Shown here: positions 1-64,000 of the stretch, in pieces
How the letters are laid out: each line of letters begins with the position of its first letter
Position numbering within the stretch: the first letter of the stretch is position 1
Source of the DNA: a virus
Reading direction: 5' to 3' (one strand)
Length of the DNA: 64,000 nucleotides
IMG/VR virus record: IMGVR_UViG_3300037478_000449
Coordinates: 36,219 to 100,218 of that record
Notes under the pieces: generated by a model
What the model was told of the DNA's origin: nothing
What the model saw: the letters and a program-made list of their open reading frames with translations, nothing else
Database searches by the model: none
Position numbers and translations under genes: made by a program

Positions 1-59
1 CACGCCAGACCGGCTCGCCCACCGGCACGGGTGTCAGCCGCGCCGGAGAGCCAGCCGCC

Positions 60-626
60 CTAGCCGACGTTCTCGATCGTGGCCACGCCAAGCGGCTCGA
101 CATCCTGTCGAGGAAGCGGCTCCTCGTACACCAAGGCGCTGATGCCGTTGCCGACGGTGTACTCCATGTAGGAGCCGGACACGGCGTCCTTGCCGTAGTA
201 GGCGTTGCACTGGCCGCCGGAGTAATACACCCCGTCCATCGCCGGAGCCGGCACCTGGAACTGGGTGCTATTGCCGTCGCCGGGCCGGTCCTCCCACCGG
301 TACGTAGGCGTCAGGCTGGCGCAGTAGCTGACCGGCAGGCCCTCGAAGATGAAGTACCCGACCATCTGCCCATTGCTGGCCAGCAGGTAGACGTAGCTCA
401 GCTTGCCGGGCTCCTGCCCCCACGTCTCTAGCCAGAAGTTGATCGTCTCCCGGGTGCTTGAGTATCCGGCCGACTGCGCCGGCTGTGCAGCGGCCAGACG
501 CTCGTAGTTCGACTGCTGCCGGCCGGACTCCTGCTCCTGGGCCGATGGCCCCCCGTCGCAACTGCTAGCGCCGAGCAGTACGAGCGCGGCGCCGGCGGCG
601 GTGATGGTGATCAGCTTGCGGTGCAT
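60..626 (-). CDS. Putative lipoprotein
   Basis: Basic N-terminus, hydrophobic stretch, lipobox-like LGASS-C; overlaps upstream membrane gene. Confidence 0.7.
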   Translation of the reverse strand: MHRKLITITAAGAALVLLGASSCDGGPSAQEQESGRQQSNYERLAAAQPAQSAGYSSTRETINFWLETWGQEPGKLSYVYLLASNGQMVGYFIFEGLPVSYCASLTPTYRWEDRPGDGNSTQFQVPAPAMDGVYYSGGQCNAYYGKDAVSGSYMEYTVGNGISALVYEEPLPRQDVEPLGVATIENVG

Positions 627-1093
627 GCGGTCTCCTTGTTGTCGACGTGCAACTCGGCAGGCAGGTCCGCATCCCGGAACTGCCCGCTGGTGTAGTCCTT
701 GCTGGCCTCACTGTTGTACTGCCGGATCTTCCCGTCGCGTTGCGCCTGGTTAGCCGTGATCGCGCCCTGGATCTGCTCAGCGCGGCTCTGTGACGGGTCT
801 CCGTCCAGCTCGGTTCGAAGCGCCCGGATCGTGTCCTCATGACCCTGGATCGACGCGCACAGGTCGAAGAAGTATTCGTAGGCGCTGATCCGGTTGTCGG
901 CGTTGGCCTTGATCTGCTCCAGCGCTGCGGTCTCCCCCCGGAAGTCGGCGGTGCTGCGCTGGAACATGCCCCACCCGAAGATGGCCATCGACCCGACCAG
1001 GATGGCCACGGTCAAGGCGACCGCCGCGCCGCCGATCACCCACCAGGTTCCGGTGGCGATCTGCCGCGCGGACGGCCTCTCGAACTCGTACAC
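611..1093 (-). CDS. Single-pass membrane protein with coiled coil
   Basis: N-terminal TM segment WWVIGGAAVALTVAILVGSMAIFGWG; GAGG RBS. Confidence 0.7.
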   Translation of the reverse strand: MYEFERPSARQIATGTWWVIGGAAVALTVAILVGSMAIFGWGMFQRSTADFRGETAALEQIKANADNRISAYEYFFDLCASIQGHEDTIRALRTELDGDPSQSRAEQIQGAITANQAQRDGKIRQYNSEASKDYTSGQFRDADLPAELHVDNKETACTAS

Positions 1094-1096
1094 GTG

Positions 1097-1633
1097 CTAC
1101 CCCTCTTCCTCTCGTTGCTGGGTCTCCCCAAGTTGGGTGGCCACCCGGGTGGCCACGTCCGGCGGCAGCATCCACGGCACCCCCTGCTGGCCCCGGCAGT
1201 ACACCGGCTCCGGCAGGTGCACGATGTTGTCCAGCACCAGATGCCAGGCCAGCACCTGCCGCCGGCTGGTGCTGTAGTAGCGGTCGCCACACGGCAGGCA
1301 GCAGGTGCCCACGTCCGGCTGAACCTGGTGGCAGTCGACCAGCGTGGCCACCTTCACCACGGCCCCCACCGGCTGGCCAATCCGAACCCTGCTGCCCCAC
1401 ATGGCCGCGACCCGCAGGTCCCGGTCCGCTGCCGCGTCCGCGACCCTCGCCGCGTGCAGCGCCAGCCGCCCCCGGTACCGGACATGCCGGCCGCGGTTCT
1501 CGACCTGTTTGAACCCGTGGGCTATGCAGTCGATCCAGGGCCGGCGGATTGTGATCGCCGGGAACCGGTCCGGCACGCCAAGCCGGACGCCCGCCGGCTG
1601 TACCAACGTGGCGGCCCGACTCACCGCGCCCAC
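1097..1633 (-). CDS. ASCH-domain protein
   Basis: AITIRRPWIDCIAHGFKQVENR...YRGRLALHAA and PVYCRGQQGVPW match ASCH motifs. Confidence 0.8.
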   Translation of the reverse strand: MGAVSRAATLVQPAGVRLGVPDRFPAITIRRPWIDCIAHGFKQVENRGRHVRYRGRLALHAARVADAAADRDLRVAAMWGSRVRIGQPVGAVVKVATLVDCHQVQPDVGTCCLPCGDRYYSTSRRQVLAWHLVLDNIVHLPEPVYCRGQQGVPWMLPPDVATRVATQLGETQQREEEG

Positions 1634-2100
1634 CCGGCCGACTCGGCGGCATCCATCGCCTCTAGCGCGGCGTCGATGTCCGCGGCCAGCTCGTCAGCGA
1701 GCGCGTTCGGGGCCGACCCGCTAAGCTCGCCCAGCCGGCGCCGCGCGGACTCCACGATCCCGGCTAGCGTCTCGGCCCGCATCACGTCGTCGAAGGTGGC
1801 CACCTGCTCGGTGACGTGGGAGCACCACTGCCCTTCCGGCGGGTCTTCGTCTTCGCAGTCCCCTTCGCAGCAAGCCTCCGGCCCGCGCAGGTAGGACGCC
1901 GGCGCCAGTCGCTCCACTTCGTCGGCCAGGGCGGGGGCGTCCCCGGCGGACGCTGCCGCCGCCTCCAGCAGACCCATCGGGTCCTCATAGGGGAGCCCGG
2001 CGTACAGACCCTCACCCTGTCGTAGCCGCCACGCCTCCACCGCTGGCGCCGCGTCCAACGCCCGGCCCCGCATCTGTTGTAGCTCGGCCGCGTCGATCAC
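1621..2100 (-). CDS. Hypothetical phage protein
   Basis: Overlapping start/stop with neighbours in operon. Confidence 0.6.
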   Translation of the reverse strand: MIDAAELQQMRGRALDAAPAVEAWRLRQGEGLYAGLPYEDPMGLLEAAAASAGDAPALADEVERLAPASYLRGPEACCEGDCEDEDPPEGQWCSHVTEQVATFDDVMRAETLAGIVESARRRLGELSGSAPNALADELAADIDAALEAMDAAESAGWAR

Positions 2101-2318
2101 CCCGCCACCTCCCCGGCTACGGCTGGCGCACCATGCGCCAGCGCCTCCACCACCCGCTCGGCCACATGCCGCCGGTGCACGTCCCCAAGGTGATCCGGCG
2201 ACAGCAGCTCACCGAGCCGGTCGCCACACGCGCACTGGGCGCGTAGCCCCCAAAAGGTCTCCACGGTCTCGCCCCGCGAGTGCAGCAGCAGCACTCCGGC
2301 GACCAGCTCAGCCGACAC
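2097..2318 (-). CDS. Hypothetical protein (CxC/H motifs)
   Basis: Translationally coupled ORF. Confidence 0.5.
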   Translation of the reverse strand: MSAELVAGVLLLHSRGETVETFWGLRAQCACGDRLGELLSPDHLGDVHRRHVAERVVEALAHGAPAVAGEVAG

Positions 2319-3210
2319 GGGACACCTCCCGCGGGTACTCGCGGACCTGGAGATCCGGCGGGAACGCCTCGATGTCGTGGTGGTTGCGTCCCCAGTGGGA
2401 GCCCAACTGCTTGACGAACAGGGCCGTCCCGGCGCCCTGGCACTGATCAGCCAGCGAGCGCACCCAGTCCAGCTTCATCGGCCGGGCGCCCGGCCCGGAC
2501 TCGCCGCCCGCGATCAGCCAGTCAACGCCGGTCAGATCGAGCGACGGCAGCGGACCCAGCAGCGGCTCGGCGGAGATGAACCGGACCGCTGCCGGCGTCC
2601 CGCGCAGCCGCCCGGCGCGGCGACAGTGTCCGTCGTCCTCAATCGACGTCCCGATCCACGCGTTCGGCAGCGGCCACTTCATGCGGTGGTACAGCCCGGA
2701 CTCCAGCCCCGGCACGTACGTCGGGCTGTGCGGCGTAGCGGCCCACTCCATCTCGGACCGGAAGTGGACACCCGGTACATGTCCGGCGTCGCACCGGCAC
2801 TCGTCGGTGAGCATCCGCGCCAGCCGCTCCGGCCGCTTCGTGAGGATCTGGTAGGTGTGCTGCGGCGTCGCGGCCATCACCGCGAACACCCGGGCCACGA
2901 ACTCGCGCGGCACGCGGGCGTGCCCCAGGTCACTCATGCTGTTGACGAACACGGTGCGTGGCTTCCGCCACCGCAGCGGCTTCGGCAAGGTGCCCGGGTG
3001 AAGTGCCAGCCCAAACCCCGGCCCGGAGGTGCGCGGGTCACCGTCCGTCTGGTACTTCGGCGAGCCCATCGCCTTTAGCCGCTTCGCCAGCGTGAGCGCA
3101 TAGCAGTTGTCGCACCCTGCCGAAATACGGTCACAGCCGGTCGCGGGGTTCCACGTCTCGCCCTTCGTTCCTGGGCGGTGCGTCCACTCGATCGCGGTGC
3201 CGTCAGCCAC
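2308..3210 (-). CDS. DUF5131 / phage Gp37Gp68 family protein
   Basis: IEWT...TWNPATGCDRISAGCDNCYA, FVNSMSDL, QILTKRP, ISAEPLLG, WLIAGGESG; start reassigned to GTG 3210. Confidence 0.9.
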   Translation of the reverse strand: MADGTAIEWTHRPGTKGETWNPATGCDRISAGCDNCYALTLAKRLKAMGSPKYQTDGDPRTSGPGFGLALHPGTLPKPLRWRKPRTVFVNSMSDLGHARVPREFVARVFAVMAATPQHTYQILTKRPERLARMLTDECRCDAGHVPGVHFRSEMEWAATPHSPTYVPGLESGLYHRMKWPLPNAWIGTSIEDDGHCRRAGRLRGTPAAVRFISAEPLLGPLPSLDLTGVDWLIAGGESGPGARPMKLDWVRSLADQCQGAGTALFVKQLGSHWGRNHHDIEAFPPDLQVREYPREVSRVG

Positions 3211-3514
3211 GGCGGTTCCTCCCCGCCACGCACCCGCATCCGTACCGCATCTGTTGCCAGAACTCGTCACCCAGCTCGGCGTGGACAGCCAGCCGGGCGG
3301 TAACTCCCCGCTTGCCGGCGGCGGCCCGGTCCCGGGCGCGCGGGTAGAACTCGCGCCACGCCTGGTCTTCGGTCGCGAACACCTCCCTCGACGGGCCGGC
3401 GGACAGATCGGCGACCAGCACCCCGAACGGATGCCCGCAGCTGTGGGAGAACACCCAGTCGCACGCGGCCAACGGCACCACCTGCCCGTCCACCTCCACA
3501 TGCAGCTCAGCCAC
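3203..3514 (-). CDS. Hypothetical protein
   Basis: Coupled ORF with GGAGG RBS. Confidence 0.55.
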   Translation of the reverse strand: MAELHVEVDGQVVPLAACDWVFSHSCGHPFGVLVADLSAGPSREVFATEDQAWREFYPRARDRAAAGKRGVTARLAVHAELGDEFWQQMRYGCGCVAGRNRRG

Positions 3515-3764
3515 GGCCGTCCACCTCCTCCACAGTCGGCATGTCTGGCGTCTCGACGTACTCGATCCGCACCACGAGCCGGCCGCCTACGGCGGCGATG
3601 GTGACCGCACCCGGCGGCACCTCCGCCTGCGGGTGGTCGGCGGCGATCTGCCGGTAGTCGGACAGGGCCTGATGCAGTGCCGTGATCGCGTCTACGGCGT
3701 CGGCCACCGCCGGACCGGACACCGTGACGACGTGCCGCTCGGTCCGCTCCCACTGCTCACCCAC
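3507..3764 (-). CDS. Hypothetical protein
   Basis: Coupled ORF. Confidence 0.55.
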   Translation of the reverse strand: MGEQWERTERHVVTVSGPAVADAVDAITALHQALSDYRQIAADHPQAEVPPGAVTIAAVGGRLVVRIEYVETPDMPTVEEVDGRG

Positions 3765-4056
3765 GGCGGGCCTCCCGTTCCTGCCAGCGGTCTACCCTCG
3801 CGGTCCGGGTCTGGCGCCGGAGCATGACCTCGCGGGCCAGCCACACCCCGACCGCGACCGGGGCCATCCCCAGCACCGTCAGCGAGTAGGGCAGCGCCAG
3901 GCCCGGCTCGTGCTGCCAGTCGGCCAGCACGCCGAGCAGCAGCATTCCCGGCCATGCCAGCCACGGCACCGCGGCGGACACCACCCGCCCGGCAGGGCCG
4001 ACACCGGGTGTGGCGTCGGGGATCAGCAGCCGGGACAGCACGCTGCGGCCGGTCAC
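3757..4056 (-). CDS. Small two-TM membrane protein
   Basis: Two hydrophobic segments. Confidence 0.55.
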   Translation of the reverse strand: MTGRSVLSRLLIPDATPGVGPAGRVVSAAVPWLAWPGMLLLGVLADWQHEPGLALPYSLTVLGMAPVAVGVWLAREVMLRRQTRTARVDRWQEREARRG

Positions 4057-4382
4057 CGGGCCACCGCCCCGGCATACTTCGCCACGGCCGCTTCCAGTTC
4101 CCCGACCGCAACCCGGCCCGGCCGATAGTCCTTGGCGTGCCCGCGGGGCGCCTCAGTGATCACACCCGCAGCGTCGAACCGGAAGTACGCGTACCGGTCA
4201 AGCGAACCCCCGTAAGTACCCGGGACGGACGACACCAGCACCCGGGCGAAGTAGCCCTCATCGCCGTCGTCCCGGCCTACTGCCGGATGCGTACCCATGA
4301 CCGGTGGCAGCGGCACCAGCCGGAACCGCTGCTCGATCTCCGCGAACTGGATCACCCGCGCCGGCTTCGTCTTCGCTGCCAT
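4053..4382 (-). CDS. Hypothetical protein
   Basis: ATG with GAGGAG RBS, coupled. Confidence 0.6.
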   Translation of the reverse strand: MAAKTKPARVIQFAEIEQRFRLVPLPPVMGTHPAVGRDDGDEGYFARVLVSSVPGTYGGSLDRYAYFRFDAAGVITEAPRGHAKDYRPGRVAVGELEAAVAKYAGAVAR

Positions 4383-4383
4383 A

Positions 4384-4893
4384 TCAGCTCTCCTCGCTTC
4401 CGTCGTTGCTCTGGTTCGGACGGCGGCTTGACCAGCCCCCGTCGTTGCGCAGGAAGACCAGCCCGTGCAGCGCGTGCGCCATCGGAACCTGCTCGGGGTC
4501 CTGCCCGCGGCGCAGCATCCATCCGGCCTTGCGGGCAGCGGCCGGCGCGGAGTGGATCAGCCCGTGATCTCCGGCAGTCCCATGCCCGCACGTAGTCACC
4601 AGATTGGATGGCCGGTTGTCCCCGCCCTGGCTCCGCCGGAGCCGGTGGTGGATCGACCAGTCCACGCTCCGGGTGCCGTGCGCCGCTCCGCCGCACACCA
4701 CGCAGGAGTACCCATCACGCTGGAGTACCGCGTCCACGGTGGCCTGGTCCGGGCCGGTCTGCACCGGCCGCGCCCGCGGCTTCGGTGGACTGACGACTGG
4801 GCTGGCGAAGGTGGACGACGGGAACCGCTGCCCGGCCGCGGCTAGCGCCGCGCGCCGCTTGCCGCTCATCGGCTGAATCCCGATACGGCGCAT
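4384..4893 (-). CDS. HNH endonuclease
   Basis: RDGYSCVVCG...IHHRLRRSQGG...NLVTTCGHGTAGDHGLIH. Confidence 0.85.
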   Translation of the reverse strand: MRRIGIQPMSGKRRAALAAAGQRFPSSTFASPVVSPPKPRARPVQTGPDQATVDAVLQRDGYSCVVCGGAAHGTRSVDWSIHHRLRRSQGGDNRPSNLVTTCGHGTAGDHGLIHSAPAAARKAGWMLRRGQDPEQVPMAHALHGLVFLRNDGGWSSRRPNQSNDGSEES

Positions 4894-6071
4894 CAGTGCT
4901 CACCCGCCTTAGGCTTGCCGCGCTGGGCAGCCCGCTTCCGGCGGACATCGGTCCAACGGTCAACCCGTACCAGCGGCGCGGCCACGTCCTCCACGGGCGG
5001 CCGATGGGCTTCGGACAAGTCGTACAGGTCCAGCAGCCGGTTGAACGAGCCCTTGTAGTCGGGCATGTCCCGCCGCGCCGGGCGGATCACGTAGTCGCCG
5101 TACTCCCCGGCCTTGATCCCGTCCAGCAGCACCTCGGCGGCCTTCTTCGCCCGCTTCCCGTCCCGCTCCGCAGCCCGCGCGGCGACCACCTGCTCGGCCG
5201 CCCACGCGATCGTCGGATCAGCCGGCTCCACGCCGAGCACGGTGTACGACTCCGGGGACCGGCCGGCCTGCTGCGCGGCGTCGGTGTTCCAGCAGTGCGC
5301 CCGGGCCGGGCACAGCCGGCACCGCCAGTCCACCGCCGGCCCGTCGCCGTCCCGCGGCGGCACCACACCCAGGTCGAGCATGGTCGCCAGTTCCACCAGC
5401 CGGTCCAGCGCCGCCCGGGCCGCGGCCGGGTCGTACGGGCGGCGGAAGTGTTCCTCCGCGCCGTTGTCCCGGTTGACCACGATGATCCGGACCGTGCGCA
5501 CCGGCATTCCCATGTCGTCCAGGGCGTAGCCGTAGATCATCACCTGGTCCCACGCGGCCGGCGCTGGCCCTTCGTCGCCGTACGCCTCCCACTTGCGGAC
5601 ACCGGCGGTCTTGTCGTCGGTGACCTCCCCGAGCACCGGGTCGTACTCGTCGACCCGGGCGGGCTTGTCCAGCCCCGGCACCGATAGCTCAAACTCGTAC
5701 CGGCGCCACGGGTAGTAGAGGGACCGCACGGCCGCCGCTTTCTCGTGGATCAGCGACCCGAGCGCCGCCTGCCGCCGGTACTGCTGCGGCTCCGGCTGAT
5801 ACCCGTCCGGGGGCTGCTCCCGGTACCACACCTGCCGGCGGCAGGCTCCCGCGTCGGAGACCCGCGGCCCGCTGGCCCCCGAGGGGGTGTAGTCGGCGTC
5901 GATGTAGTCGGCGATGTCGTCCATGACCTGCCGGTCGGCCGATGCGAGCGCTTGTTCGGCCAGCTCCCGGGCTGCGGCCGGGGCGTCCGCCACCAGCTCC
6001 CCGGCGGCGATCCGCGCAGCGGCCCACGTCACCTCATCAAGGACAGAGCGGTCGGGCAGCACGGCGGTCAC
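4893..6071 (-). CDS. Cas4/RecB-like PD-(D/E)XK exonuclease (partner of Bet)
   Basis: SDAGACRRQVWY, GSLIHE, RVDEYD...DDKT, QVMIYG, C-terminal CRLCPARAHC; GTGA overlap with recombinase stop. Confidence 0.8.
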   Translation of the reverse strand: MTAVLPDRSVLDEVTWAAARIAAGELVADAPAAARELAEQALASADRQVMDDIADYIDADYTPSGASGPRVSDAGACRRQVWYREQPPDGYQPEPQQYRRQAALGSLIHEKAAAVRSLYYPWRRYEFELSVPGLDKPARVDEYDPVLGEVTDDKTAGVRKWEAYGDEGPAPAAWDQVMIYGYALDDMGMPVRTVRIIVVNRDNGAEEHFRRPYDPAAARAALDRLVELATMLDLGVVPPRDGDGPAVDWRCRLCPARAHCWNTDAAQQAGRSPESYTVLGVEPADPTIAWAAEQVVAARAAERDGKRAKKAAEVLLDGIKAGEYGDYVIRPARRDMPDYKGSFNRLLDLYDLSEAHRPPVEDVAAPLVRVDRWTDVRRKRAAQRGKPKAGEH

Positions 6072-7216
6072 TCGGCCACCGCCTCGGCCGGTGGGCCGTC
6101 CGGGACCGCCGGACCACGGCCGAACAGGTCCTCGCACGTCCCGGCGGCCGGAGCCCGCTGATACCGGTCGGCCTCGGCGTCCCGCTTCTGCTCCCGCAAC
6201 GCGGCGATCACGTACGGCCGAATGGCATGCACGTGCGCAGCCAGCTCATCCGGCATCGCGTCGGCGATCACCCGGCCGCCGCGGGAAGCGGACCACCGCT
6301 CGCTCAGTTGCTCGGGGGTCCTGCCCAGCACCTCCGCCTGCTCTTCCAACTCCGCGAACAGCAACACCCGGGCGTCTTCCCCGAGCGTCGGCTCCGCCGC
6401 GACCTCGACCACTTCGGCGTCGACCGTCTCCGGCTGCCGGCTCGCGTCACCGTGGGCCGCGGCGTACGCCTCACGCCGCTTGGCCGCGGAAGGGTCTTCG
6501 CCTCGCTCCCGGTCCCGGTCGAACTCCTCTGGTGCGTAGAACCCGCCGAACCGCTGCGGGAACGCGGCCCGCCACGCCTGCGCCTCCGCGCACTTGGCGG
6601 TCATCACCGTCGGCTTGCCCCCGTCGGCCGCGGTGCGCCAGTTCCCGGACGGGAGGCGTCGGCCGGTCTTCACCTTCTTCTGCTGCGCCGGGTCCCACTT
6701 CCACTCGTCAGCGATGACCACGTACTCGTCGTAGAGCGCCACCGCGTACACCGGCGCGTCGAACCCGGCACGCAGGATGCCCACCTTCGCCGCGTACGGA
6801 GCCCGGTCCCGTTGCGGCCAGACTTCCCGCCACTGCCCATCCTCGCCGCAGAACAGCGGCGTGGTCCGGCCCCGGTACTCGCCGGTCGACTCGCCACGCT
6901 TGCGGAACCCGTCGATCCCGACGTGCCGCACGTACTTGTTGCCCGGGTAGCGCATCAGGTACGCCTCACGCTGCCACGGGTCCAGCCCGCGTTCCTGGCA
7001 CTCCATCAGGAACACGGCGACCTGCCTCGGGTCCCAATCCGCCTCGATCCCCAGCGGCCCCAGCAGCACCATCTGGCCCTCGTTGAGAGCACGCTGGTCC
7101 GGCTTGAACGTCAGGGTCACACCGGAAACCTGCGTCGGGATGGTGATACTCCCGGCCTCAGCGTCGTACGACGCCACCTCCCGGCCGTTCGCCCGAACGG
7201 CTACGTCCTTGCTCAT
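6068..7216 (-). CDS. bet: Phage single-strand annealing recombinase (Bet/RecT family)
   Basis: FLMECQERGLDPWQREAYL, VGIDGFRKR, MTAKCAEAQAWRAAFP...GGFYAPEEF. Confidence 0.88.
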   Translation of the reverse strand: MSKDVAVRANGREVASYDAEAGSITIPTQVSGVTLTFKPDQRALNEGQMVLLGPLGIEADWDPRQVAVFLMECQERGLDPWQREAYLMRYPGNKYVRHVGIDGFRKRGESTGEYRGRTTPLFCGEDGQWREVWPQRDRAPYAAKVGILRAGFDAPVYAVALYDEYVVIADEWKWDPAQQKKVKTGRRLPSGNWRTAADGGKPTVMTAKCAEAQAWRAAFPQRFGGFYAPEEFDRDRERGEDPSAAKRREAYAAAHGDASRQPETVDAEVVEVAAEPTLGEDARVLLFAELEEQAEVLGRTPEQLSERWSASRGGRVIADAMPDELAAHVHAIRPYVIAALREQKRDAEADRYQRAPAAGTCEDLFGRGPAVPDGPPAEAVAE

Positions 7217-7413
7217 CGCCCCTCCGTTCCCAACGCGATCCGGGTCGCAGCCGCCAACGTGTGGCTACCTGGGTGGTCCGGGTGCTGCCAGTCGTTCTGG
7301 TTCCGGCCACGGGTCCAGCCGTTGGCCATCAGGTGCAGCCGCCGCTGGGTCGGGTTCGTCGCCCGGACCCACTGCTCCGTCCTGTTCACAGCTGGTCCTC
7401 TCGCCGCTTCCAC
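7213..7413 (-). CDS. Hypothetical protein
   Basis: Coupled small ORF. Confidence 0.45.
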   Translation of the reverse strand: MEAARGPAVNRTEQWVRATNPTQRRLHLMANGWTRGRNQNDWQHPDHPGSHTLAAATRIALGTEGR

Positions 7414-7652
7414 GCGGCCTCATCGGCGCACTCGGCCCGGTCCTCATCGGTCAGTTCGGAGGCCGGCCCCAGGTCCGGGTCCCGCACCGACCGGCCGTCC
7501 GACCCGTACACCCACCCGGTCCGCTCGCACACGGTCCGCCCGTCCGGCTGCTGCCGGGCGGTGCCGCCGCAACCCAGACCCGGGCACTGCACCCGCACCA
7601 CCAGCTGCCCGGCGTACCGGTCGACCATGGCCGCGTTCGTCCGGTCCAGCAC
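7386..7652 (-). CDS. Hypothetical Zn-ribbon-like protein
   Basis: CPGLGC...C motif. Confidence 0.5.
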   Translation of the reverse strand: MLDRTNAAMVDRYAGQLVVRVQCPGLGCGGTARQQPDGRTVCERTGWVYGSDGRSVRDPDLGPASELTDEDRAECADEAAWKRREDQL

Positions 7653-7655
7653 AGC

Positions 7656-7898
7656 TCAGCCCTCCCCGTCGGTCGCATCGGCACGCCCGGCCAGGTGCCG
7701 GTAGGCGCAGTCGTACTTCTCGCCCTGCGGCTCAAGCAGGTGGAGCCGCCGCTCTACCTCCCGCTCGACTTCGGCCCAGTCGCGCTCGCCGATGTCCGGG
7801 TAGTCCTCCCACTGGGGAGGGTTGCGGCGGACGGCGGCGGCGATGGCATGGCGGGCAACGTCCCGGACCGCCAGTTCAGTCATGGTCGGGCTGGTCAT
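7656..7898 (-). CDS. Hypothetical protein
   Basis: ATG with GAGG RBS. Confidence 0.55.
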   Translation of the reverse strand: MTSPTMTELAVRDVARHAIAAAVRRNPPQWEDYPDIGERDWAEVEREVERRLHLLEPQGEKYDCAYRHLAGRADATDGEG

Positions 7899-7899
7899 C

Positions 7900-8283
7900 T
7901 CAGCGCACCTCCTCGGGCTGGACCTGCTGGGCGTTGCGGCGCAGAGCCCGCCGGTACGCGTCGGCCACCTCCGCCGGCACCACGGTCAGCAGCAGCTCAT
8001 CGGCCTGTAGCTCCGCCAGCTCCGGGTCGGTGTTGATCGCGTCCAGCTCGGCGACCACGTCGGCAACCACGTCGGCGACAGCCACCGGCGCGACGGGCTG
8101 CTCTACCGGGATGTCGACCAGCTCGGCGGCCAGTGCCGCGATCAGCCGGGCAACCTTGCCCCGGTCCAGCAGCACCCGGGTGGTCTCACCGAACGCGCTC
8201 CCGGTCGCCAGCACGGTGCAAGCCGGGTAACGGCTGTCGCGGGTGACGTGGACCTGGGTGGTGCCGTGCCGGATGGTGGTCAT
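7900..8283 (-). CDS. Hypothetical protein
   Basis: ATG with GAGGAGG RBS. Confidence 0.6.
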   Translation of the reverse strand: MTTIRHGTTQVHVTRDSRYPACTVLATGSAFGETTRVLLDRGKVARLIAALAAELVDIPVEQPVAPVAVADVVADVVAELDAINTDPELAELQADELLLTVVPAEVADAYRRALRRNAQQVQPEEVR

Positions 8284-8294
8284 GGGGGTCCTCC

Positions 8295-8492
8295 TCAGAA
8301 CGGCAGGGCGGGCTGGGCGGGCTGGCCGGAGGCGACCAGGGCGAACGGGTCGACAGCGGCGTAGGCGGACTCGCGCGGCTGGTGCTGCCGCGCGCTGCGG
8401 CGGGAGTCGCGGCGCTGCTCAAACCGAGCCCGCCGCCGCTCCCGGTCCCGCCGGTCCCGGTCCGCTCCGGTGCTGGTGGTGGACGTCTTCAC
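8295..8492 (-). CDS. Small basic protein, probably leaderless
   Basis: GTG 7 nt downstream of TACAGT -10 box; ends QPALPF. Confidence 0.5.
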   Translation of the reverse strand: MKTSTTSTGADRDRRDRERRRARFEQRRDSRRSARQHQPRESAYAAVDPFALVASGQPAQPALPF

Positions 8493-8499
8493 GCTCACT

Positions 8500-8625
8500 A
8501 CTGTAGCATCTGCTATAGGACTTGCATAGGGCAGTCCCCTAGTAGATACCCGAGTAGGTACCAAGTGACAGCCATTGCTATAGCAGGTGCACCCGAAAGT
8601 CCTAGTGCGGAGCGGTACGATCCGC
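8500..8625. promoter_or_regulatory. Divergent promoter region with inverted repeats
   Basis: AT-richer; GCATCTGCTATAG (8507-8519) / CTATAGCAGGTGC (8578-8590); -10 boxes TACAGT (minus) and TACGAT (plus). Confidence 0.6.
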
Positions 8626-8627
8626 TC

Positions 8628-8816
8628 ATGGCGACCAAGACCGAGCTGATGGGCATCGAGGCGGCGCGGCTCCCGCTCGGGAAGCGGTCCGCCCTCGCGA
8701 AGGAGGAGGGCGTGCACACCGTGCTGACCCGCTTCGGCCAGCCGGAGACCGCGCTCGTGCCGATGGAGTGGTACCGGCGAGCCCGGGAAGCCCTCGGCGA
8801 GCCCACGGACCTGTAG
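8628..8816 (+). CDS. Phd/YefM-like antitoxin or DNA-binding protein
   Basis: MGIEAARLPLG...HTVLTRFGQPETALVPMEWY fits Phd pattern; leaderless ATG. Confidence 0.7.
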   Translation: MATKTELMGIEAARLPLGKRSALAKEEGVHTVLTRFGQPETALVPMEWYRRAREALGEPTDL

Positions 8817-9212
8817 ATGCAAGAGGACGCTACGCCCTGGGATGACCTTCGCCAGCGGTTCAGGAAGCCATGGGGCTGGTCCGGGGTCTACTGGCTGTTC
8901 GACCGCTCCGGCCGGCTGCTGTACATCGGCGCAGCCGAGAACCCGTACTACCGCTGGAAGCACCACGCCAAGCACAAGTCGTGGTGGCCAGACGTTGACC
9001 ACTCTCGGACCGAGGTCGAATGGGTTCGAGGCTATCGAGAGGTTCGAGAGGTCGAGCGTGCAGCGATCAGGCGGGACAACCCGCTCTACAACGTCGCAGA
9101 CGCACAGACGCGTATCCGACTCACCGAGGAGTTCCGCCTCCTCGTCAGGCAAGCTGGTGGCCAGGAAGCCGTCGAAGACCTGCTGCGGAGGCACCTCGAC
9201 ATTGCGGCGTAG
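8817..9212 (+). CDS. GIY-YIG nuclease
   Basis: GVYWLFDRSGRLLYIG...RWKHH...ERAAIRRDNPLYN. Confidence 0.85.
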   Translation: MQEDATPWDDLRQRFRKPWGWSGVYWLFDRSGRLLYIGAAENPYYRWKHHAKHKSWWPDVDHSRTEVEWVRGYREVREVERAAIRRDNPLYNVADAQTRIRLTEEFRLLVRQAGGQEAVEDLLRRHLDIAA

Positions 9213-9296
9213 CGCCCGGCTACGCGCTCTGGCGCGGTGGCGTTCGCCTTCCCGCTGCGCCTTGGTCGGCTGGCGTGGGTCGGTCCGGGTGGCCAT

Positions 9297-10073
9297 CTAT
9301 CCCACCCCCGCGAACAGGTCGAGGGCTGGTTGCCGGGGCCGGGTGGACACCATCTCCAGCAGCCGGTCCCGCCATGCCCGGGCGAAGGTGAGACAGTTCG
9401 CCTCGGTCTTGTGGCCCGGCCCGCAGCCGGGCACGTGCCGGCCGCGGAAGCTCCACGCCATCGAGTCGGCCGACCCCAGGTCGGCCGCATACGCGGCCAG
9501 CCCCTCGACCTTCACCCCGAACCCATGCAACCGCAGCCCCTGCCGGGCCAGGGTGGACACGATCAGCCCAATCTCCCCGGTTCCCTGCCGGCGGCACACC
9601 GACCCAAGCCCCACCACCGGCTCCCGGGTCAGGTCCACCCCAGCAGCGGCGAACAGGTCCACCGACCGCAGGTAGTCACCGAGCTGCCAGCCCTGTACCA
9701 CAGGCACGAACGGCAGGTCAGGCGCGAGGTCCCGCAGCCGCAGGTACGACTCCACGGTCTGCGCCTGGTGTTCGACGACAGTCAGGCCGGTCTTGGCGAC
9801 GATCCACGGCTCACACATGTGATCTTGCGGGCTGGCCCACTCCAGACGGCCGATCTCGTCCCGGTACCGCCGGACCGCAGCGGCGTACTGCTCTGGTGTG
9901 GTGCGCCATTCGCCGTAGGTCGACAACTCGGTGAAGCCGCCCGAGTCCAGCGCCCACGGCACACGCGCCCGCGGCAGCGACCGCCGACGGACGAGGCGCC
10001 GGTGTGACACGAACAGCGGGAAGTCCACCAGCTCCAGCCAGTGCGGCATGTGGGCTCCGAGCCAGAAGCGCAT
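9297..10073 (-). CDS. DpdA-like (TGT-fold) 7-deazaguanine DNA transglycosylase
   Basis: WALDSGGF, PQDHMCEP, PVVQGW, GLGSVCRR, LHGFGVK, SADSMAW; start at ATG 10073 overlapping VUT stop. Confidence 0.8.
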   Translation of the reverse strand: MRFWLGAHMPHWLELVDFPLFVSHRRLVRRRSLPRARVPWALDSGGFTELSTYGEWRTTPEQYAAAVRRYRDEIGRLEWASPQDHMCEPWIVAKTGLTVVEHQAQTVESYLRLRDLAPDLPFVPVVQGWQLGDYLRSVDLFAAAGVDLTREPVVGLGSVCRRQGTGEIGLIVSTLARQGLRLHGFGVKVEGLAAYAADLGSADSMAWSFRGRHVPGCGPGHKTEANCLTFARAWRDRLLEMVSTRPRQPALDLFAGVG

Positions 10074-10603
10074 CAGGTCACCGCCTGCCGGACCCGGCGC
10101 GGCCACCGGACCGCGGCCAGCAGCGCGACCGCGGCGAGGGTCATCCACGCCTTGCCGACGATCTGGCCGGGCAGGAACGCGAGCGAGCCGAACGCCAGCA
10201 GGAGGAAGATCACCGAATCGGCGACCAGCCCGACCGCGTTGGACGCCAGTACGGCGGCATACCAGCGGCGGCGGCGCAACGGTGAGTAGACGGCCATGTC
10301 CGCCAACTCGCTCGCCCCGAACGCCACGGCGGAGGCGACCACCAGGGCCGGTGGAGCCACCAGCGCCGAGCACCCTGCCCCGGCGGCGATCGCGGCGAGC
10401 ACCACCCACCGGCCGCCGAACTCGTGCAGCACGTCCCGCAGGGTGAACGCGAGCCCGGCGAAGTAGACCCCGGCCGGGGCCATCAGCCCGAACCCGACCG
10501 GTACCGCGCCGAACCGGACGATCGCCCAGTTGGCGGCGAACACTGTGCTGACGAAGCCGACCGCGGCCAGCAGTGCGGCGGTCCGGGTGGTTGGGGTGCT
10601 CAC
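10073..10603 (-). CDS. VUT/YhhQ-family queuosine-precursor transporter
   Basis: Multi-TM; AANW, GLAFTLRDVLHE, ASELADMAVY, SNAVGLVADSVIFL..AFG, GQIVGK. Confidence 0.88.
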   Translation of the reverse strand: MSTPTTRTAALLAAVGFVSTVFAANWAIVRFGAVPVGFGLMAPAGVYFAGLAFTLRDVLHEFGGRWVVLAAIAAGAGCSALVAPPALVVASAVAFGASELADMAVYSPLRRRRWYAAVLASNAVGLVADSVIFLLLAFGSLAFLPGQIVGKAWMTLAAVALLAAVRWPRRVRQAVT

Positions 10604-11745
10604 CGACCCACCCCCGCGAACAGGTCCGGCTGGTCGAACTTGGCAACGGAATCGGCGGCCGGTTCCGGTACGGACTCGGCTGGCCAGGCGAAGTCCGGCA
10701 ACGGGAACGCCGCCCCAGGCAGGTCCGCGAGTTGTGGGTGCAGCCGGTCATACTCAGCCTTGCCGATCTTGCCGATCAGCAGTGAGTCCCCCACTGCCAC
10801 CCGTGGCACCAGGTGTCGGGGGATGCGGTCCAGCCGCAACGGCCCCCGGATCAGGCCGGCCTGGTGGGCGAGGTGGCCTAGGTACACGGTCGTCCGCAGC
10901 CGGGCCACGGCCGCGGTGAGCGGGTCCAGCTCTACCCCATCCACACCGCCAGCGATGCGCCGCAGCGCCTCAGCCGGCGGCAACACCGGGCCACCGGTCG
11001 CGGACTTGCCGCCGCGGACCTGCCGCGGCGGCATCTCCCCGGTGGTGTACCACTGCCACAGGTAGTCGGCGGCGCGGATCAGGAAGTGGCCGGTGCCGGC
11101 GGTCGGGTCGCACAGGGTCAGCGGCTCGCCAGTGAACTCATTGGCCGCTGGCACGAGGGTCCGGTCCAGGATGAAGTCGCACACCCACCACGGGGTCTGC
11201 ACCAGCGCGTTGCCGCTGCGCCGGCCATCGGACAGTGCCTGCAACAGGTCCCCGACCAGCCAGCCGGTGATGGACCCTGGTCCCTTGTCCACGTCGTAGG
11301 CCAGCGGCGGCGCGTCACCGGCCCACCAGTCCGCCAGTGCCTGCACCGCCGCATCCGACGGGGTGCCGTCTCGCAGGTTGCTGTACCTCGGGTGCAGCAG
11401 CCACTGGGTGGCCGGATGCACACACAGCCCGCCGAATGCCTGCGCCAGCCGCACTACCGGGGTCGGCTGGTCGGTGAACCGGCCGGGCATTCCGTGTAGC
11501 CCCTTGCGCAGCCACACGTCCACCAGCCCGTGATCCTCGGCCCACGCCACAACCGTGGACAGGTAGACCCAGGTCGCGGCGACCTGCCGTCGCCGGTCGC
11601 GAGCCTCCGCGCGAGTCCCCGCTGCTGCCTCAACGCGCATCGAGTCGGCCAGCACGTCAACGTGGCAGTGCAGGGCGCGGATCAGCGGCTTGGTGAACCG
11701 GGTGTCGTCTACCGGGTTACCGGCTCGGGTAGCAGCGGTAGCCAC
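10600..11745 (-). CDS. Truncated PglX (BREX-2/Pgl methyltransferase)-like protein lacking NPPY
   Basis: QVAATWV..AEDHGL, LVGDLLQALS, ALVQTPWWVCDFILDRTL, DPTAGTGHFL, GVELDP, VAVGDSLL; ends without catalytic motif IV or TRD. Confidence 0.75.
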   Translation of the reverse strand: MATAATRAGNPVDDTRFTKPLIRALHCHVDVLADSMRVEAAAGTRAEARDRRRQVAATWVYLSTVVAWAEDHGLVDVWLRKGLHGMPGRFTDQPTPVVRLAQAFGGLCVHPATQWLLHPRYSNLRDGTPSDAAVQALADWWAGDAPPLAYDVDKGPGSITGWLVGDLLQALSDGRRSGNALVQTPWWVCDFILDRTLVPAANEFTGEPLTLCDPTAGTGHFLIRAADYLWQWYTTGEMPPRQVRGGKSATGGPVLPPAEALRRIAGGVDGVELDPLTAAVARLRTTVYLGHLAHQAGLIRGPLRLDRIPRHLVPRVAVGDSLLIGKIGKAEYDRLHPQLADLPGAAFPLPDFAWPAESVPEPAADSVAKFDQPDLFAGVGR

Positions 11746-11767
11746 CTATCCCACCCCCCGGTCCGGG

Positions 11768-12232
11768 TCAGCGGCCACGGCGACCACCCTGCCTCCGTGC
11801 CACACGTTCCTCGGCCCGCCGCTCAGCCCGGTTCGCCGACCGGTGCATCGCCGCCATGTCGCCGCGTTCCGCCTCGGTCAAGGTGATCGGCGGCGCGTCG
11901 CAGCCCGGTTCCCAGCGCTGCCCTACCAGCCGCCACCGGCACCCGTCCCGGTCGTCTGACAGGGACACCGGACGCTGGCACCGGCACGTAGCACTGGACA
12001 GCATCCGCTCCGCCAGCGCCAGCGCGGCAGCCGACGGGGACCGGTGCCGGTCGGCGATGATCCGCGCCCCCCGGTACTTCGCCGCCGCGTACCAGGTGGT
12101 CTGCCCGCAGTTGTGGCCGTCCGGTGCGCCGGGCACGTGGGGGCAGTCCCACCCGATCTCGCTCTCGGTTGCCCCGGCCCGGCCCACCAGGTCCACGCAG
12201 GCGATCACCGTGTCGGTGTACGTGTCAGCCAT
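11768..12232 (-). CDS. Hypothetical Cys-rich protein
   Basis: Start MADTYTD with GGAGG RBS. Confidence 0.6.
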   Translation of the reverse strand: MADTYTDTVIACVDLVGRAGATESEIGWDCPHVPGAPDGHNCGQTTWYAAAKYRGARIIADRHRSPSAAALALAERMLSSATCRCQRPVSLSDDRDGCRWRLVGQRWEPGCDAPPITLTEAERGDMAAMHRSANRAERRAEERVARRQGGRRGR

Positions 12233-12683
12233 CCTGCGCCTCCCCGTCGGCCGGCTCCAGCTCCTCGTACAGGTCGACCAAGCGCACAAGGTCCGTCAGG
12301 TGATCGTCGGCGTCGACGTTCAGCGGTTCCCGCCGTAGCGCGTAGCGGAGCGTTTGCGCCGCCGCCACAATCGTCTCGGCGACCTGCAACCGTTGCTGCT
12401 GCTCCGGCGTTGCCGGAGCACCGTTGGTCTCGTGGTGGGCGATGACCTTCCGGCAGACCAGCGCCAGCGCAGCTGCCGAGGCCAGGTAGCAGTGGATCGC
12501 CTCAGCCGTGACGAATGGGTCACCGCCACGCTCGAACCGGACGGTGGCGGTCGCCGACTGCCTATGGCCCTGGACGCTGCCGACCGTGTAGCCACCGGTC
12601 TTCGCCTCGAATCCCTCCAGGTCGGCCAGGATCTTCCGGCAGCCCTCTACATCGGCCGCTGTCAGCGTGTAGCGGTCAGCCAC
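12225..12683 (-). CDS. Hypothetical protein
   Basis: GAGGAGGAG RBS, coupled. Confidence 0.6.
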   Translation of the reverse strand: MADRYTLTAADVEGCRKILADLEGFEAKTGGYTVGSVQGHRQSATATVRFERGGDPFVTAEAIHCYLASAAALALVCRKVIAHHETNGAPATPEQQQRLQVAETIVAAAQTLRYALRREPLNVDADDHLTDLVRLVDLYEELEPADGEAQDG

Positions 12684-12957
12684 GGTCGTCTCCTCCTCTG
12701 CGGATAGTCGGCCACCAGCCGGCCGGGCTGGTCAGGGCGTTGCGGAGCCGGTCGGCCGGCGGGCGGCAGGCACCGGTGTGCGGCCGGCGTCGGCGGCCCC
12801 GGTAGCGGGGCAGCTCCACCGTGTCCGGGGTGAACAGCGGGTCGCCCTGGTCGTCCTGGTCGGCCCGGTGCTGCCGGTGGTCGGCCCACGCCCAGGCACC
12901 GACCGCGAACAGGCCCGTGGTGAGCACACACACGGCGGACAGGACCACCCACAGCAT
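12676..12957 (-). CDS. Small membrane protein
   Basis: MLWVVLSAVCVLTTGLFAVGAWAW N-terminal TM. Confidence 0.5.
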   Translation of the reverse strand: MLWVVLSAVCVLTTGLFAVGAWAWADHRQHRADQDDQGDPLFTPDTVELPRYRGRRRRPHTGACRPPADRLRNALTSPAGWWPTIRRGGDDRG

Positions 12958-13123
12958 CACCGGCCCACCCCCGCCGGTTGGCGGGGGCAGCACATCTCCG
13001 CGGCCTGCCGCATCCCGCCCCGGCCCATCCGCCACATCCGGTGCCCCAACACCCGGCCGCCGCGGCCAGTCGGCGCCGGTCCGCCGCACTCCGGGCACTC
13101 AACCGTGGGCAGGGTCGCGGCGG

Positions 13124-14209
13124 TCAAGGGGTGCACCCTTGCCACGGGATCGCGGGTGCCGGGGTGTGCGAGGGCGGGGTCAGCGCTCGCCGCATCAACG
13201 CCAGTTGCCGGCCCCAGGTGGCGCCGGTCCGCTGCGCCACCAGCCATCGTGCCTGCAAGCGGGCCGTCTCACGCTCAGCGGCCAGCCGCCGGTGGACCTC
13301 CCCCTCCAGCCAGCCCTGCCCGTTGCCGGCCTCGTGCTGGCCGTGCCGCCAGCGGGCCAGATACAGAGCGGCCCACCCGCGTACGGTCTCCCACCGGGCA
13401 CCGGCCGCGCCGCGTACGGCCCGGCCCAGCCGGGCCATGCCGAGCCCGGCGAGCACCAGCCCGGCGAGCAGCGGCAGCGGCAGCACCCCCACGGCGCAGG
13501 TGGCCAGTGCCCAGCCGGCGGTGGCCAGCCGGGCGGTGACCGTAGGCCGGGTGTCGGCCCGACCCGCCGCAGTCTGGGCCAGCGCCTGAGCGGCCAGCCG
13601 CAGCAGCGGCCGGGGCATCACCCCCAGCTCCCACGCCGCCGGCTGGGTCGCCGGTCCCCACTCGTAGCGGGCTCCGAGCACCGCCGCGTACCGGGCCGGC
13701 TCCGGGGCGGGTGGCGGTGCGGGTGGGGTGGGGCCGTCCGGCGGACCGTCGTCACCGTCCGGACCGTCACCGTCCGGCCCGTCGTCGTCGGTCGGGAGAA
13801 CGTCGTATGCGCCATCGTCGGGAGTTCGAGGCCCTCCCGCTGGCCTAATCAGGGTCACAGCGTCGGCCCGGATCTGGTCCAGGTCACCCAACGCCCGGTC
13901 CAGCAGCGGCGACCGGCGGACCGTAGCATCCGCGGCCGGCACAGCGGGCATCACCGCCGTAGCCCGCGGCTCAACCATCTCCGGCACTGCCGGTGGTGGC
14001 CACAGGCTGGCCGGTCCGACCGGCACCCTACCCACCACCGCCGGCCGGGCAGGTGGGGTGAACTCGTCCAACCGCACCCGGCCGCCCGGCTGGCGGCCGG
14101 TCCGGGCGGCCGCCCAGCCAGCGGCCCAGCACACCACCGACACCAGCAGCACCGCTCCGGCGAACACCAGCCACGGCGCGGTCACCGGCTGCGTCACAAA
14201 CTCCCACAC
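13124..14209 (-). CDS. Pro-rich membrane protein
   Basis: N-terminal and internal TM segments; DGPDGD repeats. Confidence 0.55.
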   Translation of the reverse strand: MWEFVTQPVTAPWLVFAGAVLLVSVVCWAAGWAAARTGRQPGGRVRLDEFTPPARPAVVGRVPVGPASLWPPPAVPEMVEPRATAVMPAVPAADATVRRSPLLDRALGDLDQIRADAVTLIRPAGGPRTPDDGAYDVLPTDDDGPDGDGPDGDDGPPDGPTPPAPPPAPEPARYAAVLGARYEWGPATQPAAWELGVMPRPLLRLAAQALAQTAAGRADTRPTVTARLATAGWALATCAVGVLPLPLLAGLVLAGLGMARLGRAVRGAAGARWETVRGWAALYLARWRHGQHEAGNGQGWLEGEVHRRLAAERETARLQARWLVAQRTGATWGRQLALMRRALTPPSHTPAPAIPWQGCTP

Positions 14210-14491
14210 GGTCCTACTCCTCTCCGGGAACCAGGTACAGGTCGGCGGCGGCGAGCTGCCGGCCGTGTTCGGCCACGCCGCCCAGCTGGGCGCCGATCGA
14301 GGCGAACTCGGCGGCGACGAACGCCGCCGACGGGCGGGGTCGGGCGACCCGGGCCAACGCCCGGGTCACGTCCGCCCACTGCGCATCCGTGTCCGGGTCG
14401 GGCTCGGCCAGCCGGGCGAACACCCGCGTCCAGTCGACCTTCCGGGCGGCCCGCCGTGCCCGGACCCGCCGGGCAACACAGCCCACCACGC

Positions 14492-15166
14492 TCACCGGTC
14501 CCACCGGCCCACCCGCAGCTCGGCCACAAACCCGGCCCAGTCGGCAGGCTCGGCAGGCGACACCACCCCCGGCCGAGTGCTGGACTCGCTCTGGCGGGAC
14601 CTCGCGCGATGGCGCGCCCGAGCTACACCCGCGCCCCGCCGGACGTTCACTGAACCCGTGACTGGTTCCAGGTGGTCAGGGTTAACGCAGGCACGGTTGC
14701 GGCAGACGTGATCGAGTTCAAGGTCGGCGGGTATCGCGCCCACCAAGTGCTGCCAGCTCCACCGGTGCGCCAGTGCGGCCGAGACGTTCGGGTCGTTGCT
14801 GTAGCGGTACGAGCCGTAGCCGCCATCTGTGCGTGCGCCGGTCCAGACCCAGCAGTCAGCGACATCGACCCGCGCCCAGAAACGCTCCTCGGCCGGTTGC
14901 CCTGCCAGGTGCAGACGGACGTTCGCGTCAGCATCCCCACGCCGCTTCCATCGCTGGTAGTGCATGTTGCAGTAAGTCCTCGCGTACTGCGGCCGGTCGC
15001 AAGGGTCCACGGTGCACGGGGCTGGCGGCCGTCGGGACGATTCGCGGATAGTCCAGACAACAGTCGGGTCCCCGTTCTTGCGCCAGCGTGAGTAGTGGGT
15101 GATGCACAAGCCCCGCGCCCGGGAAGGCTGGAGGCAGGCAGCCTCCGATGGAACACGGCGCATCAC
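14492..15166 (-). CDS. HNH endonuclease with N-terminal Cys/His repeats (homing-type)
   Basis: ARGLCITHY / ARTYCNMHY repeats; CWVWTG, AHRWSW, LDHVCRNRACVNPDHLEPVT. Confidence 0.88.
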   Translation of the reverse strand: MMRRVPSEAACLQPSRARGLCITHYSRWRKNGDPTVVWTIRESSRRPPAPCTVDPCDRPQYARTYCNMHYQRWKRRGDADANVRLHLAGQPAEERFWARVDVADCWVWTGARTDGGYGSYRYSNDPNVSAALAHRWSWQHLVGAIPADLELDHVCRNRACVNPDHLEPVTGSVNVRRGAGVARARHRARSRQSESSTRPGVVSPAEPADWAGFVAELRVGRWDR

Positions 15167-15308
15167 CTATGCCGGCGGCTCGCCGGGCCTTGACCTTCTC
15201 CCACGTGGTGACTTCCATCCCCCGCCTCCCTGTCCTTTCTGGTCCGGTCGTCCAGCCCCGTCCACCCGCACCCCCCGGCGGCGGGTGGGCGAGACTCGAC
15301 GGCCGGGC

Positions 15309-16232
15309 CTACTCGGCCAGTCCGCCCAGCAGCGCGTTGCGGCGACGCCGCTGCCACCACATCGGCAGCACCACCGCGGCGGTCCCCAGCGCCACCAGCC
15401 CGCCGCCGACCGCCGCAGCGGTCTGCACCGGGGAGCCGGTCACCGGCAGCGACTCGCTACCGTCTGCCGAACCGCCGCCACCCGGAGCGCCAGGCTCACC
15501 CGGGTCACCCGGTTCGCCGGGGCAGCCGTTAACCGGGTTCACAACCAGCTCCCACTGCGTGGTCGCGTCGCCCGGGAAGGCGTAGCCCGGTGCCGGGCTC
15601 GCCGTCACCGGGTAGGTGCCAGGTGGAACCGGCCCGGACGTGGCGTCGTAGACCACCCCGTCCTGGGTCGGGATCACCAGCTCGCCCGCGTCCGTTCCGG
15701 TGGCGCACTCGAACTGGGCAACGCTCGGCTCCTCCGGGGTGACACAGCCGGCCACCCGGAACGCCTTCCACTGCCCCTCGCCGATGAACGGGTTGCCGTC
15801 CAGCTGCTCCGGCCCGAACACGGTCCACTCGAACCCGCCAACCTCCGCCCCGTAGGCGTTGATCGCCACCTTGAACGCGTCGTTGGTCAGCCCGCCGTCG
15901 GTGGCCGGATGCCCGACCCACAACGGGTAGTCCAAGTCCCGCTCGCCGCCGCCGAACAGACGCCACTGCACCACCGTCGGCGCGTCGAACGGGCCGACCT
16001 CCACCGACGCGCCCAGCGACTCCGACACCGCCGTCTGCCCGTTGGCGGACGCGACGATGAACGCCTCGACCTCGGTGCTGATCTTCACCGGCCCGCACGG
16101 TGCGTACGTCCGGTCGATCTGCACTGGCTGCCGGACCATCTCCTGCGCCTGCGCCGGGCTGCCGCCGAGCAGCAGCCCGGTTCCCGCCAGTGCCAGCACC
16201 GCTACGGCACCGGCCAGTCTCTTGTAGGTCAC
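15309..16232 (-). CDS. Secreted LPXTG sortase-anchored surface protein
   Basis: Signal peptide ending AQA; C-terminal LPVTG + TM + RRRR; start at GTG 16232. Confidence 0.8.
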   Translation of the reverse strand: MTYKRLAGAVAVLALAGTGLLLGGSPAQAQEMVRQPVQIDRTYAPCGPVKISTEVEAFIVASANGQTAVSESLGASVEVGPFDAPTVVQWRLFGGGERDLDYPLWVGHPATDGGLTNDAFKVAINAYGAEVGGFEWTVFGPEQLDGNPFIGEGQWKAFRVAGCVTPEEPSVAQFECATGTDAGELVIPTQDGVVYDATSGPVPPGTYPVTASPAPGYAFPGDATTQWELVVNPVNGCPGEPGDPGEPGAPGGGGSADGSESLPVTGSPVQTAAAVGGGLVALGTAAVVLPMWWQRRRRNALLGGLAE

Positions 16233-16250
16233 TACCTCATCCCTTCGTCC

Positions 16251-16271
16251 CCGCCGGCGCGGTGCCGGCGG
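16251..16271 (-). terminator. GC hairpin closing the RAMP/repeat locus
   Basis: CCGCCGGC-accgc-GCCGGCGG perfect 8-bp stem just after tract 5. Confidence 0.5.
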
Positions 16272-16279
16272 AAGTTTCC

Positions 16280-16359
16280 GCGCCTTGCCAAGCCACGCCC
16301 GACCTGGCCACACATCGGCTCGCCCGGCCACGCCTGGCCGTACCGCGCCATGCAGCGCA
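16280..16359 (-). ncRNA. (GGY-NN)n tract 5, 16 pentamers, candidate guide RNA
   Basis: tgcGC tgcAT ggcGC ggtAC ggcCA ggcGT ggcCG ggcGA gccGA tgtGT ggcCA ggtCG ggcGT ggcTT ggcAA ggcGC then gga. Confidence 0.75.
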
Positions 16360-16360
16360 T

Positions 16361-17038
16361 CTAGGCGGCCGCCTCAAGCTCGCCGAACCGGCCGGTCAGC
16401 AGCGCCTGGACTTCCCGCAGCGCGGTAACGGTCGCCTCGTCAGTCCAGTCGCACACGTCACCTTCGATCGCCTGAATGATCTGCTCGGCGTGGAAACGCA
16501 CTGACCAGCCCGAGGAACGGCGGTTGGCGCGTTCCTGCCGTTCGGTCAGCCGCTGGCCGGCGAGGTGCCGCAGCGGGCGCTTGATCGGCAGCGGCTTCCC
16601 GTCGTGGTCGTAGGCGGTCTTCGCGGCCTTTAGCTTCCCGAGCACGTCCACGTCGACCGCGAGCGCGCCTGCGATCCGGTCCACGTCCAAGCCAAGCTCG
16701 GTGCCGATCTGCACGCAGCGGGACCGGTCGAACGGGTTCAGCTTCACGCCATGGCGGGCGTTGCGCCGCATGGCGTCCTCGAACAGTTCCGCGTCCGACT
16801 CGTAGTCGACCAGCTCCACGGCGATGACCGCCTCGGTGTCACGCCGCAGGTACGCCGCAACCCGGTGGAAGCCGTCCACCACCCGAAGCGTGGACCGCTC
16901 AGCCACCACCGGCGGGGGTTCCTCCCCGGCGTCTAGCGAGTTGGCGATCCCCCTGACGTTCACGTCGTCCAGGTGGTGCCTGGGGTACAGCTTGTAGTCC
17001 AGAACCAGCTTGGCCGCTGGGATCTGCTTCGTTCTCAC
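16361..17038 (-). CDS. ParB/Srx N-terminal domain protein inside the RAMP-repeat locus
   Basis: LYPR, PPPVV, LRVVDGFHRVAA, NARHG; start at GTG 17038 after GGAAGG. Confidence 0.82.
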   Translation of the reverse strand: MRTKQIPAAKLVLDYKLYPRHHLDDVNVRGIANSLDAGEEPPPVVAERSTLRVVDGFHRVAAYLRRDTEAVIAVELVDYESDAELFEDAMRRNARHGVKLNPFDRSRCVQIGTELGLDVDRIAGALAVDVDVLGKLKAAKTAYDHDGKPLPIKRPLRHLAGQRLTERQERANRRSSGWSVRFHAEQIIQAIEGDVCDWTDEATVTALREVQALLTGRFGELEAAA

Positions 17039-17067
17039 GTGCTCACGCCTTCCACTTGTAGGTGTCC

Positions 17068-17132
17068 TTGCCCTGCCACACCCCGCCGTGCGACGCCGTG
17101 GGTCGCCCGGCCAAGCCCCGCCATGTCTTGCG
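17068..17132 (-). ncRNA. (GGY-NN)n tract 4, 13 pentamers
   Basis: cgcAA gacAT ggcGG ggcTT ggcCG ggcGA cccAC ggcGT cgcAC ggcGG ggtGT ggcAG ggcAA then gga. Confidence 0.75.
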
Positions 17133-17175
17133 TGGGCGCCGAGGGCTCGAACCTCGGGTGCCTGCCGGTCGCCCA
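17133..17175 (-). ncRNA. Mini-tRNA-like element 3 (acceptor + T arm)
   Basis: TGGGCG..CCGAGG-TTCGAGC-CCTCGG-CGCCCA, 6+6 bp. Confidence 0.7.
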
Positions 17176-17180
17176 AACCC

Positions 17181-17250
17181 TTGCGCTGCCCCGCGTTGCC
17201 CGGCCGGGCCTCGCCATGCCCAGCAGCGCCTCGCATCGCCGCGACGTGCC
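17181..17250 (-). ncRNA. (GGY-NN)n tract 3, 14 pentamers
   Basis: ggcAC gtcGC ggcGA tgcGA ggcGC tgcTG ggcAT ggcGA ggcCC ggcCG ggcAA cgcGG ggcAG cgcAA then ggg. Confidence 0.75.
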
Positions 17251-17258
17251 GCGAACGT

Positions 17259-17299
17259 GAGCGCCGCAGGAGTCGAACCTGCGATACGACCGTCCGCCC
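17259..17299 (-). ncRNA. Mini-tRNA-like element 2
   Basis: GGGCG..TCGCAGG-TTCGACT-CCTGCGG-CGCTC, 5+7 bp. Confidence 0.7.
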
Positions 17300-17308
17300 G
17301 GTTTGCCC

Positions 17309-17378
17309 TCGCCTTGCCACGCCGTGCCAGGCCCTGCGCAGCCGAGCCGAGCCTCGCCCCGCACAGCCCTGCCGCGCC
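17309..17378 (-). ncRNA. (GGY-NN)n tract 2, 14 pentamers
   Basis: ggcGC ggcAG ggcTG tgcGG ggcGA ggcTC ggcTC ggcTG cgcAG ggcCT ggcAC ggcGT ggcAA ggcGA then ggg. Confidence 0.75.
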
Positions 17379-17388
17379 TGGGTTCGGC

Positions 17389-17430
17389 GAGCGCCAGGGG
17401 AGTCGAACCCCCGGTTACGACCATCCGCTC
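17389..17430 (-). ncRNA. Mini-tRNA-like element 1
   Basis: GAGCG..CCGGGGG-TTCGACT-CCCCTGG-CGCTC, 5+7 bp. Confidence 0.7.
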
Positions 17431-17447
17431 AACCATCGGCCTACTCC

Positions 17448-17522
17448 TCGCCTCGCCAAACCCCGCCCAGCCATGCCGCACCTGGCGTCGCCGCACCGGG
17501 CTAGGCCGGGCCGCGCCGGGCC
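17448..17522 (-). ncRNA. (GGY-NN)n tract 1, 15 pentamers, about 20 nt after the RAMP stop
   Basis: ggcCC ggcGC ggcCC ggcCT agcCC ggtGC ggcGA cgcCA ggtGC ggcAT ggcTG ggcGG ggtTT ggcGA ggcGA then gga. Confidence 0.78.
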
Positions 17523-17541
17523 AAGACTCGTTTGGTGTGCC

Positions 17542-18078
17542 TCATGGCAGGACCTTGAACCGTCCGAAGGGGCCAGACTTCTCCGGTCGGTAATCACCGA
17601 CACCAACGGTCCGGCCGCCGATCTCCAGCAGCTCCCGAACCTGCTTCTCCGGTATGAAGTCCGTGTCCACCTCAAACCTCACCGTCGCCGCCCACTCGGG
17701 CACCTTCGCCCGGCTCCGGGTCACCCCGTTTCGCTGGACGACCGCCCGCCGGGTGTCGATCTCGTATTCCTTGACCGGCTCACCGTTGAGGATCAGCAGC
17801 GTCTGCTCATCGGCTGCGAACACCGCACCCTTGATGACCGACGTAGCAGCCGTCTTGCCGATCCGCCGGCCCTTCGCCGCCGACACCAGGCAGCCACGGA
17901 ACGCCTCCGACGGCAGGAACAGCTGCCCCGTAGCGCTGCGGTACACCGACCGCTCAGCCTCAACCTCGGCCGTTGGGATGTTCTTCCTCCCGAGCTTGTC
18001 CGACGGTGCCTGCATCCCAGCCGGGTTGTTCATCAGGACCGGCTTGATGCTCTGAATCTCGATCTCGATCAGTTCCAC
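17542..18078 (-). CDS. Stand-alone RAMP-superfamily (Cas7/Csm3-like) RNA-binding protein
   Basis: N-terminal strand IEIEIQSIKPVLMN, LFLPSEAFRGCL (cf. IPGSSLKG), thumb DTRRAVVQRNGVTRSR, G-rich loop GVGDYRPEKSGPFGRFKV; no other cas genes in window. Confidence 0.75.
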   Translation of the reverse strand: MELIEIEIQSIKPVLMNNPAGMQAPSDKLGRKNIPTAEVEAERSVYRSATGQLFLPSEAFRGCLVSAAKGRRIGKTAATSVIKGAVFAADEQTLLILNGEPVKEYEIDTRRAVVQRNGVTRSRAKVPEWAATVRFEVDTDFIPEKQVRELLEIGGRTVGVGDYRPEKSGPFGRFKVLP

Positions 18079-18372
18079 CTAGATCCCCTCCTCCGTTGCC
18101 TTGCCCCCGCACGTCGTCTCCGTCGGCCAGCACCCACCGGCGCACAGCCGCCCCTCAGTCACAGCCACCGCCGCCGGGCTGGTCGGGAACTCGACCAGCC
18201 CCGCCCCGCACACCGCCCGCACCGGCCAGCCGGGTACCCGCTGGTGAGCGGTAGCCCCCCACCCGGTGTGATCTGTCCACACCGGAGCCCTCTCCGGCAG
18301 GTCCGACAGGTGCCGCACCGGAGGCGCCGGATGCAGGCGTCGCAGCTCCGCCGCGGTCACGTCCGCCACCAC
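18079..18372 (-). CDS. Hypothetical protein
   Basis: Abuts RAMP start; Cys motifs. Confidence 0.5.
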   Translation of the reverse strand: MVADVTAAELRRLHPAPPVRHLSDLPERAPVWTDHTGWGATAHQRVPGWPVRAVCGAGLVEFPTSPAAVAVTEGRLCAGGCWPTETTCGGKATEEGI

Positions 18373-18511
18373 CGCAGCGCCGCAAGCCGGGCCAAAGCCC
18401 GCCGCCGATGCGCCGGTGAATGGGCCAGCAGCCGGGAAGTGGCCACCAGCCGGGCGTGGATGACCGCATCCCGCCGGGCCTGCGCCTCAGGAGACAACCG
18501 CCGCCGGCCGG

Positions 18512-21010
18512 TCACCGGGACACCTCGCCCAGGTCGAACAGGGTCGGCATCGACAGATTGGCCTCGGTCGCCTGGAGATACTTCACGCCATCCAGGAAGT
18601 AGCCCGGATTCAGCTCCACGGCTCGACCCTGCCGACCAAGCCGCAGCGCACGAACTGGCACCGTGAACAGCCCACCGAACGGGTCGAAGACCATCTCGCC
18701 CTCGTTGCTGTACCGGCGGATCAGCCGGTCAACGATGTCGAACTGCAACGGGCAGACGTGAAGCGCCTGTGCCCGGCGGGACTGCTCGGTGTTTAGGGTC
18801 AGCATCCGGTTCACGTCGTGCCACACGTCCGGGTGGTGCGACCCGGGAGCGAGCGCCATGAACGTCGCCGGCAGCGCCCCCCGGCCTTCTAGCGCCTCGC
18901 CGATGCGGACGTGCGCCTCGTAGTCGTACACCTGCCGCAGGGTCTGCTCGGTGAACAGCCGGGACATCTGATCTGGCGGCAACGCGGCCAGCTCGTCCGG
19001 GGTCAGGTACCGCTCGCCCGAGGAGCGCCAGAACGCATGCGCGTCTACCTGCCACCGGGAGCGGGTGTAGTCGTCCTTGGACTTGGCAACCGGCACGTCT
19101 GCGTAGCCGCGGGTCCGGTCAGTCTGCGGCTTGTGGAACAGCAGGACGTACTCCGGGGAGCCGGCTCCCATCTTCGTCGCGTCCTTGCACTGCTCCGACC
19201 AGCCGAGCCGGTACGTCTGGTTGTTCTCCCGCACCACGTCCGTGACGACGGTGATCATGCCGAGGTAGTCGAAGCCGTGCCGGATGCCGTGGGCGATCGC
19301 CTCGGCGTGGAAGGGGGAGACGGTAGGGACTCCGGCGCCGGTGACGTTGCCGAACAGGATGCGGTCCTTGACGTGGCAGCAGTAGATGCGCCCGGGCCGT
19401 AGCACTCTCAGCAGCTCCGGCGTCAGGAAGTCCATCTGCGCCCAGAAGTGGCCGTTGTCGTCGGTGTGGCCGAAGTCCTCGTACTGCGGGGTGTACTCGT
19501 AGTGGTTGGCGAACGGGATCGACGTGACGATCAGGTCGACCGACTCAGGCGCCATCGCCTTGGTTTCCAGTACGCAATCGTTGTTGGCGACCAGCCAACC
19601 CTTTCCGGCGGCCTCGATCCGGTCGACGCCGATCGAGCGGGTCAACGCCTGCGTGATGCCCTGCTGGTCAAGGCCGAACTCGCGAATGACCTCGGTCATG
19701 GTGCCGGTCAGCTCCTCGTGCTGTGCCCACTTGCGCCGCAGCGTGCGGACGACTTCGCGCTCCGATTCGGCGTGGATGATGTCGATGCGCACCCGCTTTG
19801 TTTGCAGGAAGCGGTGGATGCGGTGGACCGCCTGAATGAAGTCGTTGAACGAGAACGTGATCCCGACGAAGACCGCCCGGTGGCAGTGCCGCTGAAAGTT
19901 GCACCCGGAGCCGGACAGTTCCGGCTTCGTGGCTAGTAGCCGAAACCGCCCGTCGGAGAAGTCGATGATCCGCTGCTCCCGGATGTCCAGGTCCAGCGAC
20001 CCGTACACCTCCACAGCCTCCGGCAGCGCCCGCTTGATCGCCCGACGCTCATCCTCCAGGTCGTGCCACAGGATGAAGTGGTCACCCGGGGATGCGGCTA
20101 CGATCTCAGCCGCCATCGCCACCCGCGCGTCCAGCGTGGACCGTTTCTCCCGAGCCGCGTCGGTCACACCCAGCGCGGCGCCCCGGAACAAGTGCCCCTG
20201 TCCGTCGCGGTCAACCGGTGCGTCTGAGTGGTCCACCGGAATCTCGTGATACATGACCTCGATGTCCGGCAGGTCGTATCCGGTGTCGTCGTATCCGAGG
20301 TCGCTCGGCTTCTGGAGGAACACGGCCCACGTGTTGAGCCACAGCCAGAACTCCCGCTGCTTGTGCGGGTAGAGCGTGAGGTGGTTGGCCTTGGTGGAGT
20401 CCCGCTGGAAGAACCGGGTCAGCGCCTGACCGGTGTCCATGATCCCGAGATAGCCGGCGTAGTGGATCAGCTCTTTATGCCGGTTCGGGCTTGGCGTGGC
20501 GGTGGCCAGGAACCGGTACTTAACCTCGTCGAACAGGGTCAGAAACGTCTGGTACGTCTTGGACCCGAACGAACGTAGCACCGACGCCTCGTCCAGGCTC
20601 ACCGCGTCGAACAGGTTGGGGTCTAGCCGGCCGTCCCGCACCGACTCGTAGTTGGTCAGGTACAGACCCGGCCCGTCGACCTCAGCGGTCCAGCGGACGA
20701 ACGACACGCCCATGTCGACCAGCGGGGCGTCCCTGGCGAACTCCTGCCGTACGCCGAGCGGGCAGACGATCAGCGCACGCCCGCCAGTCCTTGCAAGGAT
20801 CAGCCGCATGATCTCCAGCTGTATGACGCTCTTGCCGAGCCCGAACGCGGCGAAGACAGCACGCCGGCCGCCGCGCACGGCCCAGCGCACGATCGCCCGC
20901 TGGTGCAGCATCAAGGCCGGGTGAACGTCAGCCTCGTTGACCTCGAATCCGTACGTCTGGCTGAAGTCGACCTTGGCGGCCAGGAAATCGGTGTAGCTGT
21001 TCGCGCTCAC
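18512..21010 (-). CDS. SF2 helicase-like + DNA methyltransferase (N4C/N6A, beta class) fusion
   Basis: AFGLGKS, LDEASVL, ATATPSPN, QAVHRIHRF; then LIVTSIPF, HVCPLQ, FDPFGG, AVELNPGY; start GTG 21010. Confidence 0.88.
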   Translation of the reverse strand: MSANSYTDFLAAKVDFSQTYGFEVNEADVHPALMLHQRAIVRWAVRGGRRAVFAAFGLGKSVIQLEIMRLILARTGGRALIVCPLGVRQEFARDAPLVDMGVSFVRWTAEVDGPGLYLTNYESVRDGRLDPNLFDAVSLDEASVLRSFGSKTYQTFLTLFDEVKYRFLATATPSPNRHKELIHYAGYLGIMDTGQALTRFFQRDSTKANHLTLYPHKQREFWLWLNTWAVFLQKPSDLGYDDTGYDLPDIEVMYHEIPVDHSDAPVDRDGQGHLFRGAALGVTDAAREKRSTLDARVAMAAEIVAASPGDHFILWHDLEDERRAIKRALPEAVEVYGSLDLDIREQRIIDFSDGRFRLLATKPELSGSGCNFQRHCHRAVFVGITFSFNDFIQAVHRIHRFLQTKRVRIDIIHAESEREVVRTLRRKWAQHEELTGTMTEVIREFGLDQQGITQALTRSIGVDRIEAAGKGWLVANNDCVLETKAMAPESVDLIVTSIPFANHYEYTPQYEDFGHTDDNGHFWAQMDFLTPELLRVLRPGRIYCCHVKDRILFGNVTGAGVPTVSPFHAEAIAHGIRHGFDYLGMITVVTDVVRENNQTYRLGWSEQCKDATKMGAGSPEYVLLFHKPQTDRTRGYADVPVAKSKDDYTRSRWQVDAHAFWRSSGERYLTPDELAALPPDQMSRLFTEQTLRQVYDYEAHVRIGEALEGRGALPATFMALAPGSHHPDVWHDVNRMLTLNTEQSRRAQALHVCPLQFDIVDRLIRRYSNEGEMVFDPFGGLFTVPVRALRLGRQGRAVELNPGYFLDGVKYLQATEANLSMPTLFDLGEVSR

Positions 21011-21651
21011 CGGGGCACCCCGCCCGGGTCTGTCCCGCCGGGTTCCCGGCCCAGCAGCCGGTCCAGCCACACCACGTCGTCCACGGCCTCCACCGCCAGC
21101 GGCTCGCCGAGCACGTCGACCAGGTGGGCGGCGGCCCGCTTGCCGGATGCCTCATCCGGGTAGGCCAGGTAGTGCCGCACCGGCCCAGCAGCGGGCAGGG
21201 TGTGCACGTCCCAAACGAGGCTCACCGGACCCGCCCCCTCTGCCGCCGACGCAGCTCCTGCTCCCAGTCGTAGGTGGTGTTCCGGTCGGCCAGCCGTGCC
21301 GCGTCGATGGCCTGCCGCAGCCGGGTGTCCTGGTCGCGGCGCCGCTGCCGGGCGGCCCGGCGGGGGTGGGGCAGGTGCAGCCTCACCGGACCCGCCTCCT
21401 GCCGTGGTAGATGGCCACACCGGTTACCAGCGCCCCGGCTGGGATCACCGCGGCGGTGGGGGAGTCCGGGCCTGGGGTGGTGGCCACGTGGACCAGCCGG
21501 GTGAGCCGGTCCGGTGTGCAGCAGCCCGGGTCACCGGCCGGTGCCAGACACACCCGGCACGGCGGGCTGGGCTGCCGGCACGGGCTGCAGGTGTCGGCGG
21601 TGGTCCACTCTCCGCAGGTGCACAGCCGCACCCTGGTCGCCGTCGCCGCGG

Positions 21652-21903
21652 TCACGACCCGGCTCCGATCCCGGCGACCAGGCGCCGCAGCTTCCCCCGC
21701 GCCTTGCCCCGGTGCTCCACGACATAGACCAGGTGACCGGAGCCGGCCAACTTGACCTCCCACCGCTTGTCGGCGACGCGGCGGCGGGCGAACGCCACAC
21801 ACCGGCCGGTCTCCCAGTGACGGACGTAGATCGCCCGGTCCCACTCCACCCACCGGTACTCAGCGGCGGGCTCGGTCCCGGCCCGGTCCAGCTCAGCCAG
21901 CAT
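21652..21903 (-). CDS. Hypothetical protein
   Basis: Coupled ORF MLAELDRAG. Confidence 0.5.
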   Translation of the reverse strand: MLAELDRAGTEPAAEYRWVEWDRAIYVRHWETGRCVAFARRRVADKRWEVKLAGSGHLVYVVEHRGKARGKLRRLVAGIGAGS

Positions 21904-22090
21904 CGGGACCACCACCCTCCACCGCGGCAAGCACATCGGACAGCCGAAACCGCAGGTGCCCGCCCGGGGTTCGGATCGACGGCAGCCGGCCCGCAGCAGC
22001 CCAGCGGGCGACCGTCTTCGAATCGACGCGCAGCCAGTCGGCGACCTCGCCCGGCTTGAGCAGCCGCCCGTCCAGCAGCTCCGGGCTCAC
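21893..22090 (-). CDS. BldC-family / excisionase-like MerR-type HTH
   Basis: LLKPGEVADWLRVDSKTVARWAAAGRLPSIRTPGGHLRF closely resembles actinomycete BldC. Confidence 0.85.
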   Translation of the reverse strand: MSPELLDGRLLKPGEVADWLRVDSKTVARWAAAGRLPSIRTPGGHLRFRLSDVLAAVEGGGPDAG

Positions 22091-22436
22091 CGGGGACCAC
22101 CAACCTGTGCGGCCCGGCCGGCAGCGGCCAACGTCTCAGCCAGCACCGTCGTGTACCGGTCGGCCAGGTAGGCGGCCCACACGGTGCGGTCGTCCAGTCC
22201 GGTCTCTACCGGCCGCCGCCAACCGACCTGCCGGGCGACACCACCCAGGTCCGGGCCGTGGACCCGTTCCCGGTCCGGGTCCGGCGGCACATCCCCCACC
22301 GGTGCGGCGTACCGGTCGGCGCCCTCACCGGCCACCCGGTCGGCGTTCTGCCAGCTACCCGGCCCGCCGGCCAGCCGCTGGCGGAGCGTGCCCTGCGGGT
22401 GGCCGGCCGGCGTGGTGCCGCTCACCGGACGCCGGG

Positions 22437-23090
22437 TCATGACGGCACCTCCGGCTCCCACGAATGGGTAAAGCCACCCTTCCGGCCGGCGGCGTAGTGC
22501 TGCGAGTACGACAGGCCGCATCCCTTGCACCGGCGGGCATCTGGCTGCCAGTCGCCGTGACCGCCGGGGTGGTACCGAGGCCGGCCGCACAACTCGTCCA
22601 GCGCCTGGTAGTCCCCGTCCGGGGTGTCCACGTACCGCTGCATCGCGCACGCCGGCCGGGTCCAGTCCGGGGCGTGCCAGACCAGCTCCGACGATGCGCC
22701 GTAACCCAGCGACGCCACCACGTGGTCCGGATACACGGCCATGTGCGTCTTCCACGGAAAGCGGCTCGCGTCGATGCCCGCAGCGTTGGCTGGCTCGGCA
22801 AGCTCCAGGCAGGGGCCGTAGTCCACCGCCAGGCTCACGTAGCCCCTGGGCAGTGCCTTGCTGATCCGCTCCGCCAGCAGCCCGACGAACCGTTGCGCCT
22901 GCCCGGCGGTGACCGGGTGCTGGTCGGCGAGCAGACCCGCCAGCATCCCAGCCATCCCCATTTGTTGCCGCTCTTTCGGCGAGCCTGTGTTGCCGATGGC
23001 GTCGAACGTGGGTGCGCCGATCTGCTGCGCCCACCAGGTTGCGGCGGCCTCAGCGGCGGTGCTGGCCTGTACCAGCTCCCGGCCGCTCAC
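22437..23090 (-). CDS. Hypothetical protein with C-terminal Cys/His motifs
   Basis: Coupled ORF with protein-like composition. Confidence 0.6.
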   Translation of the reverse strand: MSGRELVQASTAAEAAATWWAQQIGAPTFDAIGNTGSPKERQQMGMAGMLAGLLADQHPVTAGQAQRFVGLLAERISKALPRGYVSLAVDYGPCLELAEPANAAGIDASRFPWKTHMAVYPDHVVASLGYGASSELVWHAPDWTRPACAMQRYVDTPDGDYQALDELCGRPRYHPGGHGDWQPDARRCKGCGLSYSQHYAAGRKGGFTHSWEPEVPS

Positions 23091-23847
23091 CGCTCGACCC
23101 GCTGCACGTACCGGCCGGCCGCCAGCAGCACCGCCACCAACCCGCCGACAGCCGCGGCTGCTGTCGCCGGTTCCGATATGATCGCCAGGAACATCTGAGA
23201 TCGACTCCTTCCAAGTGTGTGGATCTCGGTCTGTTCAGCGCCTCGTCGCTAACCCGGCGGGGCGCGTCCACGTCTGCGTCTGCTGGTCCGGAACCCGGGT
23301 CAGCAGCACCGTCTGGGAGTCCCGCCCGTGCTCACGCCATGCCCCAGCGGGCGGCGCGGTGTGTGACGTGGCACGGGCGGGACGTAGGGGGGTGGCCGCC
23401 GCCCTCACCAGCGGCGGCCACCCAACCCGGCGAGGCGCGTGTACCAGCGCGCCGTCAAGCCGGGAGACTGCGGCGGGCCGGCCAGACCGGGGGTAGACCC
23501 GGCCGGCCCGCGGTGTGGTGGCAGCTCCACCCCCGCCGGTCAGAGCTGCCACCACACGCTGACGCCGGAACCTGGACGCCCGGCGGAGCACCCACACCAG
23601 CAACGCCAGCCCGGCGGTGAGCGCCATGTAGCCGGCGATGAGCAGCGCGGCGGTGTAGGGGGTGCCGGCCAGGGTGACGGTCATCCCGCCCACCCCCACA
23701 ACGCGGCGAGAACGAGCCCTGCCGGAACCCCGACGAGAGTGCCGACACGCAGCCCCCACGCCAGATCGTCAACCAGCCGACCAGCGCCGGTGACCCAAAC
23801 CGCCAGGCTCAGGCGGGCGGACAGGAAGCGGCGGGCGGCTGCGGTCA

Positions 23848-24123
23848 TCACGATGGCCTCGCGTTCTCGGCGATGTAGGCCAGCAACTCCGGCACGGGGT
23901 GGAACCACTCGCCATGAGACCGGGCGGCAACGAACCGCCGGTGAAGCGCTGTCTCGTGTTCCTGTCCCACGCCAGCGATGACCCCGATTACGCGGAGCTG
24001 AACAGGCGAGCCGGTCTGCATCGAGTCCAGGCGACTGCGGACGCGGCGACCCTCGCGGTCGGCACGTACCAGGTGTGACCTCAGGTCTTTGATTTCGATC
24101 GTGCGCTGCTCGGCCAGGGTCAC
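23848..24123 (-). CDS. GIY-YIG/T5orf172-like domain protein, N-terminally degenerate
   Basis: RLDSMQTGSP, ETALHRRF...GEWF. Confidence 0.7.
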   Translation of the reverse strand: MTLAEQRTIEIKDLRSHLVRADREGRRVRSRLDSMQTGSPVQLRVIGVIAGVGQEHETALHRRFVAARSHGEWFHPVPELLAYIAENARPS

Positions 24124-24310
24124 GCTGCGGCCCTCCGGTCCGGGGCAGTGCGGGACTGGGCAGCCGGGGCAAGCTCCGGCTCGGCGTTGGCTGGCACAAG
24201 GTCCGCGAGGGTCAGGCCTTGCCGGGCCAGCGAGGCGCGGACGATCCGGGCGGCGAGCTGGAGCTGGAGCGGATCGGCGAAGCAGCCCGGCCGCGCGCCG
24301 TTCGGGGCGG

Positions 24311-24568
24311 TCATGCCGCGACTCCGTCGCGCTTGCGCTCCAGCACCGAGACCGGGCAGTTGAGTGCTTCCGCCAGCAGGATCAGCAGCCGGGGAGTGGC
24401 GTTGCGACTCCCCGCTTCGATCTCCGACATGTGCGAGGCGGAGATCCCGATCGCCTGGGCGAGTGCAGCCTGGGTCCAGCCTTTGGCCTGCCGCGCCCAG
24501 GTCACGGCCTCGGGGTCGTGATCGAGGGGGGTTTTCGGCGGCTTTCTCGACTGCTTCGCTCGCGTCAC
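24311..24568 (-). CDS. Cro-like XRE HTH regulator
   Basis: ARQAKGWTQAALAQAIGISASHMSEIEAGSRN; divergent from repressor. Confidence 0.85.
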   Translation of the reverse strand: MTRAKQSRKPPKTPLDHDPEAVTWARQAKGWTQAALAQAIGISASHMSEIEAGSRNATPRLLILLAEALNCPVSVLERKRDGVAA

Positions 24569-24574
24569 CTCATC

Positions 24575-24731
24575 ACGGTAGGTGCGAAGTAGTGCGCAGT
24601 GCAAGCCCTGGTGCCTGTGATTCACAACTTCGTGCGAAGTTCACCCGAACGGATGTCCTACCGCGGATGATCGGCGGGTTCATCGGCCCCATCCGCTAGC
24701 CATAGAGCGCCGTAGGTGCGAAGATGTGCGA
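24575..24731. promoter_or_regulatory. Lysis/lysogeny switch region with candidate operators
   Basis: GTAGGTGCGAAG at 24578 and 24712; palindrome ACTTCGTGCGAAGT 24627-24640; extra GTGCGAA copy. Confidence 0.6.
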
Positions 24732-25187
24732 ATGATCGACCGGAGCGGCCGGACACCGGAGGGCGAGTTGATCTACCGCCTACGCAAGGCGAACCGGCCA
24801 GGTGTAGGCGTTCGGGCGATCGCGCCAGAGGCGGACCTGTCCGAGGGCCGATGGCGCCAGATCGAGTCCGGGTACCAATCCGTCGGCGGGCAGAAGATCG
24901 CCGTAAGCGCACCCGCCGCCACGCTGGCCCGGATGGCTGCCGCCGTTGGCGGAACGCCCACAGACTTGGTCAACGTAGGCCGCGCCGACGCCGCCGACGA
25001 GCTGCGGAAGCTACCCGACCCGCCGCGTAGCGAGGCTGAGCGGCTGATCCTCGGCGCGCCTATCTCCAGCCGGGCGAAGAAGCTGGTCCTCCAGCGGTAC
25101 CGCAGGAGGTTGGAGGAAGGAAACCGCGCAGCGCTGGAGTACGTACGGGAACAGCTCGACCTGCTCCGCAGCGAGGAAACCGGCTAG
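24732..25187 (+). CDS. Immunity repressor (XRE-like HTH)
   Basis: GVRAIAPEADLSEGRWRQIESGYQ...ATLARMAAAVG; between cro and integrase. Confidence 0.75.
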   Translation: MIDRSGRTPEGELIYRLRKANRPGVGVRAIAPEADLSEGRWRQIESGYQSVGGQKIAVSAPAATLARMAAAVGGTPTDLVNVGRADAADELRKLPDPPRSEAERLILGAPISSRAKKLVLQRYRRRLEEGNRAALEYVREQLDLLRSEETG

Positions 25188-26635
25188 GCCGTCCGCCAGT
25201 CGATCCTGACCCGGGACAGGTCCACCCCCCGGTAGGGCGGGGTAGCCCGGCCGATGGTCACCCTCGTGACGAACCGGCGGACCATCTCCCGCCGCTCATC
25301 CAGTGTCATCCCCGCCCACACCCGGGGGTCGGTGAGCACGGCCGGGTCGGCATCACCCAGCGGTGGCGGGATGTCGACCAGCTCGCCCCGCAGCTCGGCC
25401 TCCTGCGCGGCCAGGCCGTCGCGGGCCGTGCGCCATTCTTCGTCGGTCAACTCCCGCGCCCAGCGGGCCGCCAGCTCGCGCCGCTTGCGGCCGAGCCGTT
25501 CCAGCTCGGCGCCGATGGTCTCCCGCCGCTCGGAATGCTCGTCGACTGCGACCGCGGCAACGAAGGCCGGGGTGGCGAGCTGGCGCATCAGCGTGGCGAG
25601 AACGTGCGCCTCGGCCGGCACGGCGGCGATGCCCACGCAGCCCTTTCCGCCGTGCCGCGGTTTCATCGAGCACACCAGGTAGGGCACCGACTGGCCGCGG
25701 CGGAGCTGTTTGAGCGTGCCGATGATCTCCGCGTCGCACTCCCCGCACCGGGCAAGGCCACCGGTGAGCAGGTAGCGACGCGCGGCCCGCCGGCCGGGGG
25801 CGGGAACCGCGTACAACCCGCCGCGGGCATCGGCAACAACCCGGGCGGCGCCGAGCCGGTCGCGGCACGCCTGCCACGTCGACTCGTCCAGGATCGCCGG
25901 CCAGTTCCCGCGGCCGACGATCCGCCCCTGGTGAAGCCGCTGGCCGGCTACGGCCGGGGTGGTCACCATCGAGCGGATGGTGGTGGTGGTCAGGGTGCCG
26001 CCGCGCGAGCCCCGGACCCCGTTGCTGGCCAGGTGTCGGACGATCGAGGTGAGCGACCAGCCGGCCAGTACCTTCTCCGCCACTCCGCGGATGATCATGG
26101 CCTGTTCGGGCACGATCTCGTACGTCTTCCCGCCGCGTTCGTCCACCGCGTGCCGCAGCCCGTACGGGATGGACGGCGGCGGCTGGCCGGCTGCGGCGTT
26201 GGCGTCAAGGCGGTCCTTGATCCGCTGCCGCAGCCGGCGAATCTCACCCGCGGATATGACGGCCTTGATTCCGGCTACGTCATCGTTGACCCGCAACACC
26301 CCGTCGCGTCGGGTGTGGACCTCGACAACGCCGACGATCAGCAGCTCGGCGGCGAGGATGAACCAGTCGATCTCGATGCGCTCCAGCCGGCTCTGCTCGA
26401 TCGTCCACATCTGCGCGACCTGGCCGGAGCGGATCTGTTCCCGCAGCGCCAGGTACCGGGGCCGGGGGCCGCCGGACGCCGCGCTGAACCCAGGGTCGGC
26501 GTACACGACCACCGGCAGGTCGGGCCAGTGCGCAGCGGCGTACTCCCGTCCGTACTGCTCCTGGACCGGTATGCCCTCGTACAGGCTGTCCGGCCGGGGT
26601 GAGAGCCTGAGGTACAGCGCGGCGTGTCTGGCCAT
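25184..26635 (-). CDS. int: Large serine recombinase (integrase)
   Basis: ALYLRLS catalytic motif, DPGFSA, RPRY, QSRLER, PYG, YLLTGGLARCGECD zinc ribbon, coiled coil. Confidence 0.93.
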   Translation of the reverse strand: MARHAALYLRLSPRPDSLYEGIPVQEQYGREYAAAHWPDLPVVVYADPGFSAASGGPRPRYLALREQIRSGQVAQMWTIEQSRLERIEIDWFILAAELLIVGVVEVHTRRDGVLRVNDDVAGIKAVISAGEIRRLRQRIKDRLDANAAAGQPPPSIPYGLRHAVDERGGKTYEIVPEQAMIIRGVAEKVLAGWSLTSIVRHLASNGVRGSRGGTLTTTTIRSMVTTPAVAGQRLHQGRIVGRGNWPAILDESTWQACRDRLGAARVVADARGGLYAVPAPGRRAARRYLLTGGLARCGECDAEIIGTLKQLRRGQSVPYLVCSMKPRHGGKGCVGIAAVPAEAHVLATLMRQLATPAFVAAVAVDEHSERRETIGAELERLGRKRRELAARWARELTDEEWRTARDGLAAQEAELRGELVDIPPPLGDADPAVLTDPRVWAGMTLDERREMVRRFVTRVTIGRATPPYRGVDLSRVRIDWRTA

Positions 26636-26641
26636 GGGGCG

Positions 26642-26709
26642 AGACTACGGTCCCGCTTGCGCCTTTACAAGACGCGTCCACCCAGGCTTGACGCTAGGTA
26701 GCAAGCGGG
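26642..26709. promoter_or_regulatory. Integrase promoter overlapping candidate attP
   Basis: Minus strand TTGTAA-17-TAGTCT just before ATG; inverted repeat CCCGCTTGC (26652) / GCAAGCGGG (26701). Confidence 0.4.
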
Positions 26710-27122
26710 TTCCGTTCCCGCCCGGACCCGTTCAGCGCCACCACGTTCCCGTCGCCGAGTGTCCGCCCGGCCAGGCCATCGGCGTACCCGGCCAGGTACC
26801 GGTCGTCATACTCCGCAGGCTCGCTCGCCTTCGCGGCGCAGGCCCGCCCCACCAGCTTGGCTTCTGCCCGGTCGATCCGCCCGCCCAGCTCCCCGGTGAT
26901 GATCCGGCAGGCCGCACCTGCGATCCAGGCGAGCATCATCGCGCAGCCGGACACGGACATCAGCACCTTGATCAACCCGCGGCCGGTGCCCCACTCCAGC
27001 GTGACAGCCAGCGGGTAGGCGACCAGGCTGAGCGCCAGCAGGCCGGCGGACGCGGCACCGATGATGATCAGCCACCGGTAGGTGGTCCACATCGACTGGT
27101 CGCTGTCGGTGTTGCTGGGCAT
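26694..27122 (-). CDS. Two-TM membrane protein
   Basis: Two hydrophobic helices; GGGAGGG RBS. Confidence 0.6.
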   Translation of the reverse strand: MPSNTDSDQSMWTTYRWLIIIGAASAGLLALSLVAYPLAVTLEWGTGRGLIKVLMSVSGCAMMLAWIAGAACRIITGELGGRIDRAEAKLVGRACAAKASEPAEYDDRYLAGYADGLAGRTLGDGNVVALNGSGRERNPLAT

Positions 27123-27289
27123 GCATCCCTCCCGGGCCTGGGTGGCGGGGGTGGGTGGCCTCGCCTCACGTGGTCAGACCGTCACCGTACCGGGACCGGT
27201 CCGGACCGTCCACCCCCGGACATGGGATCTGCCGGCCGATCTGCCGCCTAGGCGTGCCGGACCGCACCGGCTGTGCGACGATGGGCGGC

Positions 27290-27778
27290 ATGGGACCGGC
27301 CGGACCGGGCAACCTACCCGGGTGGATACGTCACCGCCGTCTGGAGCGTGGCCTGTCCATCCGGACAGCGGCCCGCGACGCGCGGGTGCGGCGGGCGACG
27401 TGGGGGGCGTGGGAGCGGCGGACCGGGTGGGCGGTGCCGTCCGATCTGATGCGTCCGCGGATCGAGCGGGTGCTGCGGTGGCGGCCTGGGTCGGTGGCGG
27501 TGATCCTCGCCGGTGGCGCACCGGCGCCGCTGCCTGACCCGGACCCGTCTGAGTGGACAGACCCGGACACCGGAGAGGACTACTCCGCGGACCGGGTGGC
27601 GCGGGAGCTGTGGGCGCTGCGGCACGCGTTCGGCGAGGCGGAGCGTGGCCGGCTCGGGCCAGCCGAGGCGGATCGGATGGGCCGGGAACTGGCACGGCGG
27701 CACATCGCCTTGCACCGGGCAGACCGGGCGATGCGGCCCGCCCGGGCACGAGTTGCGCACACCAGGCAGGTGACCTAG
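27290..27778 (+). CDS. XRE-family HTH protein
   Basis: IRHRRLERGLSIRTAARDARVRRATWGAWER. Confidence 0.7.
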   Translation: MGPAGPGNLPGWIRHRRLERGLSIRTAARDARVRRATWGAWERRTGWAVPSDLMRPRIERVLRWRPGSVAVILAGGAPAPLPDPDPSEWTDPDTGEDYSADRVARELWALRHAFGEAERGRLGPAEADRMGRELARRHIALHRADRAMRPARARVAHTRQVT

Positions 27779-27787
27779 CGTGTCCGG

Positions 27788-28456
27788 ATGGCCGCGACCC
27801 TCGCCGCGCTGCTGCTGACCGCCGTCGGGTGCCTTGCCTTCACCTGGCACTCCGCCCGGCGCACCAGCCGGGACCTGGACCGGGCACGGCGGCTACTCGG
27901 CGAGACGGCGGAGGTAGCCGCCCGGGCCATCCGCGAGCAGGCCGTCACCCGGCCCGCCCGGGCGTGCCCCCGGTGGTGGCGCCGTACCCCCCACCGTCAG
28001 CCACCCGCAGCCGCTGCCGCCGCTGCCGCGCCGGTGCCGCAGCAGGCACGGTACGGCCGGGTGCTAACCCTGGCAGCGGCCGGGCTGGTCGCCGGGCTGG
28101 CCCTGTCCGCTGCCCCGTCGGTGTCACCCGGCCGGGTCGACCCGCACGCCGCCGCAGCACCGGCCGGCCCGCCCGTCCGTGTCCCCCAGCCGCCGCCGGA
28201 CACCAGCCCCGGACCGCAGCCGCCGCACGCCGCCTGGCCGGATGACCAGCCGCCACCGCCGCCGGCGGCGGTCGCGGCGTCCGACCGCTACTCATCCGAC
28301 GGCGGAAACGGTGACAGCACCGACCCGGAACCCGCCACCGACCCGGAACCCAAGCCCGAGCCGGAGCCGGCCGAACCCGAACCCGACCACGGCAACGAAG
28401 ACGCGCCGCCGCTGCTGCTGTGCACCGAGCTGCTAGGCGTCACCGTCTGCGTGTGA
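27788..28456 (+). CDS. Pro-rich membrane protein
   Basis: Two TM segments, PEPEP repeats. Confidence 0.5.
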   Translation: MAATLAALLLTAVGCLAFTWHSARRTSRDLDRARRLLGETAEVAARAIREQAVTRPARACPRWWRRTPHRQPPAAAAAAAAPVPQQARYGRVLTLAAAGLVAGLALSAAPSVSPGRVDPHAAAAPAGPPVRVPQPPPDTSPGPQPPHAAWPDDQPPPPPAAVAASDRYSSDGGNGDSTDPEPATDPEPKPEPEPAEPEPDHGNEDAPPLLLCTELLGVTVCV

Positions 28457-28466
28457 CCTTTGCGGG

Positions 28467-28877
28467 TCAGCGTTCACACACCACTCCGTCGCCGTCGGCG
28501 TCCCGGTACCAGCCGTACTCCGGGTCTTCCCCGCGGGTGTAGGGGCCGTAGCCGGCGGCGATCGCCTCGGCGCAGGTCCCGAACCGGGGGTCGGTCACCG
28601 GCTCCGGCGGCGGCGGCGCCTCGGTCTCCTCGGGTTCCGGCTCCGGCTCGGGTTGCTCGGTAGGTTCCGGCACCGGCACCTCGGTCCGCTCCGGTGTCGG
28701 CAACTCGGCCCTGCTGGTCGGCGCCTGGTCCGGCTCCGGCGCGTCGTCCCCACCCAGGGCGATCGCACCGGCCACGCAGCAAAGCAGGAGCAGCGACGCG
28801 GCGGCGGCGATGACAGCGGCGACTTGGCCCCGGGTGGCCTTGCGGCGTGGCGGCAACGGGGCGGGGGTGGTGTTCAC
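28467..28877 (-). CDS. Excalibur calcium-binding domain membrane protein
   Basis: C-terminal FGTCAEAIAAGYGPY...YRDADGDGVVCE. Confidence 0.85.
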   Translation of the reverse strand: MNTTPAPLPPRRKATRGQVAAVIAAAASLLLLCCVAGAIALGGDDAPEPDQAPTSRAELPTPERTEVPVPEPTEQPEPEPEPEETEAPPPPEPVTDPRFGTCAEAIAAGYGPYTRGEDPEYGWYRDADGDGVVCER

Positions 28878-29319
28878 GGGTCAGCACTCCAGGGTCGGCA
28901 AACCCCCGCGCGACCCGGTGAGACTACCGGCCCCTGCTGATCCACAGTGTGATGTGTCCGCGATCCGACAGGGTGAGGGCTCCCGGGGGCCGGCTTCAGC
29001 CGCCCCCTGGGGGGGTGCCACGGTTTCCCGGTGCAGGCGGCGCTCCCCGCGAAGCCCTCGACGCTGAGGCTACCCGGCAGGTACGACAGCAGCCCCAGAC
29101 CGGACGCGCAGCTCGGCGTTCACCTGGTCCAGCAGGGCTACGATCAGCCACCCAGACGCCACCGGCGGACTGTTGGCGCCGTCCGCCGTGGTGTGCAGCG
29201 TTCCCGCGTCGACATGCTCCGCAAGCCGGTTCAGCCCGTGGACCAGGTTCCGCCGCACCGCCAGCAGTGTCGCCCGGTCGGCCTCAGCGAACCCCATACG
29301 GCACCGCCCCCCGTGATGC

Positions 29320-29391
29320 TGGTCGCTGGTCCCGGTGTTGATCCGGGGATGCCGGGGATATGAGTCCCGGCTGGGCGCCGGCCCACCAGCG
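29320..29391 (-). tRNA. Atypical tRNA-Met(CAT)
   Basis: 7-bp acceptor, encoded CCA, CTCATAT loop, short D arm, T-loop ATCAACA. Confidence 0.55.
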
Positions 29392-29414
29392 TGGTCTCCC
29401 GCAGCGGATGGCGA

Positions 29415-29490
29415 TGGAGGCTAGGTCCGGACTCGAACCGGACTCTCGCGCTTTGCAGGCGCGGCGCCGACCCACGACGATCACCTAGCC
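29415..29490 (-). tRNA. tRNA-Cys(GCA)
   Basis: CGCGC-CTGCAAA-GCGCG; TCCA end. Confidence 0.8.
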
Positions 29491-29495
29491 ACAGG

Positions 29496-29568
29496 CGTCC
29501 CTGAGAGGATTCGAACCTCCGGCCTCTGCCTTCGGAGGGCAGCGCGCTTCCATCTGCGCTACAGGGAC
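29496..29568 (-). tRNA. tRNA-Arg(CCG)
   Basis: CTGCC-CTCCGAA-GGCAG; GGTTCGAATCC. Confidence 0.88.
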
Positions 29569-29572
29569 ACGG

Positions 29573-29652
29573 TGGGAGCGAGAGGAATCGAACCTCCACG
29601 CTTGCGCTACAGCTTTACAGGCTGCTGGGCTCACCACCTGCCCAACGCTCCC
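29573..29652 (-). tRNA. tRNA-Tyr(GTA)
   Basis: CTGTAAA loop, long variable arm. Confidence 0.88.
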
Positions 29653-29653
29653 C

Positions 29654-29730
29654 TGGGGTGACCGACGGGACTCGAACCCGCGTGTTCCGGGACCACAACC
29701 CGGCGCGCCAACCGCTGCGCTACAGCCACC
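29654..29730 (-). tRNA. tRNA-His(GTG)
   Basis: TTGTGGT loop, G-1/C73, CCA. Confidence 0.9.
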
Positions 29731-29735
29731 ACGAG

Positions 29736-29807
29736 TACCCGCGCCAGGGCTCGAACCTGGGGCCTTCCGGGTGTGGGCCGGACGCTCTCCCACTGAGCTA
29801 CACGGGC
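29736..29807 (-). tRNA. tRNA-Val(CAC)
   Basis: TCCGG-CCCACAC-CCGGA. Confidence 0.82.
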
Positions 29808-29819
29808 AAGATCGGGACG

Positions 29820-29894
29820 TGCGCCGGGTGGGGATCGAACCCGACCACGACCTGGATATAAGCCAGGCTCCACCAACCAGGTGGACTCCGGCGC
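29820..29894 (-). tRNA. tRNA-Ile(TAT)
   Basis: CCTGG-CTTATAT-CCAGG; A73. Confidence 0.75.
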
Positions 29895-29899
29895 ATCGG

Positions 29900-29982
29900 C
29901 GGAGGGAGAGGGATTCGAACCCTCGACGGGATCGCGCCCGTACGCCGCTTCCAACGGCGTCTCCGTAACCGCCGGCCCCTCC
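29900..29982 (-). tRNA. tRNA-Ser(GGA)
   Basis: TTGGAAG loop, long variable arm, G73. Confidence 0.8.
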
Positions 29983-29983
29983 A

Positions 29984-30059
29984 TGGCTCCCTCGGCTGGT
30001 CTCGAACCAGCAGCCTTGCCCTTAACAGGGGCCTGCTCCGCCAATTGAGCTACGAGGGA
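29984..30059 (-). tRNA. tRNA-Asn(GTT)
   Basis: CTGTTAA loop, GCCA end. Confidence 0.88.
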
Positions 30060-30060
30060 A

Positions 30061-30135
30061 TGGCAGCGCGTACGGGGATCGAACCCGTTCTTCCAGGGTG
30101 AAAGCCTGACGACCTAACCAGTAGTCGAACGCGCC
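30061..30135 (-). tRNA. tRNA-Glu(TTC)
   Basis: CTTTCAC loop, CCA. Confidence 0.88.
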
Positions 30136-30140
30136 ATGGG

Positions 30141-30214
30141 TGTTCCGGCCTGGGTTCGAACCAGGGGCCTCGGCCGTGTCGGGGCCGCGCTCTGCCAGGC
30201 TGAGCTACCGGAAC
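30141..30214 (-). tRNA. tRNA-Val(GAC)
   Basis: CGGCC-CCGACAC-GGCCG. Confidence 0.82.
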
Positions 30215-30215
30215 G

Positions 30216-30289
30216 TGGCGGGGGCGGGAATCGAACCCGCGTAGGCCGGGATATGAGCCCGGTGTGCAGCCAACATGCACCACCCCGCA
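30216..30289 (-). tRNA. tRNA-fMet(CAT)-like
   Basis: CCGGG-CTCATAT-CCCGG (three G-C pairs), 1:72 mismatch. Confidence 0.78.
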
Positions 30290-30290
30290 G

Positions 30291-30362
30291 TGCCGCCGGA
30301 AGGAATCGAACCCTCGCAATCCGGATTAAAAGTCCGGAGCCCGGCCATCAGGCGCCGACGGC
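30291..30362 (-). tRNA. tRNA-Lys(TTT)
   Basis: CCGGA-CTTTTAA-TCCGG. Confidence 0.82.
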
Positions 30363-30368
30363 TTGCTG

Positions 30369-30440
30369 CCTCCCGCCCAGGAGTCGAACCCGGACATCCG
30401 CCTTAGGAGAGCGGCGCTCTGTCCGTTGAGCTAGCGGGAG
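30369..30440 (-). tRNA. tRNA-Arg(CCT)
   Basis: CTCCTAA loop. Confidence 0.85.
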
Positions 30441-30441
30441 A

Positions 30442-30514
30442 TGGAGCGGCACCCGGGAGTCGAACCCGGCCGCCTCGGCTTAGAAGGCCAGGGAGCGCAT
30501 CCGGCGCGTACCGC
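30442..30514 (-). tRNA. tRNA with TCT (Arg) anticodon on a Gly-like body
   Basis: GCG/CGC acceptor, U73-CCA, CTTCTAA loop. Confidence 0.7.
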
Positions 30515-30515
30515 G

Positions 30516-30592
30516 TGGTGGGCCGCCAGGGATTCGAACCCTGTTCTACGGGGTAAGAGCCCGCAGCATTGACCTGGACATGCTCGCGGCCC
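30516..30592 (-). tRNA. tRNA-Lys(CTT)
   Basis: CTCTTAC loop, ACCA. Confidence 0.8.
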
Positions 30593-30597
30593 GCGAG

Positions 30598-30681
30598 CGG
30601 AAGGTTGAGGTGTCGATCCCCCAGGGGTTACCCTGCATGCCGGTTTTCGAGACCGGGTGGCGAGCCGTCGCCGAACCTTCC
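30598..30681 (-). tRNA. tRNA-Ser(CGA)
   Basis: CCGGT-CTCGAAA-ACCGG, long arm, atypical T-loop ATCGACA. Confidence 0.72.
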
Positions 30682-30686
30682 ATGAG

Positions 30687-30760
30687 TCGGGCTGGCCGGA
30701 TTCGAACCGACGGCCTCGCGCTCCCGAAGCGCGCGCGCTACCAACCTGCGCCACAGCCCG
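30687..30760 (-). tRNA. tRNA-Pro(CGG)
   Basis: TTCGGGA loop, CGG 5' end. Confidence 0.9.
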
Positions 30761-30875
30761 CTGCCGGCTCCCCCTCCCAGTGCGTCCCGAGCACACTCCC
30801 CGCCACCTGCACGGGTTCACCGGGATCTGCCCCACGGGCTGCGTCTTCACCTGGTCGAAGCGGAGGAACCTTGAG

Positions 30876-30950
30876 TCGGGATGGGGAGATTCGAACTCCC
30901 GGTCTCCAGCCCCCCAGGCTGGCGCCCTAACCAAGCTGGGCCACATCCCG
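30876..30950 (-). tRNA. tRNA-Pro(GGG)
   Basis: CTGGGGG loop. Confidence 0.88.
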
Positions 30951-30955
30951 ATTCG

Positions 30956-31029
30956 TACCCCCGACAGGACTCGAACCTGCCGCCTCCGACTTCGTAGGCC
31001 GGCGCTCTCTCCAGATGAGCTACGGGGGC
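30956..31029 (-). tRNA. tRNA-Arg(ACG)
   Basis: CTACGAA loop. Confidence 0.9.
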
Positions 31030-31030
31030 A

Positions 31031-31106
31031 TGGTGGGCGACCACGGAGTTGAACCGCGCCATACCGACTTATCAGATCGGCCTCGTCACCGGCTGAGTCG
31101 TCGCCC
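31031..31106 (-). tRNA. tRNA-Ile(GAT)
   Basis: CTGATAA loop, ACCA. Confidence 0.82.
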
Positions 31107-31111
31107 CTAGG

Positions 31112-31196
31112 CGGAGAGTGAGGGGATCGAACCCCCGCGAGGTTTCCCTCGGCATCGGCTTAGCAAACCGTCCCGTTACCACTCCGGCAACCCTCC
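31112..31196 (-). tRNA. tRNA-Ser(GCT)
   Basis: TTGCTAA loop, long arm. Confidence 0.85.
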
Positions 31197-31200
31197 AGGG

Positions 31201-31274
31201 CGCCTCGTACGGGATTCGAACCCGTGCATCTCCTCCTTGACAGGGAGGCGTCCACTCCGCTGGACCGACGAGGC
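31201..31274 (-). tRNA. tRNA-Asp(GTC)
   Basis: CCTCC-CTGTCAA-GGAGG. Confidence 0.88.
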
Positions 31275-31279
31275 TTGCG

Positions 31280-31361
31280 TACGCTCGGAGGGAGTCGAAC
31301 CCCCACGCCTTGCGGCACCGGTTTCTAAGACCGGGGTGTCTACCAGTTCCACCACGAGCGC
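31280..31361 (-). tRNA. tRNA-Leu(TAG)
   Basis: CTTAGAA loop, long arm. Confidence 0.9.
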
Positions 31362-31366
31362 ATGAG

Positions 31367-31435
31367 TGGAGTGTCGGGGAGTCGAACCCCGCGGACCCAG
31401 CTTGCAAGGCAAGGCTGCACACCAGTGCCCACCCC
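31367..31435 (-). tRNA. tRNA-Ala(TGC), imperfect
   Basis: G3:U70, CTTGCAA loop, stem mismatches. Confidence 0.65.
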
Positions 31436-31440
31436 ACGCG

Positions 31441-31513
31441 AGCCACCGGACGGGATCGAACCGTCTGCCTTCCCCTTACGAGGGGGACGCTCTGCCAAGT
31501 GAGCTACGGCGGC
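31441..31513 (-). tRNA. tRNA-Thr(CGT)
   Basis: CTCGTAA loop. Confidence 0.88.
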
Positions 31514-31518
31514 ACCGG

Positions 31519-31587
31519 AGCCGGCGGCGAGAGTCGAACTCGCAGCGGCCGACTTACAAGGCCGGAGCGCCACCGTGGCTCGCCGGC
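31519..31587 (-). tRNA. tRNA-Thr(TGT)
   Basis: CTTGTAA loop, short D arm. Confidence 0.78.
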
Positions 31588-31592
31588 ATGGG

Positions 31593-31664
31593 CTCCCTCG
31601 CCTGGATTCGAACCAAGCTTTCGGCGTTCAGAGCGCCGCGTCCTACCGACTAGACGACGAGGGA
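31593..31664 (-). tRNA. tRNA-Gln(CTG)
   Basis: CTCTGAA loop. Confidence 0.88.
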
Positions 31665-31699
31665 ATGGGAGCCAGCGGGCCGCGGTCCCGCCAGCTCGG

Positions 31700-32152
31700 T
31701 CAGCGCTGGGCGATCGACGCCCACGACGGGGCGGCCGGCTTGACCCTCAGCGCCATGCCCGCCTCGGCGGGTGTGCGGTCACCCTTGCGCTGGTTGCACG
31801 GCCCGCACGCGGCGACCGTGTTGCGCCACGTGTTCCGCCCACCGCGGGCACGCGGGGTGATGTGGTCGACGGTGGTGGCCCAGGCGTCGCAGTATCCGCA
31901 CCGGCCGCCGTCGCGGGCGATCACACCCGGCCGGGACCACGCCGGCCCGGCCGTGTACCGCCACCTGGTGACCACGTACTGCACCAGGCGGAGCACCTTC
32001 GGCGCTGGCCACGGGCCGACGATCCGGCCCGGGTCCGCCTCGTGCACCACCGCCACCTGGCGGACTAGCATCCGGATCGCGTGGCGGAAGCTGACCCGGT
32101 GCAACGGACCAAGGTCCGCGTTGAGGACAAGGACGGCGTCCACCGGGTTCAC
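31700..32152 (-). CDS. HNH endonuclease inside the tRNA array
   Basis: VLVLNAD..PL, RDGGRCGYC, TVDHITPRARGG..TWRNTVAACGPCNQRKGDRTP. Confidence 0.92.
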   Translation of the reverse strand: MNPVDAVLVLNADLGPLHRVSFRHAIRMLVRQVAVVHEADPGRIVGPWPAPKVLRLVQYVVTRWRYTAGPAWSRPGVIARDGGRCGYCDAWATTVDHITPRARGGRNTWRNTVAACGPCNQRKGDRTPAEAGMALRVKPAAPSWASIAQR

Positions 32153-32171
32153 CTCCTCGTGGGGTGGGCGC

Positions 32172-32247
32172 TGGAGCGGCTGGCCGGGTTCGAACCGGCG
32201 GCCTCGACGATGGCAACGTCGCGCTCTGCCAACTGAGCTACAACCGC
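32172..32247 (-). tRNA. tRNA-Gly(GCC)
   Basis: TTGCCAT loop, TCCA. Confidence 0.9.
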
Positions 32248-32252
32248 ATGAG

Positions 32253-32325
32253 AGCCATCGAGCGGGCTTGAACCGCTGGCCTCCTTCTTACCGGGAAGGC
32301 GCTCTACCGACTGAGCTACGACGGC
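32253..32325 (-). tRNA. tRNA-Thr(GGT)
   Basis: CCGGTAA loop. Confidence 0.85.
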
Positions 32326-32326
32326 G

Positions 32327-32403
32327 TGGTGCTCCGGGTGCGACTCGAACGCACACTGTGCGCGGTTTGGGCGCGCCGCCTCCTACCGTTGGGCTACCGG
32401 AGC
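32327..32403 (-). tRNA. tRNA-Leu(CAA), short variable arm
   Basis: GCGCG-CCCAAAC-CGCGC, ACCA. Confidence 0.78.
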
Positions 32404-32408
32404 ACGAG

Positions 32409-32482
32409 CTGGGGGCGGGGGATTCGAACCCTGTCCATGACCCGGGTCAAAGCCGGGCATCCTGCCGTTAGATGAGCCCCCA
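32409..32482 (-). tRNA. tRNA-Gln(TTG)
   Basis: CTTTGAC loop. Confidence 0.85.
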
Positions 32483-32613
32483 ACGATGTGATGCCGGGCG
32501 TGGGGGCGGTGACCACCGCGCTGGCCGGGTAGCTACTCCCGTCGCGCCGGCTGGCAGGCTGCGCAACCCGCCGGCCGGTTTCGCGGCGTCCGCCGCCCCG
32601 GTGCCCGGCATCG

Positions 32614-32685
32614 AGCGGTAGCGGGGACTCGAACCCCGTCCGTCAGCTTGGAAGGCTGAGGCTCTACCAGGTGAGCTACTACCGC
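32614..32685 (-). tRNA. tRNA-Gly(TCC)
   Basis: CTTCCAA loop, U73. Confidence 0.9.
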
Positions 32686-32812
32686 GTGAGCGGGTGGAGC
32701 AGTCCAGGACGGATCAGTCTTAGCGACCACGGCGGCCTGGACCCCACCTCGGTCGACTCTTAGTGCGCGCGCTCCGTGGGCGCCTCGCGGCGCTTGCATA
32801 CTCCAACCGCAG

Positions 32813-32886
32813 TAGGCCGTACGAGGTTCGAACTCGTAACCTCCTGGCTGAGAACCAGGTGAGCTGCCAGCTTGCTCCAACGGCCC
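32813..32886 (-). tRNA. tRNA-Glu(CTC)
   Basis: CCTGG-TTCTCAG-CCAGG. Confidence 0.82.
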
Positions 32887-32953
32887 AAGGGCGCCGGGCA
32901 GGGTGCGTAGTCCCTGCGCTGTCCGGACACTGCATCAGCACTTCCGGCGCCAG

Positions 32954-33025
32954 TGCTCTCTCCCCGGCTCGAACAGGGACCTCCTGGGCTTCAACCAGAC
33001 GCGCTACCGCTTGCGCCAAGAGAGC
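32954..33025 (-). tRNA. tRNA-Phe(GAA)
   Basis: TTGAAGC loop. Confidence 0.82.
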
Positions 33026-33031
33026 ATGGTG

Positions 33032-33105
33032 TGGACCTGGCCGGGTTCGAACCGGCGGCCTCCTGTCTGCCGAACAGGCGCGCTACCAGGCTGCGCCACA
33101 GGCCC
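33032..33105 (-). tRNA. tRNA-Ala(GGC)
   Basis: G3:U70, TCGGCAG loop. Confidence 0.88.
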
Positions 33106-33106
33106 A

Positions 33107-33182
33107 TGGTCGGGAACCGGGGAGTCGAACCCCGCACTTCCTGCCCCCAAAGCAGGCCCGGTCACCGCGCCGGGCGTTCCCG
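33107..33182 (-). tRNA. tRNA-Pro(TGG)
   Basis: TTTGGGG loop, ACCA. Confidence 0.85.
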
Positions 33183-33269
33183 ATCGCCCGGCGTATGGTC
33201 GACGCCGGGCTCATGCCATCCGCTGTGGAGATATCAACCGCCGATCCCGCCGGCCGTAGCCGGGAGAAG

Positions 33270-33344
33270 CAGGGGCGACAGGATTCGAACCTGCGGCATC
33301 TGGTTTTGGAGACCAGCGCTCTGACCGTGCTGAGCTACACCCCT
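33270..33344 (-). tRNA. tRNA-Trp(CCA)
   Basis: CTCCAAA loop, AGGGGTG 5' end. Confidence 0.92.
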
Positions 33345-33600
33345 ATGTTGAGTTATCTCGATGTCCCTGGTACGTGAAACGCCGCCCGGTCCCGGTGCGG
33401 GAGGGCGGCGTCTGCGCGTCGTCTGCGTTGCGCTACTCGCGCCACCGCCCGGTGGGGTTCAGCTGCTCATCGATCGCTCGGGGGTAGGAGATCCCGAATG
33501 TCGGGCACGGCCTACCGCCGCGCGGCTTGAGCCGCTGCGGTTCGGCTGAGGCGTGCCACAACATCATCGGTCTCCCTCGTTCGGGCTGGGTTCGTTGTCT

Positions 33601-33628
33601 ACTGTACGCGCAACAGTGGACGAGTCAA
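33601..33628 (-). promoter_or_regulatory. Candidate promoter for the tRNA array
   Basis: TTGACT-16-TACAGT followed by a structured leader. Confidence 0.45.
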
Positions 33629-33631
33629 CCG

Positions 33632-34015
33632 CTATTCCGGCGTTGCCGGAGCGGGACCACGTCCGCCAGCGGCTTCGTCCGCCGGCGGCGCCTCCCCGAG
33701 CTGCTGGCACCCGTCGTCGCCGCACAGCCACATCGGCCCCGCCGGCGGGTCGTCCAGGTAGAACAGGACCGGCGTGACACCGCACAGCTCGGCCAGCGCC
33801 TCCACCTGCTGCCGGGTCGGCACCAGCTCCCCCGACTCCCACAGGTCCACCGTCGGTTCCTCCACCCCGCACGCCCGGTCCACCTCCGGACCCCATAGGC
33901 CGGCCGCGTCCAGGACCATCGTGATCCTGGCCGGGTTCGGGTCGCGGCCGGCCATCAGCCGCTCGTCTCGCTGCCGGATCAGGGCGCTCTGATACCGCTG
34001 GCGGTTGGTGCTCAC
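33632..34015 (-). CDS. XRE-like HTH protein
   Basis: EVDRACGVEEPTVDLWESGELVPTRQQVEALAELCGV. Confidence 0.65.
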   Translation of the reverse strand: MSTNRQRYQSALIRQRDERLMAGRDPNPARITMVLDAAGLWGPEVDRACGVEEPTVDLWESGELVPTRQQVEALAELCGVTPVLFYLDDPPAGPMWLCGDDGCQQLGEAPPADEAAGGRGPAPATPE

Positions 34016-34972
34016 CGGCCGCTCCTGTCTGGGCAGGTCCGCACGTGGCCGGCCATCTCCCGGTGGACCTCGGCCAGCCGCCCCGGCCCCAGCGCATGCC
34101 GGCACCCGGACACCACCAGCAGCACCTCCCCCTCCGGTGACACCAGCCGGTAGGCCACACCGTCCGGCGGGGTGCACGTATCGCAGTGCCACCAGTGGGA
34201 GCTGGGAAAGTGGGCGTGGCTGCCGAGGCACCGGTCCCCGTGGGGGCACAGCACCTCGCAGCTGCACGGGTCGGTACTCACCGGCCGCTGCCCTCATCCG
34301 CGTCCTGGCACTGCTGCGGATGCGCATCGGCGTAGATGAACGCGGTGCTGAGGCCCATGACGAACACGGTGAAGACCAGAACGACCCCCGTGGCCACGTG
34401 GGCAGCGCGCCAAAGGCCGGTCGCGGACGCGTCGGCGCTGAAGCCGAACCCGACCAACAGGCCCGTGGCCAGCAGCACGGTGATGACTATCCAGTCCATT
34501 TAGCCCCCACTCCCCTCCGGCGGCAGCAGCCCGTGCTCCCGCAGCTGCGCCGTGATGTCCGCCTCGGTGCGCCCGTACACCACGATCACCTTGCCGGCGT
34601 AGCCGAGCTGGTCGCCGTCGAACGCGATCGGCTCACCGGCCGCGAGCCGCGCAACGTTCTCTCCGGACAGCCCGAGCAGCATGAACGGCCGGCCGCCGAG
34701 CTCCCCCGCTGCCCTGATCACCGCCCGCTCCCCTCGTCCCTCCACGGCACCAGCCGCTCCCGACGCTGGCCTGGGGCAAGCTGGACCAGCCCGTACCCGG
34801 CATCGGCCAAGTGGTCAGCCAGGAACGCGGCCACGTCCCGGGCCGCCCACGGCTCCACGGCCACCACCCCGGGGGGGTCGGGGACAGTAACACCGGCTGG
34901 TAGGTGGCAGGCGAGGGTAGCCACGGTGGAGTCGGCGTCGAGTAGGCCCTCGGGGGTGGTCGGTGTGGTCAT
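34012..34972 (-). CDS. Four small coupled hypothetical genes (34012-34281, 34278-34499 membrane, 34500-34745, 34718-34972)
   Basis: Overlapping start/stop chain. Confidence 0.5.
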
Positions 34973-34990
34973 GGCTCACTCCGATCAAGA

Positions 34991-35227
34991 TCAACGGTGT
35001 AGCAGGTGGTCGACCGCGCCCCGGGTCACCCCGATCGCCCGGGCGTAGTCAGCCGGCCGGATGCCGCTGGCCATCGCGTCGCGGGCGGCTTGCCGGCGGG
35101 CGGCACTGAGCGCGGGCTTGAACTCCGCCAGCAGATCCTTGGCCAGCCGGTCGCGGCGTACCGGGTCACGGGTACGGCGGAGCAGCCCCAGCTTCGTGGC
35201 GAGCTCCGCCAACGGGTCGGCGGCCAT
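34991..35227 (-). CDS. Small HTH regulator
   Basis: ARDAMASGIRPADYARAIGVTRGAVDHLL. Confidence 0.7.
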   Translation of the reverse strand: MAADPLAELATKLGLLRRTRDPVRRDRLAKDLLAEFKPALSAARRQAARDAMASGIRPADYARAIGVTRGAVDHLLHR

Positions 35228-35229
35228 GG

Positions 35230-35330
35230 CGCAAGTCTAGGCCACCCTAGCGTCTAGGGCAACCTATGTGACTTACGCCACATCGTCTAGTCTAGGCTTG
35301 ACGTCTAGGGCAGGCTGGACTATAGTTAAG
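35230..35330 (+). promoter_or_regulatory. Strong sigma70-type promoter with repeated GTCTAGG boxes
   Basis: TTGACG(35298)-17-TATAGT(35321); TCTAG/GTCTAGG repeated about 5 times. Confidence 0.7.
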
Positions 35331-35596
35331 GCATAAGCAAGAGGGAAGTTGAAAACTCCAGACAGATCCCAGGCCAGGATGAGAACAGCGGCCACCGCGG
35401 GTAGAACCGCCCGGGATGAATGAGGAACCTGCGTCCTCATGGCTGGCGCGGCTGACCCGTCATGCGGCGATGTGCTCCCCGGACTGGCTCACGGGAACCG
35501 GGGATAGGCCGAAGTCGCCCCCCATCAGAGCCCTACACCCGCGCCAGCCATGAGGACAGCAGGTCCCCCACACCCACCCCACTGAACGGAGGTCCC

Positions 35597-35791
35597 ATGG
35601 ACCAAGCCCTGATCGCCCGGCAGCGTGATGAGACGCTGGCCAGCCTCACCGACCACTACGCCGACGCCACCCGGCGCGGCGACCACGACCGGGCCGACCA
35701 ACTCGCCGACGCCTACCGCCGGATCAGCGGGCAGGAACCGCCCCGCTTCTACTGGTCCGACCGGCTGGGATGGGTCACCATCCCGGACTGA
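35597..35791 (+). CDS. Hypothetical protein
   Basis: GGAGG RBS, MDQALIARQ. Confidence 0.55.
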   Translation: MDQALIARQRDETLASLTDHYADATRRGDHDRADQLADAYRRISGQEPPRFYWSDRLGWVTIPD

Positions 35792-35878
35792 CCACACAGA
35801 CGCCCCGGCCGGGTGTGACACCGCCTCCGCCCGGCCGGGTGCACCAGCCCAGCAACGAGAGGAAGGAGGTGGGCACCG

Positions 35879-36274
35879 GTGGATGTGACGAAGCTGGAAG
35901 CGCCGGACTGGTGCCTATCCTGCCTTGGCGACGGCCCGCTACGCCCGTGGCCGCTGCCCGATGAGTGGGGCGACACCGGCGAGCTGGTGTGCGGGCCGTG
36001 TTGGCTGCGGCGGGTCCGCGGCGAGGTCACCTGCCAGCTGCTCGGCGGGGAGCTGGTGGTGTGGTCCAGCCACCCGCAGCGGGGGCAGACCCTGCGTGGT
36101 GCTATCCGCGCGGTGGGCATCGTGCCGGGCGGGTTGCAGCCGGCGGTGCGGTGGCAGATCACCGGGCCACGGCAGGACCAGCCGCTCGGCGAGCACGTGG
36201 GCGACTACGCCGACGCGCAGGCGCGGCTCCTGGCTGCCACCGCAGACCGGGACCAGATCGCCAAGCCGTGCTAG
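35879..36274 (+). CDS. Hypothetical Zn-binding protein
   Basis: CLSC...CGPC. Confidence 0.55.
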   Translation: MDVTKLEAPDWCLSCLGDGPLRPWPLPDEWGDTGELVCGPCWLRRVRGEVTCQLLGGELVVWSSHPQRGQTLRGAIRAVGIVPGGLQPAVRWQITGPRQDQPLGEHVGDYADAQARLLAATADRDQIAKPC

Positions 36275-36307
36275 ACCGACTGACACGAAACGGAAGGACC
36301 AACTGAC

Positions 36308-36742
36308 ATGATCTTGCACCGTAGTACCGGCTACTGGACTACCGGCATCGTGGCCCGCTGGCGCGCCCACTCCGGTTCCATCCACGGTGTGCCGCACGGC
36401 GGCTGGGCCGCCAAGCTCGACTTCTTCGACGACGGGTTCACCGACGATGACCCTGACGCCGGGCAGGTGTCCACCGAGGGCACGCTGAGGACCCGGTACG
36501 CCGTCCGTGACGGGGACAAGGTGGGCGGTCTCCGGGCGGCTGTAGACGCGCTGGTGGCAGACGCGCAGCGTCTGGGGATCCGGCTCGGCGGCCCGACGAT
36601 CGGGCCGTGCCTGTACTACGAAGGCGACGGTGAGGACCCCGCTAACCCGCCACCGCCGGGGTGGCAGGAGTTGCTGGCGGCCGAGGCCGCCCGGATCGGC
36701 TGGTCCAGCTACGAGAACAACGAGCAGGAAGGGAGGCGCTGA
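36308..36742 (+). CDS. Hypothetical protein
   Basis: GGAAGG RBS, ATG. Confidence 0.6.
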   Translation: MILHRSTGYWTTGIVARWRAHSGSIHGVPHGGWAAKLDFFDDGFTDDDPDAGQVSTEGTLRTRYAVRDGDKVGGLRAAVDALVADAQRLGIRLGGPTIGPCLYYEGDGEDPANPPPPGWQELLAAEAARIGWSSYENNEQEGRR

Positions 36743-36918
36743 GCCATGGCGCAGAACGACAAGGTGCAACAGCTCATCGACAGCCGCGAGCTGGTGTCCA
36801 TCGCCGACTACGCGCAGCGCATGGCCGATGAACCGTTCCCCGCCGTTAGCCTCCGCCTCGTCGCGGACTTGATCCGCAAAGCCGTCGGAGAACCCGCGCC
36901 TGGAAAGGACCAGCAGTC

Positions 36919-37227
36919 GTGATCGATGAACGAATGATCGCTCCGGTCAGCCCTGAGCACCCGAGCGAGCCTCATGCCGACCCAGCCGTACAGGCCCTCA
37001 TCGACGACGGGTGGCTGGAGGAGGTAGGCCACCCCTGCACAGTGGGCGAGCTGGAACACGCGGTGTCCATCGTCCGCGATGTCGACGCGCGGCTGCGGGA
37101 GCTGGCCGAGTGGCTGGTGTCCCTCGACGGGCACCCGCTGCTGGTTGACCGGCCAACGCCCGGCGACATGCGGGCAATCATCCGGCGCGCCCAGGAGGCG
37201 CTGGGCCAGACCGAGGGGCCGTCGTGA
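36919..37227 (+). CDS. Hypothetical protein
   Basis: Coupled ORF. Confidence 0.5.
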   Translation: MIDERMIAPVSPEHPSEPHADPAVQALIDDGWLEEVGHPCTVGELEHAVSIVRDVDARLRELAEWLVSLDGHPLLVDRPTPGDMRAIIRRAQEALGQTEGPS

Positions 37228-37667
37228 GCGCGTCGATCGCCGGCCCCGCTCCACAGCCGTGCACGTCCTGCCCGTACCGGCGGGACGTGCCGTCCGGGGT
37301 CTGGCACCCAGGCGAGTACCGCAAGTTGGTCGCGTACGACCGGGACACCATGGACCAGCCGGCGCAGGTGTTCCTGTGCCACCAGAACGAGCGCGACTCG
37401 GGCCGGTCTCGGGTGTGCGCCGGTTGGGCGGGCTGCCACGACGGCCCGCACCTGCTGGCACTGCGGTTCGCCGCAGTCACCGGCAGCATGGCCACGCCGG
37501 CGATCGACGCGACGATGGACTACCGCTCGCCGGTGCCGCTGTTCGGCTCCGGTGCCGAGGCAGCCAGGCACGGCATGGCTGAGATCGAGCGCCCGGGTGA
37601 CCGGGCGGTAGCGACCATGAGCAAGATCGCGCGGCGGCGCCATGACCTGATCATTGAGGAGGGCTGA
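37224..37667 (+). CDS. DUF6283-like protein
   Basis: PCTSCPYRRDVPSGVW...FLCH...CAGWAGCH. Confidence 0.7.
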   Translation: MSASIAGPAPQPCTSCPYRRDVPSGVWHPGEYRKLVAYDRDTMDQPAQVFLCHQNERDSGRSRVCAGWAGCHDGPHLLALRFAAVTGSMATPAIDATMDYRSPVPLFGSGAEAARHGMAEIERPGDRAVATMSKIARRRHDLIIEEG

Positions 37668-37670
37668 GAC

Positions 37671-37937
37671 GTGGCGAACTACCCGCCGACGCTGGTCCGG
37701 CGCGGCTTCGAGCAGGAGGTCCGCAACGAGCGGGATCACTACGTGCGGGCCATCCAGGAGGTCGCCGACCAGCTGGCCCGGGTGCAGACGCGGCTGGCCA
37801 ATGGCGGCCTGCCGATACTGTCGGACCTGCGGCGGCTCGTGACCGCAGCGGCGGAGGCGCACCAGCGTGCCGCCGCGTGGGCGGCACTGGACCGGGTGGC
37901 GTTCATGCTGCCCGGCGACGCACAGGAGGAGGGCTGA
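37671..37937 (+). CDS. Hypothetical helical protein
   Basis: GAGGAGG RBS. Confidence 0.55.
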   Translation: MANYPPTLVRRGFEQEVRNERDHYVRAIQEVADQLARVQTRLANGGLPILSDLRRLVTAAAEAHQRAAAWAALDRVAFMLPGDAQEEG

Positions 37938-38009
37938 GCCGGGTGGCCCGTTGCGCAACGATCAACCTGAGTAGCAGGGTTGACGGACTCTGTGTAGCCG
38001 GCTACCCTG

Positions 38010-38231
38010 GTGGGTATGGATGAGCTGATGCGGGAGGTGCGCGCGGCCACCCGCGCGCGGGCGCGGACCAGGCAGGCAGACGAGGCGGCGGCGGTGCGGC
38101 TGGCGGCGGCGGTGCGCGCGGCGATGGCCGGGAAGGTGCCGGTGCCGGACCTGGTCAAGATCACCGGACTGAGCCGTGAGCGGCTGTACCAGCTCAAGGC
38201 GGGTCGCCGTACCCTCGCGAAAGAATCTTGA
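38010..38231 (+). CDS. Small HTH regulator
   Basis: VPVPDLVKITGLSRERLYQL; own promoter upstream. Confidence 0.7.
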   Translation: MGMDELMREVRAATRARARTRQADEAAAVRLAAAVRAAMAGKVPVPDLVKITGLSRERLYQLKAGRRTLAKES

Positions 38232-38284
38232 AGAAACTGTGTAGCAGACTTGACGATGCTGGTGTAGCGCGCTACACTTAAGGC

Positions 38285-38476
38285 ATGACGAGGACGAAGG
38301 AATTCGCAGAAGCCACCAAGGTCAACCAGATCATCGCCCCCTGGCTCCCGGTCAACCCCGAGCGGATGATCTGGACGGTCACCCTGGCCGGCGGCACCGA
38401 GATCACGATCTGCTGCCCCCTCGGGGCGGCGGTGGATGTCGAGGAGGCCGGCCACCTGATCCGGGCGCAGGGGTAA
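38285..38476 (+). CDS. Small leaderless hypothetical protein
   Basis: TTGACG...TACACT-6nt-ATG. Confidence 0.55.
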   Translation: MTRTKEFAEATKVNQIIAPWLPVNPERMIWTVTLAGGTEITICCPLGAAVDVEEAGHLIRAQG

Positions 38477-38548
38477 CCAGCCCGGTCGGGGGCTCCGGAG
38501 CCCCCGACCGGCGACCACACCGACGCCCGCCAGAGCACCACCGAAGGA

Positions 38549-39073
38549 GTGATCTTGATGAGCACCAACCAGCCGACCGCCGACTACGGCACCTTGACCG
38601 ACTACACCACCGGCGTGGCGATCCGCCCGGCCACCGCTGCCGAGCACGCCCAGTCGCTGGCGGCCGGAGAGACCGGCGCGTACGCCGACCCCGAGCTGGG
38701 AACCGTGTTCGTCGCCGGAGGACCCGAAACGGCCACCACCACCCGCACCCTGGCCGTGCGTATCGACACGGTCCGCACAGACCGGAAGACCGGCGAGATC
38801 ATCTCCACCTGGTCCCCCCACCTCACCTACCCCTGCACCGCGGACACCGCGACGCAGCAGGCAGCCGATGTGTTGCGCACCCACCACACCAGGGAGGCGC
38901 AGCCGGACGGCACATGGCGGAACCAGCCCGCTCCGGCGCGGGGCGATGGCACTGTCCTCGACAGCATCGACTGGAGAGAGACCGCCACGCTGGTCGGGGA
39001 CTGGACCGACGCCGAGCGCGACGAGATCCGCCGCATCGTGGACAGGGACCGGCACCTGCCCGGCGGCGGCTGA
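38549..39073 (+). CDS. Hypothetical protein
   Basis: GAAGGAG RBS. Confidence 0.6.
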   Translation: MILMSTNQPTADYGTLTDYTTGVAIRPATAAEHAQSLAAGETGAYADPELGTVFVAGGPETATTTRTLAVRIDTVRTDRKTGEIISTWSPHLTYPCTADTATQQAADVLRTHHTREAQPDGTWRNQPAPARGDGTVLDSIDWRETATLVGDWTDAERDEIRRIVDRDRHLPGGG

Positions 39074-39168
39074 GCCTGAAGACGCTGCCCGGCCCTAACC
39101 GCCCCACCCGGGGCGGCGGGGGCCGAGTGGTGGAGCAGACCCACCACCCGACCAGAGAGCAGGATCCC

Positions 39169-39636
39169 ATGACCTACCCACTCACACCCACAGCACCCAC
39201 CATGCCCGGCGCACCCATCCAGCCGGTACGGCCGGTACGGAACCGGCCACCCGCGTGGCTGGTGGTCAGCTTCACCGGCCTGGCCAGCCTGCTCATCGGG
39301 ATTGGCATCGGCGGCAGCGGCGACGCCACCGCGCCCGCGGCCACCAGCCCGGCGCCGCCGACCGGCGTCACCGTCCCCGCCGCGTGCCTGGACGCGTTGG
39401 ACGACGCTGAGGAGCTGATGGCGATCACCAGCGAGTTCGCCGGCATCGTCGAGGACCTGCCGATGATGGTCTACGAGGCGGCCCAGGCCGGCGCGTCGTT
39501 CGACACCGCGGCGATCGATGGGCTGACCGTCCGGCTTGAGGAGATCACGGTGGAGGTGGAGGGGCTGACCGCGCGGGTCAGTTCGTCCGGGTACCGCGAC
39601 CAGGCGGCCCAGTGCCGCGACGCGGCCGGCGAGTAA
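39169..39636 (+). CDS. Single-pass membrane protein
   Basis: TM WLVVSFTGLASLLIGIGIGG; paired Cys in ectodomain. Confidence 0.6.
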   Translation: MTYPLTPTAPTMPGAPIQPVRPVRNRPPAWLVVSFTGLASLLIGIGIGGSGDATAPAATSPAPPTGVTVPAACLDALDDAEELMAITSEFAGIVEDLPMMVYEAAQAGASFDTAAIDGLTVRLEEITVEVEGLTARVSSSGYRDQAAQCRDAAGE

Positions 39637-39675
39637 CCCGAACCGGCCCCGACCCACCCGACCAGAGGAGCAGAC

Positions 39676-39921
39676 ATGATCATGATCACGATCAGCGGAT
39701 ACAACCCGGACGGCGGCTACGCGATGGACCCGCCGGACCAGCCGTGGTTCACCCCCGCACCGGCGGCACCAGCCGGCGGGACGCCTGAGGACCGGGCAGC
39801 CCACCGGTACATGCAGCAACGCCAGGGCGACCTGGCGCACCGGCACGAGTACGAGATGTGGGCGCGTCGGCACGGCCATCTGCAGGGCATCACCCGCGGG
39901 TGTCCGTGCGGGTGCGACTAG
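39676..39921 (+). CDS. Hypothetical protein
   Basis: GAGGAG RBS; followed by hairpin GGAGCCCTCCCGG/CCGGGAGGGCTCC. Confidence 0.5.
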   Translation: MIMITISGYNPDGGYAMDPPDQPWFTPAPAAPAGGTPEDRAAHRYMQQRQGDLAHRHEYEMWARRHGHLQGITRGCPCGCD

Positions 39922-40094
39922 GGCACACGGAGGGGAGCCCTCCCGGGCCACCAAGTCCGGGAGGGCTCCCACTCACCCACCACCCGCCGCGCTGCACTGT
40001 CTGGGTCCGGCTGGCCGGGTGGCGGGGCTGGTTCACCCGTTCGGATGAGTGTACGGCGCTAGACATACTCCGCACGGCGCTATACACTAGTGTC

Positions 40095-40343
40095 ATGAGG
40101 ACAACTGAGACCCCGACCCAGACCTTCCTCGGCGACATCGCCGCCATCACCTACGACGCCGCCGACCTTGGTGGCAGCCGCGCCCAGCGGGCGCTCCAGC
40201 AGATCGCCGACGCACTGGCCGAGCGGCGCATCTCCGCCGTCAGCTCCGTCGACCCGGCCCAGGTCGCGTTGACCGACGAGCAGTGGACCAAGATCGTCCG
40301 CCGCGCCCGGTCGATGGCCTCCGGCCCGTCGAGCCAGTGGTGA
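40095..40343 (+). CDS. Leaderless hypothetical protein
   Basis: TAGACA...TACACT-6nt-ATG. Confidence 0.55.
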   Translation: MRTTETPTQTFLGDIAAITYDAADLGGSRAQRALQQIADALAERRISAVSSVDPAQVALTDEQWTKIVRRARSMASGPSSQW

Positions 40344-40348
40344 GCACG

Positions 40349-40813
40349 ATGCGTACCGCCGACACCCCGACCTACCGGACCGCCGAGCAGATCGAGGCCA
40401 GCCTGGCAGCGGCTGTCGAGGCGGTGCGGGACTACCTGGGCACCGACCGGGAGGTGCCCGCGTCCTACGCTGCGGGCGACCGTGCCCGGCGGGCGGTGGA
40501 CATCGCCATCTGCGTTGACGGGATCACGCCGGCGCTGATCGCCGCCCGCGTCGGGGTGCGGCAGCTCGTCGTGGCCGAGCTGGTCGCCGACCCCCGGCAC
40601 CGGGCCGCCGCGCTGGCCGCCGCCCGGCATGACGCGGAGCGGTACACCGGCCGGGTGATGGCCGCGATGCAAGCCGAAGCCCGGTGGCGGTGGGAGACCG
40701 CGGGGGGCGGGCGTGGGGTCAAGACCCACATCGCCGCTGACCTGAAGATCACCCGGGGGACGTTGGACGCCTGGCTGGCCGGAGAGGAGAAGCACGATGA
40801 CCATGCTGTTTGA
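40349..40813 (+). CDS. Protein with C-terminal HTH
   Basis: GVKTHIAADLKITRGTLDAWL. Confidence 0.6.
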   Translation: MRTADTPTYRTAEQIEASLAAAVEAVRDYLGTDREVPASYAAGDRARRAVDIAICVDGITPALIAARVGVRQLVVAELVADPRHRAAALAAARHDAERYTGRVMAAMQAEARWRWETAGGGRGVKTHIAADLKITRGTLDAWLAGEEKHDDHAV

Positions 40814-41165
40814 GCAGGTGATCGCCTACGCCCGTGAGCAGTACGGGCCAACCGCCGCCAGCTTCGACCACGACTACGGCGCCGGACTGGACGGCGCGGA
40901 GCAGTGGCTGACCAACGCCCTTTGGCACCACGCCGGTGCCGACCACGCACCGAACCCGGTCCAGGCCCGGCTGCGGGTCGCCGCGCTCCGCGGGCGGTTG
41001 GCGCCCGAGTTGGAGGCGTTCCGGCAGCAGTGCCGGACCCGCCGGTACGTCGGCTGGTCCCGCTGGACCACCGGCCCGGTCCGGTACGCCGAGGAGGCCG
41101 AGGCCACCCGCGGTGAGCGTGAGGTCCAGGTGGTGCAGGTGACGGACCCGCCCGACGTGGACTGA
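40797..41165 (+). CDS. Hypothetical protein
   Basis: GAGGAG RBS, coupled. Confidence 0.5.
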   Translation: MTMLFEQVIAYAREQYGPTAASFDHDYGAGLDGAEQWLTNALWHHAGADHAPNPVQARLRVAALRGRLAPELEAFRQQCRTRRYVGWSRWTTGPVRYAEEAEATRGEREVQVVQVTDPPDVD

Positions 41166-41265
41166 TCCCCGCAGTCCCATGCCGGTGCGGCGCTGGTCGG
41201 GAGGGGGGCGATTCACCCGTTCGGAGGCCCTTGACGAGCGCCCTTCATTGTGTCACACTTGGTTC

Positions 41266-41736
41266 ATGACGCAGACCGCGAACCTCCTCCAAGGGGGCCT
41301 GGTGCTCTCCGCCACCATCGACCACGGCCAGGTAGTGATCTTCGACCTTCCTGCCCGCCGCGCCGGCCTGCCCGGCACCGTCACCGCCGAGCAGGCAGCC
41401 ACCATGACCGACCAGGACTGGCGGCGGTTGGCCCGCTCCCGCCGGCAGGCGCTGCGCCGCCGGCAGCGCCGGGCAGGCATGACCCCGTCGCGGCGTCGCA
41501 CCGGCGACCAGCTCATGTCGCCGGAGTTGCGGCGTCGCACCGGCGACTGGCGCGGCGAGCACGTCGACGTGTTCGTTGGTGGCCACTTTGTCGCCAGCTA
41601 CGAGCTGCCGGCACTGCCGTGGGGTGCGACGCTCCGGGAGCGGGTCCTGGCCGCCAAGGCGCTGCCGATCGACTTCACGCCCCAGCGCGTGGTCCCCACG
41701 CGCCGGACGGGCGAGTCTCGGATCCTCCTGGGATGA
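41266..41736 (+). CDS. Leaderless hypothetical protein
   Basis: TTGACG-17-CACACT-6nt-ATG; internal duplication RRRTGD. Confidence 0.55.
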   Translation: MTQTANLLQGGLVLSATIDHGQVVIFDLPARRAGLPGTVTAEQAATMTDQDWRRLARSRRQALRRRQRRAGMTPSRRRTGDQLMSPELRRRTGDWRGEHVDVFVGGHFVASYELPALPWGATLRERVLAAKALPIDFTPQRVVPTRRTGESRILLG

Positions 41737-42062
41737 GCGACCCGGCCACCGTGCGACGCTGGCTCCGGCGCTACCGCGCCGGGGTCAGCTTCCGCGCGAT
41801 CGCGCAAGAGGCGGGCGTTTCCGACGCCACCGTCCGCCGGGCGCTGGCGGGCCAGGTGGAGTCCAGGCTGCCGGGGCCGAAGCCCCGGCCGAAGCCGACC
41901 ACCGCCCGAGTGGTGGCAGCCTACGAGCAGCTCGCGTCGATCCGGGCCGTCGAGGCCGAGCTCGGTGTGTCTGAGACCTACGTGCGCGCCCGGCTGCACG
42001 AGGCTGGCGTGATCGAACGCCATCCCGACCAGCGGCCCCGGAAGCGACAGGCATCACCGTAG
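41733..42062 (+). CDS. Tandem HTH protein
   Basis: YRAGVSFRAIAQEAGVSDATVRR; SIRAVEAELGVSETYVR. Confidence 0.7.
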   Translation: MSDPATVRRWLRRYRAGVSFRAIAQEAGVSDATVRRALAGQVESRLPGPKPRPKPTTARVVAAYEQLASIRAVEAELGVSETYVRARLHEAGVIERHPDQRPRKRQASP

Positions 42063-42157
42063 CCGCCGCGGCCGGCGCCCCCCTGCCCTTGTCCGGTCAC
42101 CCGGGCGGGGCAGGACCGTCCCCGGGGACTTGCCCGTAGTGTCTTACACTTAGCGGC

Positions 42158-42346
42158 GTGCCTCGACCAGGACCCCGCCGCCCCACGATGACCATGCGCC
42201 TGTCCGGCGCCGGTCTCGCCTGGATCGACCAACGCGCCCTCGCCGAAGGACTGACCATCCGTGGCGGGGAGCCGAACCGGTCCGAGTTGGTACGGCTGGC
42301 GCTGGCGTACGCCTCCGCCCACATGCCGAAGGGATGGCGACCGTGA
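42158..42346 (+). CDS. Ribbon-helix-helix protein
   Basis: TMTMRLS...IDQRA...NRSELVRLAL; leaderless. Confidence 0.7.
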   Translation: MPRPGPRRPTMTMRLSGAGLAWIDQRALAEGLTIRGGEPNRSELVRLALAYASAHMPKGWRP

Positions 42347-43005
42347 ACGGATGGCCTGCTGCCACCAATGACGCACTCGATCAGGCTGCGCGGGAGGTGA
42401 TCCACCGGGCGGAGCGGGCCGGCGTAACTGGCGCACATCGAGTCATAGATGCCTACAGACGGGCCACCTTGGCTGGACTCGCCTGCCTCGCGATGGGCGC
42501 CCTCGGCGTTGTCGGTGCACTCATGGTGCAGCGCTCCCCTGGGGTCCTGGCAGCTGGCGCCATGATGGCCACCGTCGGCCTGGCTGTCGCGCTGACCTCT
42601 CTCGGCGCTTCAACTGGCTATCGCGAAGCCAGCGCCGACGTAGTCCGGGTGATCAACAAACGACACCGTGAAGCCGCAGAGTTAGTCGGGTGGACCGGAC
42701 TTCCTGTCGCGCCAGCCGGATGGGGCTATCTCTACGTTCTTCAGTTTGGCAGCGGAACCATCAAAGTCGGGAGAACCGCTGACCCCGGCGATCGACTCCG
42801 CGGGCACCGGAGTCGATCGCGGGCCTACGGCGTAGTGATTGCCCGTGCCTGGATCTCCACTGCGCACCCAGATCACGAGGCCACCGAGGCCGACCTGATC
42901 AACTACGCGGTGCGGAAGTCAGCCGGCCGCGTACGGCGAGAGTTCTTCTACGGTGCCGACTTCGACGCGCTCGTGAGCTTCGCGACCGATCTTGCCAGGA
43001 CCTAG
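42334..43005 (+). CDS. Two-TM protein fused to GIY-YIG/T5orf172 domain
   Basis: TM pair then GYLYVLQF...IKVGRT...RL..H...REFF. Confidence 0.65.
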   Translation: MATVNGWPAATNDALDQAAREVIHRAERAGVTGAHRVIDAYRRATLAGLACLAMGALGVVGALMVQRSPGVLAAGAMMATVGLAVALTSLGASTGYREASADVVRVINKRHREAAELVGWTGLPVAPAGWGYLYVLQFGSGTIKVGRTADPGDRLRGHRSRSRAYGVVIARAWISTAHPDHEATEADLINYAVRKSAGRVRREFFYGADFDALVSFATDLART

Positions 43006-43205
43006 CCGCCGCTGTTGCCTGGCTCGGTCGGGTACATCTCGGCGTACAGCCGTTGCACTGAGGCGGCCGACACCCGCCGGTGACCGCCGGGGGTCCGGCC
43101 TGCGGTCAGGTCTCCAGACTCGATCCAGCGGCGCACGGTCTCGACGCTGACCCGCAACCGGTCGGCTGTCTCGCCGACTGTCAGCCACGTGCCGTCGCCT
43201 ACCAC
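43002..43205 (-). CDS. Excisionase/MerR-like HTH (start uncertain)
   Basis: WLTVGETADRLRVSVETVRRWIESGDL..RTPGGHRRV. Confidence 0.7.
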   Translation of the reverse strand: MVGDGTWLTVGETADRLRVSVETVRRWIESGDLTAGRTPGGHRRVSAASVQRLYAEMYPTEPGNSGG

Positions 43206-43348
43206 TACCGGACCCCTGTCTGTCGAGTTGCCCAATGATCGCAGACTCCCGAACCTCATGCGAGTACCAGACCCCCCTTGAGCTGCCACAGTCTCACACA
43301 CCTAGACGGAGCTACCGAAACCTCCCGCATCTATGTAAGACTCTCGGA

Positions 43349-44308
43349 GTGGAGATCGAGGCATCGCAGACCCCCGACCATCGGACCCCACCCGGACCCC
43401 GCAGCTGGGGCTACCGGCTGTCAGAAATCATCGGCATGGTCCCGCTGGTGGCACCGCTGGTGGCCGCTGGCTGGTACCAGGCAGACCTGGCACACGAAGT
43501 GTTCGGCTGGACCTACCCGTGGGCGCTGGTCTGGCCGGCCGCGATAGAGGGCGGAGCGGCGTACGCGGCCAGCCTGTACCTGCGCAAGCTAGTCGCCGGG
43601 CATTCCACCATCGGCGCGCGGGTGGGGATGGTGGTCTACGCCTCTGGGTCGTCGACGCTGTTGTGGTGGCATGCAATCAGCAGCGGCAAGCCGTGGCAGG
43701 CCGCTGCGGGTATCGCCGGCATGACCCTGGCCGCGGTGTGGATCTGGGGACAGCGTTCCCGCTGGTTACGGCGGGCAGACCTACAGCGGCGGGGTCTGGT
43801 CGACGCCCAGGCACCCCGGTTCAACGTGCTGCGCTGGCTGGCCTGCCCCATCGAGACCCCCCGGGCATTCCGCCACGCGGTCAAGTTGGGCATCTCAGAC
43901 CCGCTGACCGCGTTGGACTCCTACCGCGCCGAGCGGACCCACCGGCGGACCGCCCGGGCACTCGCCAAGGCCCGGGCGGCAGCCCGTGAGCGGACCCGGC
44001 CGGACCCACCGAAGCCGGCCCGGACGCCGGATGTCCAGACCACCCCGGCAGACCCACCGAAGGCTAAACCGAGGCGGACCCGCCGGACATCACCGCCGAG
44101 CAACGTCCGGACCATACGGTCCGCCACTGATGACGCGGACGCGCTCGCCGCGCTCCGCACTTGGCAGAGGTCCAACGGCCGGACCCCCAGCATCAACGAT
44201 GTCCAGCGGACTGTCGGTGGCGGTCGCTCGCGGGCGATCCGGCTGAGGGGTCTGCTCGGCGACCGACCGGACGACAGCAGCGACCTGGAGAGCGAGGCGG
44301 CGGCGTGA
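43349..44308 (+). CDS. DUF2637/Spd-like membrane protein with C-terminal HTH
   Basis: Four TMs, PAAIEG, APRFNVLRWL, C-terminal PSINDVQRTVGGGRSRAIRL. Confidence 0.65.
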   Translation: MEIEASQTPDHRTPPGPRSWGYRLSEIIGMVPLVAPLVAAGWYQADLAHEVFGWTYPWALVWPAAIEGGAAYAASLYLRKLVAGHSTIGARVGMVVYASGSSTLLWWHAISSGKPWQAAAGIAGMTLAAVWIWGQRSRWLRRADLQRRGLVDAQAPRFNVLRWLACPIETPRAFRHAVKLGISDPLTALDSYRAERTHRRTARALAKARAAARERTRPDPPKPARTPDVQTTPADPPKAKPRRTRRTSPPSNVRTIRSATDDADALAALRTWQRSNGRTPSINDVQRTVGGGRSRAIRLRGLLGDRPDDSSDLESEAAA

Positions 44309-45846
44309 ACACGGCGGCGGGGGCACGTCGGGCCGCCCGGACGGTCCGCGCCGGGCTGCTGGGCGCTGGGCGGTGGCTGGGGCTGGCCGCCGGCGGCCGG
44401 TCAAAGCCCGCAGCGGCGCGGAAGTGGCGGCGGCGGCTGAGCTGGGAGTCCGTACCCGCGCCGGTGCGACGCGTCGGACGGTGGGCGCTGGTGCGGGGGC
44501 TCGCGTCTGCGGCGTTCCGACCGGGCCGGTGGGGCGCTGGCCTGCTGGCGGTGGGGCTGGCGATCCCGGGACCCTGGTGGCTGGGATCGATCTGTGTCGC
44601 TCCCCTTGGCTTATATCGGCTTCGGTCAATGCGCTACCGGGGCGCATTGCCGATCCTATCTGATGTGTCAAGCCGGGTCCAAACACTCCGGCTGGCACGT
44701 CGTCTCCGGATCGGCTGGCAGGCCGAGATGCACCGCCGCGGGCTGGCTCGGCAACGCGACCGTCGGGGTGGGCCGGTGAGCCTGGTGCCGGAGCTTGAGC
44801 GGGTGCGGCTTGGCCAGTGGGGCGTCACCGGCGAGGTGGACCTGCACCGGCTGGGGATGATCGCCGAGGACCTTGGGGACCACCGGAAGTGGCTGGAGTC
44901 CACCTTCCTGGCCGCCTGCACGATCGAGCCGCGCGGCTACGGCCGGGCCGTCGTGGAGTTCCGGCACACCGATCCCCTGTCCCGGCCGGTTACGGCAGAC
45001 TCCCTGCCAGCCGCCCGCCGGCGGCTACACGTGGTGACACGGGTGGACGAGCGCGGGCAGCCGGTGGAGCACGATGTGATCCTTCCCCGGCTGGTGATCG
45101 GCGGGCAGGGCAGCGGCAAGTCGACTCAGCTCTACGCCCACCTGTGGGCACTCCAGCAGGCCGGTATCCCGTTCCGGTTGCGGGTCTTCGACGCGAAGGG
45201 CGGGATGGAGCTGCCGGAACTCCGGGAGGTGGCGCATGCCTACGAGTCCCGCGCCACCGGCTGGGCCACGTTCATCGGTGCGAGCCTGGCCGCGCTGGAG
45301 TCTCGGCAGGGGAGCCTGGCGGCGCGGGGGTGGAAGAAGCTGGTCCGGTTCACGGAGGCGGAGCCGCTGGACATCCTGGTGGTAGACGAGCTGCTGACGG
45401 TCGTGTCCCAGCGCAACGCAACCAGTGGCTCGGGGCGGCATGCCGGGACGAAGGCTGGCGACGCCTGGGCACAGTACCTCTCGCAGGGCCGGGCAGCCGG
45501 ATACACGGCGTTCGCTCTGACTCAGCTCGGCCAGAAAGAACTTCTGGGTCAGGCGCGCGGCCTGTTCCCGCACCTGACCGTGCTGCGGGTCCCGCCCACC
45601 GAAAAGGCGATCGTGGACCAACTGCTTGGCTCGGCCGACCTGTATCCCGCGCACCTGATCCCGATCGGCGACTGGTCGGCTGGCATCGGCTACGACCGGA
45701 CCCCGGAGGGGCGGGTTGTCCGAACGCGCGGGGCGGTGCTGACGGATGAGCAGTGGCAGCAGGCGGTCGCGCAGATGGCCACAGACAAGGCGCGACGGGC
45801 GTCAGCGAAGCAGCAGCAGCGGGAGAACGCGGGGGCGGCAGCATGA
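44305..45846 (+). CDS. FtsK/SpoIIIE (TraB-like) ATPase
   Basis: N-terminal hydrophobic segment, Walker A GGQGSGKS, DAKGGMEL, Walker B LVVDE, QGRAAG, LTQ. Confidence 0.8.
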   Translation: MNTAAGARRAARTVRAGLLGAGRWLGLAAGGRSKPAAARKWRRRLSWESVPAPVRRVGRWALVRGLASAAFRPGRWGAGLLAVGLAIPGPWWLGSICVAPLGLYRLRSMRYRGALPILSDVSSRVQTLRLARRLRIGWQAEMHRRGLARQRDRRGGPVSLVPELERVRLGQWGVTGEVDLHRLGMIAEDLGDHRKWLESTFLAACTIEPRGYGRAVVEFRHTDPLSRPVTADSLPAARRRLHVVTRVDERGQPVEHDVILPRLVIGGQGSGKSTQLYAHLWALQQAGIPFRLRVFDAKGGMELPELREVAHAYESRATGWATFIGASLAALESRQGSLAARGWKKLVRFTEAEPLDILVVDELLTVVSQRNATSGSGRHAGTKAGDAWAQYLSQGRAAGYTAFALTQLGQKELLGQARGLFPHLTVLRVPPTEKAIVDQLLGSADLYPAHLIPIGDWSAGIGYDRTPEGRVVRTRGAVLTDEQWQQAVAQMATDKARRASAKQQQRENAGAAA

Positions 45847-46595
45847 TGCTTGATCCAGTAGGCGATACGGACCTGGCCCCGCTGGGTGTGCTCGATCAGG
45901 CCGAGGCGAAGGAACTAGCGCTCGACGGGACCGGGAGGGTCGAGTTGGCGGGCGAGCGGATGGTGGGTACGAGCGCTGAACGTGCCACCGCGTGGGTGGC
46001 GTTCACCCGCCACCGGATCACCTGCCCGGGTGGCGTCGATGCGGCGCTGTGCGGGTGCGAGTCCGAACCGGACCAGCTCCACGCCTACCTCGCCGAGCCC
46101 GGAACCGATGGCGCCCTGCCGGTGCGGCCAGACGAGCCGCCCGGGCCGCGGCGGTGCAGGGACTGTCCGCCGAACGGTCGGCGGCCGGCGCCGTATCCGG
46201 GACCGCGATGCGACACGCACCACCGTGCGTACCAGGCGGCGGCGAAGCGGAACAACTACGGCAGCCACATCCGGGCGCTGTTCAGCGTCACGATCGACGA
46301 GTATGACGAGATCAAGGCAGCGCAAGGTGGCGTGTGCGCGATCTGCGGCATCTCCACCGGCGCACGGAAGCGGCTGCACATCGATCATGACCATGAGACT
46401 CGGCTGATCCGCGGCCTGCTCTGCTTCCACTGCAACAAGTACCTCGGGTGGGTGCGCGACAACCCGGAGGTGTTCCGGCGCGGCATGGAGTACCTGACCA
46501 ACCCGCCCGCCCAGCAGGTGCTCGGCGAGCGGCGAACGGACGACATCTACCGGCAGCCGCACGGCGACAACGACGGGACGGCGGGGGTGAGCTGA
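45843..46595 (+). CDS. Endonuclease VII (Holliday junction resolvase-like)
   Basis: QGGVCAICG...LHIDHDHET..IRGLLCFHCNKYLG. Confidence 0.88.
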   Translation: MMLDPVGDTDLAPLGVLDQAEAKELALDGTGRVELAGERMVGTSAERATAWVAFTRHRITCPGGVDAALCGCESEPDQLHAYLAEPGTDGALPVRPDEPPGPRRCRDCPPNGRRPAPYPGPRCDTHHRAYQAAAKRNNYGSHIRALFSVTIDEYDEIKAAQGGVCAICGISTGARKRLHIDHDHETRLIRGLLCFHCNKYLGWVRDNPEVFRRGMEYLTNPPAQQVLGERRTDDIYRQPHGDNDGTAGVS

Positions 46596-47095
46596 TGCTG
46601 CGGCAGACGGTGCGGACCCGGCCGCCGTACCAGGCGGTGGAGCTGGTCGGGTCAGCGGCCGAGGTGGACCGGTGGCTGACCGCGAAGCGGCAGGGTCGGC
46701 TGCTGGTCGGCGCTGACCGGCCGGTGCCCGCCGGTGGGGGATGCTGGCGGCTGCGGGCGGTGTTGTGGCACCAGCCTGAGCCGGTGCGGATCGTGCCGCA
46801 GTTGCCGCCGCCGGGGCGGTGGCGTGCGGCGTGGCCCCGGTGGGATGCCCGCGACACGGGCCGGGTCGTGTGGTGGGCGGTCGGGCTGGGCGTGGTCGCC
46901 GGGTTGGGGTGGGGGCTGTGGCAGGCCGTTGAGGCTGCCGGGAGGTGGGCGTCCGACCACGGCGGGCAGATCGTTGCGGTGCTGCTGCTGGCCGGGGTGG
47001 TCGGGGTCGGCTGGGCGGGCCGGAAACTCCGCGGCGGCGGCCGGCCGGTGTGCACCACCACCACCGTCCACGGCCGCCGCTGCCGCGGAGACTGA
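46595..47095 (+). CDS. Membrane protein
   Basis: Two TMs; C-terminal CTTTTVHGRRC. Confidence 0.5.
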   Translation: MLRQTVRTRPPYQAVELVGSAAEVDRWLTAKRQGRLLVGADRPVPAGGGCWRLRAVLWHQPEPVRIVPQLPPPGRWRAAWPRWDARDTGRVVWWAVGLGVVAGLGWGLWQAVEAAGRWASDHGGQIVAVLLLAGVVGVGWAGRKLRGGGRPVCTTTTVHGRRCRGD

Positions 47096-47281
47096 CACGG
47101 GGGTGGGGTATGCGTGCGGCGCCGATCTGCGGGGCTCTAGCGGCTGTAGGGCTGGTGGTGGTGCTGACCGGTGGGATGGACGCGGGTGACCGGCTCGCCG
47201 CCGTCGCCGCCGTCGGCGCGGTGGCGCTGGCGGTCTCGATCCAGCTTTCCGGCCGGTCATCCGGCCGGTCCTCCGGCCCGC

Positions 47282-47551
47282 TCACCGCTGCGCCTCCTCC
47301 TCCGGCTCGGGCTGCCGGAGTCGATCCCGGTCCGCGACCGTCGCCCCCGACCACGCGCGGCGCCGTCCCCACCACCACACCAGCAGCGGCCCCACCGTCG
47401 CGGCCAGCGCGATGATGCCCGGCCGGGCATCATCTGGCACCGGCAGGCCGTAGCCGACCGCCACCCCGACCGCCGCGGTGGCCAGCGAGGTCCACGTCGC
47501 CGGCAGCGCCAGCGGCTCCCGGGACGTCGGGTCTGGAACGTGCTCGCTCAT
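47282..47551 (-). CDS. Putative holin
   Basis: Two TMs, REP motif, downstream of endolysin. Confidence 0.65.
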   Translation of the reverse strand: MSEHVPDPTSREPLALPATWTSLATAAVGVAVGYGLPVPDDARPGIIALAATVGPLLVWWWGRRRAWSGATVADRDRLRQPEPEEEAQR

Positions 47552-47557
47552 GATCCC

Positions 47558-47920
47558 TTATCCTCTCTGTGCCAGCCACACGCCGACGATCGCCGCCACC
47601 GCCGCCAGGCCGCCGATGACGGCAAGCAGCCGCGCCACTGGCGACCATGACCGGTCATCCCGGTCGCGGCGCTCCTCATCCGCGGCTTTGAGCGCGGCGG
47701 CGGTCGTCACCGCGGTGGCGTCCCGCGACACGGCCTGATCACCCAGCCGCTGTACAGCTAGGGTCAGGGCGTGCATCTCGGCGACGAACCTCGCCTGCTG
47801 GGCGACGAATTTCTCCAGCGAACCATTGATCGCCGCGAAGTGGCGGTCGTGTCCGGCTAGCCGCTCCTCGATCCCCCCGGCGGCGTGGCCCCGCTGGTAG
47901 TCGTCGTCAGCCGTGTTCAT
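47558..47920 (-). CDS. Lysis-cassette membrane protein
   Basis: Coiled coil plus C-terminal TM. Confidence 0.6.
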   Translation of the reverse strand: MNTADDDYQRGHAAGGIEERLAGHDRHFAAINGSLEKFVAQQARFVAEMHALTLAVQRLGDQAVSRDATAVTTAAALKAADEERRDRDDRSWSPVARLLAVIGGLAAVAAIVGVWLAQRG

Positions 47921-47934
47921 GCCTGCCCCCGTGC

Positions 47935-48831
47935 TCAGGCCGGCGGCGGGGCCAGCCGCCGGGCGAGCTCGTCCACCACCGCGTCGGCGCCCAGCTCCGC
48001 CCGCTGGTCCAGAACCTCAACCAGATCCGCGCGGAGCTGCGCCAGCAGCTCGGCCCGGTGCCGGTCCAGCTCGGCCGTCACCGCGGCCAGCACGTCCTGC
48101 CCGGCGACCGCGGCGAGGATGGCAGCCTGCCCGGCCGCCAGCTCGGCCGTCCGGTCGGCGGCCCGGCGCACCCACCGGTAGGTGTACTGCAGCCAGGTCT
48201 GGGCGAGGTATCCATCGTCGCGGATGCCCGGGTACGCCCGCAGCACCGTCGCGTCCGGCGCCAGCCGCTCCACCCACACGTCACGTGGCTCCATGTCGTC
48301 GTCTCCCTCGATCAGCTCGGCGACCCGGTTCCGGAAGGCGTCCATCCGGAATGTCGGGTCGCTCTTGTCTCCGGGCTGGTGCTCCTTGTGCCCGACCAGC
48401 CGGCCGGCGCTCCAGCCGAGCCGGGTGCAGATCGCCGCCCAGCCGGCGGCGTACGCGTCGTACTGCACAGCCGGCCACGGCTCGGTCCGGTTATCGTTGT
48501 TGGCTTCCACCCCGAGCAGGTTGGTGTTGCCGAGCCCGGCGGCGGGGCCGGCCCAGCCGGTCAGGGCGGTGTTGCACCGGCCCGACGCGAGCACATGCCA
48601 CCGGCCCGTCCGGTCGACGCAGCAGTTGGCGATCGGCCCGGCCAGCGTTGAGTGGCCGTCGCGGACGATCCGCACCTGGTCCTCATCAGCCTGGCTGGCC
48701 GGTGCGGCGGTGGCGTGGACGATCCCGTACTGGGGTGCCCACGGCTCCCATCCGCGGGTCTGCCACCCGATGTGAGGCAACACGTCCAACCCGGCGTCGC
48801 GGAGCACGTCGACCAGCCACAGAGCACGCAT
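47935..48831 (-). CDS. Endolysin, N-acetylmuramoyl-L-alanine amidase
   Basis: WLVDVLRDAGL..GWQTRG, IVHATA, LGVEANN, GHKEHQPGDKSDP. Confidence 0.9.
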   Translation of the reverse strand: MRALWLVDVLRDAGLDVLPHIGWQTRGWEPWAPQYGIVHATAAPASQADEDQVRIVRDGHSTLAGPIANCCVDRTGRWHVLASGRCNTALTGWAGPAAGLGNTNLLGVEANNDNRTEPWPAVQYDAYAAGWAAICTRLGWSAGRLVGHKEHQPGDKSDPTFRMDAFRNRVAELIEGDDDMEPRDVWVERLAPDATVLRAYPGIRDDGYLAQTWLQYTYRWVRRAADRTAELAAGQAAILAAVAGQDVLAAVTAELDRHRAELLAQLRADLVEVLDQRAELGADAVVDELARRLAPPPA

Positions 48832-48895
48832 CGCTCACCCCTCGCCGTGTCGGTTCATGGATGCTGCGGGATGGGCGTTGCGGGATAGGCCACCA

Positions 48896-49672
48896 TCAGA
48901 TCCCGATCACGACCAGGGACCGCTGGCTGAAACTGACCGTGGTGGTCGGACCCGACAGCGTCCGGTACACCGCCTTGAAGGTGTGCAGCCCGGGCGCGCA
49001 CGGCAGCACCAGCGTGCTGCCGGCCAGGGCACCGTCCGTGCGGTTGATGCCGTCGGCATTGTGGTTGGTCTGCCGAAGGTGGAAGCTCTTGGTGATGTCG
49101 GCGGCGATCGTGGTCGCCCCGGACACCTCCACGCCCATGTACCCGCCGACCGAGTTGGGGCCGGTGTCCAGGGTGCCGGCCATGCTGCATGACGGCCACA
49201 CGATCGCCACCCCGAAGGTGATGTTGACGTCGGTGATCTCCGGCCCAGCCGGGTCCAGGTCGACGAACGTGGCCTGATCGGACAGGGTGTCGGAGTCTTC
49301 CACGAACCCCTCGTGTACCCGTTCGGCAAACACCGCCGCCGAGACCCCCTTGGCCAACGAGGTGGTCAGAAACGCGATCGCCTCCTCAGCCCGCCCGGCG
49401 GCAGGGTCAACCGGCGCCCCGGCGATCCAGTAGCTTGCCAAGCCCCGGCCGGTAGGAGACCAGCGCATCAACAGCACCACGTCACCCGGCTGGTAGGTCG
49501 TGGCGCCGATCCGGTCGAGCACCGGAAGGTCATGCAGCAGCGCACCCCGGTACTCGACCGTGTTCTCGAACGTGTCCGGGTCCCAGGCCCGGATGATGCC
49601 CTGGCCGTAGCCGGTGTGTTCCCGCTCCGGCGGGGTTAGGTGCGGAACCGGGTCGTCGGACGGGTAGGTCAT
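48896..49672 (-). CDS. Minor tail protein
   Basis: Position after hub gene; start MTYPSDD. Confidence 0.65.
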   Translation of the reverse strand: MTYPSDDPVPHLTPPEREHTGYGQGIIRAWDPDTFENTVEYRGALLHDLPVLDRIGATTYQPGDVVLLMRWSPTGRGLASYWIAGAPVDPAAGRAEEAIAFLTTSLAKGVSAAVFAERVHEGFVEDSDTLSDQATFVDLDPAGPEITDVNITFGVAIVWPSCSMAGTLDTGPNSVGGYMGVEVSGATTIAADITKSFHLRQTNHNADGINRTDGALAGSTLVLPCAPGLHTFKAVYRTLSGPTTTVSFSQRSLVVIGI

Positions 49673-52551
49673 GCGACACCTCCCGGGATAGCGCCGATGA
49701 CAACCTGGGTGGTTTCCCGGGTGGCGCCGGCCATCACCCCGGTCACGGTCAGCGGGATGGTCAGCCGCTGCACCACGTGGATCTCCCTGCTCCCGTCGCG
49801 GTAGGTTGCCCGCAGCGGGTGCCACGGCCGCAGCGCCGGGTTCACGGCCGAGCCGAAGTCGACGCTGTACGGGGCGCCGAGGTTGCGGCGTAGCATCTCC
49901 CTGGCCGCGGTCGCCGCCAACCCGACGTCGGTGATGAACGGGGAGCTGAAAAACCGGGGGACGAAGCCGAACCCGCCGTCGGCGATCGACGCCCACCGGG
50001 TCGGCGAGGTCGGACCCAGGTCGGCGACCGCGGCCAGCACCGGGTCCCGGCCGGTCGACCCGGCCTCGCCGGTGACGATCAGCGCGTTGGTGATCCCGTC
50101 GCGGGTCACGCGGCGGGCGGCGGTGAGCAGCACCCCACCGCGGCCGGCGCGCAGCTCCCACAGCGGCACCGTCGAGTCGGGTGCGGACTCGACCCGCAGC
50201 GCACCCTCCCCATCCCAAAACAGGATCTTGCCGAGCGAGTTGGCCAGCTCCCGCAACGGCTCGTAGCGGGACTCCTCCACCACCAACGTCCGGCCGATCG
50301 TCTCAGCTCCGGAGTCGTCGTCGAACACGATCGCCACGGTCGGATACACCTCGCCGACCAGCTCGGTGAACACCGACTCGACGGTGCGGCTAGCGCGTAG
50401 CTCCCGCGGCGCCAGCGGCCGGGCCTCGATCAACCCGGCCATCCGGTCCTGCCCGGACAGCCGGATCGGGCCGAACGGAGCGTCGTCCTGCTCCACCGTC
50501 CGCAGGCCGAAAAAGCCCAGCGGCGACCAGATGATCTGATCACCAAGGTCCACACCGCGGCGGAGAAACACCTCAACTCCGTACGGCGCAAGCGGGTCGG
50601 TCGGCCGGCGCGGGTATGTGGACCGGTCGTTGTCCTCATCCTGCCCGGGCACCAGCAGCTGGCACTCGGCCAGCACGTCGGCGGCGGCGTCGTACTGCAC
50701 GTCACCGTCGATGATCGGCAACGCCAGTCCGGTCGGGTTGAACCCGGACTGGAAACCGGTCACCAGCAACGCTTCGATCAGCGGCTCGTGGGAGCCGGAC
50801 ACCACCGCGGCGAACTCGGCGACGCTGGCCACGACCGCCGGCACCGGCAGGGACGTGAGCCGGATCCCGGCCAGCACCACATGATCCGAGGCCGCATCGA
50901 ACAGGTACGGGATGATCGGCTGAGCGGACTGCGCCATGCTGACCGCGTTCGGCGAGATGACGGCGATGCCGAACACTTCCAGGTGGAACGCCGGCAGCAC
51001 CCCGGGAAGCGTGTAGCCGAGCGGCGCCGGGTCAAGGGTGACGCCGTTGTTCAGGTCGAACGCGTCACCGGCAGCACCGGCGGCGGTGACCCGGGCGGCG
51101 GCGTCGGCCGCCTCCGTCTCCGCGTCGGTGATGTTGGCGACCAGCCACGCCAACGCTTCATCGGCGCACGCCCGGTGCTGGGCCACCCGGTCGGCCTCAT
51201 CCTGGCTGACACTCGTCTCGACCAGCACCGCCGCGGCGTGCCTCATCCCGGCGTTGCTGACCAGCCGGTTCGGCTCGCCGGTGATGTCGCCGAAATCGTC
51301 CTCCGTCCACCCGTCGGTGACCATCCGAGCTTTCATGATCACGATCAGGGCGTCGGACTCGTCCACAATGCCCGAATCACACTGCGGGTTGCTGGGTGGC
51401 GCGAATGTGACGTTGGCGCTCAACTGGGGGTCGGCCTCGTGGTGGTCGATGAGCACCAGCGGCCGAGCCGCCCCGATGGCCTGGGTGATCGCCCGCACCT
51501 CCGGCGTCGCCAGCGCCAACCAGTCCCGGTTCAGGTCGACCCCGTTCGCGTTCTCCCGCGTGCTGGCGGCCACCCCATCCGGGTTGGCGGTGACCACGAT
51601 CATCACACCGTGAGCGGCCAGGAACGACACCAGCGCGGGGTCGCCCAGGTCCACCACAGCGGCGGTGCCGTGCACCGTCCACGTCCGCCCCGCCGAGTCG
51701 GCAAAGCTCGTGTCGGATTCGTCCACCGTGGAAAAGTCGGGGTCGGCGACCAGCGTCCCGTCGATGCCGGACCGGACCTGCGCGGCGTGGATGTACCCGG
51801 GCATCGTGCCCGCGCTGCCGGCGGTGTGGGACCCGATCTCCAGCACCCCGGTGCCGGAGAAGATGCTGGTGGTGGTGCCGGAGCCGGGAACCGCGTCGCC
51901 GAGCTGCACCCACGGCCCGGCCATGCTCGGCGCGGTGTAGAACCTCGTGATGTTGTTGCCGCCGTCATCCACGTCCAGCGTGGCGGTGACCGCGAGCCGG
52001 CCACCCGGACCGGGCACCAACGGCTCCGTCGCGCTGCGGGTGATCAGGTTGACCCCGTTCGCCGACCAGACCAGCTGGAGCGTCCCGTCTGTGGCCAGCC
52101 GCAGCGCGTAGCTGCGCTGGTCAGCCGTGGTGGTGTACTTGGCGATCAGGTAGTTGATCGACGGGTGCGGGACGCCGGTGACCCACGCGTCGAGGGTCGC
52201 GTCGACCCGCAGGTCGAGGTCGCCGGTGATGTCCAGGGCACCGGTGTCCGGTGTGGACGCGTACGCGCCGGCCGCATCCGGCAGCCGAAGCCGGGTGTCC
52301 AGCGCCTGCACCGTCGCCAGGTGCTCGGCCAGGTCCAGCAGCGCATCCCGACCGGCCTGCTCATCCCCGTGCAGCGCACCAACGAGGAACAGTGCGGCCT
52401 GGTCATCCGCCGCCGGGGGTGGGATGCCGATGCGCAGCAGCCGCAGCGGCCGGCCCTGCACCGTCTGGCCGAGCACGTCCACGTCGACCCGGGCCGTCTG
52501 GGACAGTGCGGCGACCAGCGCCGCCTCCTGGTCCAGGCTGGAGAACGCCAC
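49669..52551 (-). CDS. Tail hub protein: M14 zinc carboxypeptidase (with lectin-like insertion) + DUF5047-like domain
   Basis: LHGDE, NPDG, RENANGVDLNRDW, IDHHE, VLVET; C-terminal DPLAPYGVE, GQDRMA, VNPALRP. Confidence 0.8.
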   Translation of the reverse strand: MAFSSLDQEAALVAALSQTARVDVDVLGQTVQGRPLRLLRIGIPPPAADDQAALFLVGALHGDEQAGRDALLDLAEHLATVQALDTRLRLPDAAGAYASTPDTGALDITGDLDLRVDATLDAWVTGVPHPSINYLIAKYTTTADQRSYALRLATDGTLQLVWSANGVNLITRSATEPLVPGPGGRLAVTATLDVDDGGNNITRFYTAPSMAGPWVQLGDAVPGSGTTTSIFSGTGVLEIGSHTAGSAGTMPGYIHAAQVRSGIDGTLVADPDFSTVDESDTSFADSAGRTWTVHGTAAVVDLGDPALVSFLAAHGVMIVVTANPDGVAASTRENANGVDLNRDWLALATPEVRAITQAIGAARPLVLIDHHEADPQLSANVTFAPPSNPQCDSGIVDESDALIVIMKARMVTDGWTEDDFGDITGEPNRLVSNAGMRHAAAVLVETSVSQDEADRVAQHRACADEALAWLVANITDAETEAADAAARVTAAGAAGDAFDLNNGVTLDPAPLGYTLPGVLPAFHLEVFGIAVISPNAVSMAQSAQPIIPYLFDAASDHVVLAGIRLTSLPVPAVVASVAEFAAVVSGSHEPLIEALLVTGFQSGFNPTGLALPIIDGDVQYDAAADVLAECQLLVPGQDEDNDRSTYPRRPTDPLAPYGVEVFLRRGVDLGDQIIWSPLGFFGLRTVEQDDAPFGPIRLSGQDRMAGLIEARPLAPRELRASRTVESVFTELVGEVYPTVAIVFDDDSGAETIGRTLVVEESRYEPLRELANSLGKILFWDGEGALRVESAPDSTVPLWELRAGRGGVLLTAARRVTRDGITNALIVTGEAGSTGRDPVLAAVADLGPTSPTRWASIADGGFGFVPRFFSSPFITDVGLAATAAREMLRRNLGAPYSVDFGSAVNPALRPWHPLRATYRDGSREIHVVQRLTIPLTVTGVMAGATRETTQVVIGAIPGGVA

Positions 52552-52552
52552 C

Positions 52553-53224
52553 CTATGCCGCCCGGTAGCCTTGCGCCCACCAGCGGCAGGCCGTCACCGC
52601 GCCCGCCACCGGGAACACGGTCAGGCTCGACAGCAGCCGCGCCGACGTGAGGAAGCCGTGCGCCTCGGTGCGGCGGCGGAGCGTCGTCCCGGCAGAGGCC
52701 CGGAACCCGTTAGCCTCATACGACAGGATCGAAGACACGTCCGTCGAGTAGATCGTGATCACGCCGATGTTCGACACGCCGGTGGACCACTGGGCGATCC
52801 GCCAGGTGGTGCCGTCCGCCGAATGGGCCTCGACCACCGAACCGTCCACACTGGAGAACAGCAGCGACATCCGACGGTGCAAATCCGTGGTGCTGTCGCC
52901 ATTGACCCGCACCTGCAAGTACGACTCCTCGCTGAGACTGCCCCGGAAATAGACCCGGATCAGGTCGAACGTGCCCGCCGGAAACTCGCCGGACGCGGTC
53001 AGGTCAATCGTAAAGTTGCCGGTTTCGGTGCCTGCGATGATGGGCCGCCAGCCGACCGCCACCGCATCCTGCACCGCGGCCACGTCGGCGTCGATGCGGA
53101 TGAGCTCGGTCTCGACCTCCTCGGCCAGGATCGGCTCGGTGCCGGAACTGCCACCGGTCAGCGAATGCAGCGGCTGGTCGTCTTCGTGCTCGAACGGAAG
53201 GTCGTAGACTGTGGTCGATGGCAC
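52553..53224 (-). CDS. Minor tail protein
   Basis: Position; beta-rich, VYDLPF N-terminus. Confidence 0.6.
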   Translation of the reverse strand: MPSTTVYDLPFEHEDDQPLHSLTGGSSGTEPILAEEVETELIRIDADVAAVQDAVAVGWRPIIAGTETGNFTIDLTASGEFPAGTFDLIRVYFRGSLSEESYLQVRVNGDSTTDLHRRMSLLFSSVDGSVVEAHSADGTTWRIAQWSTGVSNIGVITIYSTDVSSILSYEANGFRASAGTTLRRRTEAHGFLTSARLLSSLTVFPVAGAVTACRWWAQGYRAA

Positions 53225-53245
53225 CGGCTTGTCACCTCCGCTCGG

Positions 53246-54055
53246 CTACGGGGTCAGCAGATCGTCGGGGGAACCCACCGTGTCCCAAAGGGTGCGGATC
53301 GTCGGATGCGCAGCCCACAACGCCGTGATCGACCCGTAGATGTTGATCACGGTGCCGATGGTCAGGTCCGTGGCGACCACGTTCGGCCCCGGCGGAGCCA
53401 CCTCGGTCAGCGGTAGGAAGAAGTTGTGGTACGCGGACACCCCACCGATGCGGTGCTTGGTGACCGGGCCGTGTAGGGCGTGCATGCTGCCCGGCAGTAG
53501 CGACACCCCGAGGTCGGCGTCGGTGGGCACGTGGACGAACACCCGCTTGGCCACGCGGAGGACCAGTGTCAGCCGGTCATCCTCGGCCACCGAACCTGTG
53601 CCGAGCACCAGCAGGTGGTCACGGCCGCCGGGCAGGTCGGACACCCCGAGCGGCAGCGACCGGCCCGAGATTGGCAGGGCGGCGGCCCGGGCGGCGAGGG
53701 CCACATCCCCGTAGTCGGCAGGTGTGACCCGTGTGTTCAGCATCGGGTAGCGGACCGACTTGATCCACACGTCTTCCAACGTCACCGTGATCTGAGTGGT
53801 GAACTGAGCCTGCTGAACATCCGACGCATCGAACGACGTGATCCGGTAGTGGGTCGGAACGTCGGCAAAGAACTCCGCATCGGCCAGCTCCGCTTCGCCG
53901 GAAGTGACCGGCAGCGCGACCCCGCCGCGGACCGTCTCCCACAGCAGCTCGTTGGCCGACCGCTCGACGACGGCGTACGTGGCCGACCCGCCGAGTGTGT
54001 CGGCGTCAAGCTCCACCCGCGACAGTGTGGCGTCATACACGGCAGCCAGGCTCAC
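53246..54055 (-). CDS. Distal tail protein-like
   Basis: Immediately after tape measure gene. Confidence 0.65.
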   Translation of the reverse strand: MSLAAVYDATLSRVELDADTLGGSATYAVVERSANELLWETVRGGVALPVTSGEAELADAEFFADVPTHYRITSFDASDVQQAQFTTQITVTLEDVWIKSVRYPMLNTRVTPADYGDVALAARAAALPISGRSLPLGVSDLPGGRDHLLVLGTGSVAEDDRLTLVLRVAKRVFVHVPTDADLGVSLLPGSMHALHGPVTKHRIGGVSAYHNFFLPLTEVAPPGPNVVATDLTIGTVINIYGSITALWAAHPTIRTLWDTVGSPDDLLTP

Positions 54056-56997
54056 GGTGACCTCCCCGCACCGGCGCCGAGGCGGCGGTTCACGCCACGG
54101 TCATGCTCGGAGATGCCCTGCCGGACCTGGCCGCGTACCACGCCCAGCAGCTCACCCGAGTCCAGGAACAGCTGGCCCGTGAACTCGCCACCGGACCCGC
54201 CGCCGGTGCTGCCGCCGGCTGCCGGCCGGGCACCGTGCCACTGCCACGGGCCGCCCACCCCGGTCTCCACCCGCGCCCCGTACCAGCCGGCGGCCTCAGC
54301 GAGGATCCCCAGCGACCGGTCCCGGTCACCGCGCATCGGGATGTACGCCTCGACCCCGGTGGCACGCTCCCCGTACAACACGGTCGGGCTGGTGGCGATA
54401 TGCGCTGGCACCAGCCGGCCCGCCTGCGCATGGACCAGCCCGCCCCACCGCTCCGGGGTCGGGGCGCCCACCCCGAACTGCTGGGTGATGGTCCGCTGCA
54501 AGATCGTGGTCTGCACCGTCCGCCCGTCGATCCCGTCGAGCTGGTCCCGGTAGCGGCGCAGCATCGCCAGCCGCTCCTCCACATTCGGCAGGCTCATGAT
54601 CGTCTTAAGCGTGTCGATGTCGTCGACCCGCTCCAGCAGCTCCAGGTACAGCGCGGCGTCCTCGGACACCGGACCCAGGAACGGTGCCGACACGTCGGTG
54701 ACCACCTCGGCCGGGGTCAGCCGGTACGTGTCGATCAGCCCCTGGACCGCCTCCTCCTGGAACCCCAGGTCCAGCAGCATCTGCTGAATCTTGTCGAGCT
54801 GCGTGTCGTACTTCTCGTTTGCCTCGTCCATCGACATGCCGTTGTCGAGGTTGGCCTGCCGCAGGTCGGCGACTGCTTCGATCTGGTCGAGCACCGCCGA
54901 CCGGTTGTCGCGGCCGGCCTGGCTGTTCAGCTTCAGGGTGCGGGTGCCGTCCTCCAGCTCCTCCCGCAGGTCGGCGATGCCCTGCTTGTAGGCGAGCACC
55001 GCCCGGTCGAGGTCCATCTGCAAGTCGAACAGCTCGGTGAACGCCTCTGCCAGCTCCTCCACGTTCGCGGCGGCGTCACCGGCCGTCTCACCAAGCTCGG
55101 ACAGGCTGTCGGAGGAGCCCTGCTGGGCCAGCAGCCACTCTTTGTGGGCGGCGACGAACCGGGGCATCGCGTCCTCAACGTCGCCGATCGCCATCCCGGA
55201 CTCGACCACCATCTGCTGGAACAGGTCCCACGCCTCAGGGGCCAGCCCCGCGTCGACCATCTGCGTCAGGGCCGAGTCCAGCGCCTCCACATCGGAGGAC
55301 ATCTCCGCGAACGTCCGGCCGCTGTGCCCGGCCAGACGCGCGACCTCGGCGGACACCTCACCGATCGGGCCTGGCAGCTTGTCGATCAGCCGAAGGAAGT
55401 CGGCCGTCCCCGACTCGTCAGCGACACCGCGCAGCGATTCGCGTAGCCCGTCCAGGTCGGTGCCGAACGCGTTGGCCATCTCCCCGGCCACCACACCGGT
55501 ACGGGACAGGTGCTCCAACGCTGAGGCCAGCAGCTCCACGTCGGCGGACCCGCGGCGGAACTGGCCGAGTACCGCCCCGGCGGCTTCCAGGGCGATGAAC
55601 GCGGCAGCGGCGCGGCCAGCCCACACGGTGGTGCGGCGCAGCCCCCGGTTCATCCGGGTAGCGAACGCGGCGGTGGCCCCGCCCTGGGCGTGCATCGACG
55701 CGACCGCCGCGTTGTACGCGGCGATCTTCGGCACTGCGATGAGCGCAGTGCCGCCGACCAGAGCCACCCCGGCGGTGAGAGCTGCCAGCCCGGCGACGAT
55801 CCGCACCACCGGCTCAGGCAGCCCGCCCAGGAACTCGGCGAACCCGCCCAGCTTCTCCGACGCGTCCCCGACCACCGGCAGGAACACCTCACCCATGACG
55901 ATGGCGAAGTCGTTGAGCTGGTTGCGGGCCACTTGCAGCTTCGCGGCGGTGGTGTCGTAGCGGCGGCCGGCTTCCTCGGTCAGTGCAAGGTTCTCACCCC
56001 ACGCCCGCTCGCCGTCCTCCAGGGAGCCGGTGAGCAGGTCCCCGGCCCCGGTCAGGGCCAGCAACGCGTTGCGGGTGCGGGTCTCCGACAGGCCCAGCTG
56101 GTCGAGGGTGCCGAACACGTTCTCCCCGGCCTCGCTCATCCGGCTGAGGCCGAGGATGAAGCTGTTCAGCGCGGCGACAGGGTCGCGGGAGAAGTGGTGG
56201 GCGAACTGCTCGGCCGACACACCGGCCACGTCGGCGAACGCCTCCAGCTCCCCCCCGCCCTCGGCGGCGGCGGAGGCGATGCTCACCAGCACCCGGGAGA
56301 TTGCCGACCCGCCGGCCTCGACCTCGATACCCGCCGACGCGAGGGCGTTGGCCAGGGCGAGAACGTCGGCCTCGGACGCGCCGACGATCGCACCAGCACC
56401 GGCGATCCGCTGCGCCATCATCACGATCTGGCGTTCGGTGCTGGCGCCGTTGTTGCCCAGCTCCACCAACGCCGAACCCAGCCGGTCCACATCGTCCGGT
56501 GCGGTGCCCATCACGTTCATCAGCTGGGCGATGGCGGTGGCGGCCTCATCGGCGGTCAGGTTCGTCGACTCACCCAGGTCGATCATGACCCGGGTGAAGT
56601 CAGCCACATCCTCCGTGGCCACACCCAACTGACCGGCAGCCTCAGCAACCGCGGCGATCTCGGCATGGGTGGCGGGTAGGCTGCGGGCCATCTCCCGCAG
56701 CTCATCCTCCAACCCGGCGAGCTGCGCCTCAGTGCCATCGACGGTCTTCTCAACCCCGGCGAACGCCGACTCCCAGTCGACCGCGGCCTTGGTCGCCAGG
56801 CCGATCCCGGCGGCGATCCCCGCACCGGCGACCAGCATGCCTGTGCCCAGCCGCTGCATGTTCTGCCGCTGCTGCTCCGACTTGGACAGCTCGTTGACCA
56901 GGTCGCCGGTGGCAGCCCGGGCGCGTTGGAAACCGTGGACGTAGTTGCCGACCTCGGCCAGCAGCCGGACAGAGATGGACCGGACGGCACCGTTCAC
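54052..56997 (-). CDS. Tape measure protein (TP901-type core)
   Basis: WESAFAGVEKTVDG, AEAAGQLG, LGSALVELGNN, AGGSAISR. Confidence 0.93.
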   Translation of the reverse strand: MNGAVRSISVRLLAEVGNYVHGFQRARAATGDLVNELSKSEQQRQNMQRLGTGMLVAGAGIAAGIGLATKAAVDWESAFAGVEKTVDGTEAQLAGLEDELREMARSLPATHAEIAAVAEAAGQLGVATEDVADFTRVMIDLGESTNLTADEAATAIAQLMNVMGTAPDDVDRLGSALVELGNNGASTERQIVMMAQRIAGAGAIVGASEADVLALANALASAGIEVEAGGSAISRVLVSIASAAAEGGGELEAFADVAGVSAEQFAHHFSRDPVAALNSFILGLSRMSEAGENVFGTLDQLGLSETRTRNALLALTGAGDLLTGSLEDGERAWGENLALTEEAGRRYDTTAAKLQVARNQLNDFAIVMGEVFLPVVGDASEKLGGFAEFLGGLPEPVVRIVAGLAALTAGVALVGGTALIAVPKIAAYNAAVASMHAQGGATAAFATRMNRGLRRTTVWAGRAAAAFIALEAAGAVLGQFRRGSADVELLASALEHLSRTGVVAGEMANAFGTDLDGLRESLRGVADESGTADFLRLIDKLPGPIGEVSAEVARLAGHSGRTFAEMSSDVEALDSALTQMVDAGLAPEAWDLFQQMVVESGMAIGDVEDAMPRFVAAHKEWLLAQQGSSDSLSELGETAGDAAANVEELAEAFTELFDLQMDLDRAVLAYKQGIADLREELEDGTRTLKLNSQAGRDNRSAVLDQIEAVADLRQANLDNGMSMDEANEKYDTQLDKIQQMLLDLGFQEEAVQGLIDTYRLTPAEVVTDVSAPFLGPVSEDAALYLELLERVDDIDTLKTIMSLPNVEERLAMLRRYRDQLDGIDGRTVQTTILQRTITQQFGVGAPTPERWGGLVHAQAGRLVPAHIATSPTVLYGERATGVEAYIPMRGDRDRSLGILAEAAGWYGARVETGVGGPWQWHGARPAAGGSTGGGSGGEFTGQLFLDSGELLGVVRGQVRQGISEHDRGVNRRLGAGAGRSP

Positions 56998-57018
56998 CCG
57001 GCCACCTCCTAGCCGGGG

Positions 57019-57465
57019 TCAGCTACTCCGTGGGCGTGGCGCGGGTAGCAGTTCCGCCCGGTGGATCAGCGCGTGCGGGTGCCGGTTCTTGGCGGCCGCA
57101 TCCTCGGATGCGGCCAGGGCGGTGCACAGGTGGCAACGCACCGGCGGCAGGGGCCGGTAGCGTGCCCGGTCCAACCCGCCACCGTCGTTGTGCTCGTCGG
57201 TGGTTTCGGCCAGGTCCCCGCCGCAGCGTTTGCAGCGCCGGTCGCGCCACAGGGCGAGGGCGAGCATCCATCCCTGCTGCTGCCCGTCCCACTCGGACTC
57301 GGCGACGGTGGTCGAGCGGGTCAGCCGCCCTTGTTCGTCGTGTTCGTGGGCGGTGACGGTTCGGGGTTCCCATCCGTCGAAGCGTCGGAGGGAGATGCCG
57401 AGTCGTTCGGCCGCCTCGACCCGGCGTCGAGTCTCCTCATCATCGAGGCGGCTCGTGAGAAAGGC
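57019..57465 (-). CDS. Tail assembly chaperone, -1 frameshift extension
   Basis: Open -1 frame after GCCTTTC; AERLGISLRRFDGWEP..., CKRCG, CHLC. Confidence 0.7.
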   Translation of the reverse strand, partial: AFLTSRLDDEETRRRVEAAERLGISLRRFDGWEPRTVTAHEHDEQGRLTRSTTVAESEWDGQQQGWMLALALWRDRRCKRCGGDLAETTDEHNDGGGLDRARYRPLPPVRCHLCTALAASEDAAAKNRHPHALIHRAELLPAPRPRSS

Positions 57466-58037
57466 ACGTCGACCTCGACCCGGTTCAGGTTCCACGCCGC
57501 CCAGGCCAGTGACTGGAACTGGCCGTCGGACAGCTTCGCGTCCAACTGCGCCCACTGCTCCGGGGTCAGCTGCGGCTCCACCACCGACGCGCGGACCAGC
57601 TCCTCCAGCAGCGCCGGGGTGTTGACACCGGTCGCAGCATCACGCGGGTCGACCTTCCCGTTCGTGTCCTTGCGCGGCGGGTGCTTGCCGACCAGCTCGG
57701 ACCACACCAACTGGTCGGCGGGCACACCCGGGGTGCGGCGCCGGGGCAGGGCACGCAGCCGGAACGCGACCGTGCCGGCGCGCATCTGCGCCTCCACCTC
57801 GGCCATCTGCTCGGCCACCCGCCGCTTGGCGGCACGGACCGCCATCGTGGACCGGTCGTCATCACCCGGGCCGGCGTCGTACTGCACCTTGAGCTGGTCC
57901 CACTCCGCTTGCAAATGGCCGCGTAGGCAGATCAGCACAACCTTCTCGGGCCGGGTGTCCTCACCCAGCAACACCGCAAGATCAGGCACGGGTGGCGGCG
58001 GTGCCGGCTTGCCGGTCGCTTTCCTCGTGTTGGACAT
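57321..58037 (-). CDS. Tail assembly chaperone
   Basis: Between major tail and tape measure genes; VDVPFS at slippery site. Confidence 0.8.
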   Translation of the reverse strand: MSNTRKATGKPAPPPPVPDLAVLLGEDTRPEKVVLICLRGHLQAEWDQLKVQYDAGPGDDDRSTMAVRAAKRRVAEQMAEVEAQMRAGTVAFRLRALPRRRTPGVPADQLVWSELVGKHPPRKDTNGKVDPRDAATGVNTPALLEELVRASVVEPQLTPEQWAQLDAKLSDGQFQSLAWAAWNLNRVEVDVPFSRAASMMRRLDAGSRRPNDSASPSDASTDGNPEPSPPTNTTNKGG

Positions 58038-58130
58038 GGTCCTCTCCCTGGCCGAGCATCTGGCCGATATGCGTCAGGGAGCCCGCACACCGTCGGCCAG
58101 AATCGGTGTGCGGGCTCCCGTCTACTTCCG

Positions 58131-58649
58131 CTAGCTGCCGGCGACCACGGCCGTCTTCTTCTGCACGGTGTCGCGGATGAAGATTCGCTGCATGACACGC
58201 AGCCGGCCGTTGGCCTCCGGTGCCTGTTCCTGCTGCTCGCCGCACTCGCCGGGCCACACCGCAACGATGTCGTCGACCTCGACCGGGACCTCGTAGTCGG
58301 CGCCCCAGCGGACCACCACGTTCCCCAGCTCACCCGGGACGAGGGTGGCGTACGCCTTGTTGTCCGTGGCGAGCAGTTCCTGGCCCTGGTAGACGTAGGA
58401 CAGGTTCAGGCCGTACGTGAACCGGCCGCGGCGCTCGAACGTCTGCCGGGAACACAGCCGGTTGTCGGTGGACACCTGCTCGTCCAGGCTCGGGGCGAAC
58501 CCGTCGTCGGTCAGGTAGCAGCTCAGGTCGATGACCGTGGTGTCGGTCAGCTCGTCCAGGGTGGGGGCGGTGGTGTCGGCGATCGCAGGCACCCACAGCA
58601 CCTTGACGGAGCCATCGGCCGGGATCGAAGTGGGCAGCGGCTGGGTCAT
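58131..58649 (-). CDS. Major tail protein
   Basis: DGSVKVLWVPAIAD..APT, DLSCYLT, DNRLCS. Confidence 0.88.
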   Translation of the reverse strand: MTQPLPTSIPADGSVKVLWVPAIADTTAPTLDELTDTTVIDLSCYLTDDGFAPSLDEQVSTDNRLCSRQTFERRGRFTYGLNLSYVYQGQELLATDNKAYATLVPGELGNVVVRWGADYEVPVEVDDIVAVWPGECGEQQEQAPEANGRLRVMQRIFIRDTVQKKTAVVAGS

Positions 58650-58652
58650 CGT

Positions 58653-58892
58653 CTACTCCTCGGTGCTGCTGATGGATGGGCGGCGGCGGGGCGTGGCCGG
58701 GCGGCCCGCAAGGTCGCGGAAATGCTTCGGTGGGCGTGGGCGCGAGGCCTGGTGGGGTGACAGGCGGGTGACGACCTCCACCCCTCCAGCAGCCAGGTAG
58801 GCGGCAGCCGCGTCTGACCGGGCGTCCCACTGGTGACCCGTCCGGGTAGAGCGAAGCCGGATGTATGTGGGCAAGCTGCTCACCTGCCCCAC
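58653..58892 (-). CDS. Small hypothetical protein
   Basis: ORF upstream of major tail gene. Confidence 0.45.
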   Translation of the reverse strand: MGQVSSLPTYIRLRSTRTGHQWDARSDAAAAYLAAGGVEVVTRLSPHQASRPRPPKHFRDLAGRPATPRRRPSISSTEE

Positions 58893-58924
58893 ACGGATCG
58901 CATCGGTCGGCTACGGTGCCGGGC

Positions 58925-59149
58925 ATGAACTACCGGCAGTGGACCCGCGTCGGGAACTCCGGCGCGGTGGCGATCGCCGCGGCGTTCCTGGCGGCGGTCA
59001 TGCAGCTGCCCGGCGCCGGGCTGGTAGCGCCGTGGCTGCTGCTGGGCGGGTTCGCCGCGGCGACCGCCAGCATCTTCGGCCGTCGGGCGGCGCGGCGTCG
59101 GGAACAAGCTGGGGCAGAGCAGACAGCGGCGGACGAGCTGGACCGCTAG
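58925..59149 (+). CDS. Small two-TM protein antisense to tail operon
   Basis: Two TMs; ATG close to TACGGT. Confidence 0.5.
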   Translation: MNYRQWTRVGNSGAVAIAAAFLAAVMQLPGAGLVAPWLLLGGFAAATASIFGRRAARRREQAGAEQTAADELDR

Positions 59150-59598
59150 GACTCCACCGGCGAGGGAACCGGCTCGGACGACAGCCGGAACATCGACACC
59201 CCCCGGTAGGTGGGGGAACCCTCCGGGGTGAACAGGTCTTCGTTTTTGCTCACCGGCTGCTCGATCGGCATCTCCCAGATGCGGCCCGGCCGCCACCCTT
59301 CACCCAGGTCCGGTTTGGACCCGTGCAGGGCGGCGGCGGCGTGGTCGAGCACCCAGCACACCTCGTCCGGGTCCCGACCCACACCGGTGAGCTGCACCCG
59401 GGAGTCGGGGGCGGCGATGCTGCCGGTCAGGTTGGCCCGGACCCGCATGGAGGGGATCACCCAGACCACGATGTAGGGGAAGGTCAGCTCCGCGTCCGGC
59501 CTGGTGACCTTGCCGTAGAACACGTCCCGGTCAGGCAGAGCGGCTTCGACCAGGGCCTGCACGGCGCGGCCAAACAGCCGGGAGATGTCGGTGGCCAT
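59146..59598 (-). CDS. Tail terminator
   Basis: VFYG, PYIVVW, VQLTGVG; position. Confidence 0.75.
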   Translation of the reverse strand: MATDISRLFGRAVQALVEAALPDRDVFYGKVTRPDAELTFPYIVVWVIPSMRVRANLTGSIAAPDSRVQLTGVGRDPDEVCWVLDHAAAALHGSKPDLGEGWRPGRIWEMPIEQPVSKNEDLFTPEGSPTYRGVSMFRLSSEPVPSPVES

Positions 59599-59637
59599 TG
59601 TTAGTCACCGTCCCAAACTCAACGTAGAATTAGGACC

Positions 59638-60471
59638 GTGCCATGGCCTACATACACCGGTCCGCCAGAAGCGGAACTACGTCGCCTCTACCTCGACGAG
59701 CGTTTGACCTGTCGGCGACTAGCGGCACGCTACGGCGTCAGCCACATGTCCATCAAGCGGTGGCTACGGCGGTTCGACATCCCGCGCCGGGCAGCGGGCC
59801 GAGGGCTCGACTATCGGGGCGTTAATGCGCCGACGGCCAGGGAGCTGGAGCGCATGGTGCACCACCAGCACATGAGTTACAAGCAGATCGCAAGCATCTA
59901 CGGGGTGGATCACACCGCCGTTCCCTACTGGCTCAAGAAACACGGCATACGACGGCCGACCATCTGGGGAACGCGCCGCAAGGGCCGGATCGTGGAGGAG
60001 CCCAGTGCAGAGGAGGTACGCAATCGCTACGGCGCAGGAGAGTCGCTTCAGTCGATCGCCAACGACTATGACGTCTCAAGCATCGTGATCAAGCGCATTG
60101 CCGCCGAGGCGGACATCCCGCTGAGGCGGGACGGGTGGCAGGGCGGCCGGCGGTGGAGCTGCGCCGATGGGCACCTGGTTCGCTCAAGCTATGAGCGACA
60201 GGTCGATGACTGGCTGTACCAAAACGGCTTTCGCCACGAGATCGGACCCCGCCTGCCCTTCGACCGTCGGTGCTCGGCCGATTTCCTGGTCAATGGCGTC
60301 TACATCGAGGTGTGGGGCGTCACTGACTCTACGACCTATGACCAACGTCGGCAGCGCAAAGTTGACCTCTACCGAAAAAACGATCTTCCGCTTGTTGAGC
60401 TACCGCACTGGATCTTCGCCAAGCGGAAGAGCCACCAGTGGCCCCAGCGCCTGATCGGGGCGCTCTCATGA
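59638..60471 (+). CDS. Multi-HTH + PD-(D/E)XK nuclease (homing-endonuclease-like)
   Basis: Three HTH repeats then RSSYERQVDDWL...ADFLVNGVYIEVWG; lower GC; antisense insertion. Confidence 0.75.
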   Translation: MPWPTYTGPPEAELRRLYLDERLTCRRLAARYGVSHMSIKRWLRRFDIPRRAAGRGLDYRGVNAPTARELERMVHHQHMSYKQIASIYGVDHTAVPYWLKKHGIRRPTIWGTRRKGRIVEEPSAEEVRNRYGAGESLQSIANDYDVSSIVIKRIAAEADIPLRRDGWQGGRRWSCADGHLVRSSYERQVDDWLYQNGFRHEIGPRLPFDRRCSADFLVNGVYIEVWGVTDSTTYDQRRQRKVDLYRKNDLPLVELPHWIFAKRKSHQWPQRLIGALS

Positions 60472-60846
60472 GAGCGCCCCGGCGGCGATGTCGTCCAGCG
60501 CAGCCAAGAAGGACGGTTCCACCTCATCGAAGGCGGGTCCGAGGAACGGCTGAGGCGCCATCCGCGCGGTGCCTAGCTCTTGGTGCACCCCGTATGACGC
60601 TTCCGGGCCGACCTCGGCGCCGATCGGCACGGCCGGCCCGAGCCCGGTACCGCCCAGGCTCGTGTTGATGCTGCTGCGCAGGTTGCCGGTGTCCACCGGC
60701 GCGCGGATCTTCGCGCCTCGTTCCACCGAAAACGCGGCCTTCCGCACCGCGTCCTTGGCCTTCTGCCGGGTGGCCGCTGGCACCATGTCCAGCTCCCGGG
60801 CCAGTGCCCGGATCTCCGCCACCCCATCCACGCGGAAGTCGGTCAC
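60466..60846 (-). CDS. HK97 gp10-like neck protein
   Basis: AKIRAPVDTGNLRSSI, YGVHQELGTARMAPQPFLGPA. Confidence 0.9.
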   Translation of the reverse strand: MTDFRVDGVAEIRALARELDMVPAATRQKAKDAVRKAAFSVERGAKIRAPVDTGNLRSSINTSLGGTGLGPAVPIGAEVGPEASYGVHQELGTARMAPQPFLGPAFDEVEPSFLAALDDIAAGALS

Positions 60847-60854
60847 GGCACCTC

Positions 60855-61322
60855 CTACCGGGCGGTGGGCGGGGCGTCCAACACGGTCAGGTCCCGCTGC
60901 CACAGCAGCGACCCGGGCCGCACGTCATGCACCCACAGCGGCCGGCCGGGTAGATGCGGATCGCCGGATCCGGTGTCCCGGTAGCCGAGCACCCGCACCT
61001 CGTCGGAGATCCGCACCTCGGGTGTGTCGGCGGGGATGGACACGACCACACCGCGGATGGCCACCTGCCGGTCGCCGACCGAGCGGGTTACCTCCTGCTG
61101 CGGCATCCGTTGCAGCCTGGCCCAGCCGGTCCACACGGTGGCCGGATCCGTGAAGGTGGTCTGCCCGGTGTCCGGGTCGAAGGTGGCGCCCTGCGCGGTG
61201 TGGCGCAGGATCCGCACCTGCGCAGTCATGGCCTGCTCGGCGGTAGGTCGGTGCCGCACATCCCAGTTGGTGGGGATCATCTGGTGGCCGGGGAGCCCAC
61301 CCGCCCCGGGCAACCCGGGCAC
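60855..61322 (-). CDS. Head closure protein (DUF6093-like)
   Basis: FDPDTG...VWTGWARLQ; position. Confidence 0.7.
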   Translation of the reverse strand: MPGLPGAGGLPGHQMIPTNWDVRHRPTAEQAMTAQVRILRHTAQGATFDPDTGQTTFTDPATVWTGWARLQRMPQQEVTRSVGDRQVAIRGVVVSIPADTPEVRISDEVRVLGYRDTGSGDPHLPGRPLWVHDVRPGSLLWQRDLTVLDAPPTAR

Positions 61323-61324
61323 GG

Positions 61325-61975
61325 TCAGACCCCGGTCGGGCGGTAGGCGGCCCACGGGTCATAGTTGACGATCTCCAAACCCCACGGGGCCTCATCGTCG
61401 CCGATCTCGTCATCCTGCCGGCGCAGCTCCCGCGCACGCTCCCGCAGCTCTTTCGCCACGGCCGGCCCGTCGGTCTGTAGGTCCAGGGTGCGGATCTTCT
61501 TCGACACCAACGCCTCGCTGGAGGCGATGGTGTCCAGCGCCTGGGCGGCGGCGCGGCGGACCCGGCCGCCCTCCATGTCCAGCAGCGCCTGCACCTGGGC
61601 GTCGGACAGCAGCGGCGACACCTCGTCCAAGTCGACCGCGAGTAGCCGCACCCGGCCGATGTCGGTGGCCGGGTCTACGGTGATCGGCGGCAGGCCGAGC
61701 AGGGACCGCTGGACGACGATGCTGCCCTCGACCGCACCGGTGGCGGTGCCGGACGCTGCCAGCGCCCACACGTGCCGGCCCGGGTCGGTGGGGGTGTACG
61801 ACGCCCGGTACAGGCTTTCGGCGGGGACGGCCGTGACCAGCATCGGGTCGGTGGTCCCGTCGGGCAGCCGCACCTGGCCGGTCACGGTCGCGTCGGTGAC
61901 CGGGTCGCCGTCCACGTCCGTCACGGACCAGTCGACTACCAGGGTTGTGCCGGCCCAGTACGTGGTGGCGGTCAT
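61325..61975 (-). CDS. Head-tail adaptor with N-terminal Ig-like domain
   Basis: IGRVRLL..D, LSDAQV..LL, AAAQALDTIA, DLQTDG. Confidence 0.75.
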   Translation of the reverse strand: MTATTYWAGTTLVVDWSVTDVDGDPVTDATVTGQVRLPDGTTDPMLVTAVPAESLYRASYTPTDPGRHVWALAASGTATGAVEGSIVVQRSLLGLPPITVDPATDIGRVRLLAVDLDEVSPLLSDAQVQALLDMEGGRVRRAAAQALDTIASSEALVSKKIRTLDLQTDGPAVAKELRERARELRRQDDEIGDDEAPWGLEIVNYDPWAAYRPTGV

Positions 61976-64000
61976 CGCACGGTCACCCCCGATGTGGTTG
62001 ACCGGGCAGACCAGCCGCCGGTGGTGGAGCGGACGGTGACCCGGCCGCGGGCTGCCTGACCAGTCAGCTCCGCCCGGCCGGCGGTGTGGCCATGGGTTGT
62101 GCCGGCGGCGGTGAGCTGGTGCAGTTGCGTCAGGGCGGCCTGGTCAGCGGCGTGGGCGTGGAACGCTGCCGCCACGGTGACCGTGTGCACCTGCACCAGA
62201 GCCGGCTGGCCGGCGGTGTGCCCGTGTGCCGCGTCGGCCGGGAGCAGTGTGGTGCCACCGGCCAGCGTCGGGGAGTCTGCCGTCTGGCCGTGGCCAGCGC
62301 CTGCAGCGGCCAGCTCGTGGACCTGGGTCAGGTCGGGCGGGTCGGCCACCTGCCCGTGGGTGGTGCCGTCGGCGGCCACCTCGTGGGTCTGGGTAAGCGC
62401 AGGCCCTGCCGCGGTGTGCCCGTGGGTGGTGCCGTCCGCGGCGAGGGTCTGACCGGAGGCCAGCGCCACCTGGTCGGCGGTCTGCCCGTGCACGGCACTG
62501 TCCGGTGCCAGCTCATGCACCTGCGCCAAGACCGGGGAACCGGCGGTGTGGCCGTGCGCCGAACCGGCCGGGACGAGCTGGTGGTCCTGGTTCAGGGCCG
62601 CAGGATCAGCGGTGTGCCCGTGGCTAGCGTTGTCGGTGAGCAGGTCCCCGGCGCCGGTCAGGGCCACCTGGCCGGCGATGTGCCCGTGGGTGGTGTCGCC
62701 GCTGGCCAACTGGTGGACCTGGGTCAACGCGGCCGCGTCGACGCCCTGCCCGTGGGCGCCGCTGTCCGGGGTGAGGGCATGGGCCTGGTCCACCGTGGGC
62801 TGGTCGGCAGTGTGCCCGTGGGATGCGCTGGCCGGGGTGAGCTGGTGCACCTGAGCCAGGCTCGGCTGGTCCGCGGTGTGGCCGTGGCCAGCGTCGGCCG
62901 GGACCAACTCGTGTGTCTGGGTGATAGCCGGCTGGTCTGCCGTGTGGCCGTGTGAGCTGCCGGCCGGGGTGACCGCGGTCGCCGCTTCGCCGAACGTGAA
63001 CCCGGGGATCGGGTCGTCGGTGACCACCGTCGACCCGGACAGGGCGGTCTGGTCCGCGCCGTTGCCGGTCTGGTCGTCGACCGCCGTGGTGGTGGCGGCC
63101 TGGTCGAAGCGCCACAGCGCGACCGGCGCCGATGACTGCCAGTCGGCGTAGTCCGAGGTCAGCGCCTCCAGCGCCCCGTCGGACAGGACACTGCCCCAGG
63201 CGGCCATCACACCGTACCGGCCGCGGAAGACCCAGCCGTCCTCCTCCATGAACCGGGTCTGCGCCCGGTCGCATGTCTGGTCGTCGTTGTCGACCGTGCC
63301 AGCGGAGTCGACATGCGTCCACGTGTCGGCGCCTACAGCTAGCACACCCTTGTGGTAGCGGACCGCCGCTGTGCCGGCGGCCTTGGTCCAGGCGACCAGC
63401 ACCCAACCGTCGGCGGCGGTCCACGCCGGACCAGCACCCGGCGACTGGAACTGGCCGCGGAGGTAGTCCATCTGGTCGGCGTCGGTGTACCGGAAAAACC
63501 CGCGGCTGCCGTCCAGGCCGGCGGCGAGGTCCAGCACCGCGCCCTGGTCGGCTGGGGTGCCGATCCGCCGGCAGATCGCGGCGACCGTGAACGCGCCCTG
63601 TAGCAGGGTGGCCAGTCCGCCGGTGCCGATCGCCCAGGTCACGAACTCGGCGGAGGTGAACTCGCGGACCAGGCCGGTGCCCTGCTCGACCACTACCGCC
63701 TGGTCTGCGGTGTGGCCGTGCGCGGCCCCGGCGGCAGTGATCTCGTGCGCCTGCGTCAGGGCAGGCTCGGCGGCGGTATGCGCATGGGCGGCGGCAGTGG
63801 GGGCCAGCTCATGCGTCTGGGCCAGCTCGGGGGAGCCGGCCGCATGCCCGTGGCTGGTGCTGTCGGGGGTCAGTGTGTGGACGGTGCTGATCGCAGGCTG
63901 GCCGGCGGTGTGGCCGTGCGCCGCGTCGGCTGGGGCCAGCGTATGGACCTGCGTCAGCGCCGGCGGATCAGCGGTGTGGCCGTGGTCAGCGTCGGCGGGG
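61972..64000 (-). CDS. Virion protein with 22-aa His-rich repeats and LamG-like domain (5' end beyond window)
   Basis: Frame stays open to the window end; repeats LxPxxxxHGHTADQPxLxQxHx flank a domain with WVLVAWTK and PVALWRFD. Confidence 0.75.
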   Translation of the reverse strand, partial: PADADHGHTADPPALTQVHTLAPADAAHGHTAGQPAISTVHTLTPDSTSHGHAAGSPELAQTHELAPTAAAHAHTAAEPALTQAHEITAAGAAHGHTADQAVVVEQGTGLVREFTSAEFVTWAIGTGGLATLLQGAFTVAAICRRIGTPADQGAVLDLAAGLDGSRGFFRYTDADQMDYLRGQFQSPGAGPAWTAADGWVLVAWTKAAGTAAVRYHKGVLAVGADTWTHVDSAGTVDNDDQTCDRAQTRFMEEDGWVFRGRYGVMAAWGSVLSDGALEALTSDYADWQSSAPVALWRFDQAATTTAVDDQTGNGADQTALSGSTVVTDDPIPGFTFGEAATAVTPAGSSHGHTADQPAITQTHELVPADAGHGHTADQPSLAQVHQLTPASASHGHTADQPTVDQAHALTPDSGAHGQGVDAAALTQVHQLASGDTTHGHIAGQVALTGAGDLLTDNASHGHTADPAALNQDHQLVPAGSAHGHTAGSPVLAQVHELAPDSAVHGQTADQVALASGQTLAADGTTHGHTAAGPALTQTHEVAADGTTHGQVADPPDLTQVHELAAAGAGHGQTADSPTLAGGTTLLPADAAHGHTAGQPALVQVHTVTVAAAFHAHAADQAALTQLHQLTAAGTTHGHTAGRAELTGQAARGRVTVRSTTGGWSARSTTSGVTVR

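Follow-up and report, generated by a model that had tools for sequence, protein, structure and literature searches.

The window analysed here was a stretch of 64,000 nucleotides that corresponded to bases 36219-100218 of a 100,218-bp IMG/VR virus record with a GC content of about 71%. The record scored 100% in CheckV and contained portal, large terminase, capsid/protease, integrase, large helicase, Bet and Cas4-type exonuclease genes, and we therefore considered it to be a temperate actinophage. At 10600..11745, on the minus strand, the window carried a gene for a 381-aa protein similar to the N-terminal part of PglX, which we called the half-PglX protein (P0001). Its open reading frame began with a GTG start at 11745, ended with a TGA stop at 10600-10602 and had a GC3 of 0.86 in the frame analysis of the window, a typical coding signal in DNA of 71% GC. 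The gene belonged to a long minus-strand run with the helicase gene on one side and the Bet/exonuclease pair on the other, so that its setting was a phage replication and recombination module and not a pglW/X/Y/Z defence locus. PglZ, beta clamp and QueC genes were each searched for in this phage, and none of them was found.

The two genes that followed P0001 on the same strand were related to DNA modification. The first of them (10073..10603, minus strand) encoded a Vut_1/YhhQ-like membrane protein of 176 aa (PF02592, E=9e-10), and its GTG start overlapped the TGA stop of P0001 in the sequence GTGA at 10600-10603. The second (9297..10070, minus strand) encoded DpdA, a DNA 7-deazaguanine transglycosylase (PF23859, E=1.6e-86) that ended with QPALDLFAGVG. 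Directly after this cassette, the frame plot showed a gene on the plus strand (8817..9212) for an HNH-type endonuclease-like protein (phrog_16880, E=7e-14). Additionally, an exact 20-nt direct repeat was present at 10607..10626, where its minus-strand sequence GACCTGTTCGCGGGGGTGGG encoded the residues DLFAGVG of P0001, and an identical copy was located at 9301..9320, at the 3' end of dpdA. The original prediction had described an intact, phage-encoded reading frame of 381 residues that was translationally coupled and situated beside other DNA-modification genes, and the gene structure, the viral record, the stop/start overlap and the two downstream genes agreed with each part of this description.

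The similarity of P0001 to PglX was restricted to one part of the enzyme. Namely, the NCBIfam model BREX_2_MTaseX (NF033451, an equivalog for BREX-2 PglX with about 1185 positions) matched P0001 with E=1.8e-32 only over profile positions 45-322 of 1185, and the score of 112 bits was below the curated cut-off of 400 bits. The PglX model of PADLOC also matched the protein (9e-31), and searches of Pfam (including N6_Mtase/Eco57I) and PHROGs with P0001 gave no match. All motifs quoted in the original prediction were present, including QVAATWV (residues 54-60), AEDHGL (69-74), GDLLQALS (165-172), ALVQTP (180-185), DFILDRTL (190-197), DPTAGTGHFL (213-222) and VAVGDSLL (316-323). Thus, its claim that the protein followed the N-terminal third of PglX was confirmed. 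A frameshifted full-length PglX gene was ruled out, as the PglX signal was absent in the downstream reading frames at 9297-10751 and 8295-9296 (both on the minus strand).

According to the alignment with PglX-2 sequences, the AF2 model and the VIA-align comparison, P0001 consisted of a helical N-terminal domain of the HsdM_N/BrxX-NTD type (approximately residues 10-160; 11266..11718, minus strand) and the SAM-binding first half of a gamma-class methyltransferase fold (approximately residues 160-340; 10726..11268, minus strand) that had strands beta1-beta3 only. The SAM motifs X, I, II and III were located on the minus strand at 11191-11208, 11080-11109, 10921-10938 and 10777-10800, respectively. 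P0001 tracked PglX-2 through these four motifs and the linker between motifs III and IV, degenerated at the position of beta4 and NPPY, and then ended. This degenerate segment (10681..10743, minus strand; LHPQLADLPG ... FPLPDFAWP) aligned under the "YPG-IL..G.YH.V..NPPY" of the intermediate forms described below and of PglX-2, and it coincided with a drop in AF2 confidence. The NPPY motif, which was found at about residue 365 of the PglX-2 sequences, strands beta5-7, the target-recognition region and the C-terminal domains were all lacking, so that motifs X, I, II and III of a gamma-class N6-adenine methyltransferase were present and the complete seven-stranded Rossmann fold with motifs IV-VIII was absent.

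The AF2 model, built with 44 homologues, had a pLDDT of 88 and a pTM of 0.87, and it contained helices at residues 15-143, three beta strands only and a disordered C-terminal tail with a pLDDT below 50. Its best structural matches were the M subunits of type I systems, type IIG/IIL enzymes and BrxX/PglX, with Z values of 12-14 over 250-320 residues (12.4-12.6 for BrxX/PglX and 14 for the PacII M subunit). A search for [NDS]PP[YFW] found no such motif in P0001 or in any other called protein of the whole 100,218-bp record. Together with the alignment, this agreed with the earlier statement that the protein stopped before NPPY and had no target-recognition region. Since motif IV, beta5-7 and the target-recognition domain were lost, adenine methylation by P0001 alone can be set aside. 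Binding of SAM was plausible from the invariant motifs, and motifs IV and V of the canonical pocket were missing.

P0001 turned out to be a member of a conserved family. A search of 5.8 billion proteins identified more than 200 homologues of 340-415 aa with 50-79% identity, which came from Micromonospora, Plantactinospora, Streptosporangium, Sphaerisporangium, Glycomyces and a few Streptomyces, as well as from many metagenomic and proviral contigs. No relatives in cultured phages were found in INPHARED by megablast and tblastn, and there was no PHROG family for the protein. Most of the "short" PglX-like hits in a 50%-clustered library were apparently fragments of full PglX genes and not small proteins. 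Among the 44 homologues, the SAM-motif residues D213, G217, T218, G219, D274 and D320 of P0001 were invariant, and dN/dS values of 0.21-0.45 in close homologue pairs indicated purifying selection. The idea that the gene had no function and was left over from the decay of a phage or host methyltransferase gene, for which only the loss of the catalytic half would speak, was already contradicted by these data and by the intact frame with its GC3 of 0.86, since homologues of the same length were found in several actinobacterial orders with conserved motifs and dN/dS values of 0.2-0.45; we regarded it as highly improbable, in line with the original view that this was not a decaying pseudogene.

The only long relatives of P0001 were BREX-2 PglX proteins, with 29-34% identity over about 280 residues. 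The maximum-likelihood tree contained three well-supported groups. The first group included the short family, which was monophyletic (SH-aLRT 99) and not nested in PglX, and a sister lineage that was truncated at the same place but kept NPPY (L012, L013 and P0172). Two further proteins with NPPY and the same truncation (L040 and L041) were grouped with these NPPY-retaining forms and were absent from the rows of the tree. The second group comprised complete phage methyltransferases of the Eco57I type with about 450 aa (L014, L017 and L018), and PglX-2 formed the third. Thus, the nearest relatives of the short family were other phage proteins. Because the short clade was monophyletic and lay outside PglX, the truncation was old and conserved and did not result from a recent capture of a host pglX gene; the same truncation was shared by more than 200 homologues in one clade, which answered the concern, raised with the original prediction, that it could be a recent event.

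The original prediction had also mentioned that the protein had its own C-terminal tail. The tail did exist, but its nature, and its presence on the neighbouring DpdA, had been overlooked. The C-terminus of P0001 read ...FDQPDLFAGVGR and contained QPDLF at residues 372-376 (10618..10632, minus strand), five residues from the end of the protein. Peptides of the QL[DS]LF type are consensus binders of the beta clamp, and QPDLF was a motif of this type. Under a strict pattern, tails of the QL[DS]LF type were found in 36 of the 120 family members and in none of 832 other proteins from the same loci, and under a loose pattern in 45 of 120 versus 2 of 832; the p-values of this enrichment were nominal because the family members were mutually related. 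The motif was mostly followed by 4-5 further residues and was preceded by a linker that was variable in both length and sequence. The truncated forms with NPPY and the complete relatives of about 450 aa had the same tail, and a clamp-type C-terminal peptide was absent in 45 PglX-2 sequences. Within the whole phage, P0001 and DpdA were the only proteins that had such a tail.

The gene neighbourhood in relatives agreed with a link to the clamp. Of 15 related viral records, 3 encoded their own DnaN, and in all three of them dnaN lay upstream of the family gene at a distance of 0.4-4 kb, and DnaB was encoded close by. Since the phage described here had no clamp gene, the clamp of the host was the putative target of the P0001 tail. 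Taken together, sequence and genomic context made tethering of P0001 to the clamp a well-supported prediction. On the other hand, about half of the family had no tail, and this portion counted against the clamp reading.

The genomic contexts of the relatives were of two kinds. In phage-type loci, WhiB, YqaJ, RecT, DnaB and DnaN genes were found near the family genes. The tail-less members were mostly found in Micromonosporaceae genomes, next to genes of an orphan family (F7) and together with DUF4192, DprA-like, M23 peptidase and prepilin-peptidase-like genes, and these loci looked like conjugative or integrative elements rather than phages. Since tail-less relatives occupied such non-phage-like loci, the core domain would be used by invading DNA of different types, with the clamp tail as an addition in the phage forms of the family. 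Full BREX-2 PglX was present in 45 of the 201 sampled Micromonosporaceae genomes (22%; the sample counted one unpublished genome, G211, which was not among the 45 positives) and in 8 of the 20 genomes that carried the family. The difference between 8/20 and 45/201 was not significant (p about 0.09). This, together with the separate clade at 29-34% identity, weakened the picture of a captured host PglX.

P0001 was compared with the closest known systems. With PglX (BrxX), the N6-adenine methyltransferase of BREX type 2/Pgl (NF033451; solved BREX-1 relatives 8C45, 8Q56 and 9EWZ), it had in common the helical N-terminal domain, motifs X, I, II and III and the linker between motifs III and IV. In contrast to PglX, it had one third of the length, lacked NPPY, beta5-7, the target-recognition domain and the C-terminal domains, belonged to a separate clade, carried a clamp-binding-type C-terminal peptide and was encoded by a phage without PglZ. 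The uncharacterised Eco57I-type methyltransferases of about 450 aa from phages and prophages shared with P0001 the mobile-element lineage and a QLxLF-type tail but, unlike P0001, had a complete catalytic domain. The NPPY-retaining truncated forms, which were also uncharacterised, had the QLxLF-type tail as well but kept motif IV, which was lost in the clade of P0001. Moreover, phage Mu MuC and other proteins that bind the bacterial beta clamp through the QL[DS]LF-type consensus peptide had, similar to P0001, a short Q-x-x-L-F motif at the extreme C-terminus after a variable linker (PMC12867686, PMC9690074). In the literature searched, we found no description of the half-PglX family and no methyltransferase-like or DNA-modification protein with a clamp motif.

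Based on these observations, P0001 probably acts without catalysis at replicating DNA, and perhaps it acts against the Pgl/BREX-2 defence. According to our best explanation, P0001 would be a pseudo-methyltransferase of mobile elements that kept the PglX-type N-terminal domain and the SAM-binding half of the Rossmann fold (beta1-3). Its disordered linker and C-terminal QPDLF would most likely dock it onto the beta sliding clamp of the host, which would bring it to the phage DNA during replication, close to DpdA with its similar tail. The action at the fork would be non-catalytic: P0001 may take the position of a PglX-type methyltransferase, or engage its partners, and in this way prevent Pgl/BREX-2-like systems from marking or sensing the genome during its replication. 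Three components of this explanation were predictions, namely binding to SAM, binding to the clamp and a role against the defence. We gave a non-catalytic, clamp-tethered pseudo-methyltransferase with counter-defence as its likeliest role a little less than an even chance.

Several lines of reasoning placed counter-defence first, as the most likely role among those considered for P0001. First, P0001 retained precisely the PglX region through which contact with the other BREX proteins has been proposed to occur (PMC12839542). Second, SAM is a cofactor that BREX requires for defence (bioRxiv 10.1101/2023.02.27.530186). Third, the family was found in both phages and non-phage elements, and its host taxa often carried BREX-2. 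Additionally, according to the Pgl model, the DNA of phage progeny receives its mark in the first round of infection (PMC4365076, PMC12839542), and therefore a dead PglX look-alike at the fork could plausibly interfere. Known anti-BREX factors are T7 Ocr, which mimics DNA and binds BrxX, and the SAM lyase of T3 (PMC7261183; bioRxiv 10.1101/2023.02.27.530186). If the counter-defence role is true, P0001 would share with them the target, a PglX-dependent immunity, and the reliance on SAM; however, Ocr and the SAM lyase have unrelated folds and mechanisms, and neither of them mimics a defence protein or is tethered to the clamp. A weak point of the counter-defence reading was that 29-34% identity to PglX and a position outside the PglX clade fitted poorly with a mimic of surfaces that bind host partners. 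The lack of a significant excess of PglX in carrier genomes and the incomplete SAM pocket counted against it as well. The interpretation given in the original prediction was accordingly supported in part: the PglX-like fragment, the intact gene under selection and the conserved truncation were borne out, and a dominant-negative or SAM-sequestering decoy would be a candidate mechanism.

The main rival to counter-defence was a replication-coupled regulatory role, where the clamp-tethered P0001 and an adjacent HTH or sigma-like protein would couple phage transcription to replication. T4 gp45 with gp33/gp55 is a precedent for clamp-coupled transcription. Similarly, MuC of phage Mu uses the clamp, and late transcription in this phage makes use of a clamp-binding motif (PMC12867686). 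The gene directly next to the family gene in related loci often overlapped it at the stop/start. This gene belonged to F1, an orphan family in which a sigma-70 region-4 signal was weak (10 loci), or to F7 (5-6 loci), or it encoded a protein with a double LuxR HTH (3 loci). F1 and the double LuxR HTH protein were the neighbours in phage-type loci, and the WhiB genes mentioned above were nearby as well. The foreign N-terminus of a 478-aa variant of the family (P0170) was not a fusion with F1, F5 or F7. HTH or sigma-like proteins, which were the most common immediate neighbours elsewhere in the family, fitted the regulatory role equally well. However, an HMM search found no F1 or F7 homologue anywhere in the phage of the window, which had kept the gene nevertheless. 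Moreover, the clamp motif was located on the methyltransferase-like protein and not on the HTH proteins, and a regulatory role would leave the invariant SAM-binding residues unexplained. We therefore regarded this role as unlikely, though more probable than the other alternatives.

It was also considered that P0001 could be an accessory subunit of the 7-deazaguanine DNA modification of the phage, using the clamp jointly with DpdA and directing or regulating the base exchange. The genes for P0001, the YhhQ-like protein and DpdA formed an operon, and P0001 and DpdA had an identical stretch of seven tail residues that was encoded by the 20-nt repeat. Judging from its family, the YhhQ-like protein probably takes up a queuosine precursor, and since QueC was absent, the phage presumably uses a host or imported precursor. 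DpdA was also present in 4 of the 8 near-complete viral records that carried the half-PglX family. On the other hand, none of the 28 high-GC viral records with DpdA had a member of the family, and apart from the phage of the window, a distance of 8 kb or less between DpdA and a family member was seen in a single lineage (L011/L038). Thus, P0001 was not an obligatory partner of DpdA. Searches in Pfam, NCBIfam and PHROGs revealed no homology of P0001 to Dpd components (DpdA-K and DpdL/M/N; DpdM is a DUF3109 protein, PMC10516641).

The organisation of the cassette also spoke against the accessory role. The two copies of the 20-nt repeat bracketed 1306 bp with the YhhQ-like and DpdA genes, and P0002, a homologue with 77% identity, already ended with QPDLFAGVG. 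Accordingly, judging from its repeats and the tail of P0002, the cassette appeared to have arisen at a pre-existing tail by insertion or by gene conversion, and the repeats together with the abutting HNH gene suggested a recent insertion of the cassette beside a P0001 gene that was there before. In our judgement, an accessory role in the modification was improbable.

As a separate observation, the C-termini of viral DpdA proteins contained a Q..[LM]F or QLxLxF-type peptide in 22 of 67 distinct proteins, compared to 1 of 1117 internal windows. No link between DpdA and the clamp was found in the literature searched.

P0001 could also still be an enzyme, if its half Rossmann fold were completed by a dimer or a partner, or if the SAM site were used for cleavage or sequestration. 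The invariance of the SAM-motif residues agreed with this, as did the sister group that was truncated in the same way but kept NPPY. However, no C-terminal methyltransferase half or NPPY-type partner of a split enzyme was found in the phage, and none recurred near the homologues. The AF2 model had three strands only, and stoichiometric sequestration of SAM was implausible. An enzymatic role was accordingly given a low probability.

Thus, we considered the half-PglX family to be a conserved, new form of a known class of enzymes, which probably localises to the replisome, as predicted from its tails. The most general form of the counter-defence reading, namely that a widespread "pseudo-PglX" family of phages and conjugative elements rides the host clamp and blocks the marking or sensing of replicating invader DNA by Pgl/BREX-2, was a speculative proposal that we thought rather doubtful as a whole. 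To our knowledge, the mechanism of Pgl/BREX-2 is still unclear, and we know of no phage inhibitor of this defence. If the counter-defence role is true, P0001 would represent the first factor directed against BREX-2, as well as the first case of counter-defence by mimicry of a defence enzyme at the replication fork. It could then become a probe for the surface of PglX that contacts other Pgl proteins and for the question of whether the system acts at the fork. Moreover, the clamp-binding tail would be a general address label that phages put on their DNA-modifying enzymes, including DpdA. Tails of this kind were carried by the half-PglX family, by its relatives with a complete catalytic domain and by one in three viral DpdA proteins, which suggested that phages may tether their DNA-modification enzymes to the replisome.

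Short homologues of the half-PglX protein P0001 (window 10600-11745, minus strand) were encoded close to replication genes in three of the viral loci. In L003, L004 and L006, the half-PglX gene lay just downstream of a phage gene for the DNA polymerase III beta subunit (L003:3280-4503, L004:5943-7082 and L006:6413-7540), with a DnaB helicase close by, and all three Pfam clamp domains were found in each of these beta subunits. The QL[DS]LF-type clamp tail was missing in the family members of the bacterial-genome loci L021-L028, L035 and L037. The neighbours there were DUF4192, DprA-like, M23 peptidase and prepilin-peptidase-like genes, and these loci look like conjugative or integrative elements, not prophages.

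A C-terminal peptide of the clamp-binding type was also frequent among viral DpdA enzymes (window 9297-10070, minus strand; loci L113-L192). Within the final 14 residues, 22 of the 67 distinct IMG/VR DpdA homologues had a motif of the Q..[LM]F or QLxLxF type, versus 1 of 1117 internal windows, and the motif-bearing viral homologues spanned GC contents of 0.4-0.7. No paper connecting DpdA with the sliding clamp was found in the literature searched.

Variant architectures occurred as well. A single 453-aa ORF (L015:7176-8537 and L016:7176-8537) encoded a circularly permuted relative in which the NPPY half of the methyltransferase came first and the N-terminal-type domain, together with motifs X and I-III, came second. 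The metagenomic protein P0170 (478 aa) was a variant whose N-terminal domain had an unrelated 236-residue region in place of its initial ~100 residues.

Directly after dpdA, on the opposite strand, there was an HNH-type endonuclease-like gene (8817-9212, plus strand); for most of its extent, the long antisense ORF at 8295-9296 (minus strand) probably did not represent a gene. Another HNH endonuclease gene (14492-15166, minus strand; phrog_3593, E=1e-34) belonged to the same early gene run. Several genes of this phage were homing-endonuclease-like.

The YhhQ-like/DpdA cassette was flanked on both sides by an exact 20-nt direct repeat (9301-9320 and 10607-10626), and a partial third copy was located at 11737-11769. 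The repeat-adjoining RBS/start sequence, GGGGGTGGGATAG followed by A/GTGGCC/TACC, was found again upstream of P0001. This pattern suggests that recombination at these G-rich junctions shuffles modules.

What the first reader, a model, noticed from the sequence alone, without database searches (positions are those of the whole stretch)
16280..17522. Decoding the NN strings: a testable gapped target code, possibly skipping codon wobble positions
Seen in sequence, NN strings 5'-3': T1 CC GC CC CT CC GC GA CA GC AT TG GG TT GA GA; T2 GC AG TG GG GA TC TC TG AG CT AC GT AA GA; T3 AC GC GA GA GC TG AT GA CC CG AA GG AG AA; T4 AA AT GG TT CG GA AC GT AC GG GT AG AA; T5 GC AT GC AC CA GT CG GA GA GT CA CG GT TT AA GC. 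Inference: if each NN is followed by one skipped base (NNx), the strings read as codon positions 1-2 and give protein-like peptides, for example T5 A-[IM]-A-T-[HQ]-V-R-[DE]-[DE]-V-[HQ]-R-V-[FL]-[NK]-A and T3 T-A-[DE]-[DE]-A-[WC]-[IM]-[DE]-P-R-[NK]-G. Such a code would tolerate synonymous escape mutations. The protein-like appearance is subjective, and a non-exhaustive look by eye found no target inside this window.
Basis: inference. Interest (0 to 1): 0.85.

Follow-up and report, generated by a model that had tools for sequence, protein, structure and literature searches.

The report
Actinophage VIPR guide RNAs, already-known code
The five 5-base-periodic tracts are guide RNA genes of a phage VIPR system, a CRISPR-like DNA-silencing system described in 2026 preprints.

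Summary

They flank two genes. One (18078..17542) encodes a 178-aa RAMP protein whose family profile matches the solved 'SUSP1 Vipr protein' (PDB 36pp, E=9e-21). The other (17038..16361) encodes a ParB/Noc/KorB-fold protein that accompanies Vipr throughout this clade.

The locus is therefore a VIPR system (bioRxiv 10.64898/2026.04.26.720920, .720927, 2026.10.15.759431). Those papers already show experimentally that vrRNA NN dinucleotides pair with DNA while skipping one base, usually the codon wobble base. This scan has also met VIPR loci on other DNA before.

I searched for targets with exact seeds in IMG/VR and GTDB genomes.
- One candidate emerged. Guide T4 matches 10 consecutive NN, in frame with the skip on the wobble base, in a conserved tape-measure motif (MGFRDTVTGV). 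The motif occurs in about 15 small high-GC phage contigs and 2 Amycolatopsis genomes. I estimate chance at about 0.02-0.3.
- The other four guides gave nothing above chance.
- There is no self-target.

One feature is not mentioned in the texts I searched: three tRNA-like minihelices separate guides T1-T4.

The parts
17542..18078 (-). vipr gene: 178-aa stand-alone RAMP protein (P0001)
   Evidence: A profile of 30 homologs matches PDB 36pp_D 'SUSP1 Vipr protein' at E=9e-21 over the full length. The AF2 model has pLDDT 94, and its top Foldseek hits are Csm3/Cas7/Cmr RAMPs. The G-loop D162-Y163-R164 corresponds to SUSP1 D177-W178-R179. Thumb R123 corresponds to R138; K69, G74 and K75 correspond to K82, G87 and K88.
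17445..17525 (-). vrRNA T1 repeat tract, 16 YNNGG units
   Evidence: It starts 17 nt after the vipr stop codon, and no sigma-70-like promoter lies between them.
17384..17433 (-). tRNA-like minihelix module 1: 5-bp acceptor-like stem, 11-nt bulge, 7-bp stem with TTCGACT loop
   Evidence: The RNAfold MFE gives this fold, but the z-score of -0.55 is not significant. Not called by ARAGORN or Rfam.
17306..17380 (-). vrRNA T2 repeat tract, 15 units
17254..17301 (-). tRNA-like minihelix module 2
   Evidence: The MFE gives the same architecture. Relative to module 1, two stem pairs change on both sides (and by eye).
17178..17252 (-). vrRNA T3 repeat tract, 15 units, 5 of them degenerate
17129..17176 (-). 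tRNA-like minihelix module 3: 6-bp stem, TTCGAGC loop
   Evidence: Aligns with modules 1 and 2, but its MFE prefers an alternative fold.
17065..17129 (-). vrRNA T4 repeat tract, 13 units, the only guide with a candidate natural target
16361..17038 (-). ParB-like accessory gene, the probable vap of this clade (225 aa)
   Evidence: phrog_1033 ParB-like, E=1.9e-9. The AF2 model has pLDDT 90, and its top Foldseek hits are pNOB8 ParB-N, Noc, ParB and KorB. A homolog lies next to vipr in nearly all related loci whose Vipr is at least 36% identical, wherever the contig reaches far enough.
16277..16356 (-). vrRNA T5 repeat tract, 16 units, downstream of the ParB-like gene
16240..16276 (-). T5 3' tail with a 9-10 bp G+C hairpin
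   Evidence: MFE -19.9 kcal/mol, z-score not significant. Its function is inferred.

Best explanation
The region is a VIPR (Viral Interference Programmable Repeat) locus of a 100-kb, 71% G+C actinophage.

Proposed mechanism, inferred from the published family:
- vipr, four vrRNA genes, a ParB-like accessory gene and a fifth vrRNA gene are read from the minus strand, probably as one transcript.
- Vipr protomers polymerise along each (Y-NN-GG)n tract, one per pentamer, hiding the GGY bases and presenting the NN pairs.
- The NN pairs base-pair with double-stranded DNA while every third target base is skipped.
- The bound filament blocks transcription of a competing mobile element.

Shown here by sequence and structure prediction: the Vipr homolog with its RNA-contact residues, the arrays, and their linkage to vipr across related loci.

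Inferred only: expression of the RNAs, their processing, DNA binding and silencing.

Guide T4 probably targets the conserved MGFRDTVTGV motif of the tape-measure gene of small (~17 kb) high-GC siphophages and related Amycolatopsis prophages. I put this at about 50%.

The three tRNA-like minihelices between T1-T4 probably act as host RNase P/RNase Z cutting signals that release the single guides. I put this at about 45%.
For: - Vipr identity: (PDB 36pp, E=9e-21 with the family profile and 0.003 with the single sequence; the D-aromatic-R G-loop, thumb Arg and helix-1 Lys are conserved). The RAMP fold is shown.
- Arrays: 13-16 units, within the published 9-16, on the same strand as vipr and intergenic.
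- Arrays follow Vipr, not ParB. Vipr loci without a ParB homolog still carry arrays (L021, L108, L109, L120-L130). ParB-only loci (L017-L019) carry none.
- In relatives with 49-71% GC the GGY frame is kept while NN differs from array to array.
- No self-target: in the own genome the skip-1 best match is 18-23 of 26-32, the same as shuffled guides, while skip-3 finds the arrays themselves. The papers report the same for other systems.
- T4 target: 10 consecutive NN are perfect, 21/26 overall. The match is on the sense strand, in frame, with the skip on the wobble base, in a tape-measure-like ORF. It occurs in about 15 IMG/VR contigs of 68-71% GC and in 2 of 121 Amycolatopsis genomes, against 0 for the reversed control. 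Across 14 distinct target sequences, codon positions 1 and 2 vary in 0 and 1 of 10 codons, and position 3 in 9 of 10.
- Published mechanism.
Against: - There are no expression or binding data for this locus.
- Four of five guides have no target above chance.
- Unlike the SUSP1 case, the guides do not converge on one element.
- The T4 match leaves the two tail-proximal NN unpaired, although published R-loops grow from the tail end.
- My chance estimate for a 10-NN hit over all seeds scanned is about 0.3. It falls to about 0.02 only when a high-GC viral contig and the codon frame are also required.
- Short guides reach 80% NN match by chance even in 1 Mb.
- The SUSP1-type pseudoknot tail is not evident here.
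- H17 of SUSP1 Vipr is Asn in this protein.
- The tRNA-like folds have non-significant z-scores, and the modules are absent from every relative found.
Confidence: 0.88

Rival explanations
1. The pentamer arrays act as DNA, not RNA. They would be a lattice of binding sites (centromere- or operator-like) for the ParB-like protein encoded among them.
For: A ParB/Noc/KorB-fold protein lies in the middle of the arrays. Arrays sit 25-75 nt upstream of start codons in relatives.
Against: Arrays occur with Vipr where no ParB homolog is present, and are absent from ParB-only loci. All arrays share the strand of vipr. The published family has direct RNA and cryo-EM evidence that such tracts are RNAs bound by Vipr.
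Confidence: 0.04
2. The locus is a VIPR system, but the T4 tape-measure match is a chance hit on a conserved protein motif. The true targets of all five guides are not in the collections searched.
For: The same 8-NN seed also hit 22 tRNA-Ser genes of low-GC phages, clearly by chance. About 0.3 such 10-NN hits are expected over all seeds scanned (my estimate from the hit counts). No second guide hits the same elements. The two tail-proximal NN are mismatched.
Against: The hit lies in high-GC phage DNA, in frame, with the skip on the wobble base and in an essential structural gene, as the model predicts. Combined chance is about 0.02. The reversed-pattern control gave 0 against 2 in 121 Amycolatopsis genomes.
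Confidence: 0.45
3. The three tRNA-like modules are not processing signals. They are the structured 3' tails that cap the vrRNAs, the counterpart of the SUSP1 pseudoknot. Alternatively they are decayed tRNA gene remnants without function.
For: Published vrRNAs carry a structured 3' tail directly after the repeats. The phage has 36 tRNA genes that could seed remnants. Fold z-scores are not significant.
Against: T4 and T5 lack such a module. The closest relatives have only ~12-nt linkers. The modules are not copies of any of the phage's tRNAs. Their stems keep pairing through changes on both sides.
Confidence: 0.35

Closest known systems
VIPR systems: Escherichia phage SUSP1 and Pseudomonas fulva prophage, type II (bioRxiv 10.64898/2026.04.26.720920, 10.64898/2026.04.26.720927, 10.64898/2026.10.15.759431; PDB 36pp)
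   Same: A stand-alone ~20-kDa RAMP protein with the same G-loop and thumb residues. Arrays of 13-16 Y-NN-GG pentamers flank vipr and an accessory gene on one strand. The system is phage-borne and has no self-target. One candidate target obeys the 1-nt skip rule with the skip on the wobble base, in a tape-measure gene. SUSP1's satellite targets likewise encode a tape measure.
   Different: Only 20-25% identity to SUSP1 Vipr. The host phage is a 71% GC actinophage. The accessory gene has a ParB/Noc/KorB fold; the papers' main texts name WH-like, HTH-like, HNH and helicase vaps and never mention ParB. No SUSP1-like pseudoknot tail is evident. tRNA-like minihelices lie between guides. I could not assign the locus to one of the seven published types.
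VIPR arrays interspersed with hammerhead ribozymes (types I and V, same preprint, fig. S19)
   Same: Structured RNA modules lie between adjacent vrRNAs and presumably cut a polycistronic precursor into single guides.
   Different: Here the module is a tRNA-like acceptor/T-arm minihelix that would need host RNase P/Z, not a self-cleaving ribozyme. The word tRNA does not occur in the main texts of preprints 1 and 3, the two searched for it; preprint 2 was read only in outline and Results.
Class 1 CRISPR-Cas backbone (Cas7/Csm3/Cmr4 on crRNA)
   Same: RAMP fold. One protomer binds per fixed step of guide, and a thumb breaks the guide-target duplex periodically.
   Different: No CRISPR repeats, spacers or other cas genes. 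The step is 5 nt with only 2 pairing bases, not 6 nt with 5. The target is dsDNA, read 2 of every 3 bases.
TRAP-type ring proteins binding (G/U)AG-NN repeats in RNA
   Same: Triplets spaced by two free bases with 5-nt periodicity. This was my first working analogy, from my own knowledge.
   Different: No TRAP homolog is present. The linked protein is a RAMP with a solved relative that forms helical filaments. I dropped this analogy.

Membership tests
VIPR system | A Vipr protein: a stand-alone minimal RAMP homologous to characterised Vipr | tested here: met
   The family profile matches PDB 36pp 'SUSP1 Vipr protein' at E=9e-21 over residues 2-183 of 185 profile positions. The single sequence gives E=0.003. 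Foldseek top hits are Csm3/Cas7/Cmr.
VIPR system | Residues that read GGY: G-loop Asp, aromatic and Arg (SUSP1 D177, W178, R179), thumb Arg (R138), beta-sheet His17 | tested here: met
   D162, Y163, R164 and R123 align to them; all but Y163 are invariant or nearly invariant in the 30 homologs, and Y163 falls below the 90% list. His17 is Asn17 here, while many homologs keep His. Four of five residues are kept.
VIPR system | vrRNA genes: tandem Y-NN-GG pentamers (9-16 units) with conserved GGY and variable NN, next to vipr on the same strand | tested here: met
   Five tracts of 13-16 units. NN differs between tracts and between related loci while GGY is kept. Arrays track Vipr across 30+ loci.
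VIPR system | A conserved structured 3' tail after each repeat tract | tested here: inconclusive
   Tails differ within the locus. T1-T3 have tRNA-like minihelices, T4 has none evident and T5 has a G+C hairpin. No fold z-score is significant. The closest relatives have ~12-nt linkers.
VIPR system | An accessory vap gene beside vipr | tested here: met
   A ParB-like gene lies next to vipr here and in L010-L016, L020, L110, L111 and L113-L116. Whether it equals one of the published vap1-6 could not be checked.
VIPR system | Targets obey the 1-nt skip rule (NNx) and lie in competing mobile elements; no self-targets | tested here: inconclusive
   No self-target. One candidate for T4. None for T1, T2, T3 or T5. 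The searches used exact 8-9-NN seeds, so they were not exhaustive.
VIPR system | vrRNAs are expressed, bound by Vipr, and silence transcription | not testable with these tools
   This needs RNA sequencing, pull-down and reporter assays.
tRNA genes (for the three inter-guide modules) | A full cloverleaf with anticodon arm, recognised by tRNA models | tested here: not met
   ARAGORN tRNAs elsewhere and none here. Rfam tRNA gives no match even at E<=10. Only an acceptor-like stem and a T-arm are present.
CRISPR-Cas | A repeat-spacer array and cas operon | tested here: not met
   Rfam shows no CRISPR repeat family above threshold; there is only a noise hit at E=9.8. PADLOC and NCBIfam give no hit for either protein.
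ParABS partition system (for the ParB-like gene) | ParB N-domain plus HTH fold; the GERRxR CTP motif; a ParA partner and parS sites | tested here: inconclusive
   The fold is met. The motif reads DGFHR, not GERRxR. I did not search for ParA or parS.

The most novel reading that the evidence does not exclude
This actinophage VIPR locus may represent an undescribed array architecture. Guides would be separated by tRNA-like acceptor/T-arm minihelices, so that host RNase P and RNase Z cut the precursor. The system would be paired with a ParB/KorB-like accessory protein that might spread from or clamp at the Vipr-bound site. One guide would be aimed at an invariant tape-measure motif of small Amycolatopsis-type phages.
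Probability: 0.35. Interest if true: 0.5.

Novelty: new member of a known kind. Interest (0 to 1): 0.35.

Why it matters
The decoding idea itself adds nothing new, because the 1-nt skip, wobble-skipping code was published with biochemical and structural proof in 2026.

The locus is still useful in three ways.
- It extends VIPR to a large high-GC actinophage.
- It links a whole Vipr clade to a ParB-fold accessory protein.
- It offers a concrete, testable guide-target pair: T4 against the tape-measure motif, where 14 natural target variants differ almost only at the skipped bases.

It also shows a possible tRNA-like processing module, which would parallel engineered tRNA-gRNA arrays.

One practical point for such searches: conserved RNA genes and conserved protein motifs give whole families of chance hits. 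Short guides reach the usual 80% NN threshold by chance even in 1 Mb.

Tried and rejected
- **TRAP-like RNA ring-protein sites, promoter/UP arrays and a ParB centromere.** These were my first ideas (note 1). I dropped them once the neighbouring protein matched a solved Vipr and the arrays proved to track Vipr, not ParB.
- **Exact seed scans.**
  - T5 and T3 with 9 NN in IMG/VR: 0 hits.
  - T1 and T2 with 8 NN: 17 and 7 hits, none extending.
  - T5 core with 8 NN in IMG/VR (27 hits), T5 with 9 NN in genomes (52 hits) and T3 with 9 NN in genomes (7 hits): no extension above chance.
  - The best T5 hit is a chromosomal AhpD/CMD-like gene in six Streptomyces species (25-26 of 32). I judged it chance.
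- **Mismatch-tolerant scans.** T5 (15 NN, up to 3 mismatches) in 201 Pseudonocardiaceae genomes and T1 (13 NN, up to 3 mismatches) in 121 Amycolatopsis genomes: 0 hits and 0 control hits.
- **Convergence tests.** The other four guides, tested against the T4 target phages and the Amycolatopsis prophage region, stay at shuffled level at every skip size.
- **Relatives' guides.** 62 guides from related loci, tested against 1.06 Mb that includes this phage, score the same at skip 1 as at skip 2.
- **Host inference.** A Vipr search in 121 Amycolatopsis genomes gave only one weak match. The host remains unknown.
- **Closer relatives.** The closest Vipr homologs (81-87% identity, Logan contigs) could therefore not be fetched to test whether the tRNA-like modules are conserved.
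- **Alignment-based locus search.** It failed for lack of a conserved stretch.
Full report
**What is there**

The window is the right-hand 64 kb of a 100,218-bp IMG/VR virus record. It has 71% G+C, and CheckV rates the record complete. Genes around the finding run on the minus strand.

Read on that strand, five tracts of in-phase NN-GG[C/T] pentamers appear at 17525..17445, 17380..17306, 17252..17178, 17129..17065 and 16356..16277. In-phase GCC counts reach 6-9 of 10. The maximum in 20 shuffles of the window was 5, and the opposite orientation never passes the threshold.

**Context**

T1-T4 follow directly on an ORF at 18078..17542. A ParB-like ORF (17038..16361) separates T4 from T5.

Homologs of the ParB-like protein in IMG/VR contigs of 49-62% G+C carry the same kind of arrays. 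These arrays are sense-oriented and intergenic, and each ends in a conserved GGC-AA-GG motif. That showed the arrays are a conserved element rather than a compositional oddity.

**Identity**

The upstream ORF (P0001, 178 aa) has no Pfam, NCBIfam or PADLOC hit. It has 111 metagenomic homologs.

A profile of 30 of them matches one PDB sequence only, 36pp 'SUSP1 Vipr protein', at E=9e-21 over the full length. The AlphaFold model (pLDDT 94) resembles Csm3/Cas7/Cmr RAMPs.

The residues that the cryo-EM preprint names as reading the GGY bases are kept:
- D177/W178/R179 of SUSP1 correspond to D162/Y163/R164 here.
- Thumb R138 corresponds to R123.
- The non-target-strand clamp K82, G87, K88 corresponds to K69, G74, K75.
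- H17 is Asn here.

Three 2026 preprints describe the family. According to them:
- VIPR systems consist of Vipr, an accessory vap gene, and vrRNAs of 9-16 Y-NN-GG repeats with a 3' tail.
- The NN pairs bind double-stranded DNA while every third target base is skipped.
- The skipped base usually falls on the codon wobble position.
- Targets are competing phages, prophages and satellites.

Earlier follow-ups in this scan identified VIPR loci on other DNA as well.

**Linkage**

I examined 40 related loci.
- Arrays occur with Vipr whether or not a ParB homolog is present.
- The three ParB-only loci have no arrays.
- Every Vipr at least 36% identical to this one has the ParB-like gene beside it wherever the contig is long enough.

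The ParB-like protein models well (pLDDT 90). It resembles the pNOB8 ParB N-domain, Noc, ParB and KorB, covering the N-domain plus HTH. Its motif is DGFHR, not the GERRxR of CTP-binding ParBs.

I read it as the clade's vap. The main texts of preprints 1 and 3 and the one held supplement of preprint 1, the only places searched, do not mention ParB, so I could not assign a type.

**Targets**

In the phage's own genome, the best 1-skip matches (18-23 of 26-32) equal those of NN-shuffled guides. Skip 3 finds the arrays themselves. There is no self-target, as published for other systems.

Collection scans accept only exact patterns, so I used seeds of 8-9 NN and judged hits by how far the match extends.
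- T3 and T5 with 9 NN in IMG/VR: 0 hits.
- T1 and T2 with 8 NN: 17 and 7 hits, with no extension.
- T4 with 8 NN: 43 hits, in two families.

The first T4 family is tRNA-Ser genes of low-GC phages. This is a chance match.

The second is about 15 contigs of 68-71% G+C, mostly 16-17.5 kb. They are small siphophages with portal, HK97-type capsid, adaptor and a short tape-measure-like gene. There, ten consecutive NN (AT GG TT CG GA AC GT AC GG GT) match perfectly. The match is on the sense strand and in frame, and spells M-G-F-R-D-T-V-T-G-V. The total is 21 of 26.

The same site occurs in a tape-measure-like ORF beside a capsid-like gene in Amycolatopsis sp. V23-08. It also occurs in a second of 121 Amycolatopsis genomes, with 0 hits for the reversed control.

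Over 14 distinct target sequences, codon positions 1 and 2 vary in 0 and 1 of 10 codons, and position 3 in 9 of 10. The guide would thus cover all known variants, which is the logic described for SUSP1.

**How strong is that?**

From the hit counts of the 8- and 9-NN seeds, I estimate about 0.03 chance hits per 10-NN window in IMG/VR. That gives about 0.3 over the 13 windows my seeds covered. Requiring a high-GC viral contig and the codon frame, both predicted beforehand by the model, brings this to about 0.02.

Several points count against the T4 target.
- The two tail-proximal NN do not pair, although published R-loops grow from the tail end.
- No other guide hits the same phages or the prophage region.
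- Further seeds for T5 and T3, and mismatch-tolerant scans of T5 and T1 in Pseudonocardiaceae and Amycolatopsis genomes, gave nothing above chance.
- Guides from related loci tested against 1 Mb, including this phage, also gave nothing, and short guides reach 80% there by chance.

I therefore rate the T4 target at about 50%.

**tRNA-like modules**

Three about 48-nt elements lie between T1/T2, T2/T3 and T3/T4. All share the same plan:
- a 5-bp acceptor-like stem;
- a 10-12-nt bulge;
- a 6-7-bp stem;
- a T-loop-like TTCGAnY loop.

Pairing is kept through changes on both sides in two stem positions and one acceptor position.

RNAfold returns this fold for two of the three, but z-scores are not significant. 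ARAGORN and Rfam do not call them. They are not copies of the phage's 36 tRNAs.

None of the relatives found has them. The closest (57-63% identity) have about 12-nt linkers, and one packs about 30 guides into 2.2 kb. No promoter-like site lies between vipr and T1, so a polycistronic precursor is likely.

A role as RNase P/Z cutting signals is plausible but inferred. The published analogue is hammerhead-interspersed arrays.

**Verdict**

This is a real and complete VIPR locus, a new member of a known kind. The decoding idea is correct but already published. The only parts of possible novelty are the tRNA-like spacers, the ParB-fold accessory gene and one candidate target.

**Limits**

I could not run an exhaustive mismatch-tolerant search with shuffled controls at all gap sizes.

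Noticed in passing
L111:1776-3997 (JGI Ga0126377_10034158): A related VIPR locus (Vipr 57% identical, 71% GC) packs about 30 tandem vrRNAs between vipr and the ParB-like gene. The linkers are only ~12 nt (CACCGnTCGTC-like) and there are no tRNA-like modules.
   Followed up: partly
L046 and 14 similar IMG/VR loci (L048-L085); G001:C6:159017-159045; G256:C1:4383607-4383635: A family of ~16-17.5-kb, 68-71% GC small siphophages, plus two Amycolatopsis prophage-like regions, share an invariant tape-measure motif (MGFRDTVTGV). Its codons differ almost only at the third position.
   Followed up: partly
L047, L049-L051 and about 18 other loci: tRNA-Ser genes of low-GC phages match the T4 8-NN seed exactly, by chance. 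Conserved RNA genes are a false-positive class for NNx target searches.
   Followed up: yes
window 13389-13474 (-): Six to eight in-phase GGC pentamers lie inside a probable coding ORF (14209..13124, GC3 0.85) that encodes a membrane-like protein. This is probably chance, not a sixth guide.
   Followed up: partly
window 29415-33344 (-): A block of 36 tRNA genes covers most amino acids.
   Followed up: no
window 18512-21070 (-): An 852-aa helicase/N6_N4 DNA methylase gene just upstream of the VIPR operon. It is 75% identical at DNA level to genes of many Mycobacterium phages. This is the only nucleotide-level link to cultured phages that I found.
   Followed up: no
L185:6168-6956 and five other Streptomyces loci (L181, L182, L186, L199, L208): Guide T5 matches a conserved chromosomal AhpD/CMD-like gene at 25-26 of 32 NN bases, and at 21 of 22 over the 11 tail-proximal NN. 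By my count this is indistinguishable from chance among 52 seed hits.
   Followed up: partly
window 15309-16232 (-): The gene directly downstream of T5 starts with a signal-peptide-like sequence and has no Pfam or PHROG hit.
   Followed up: no
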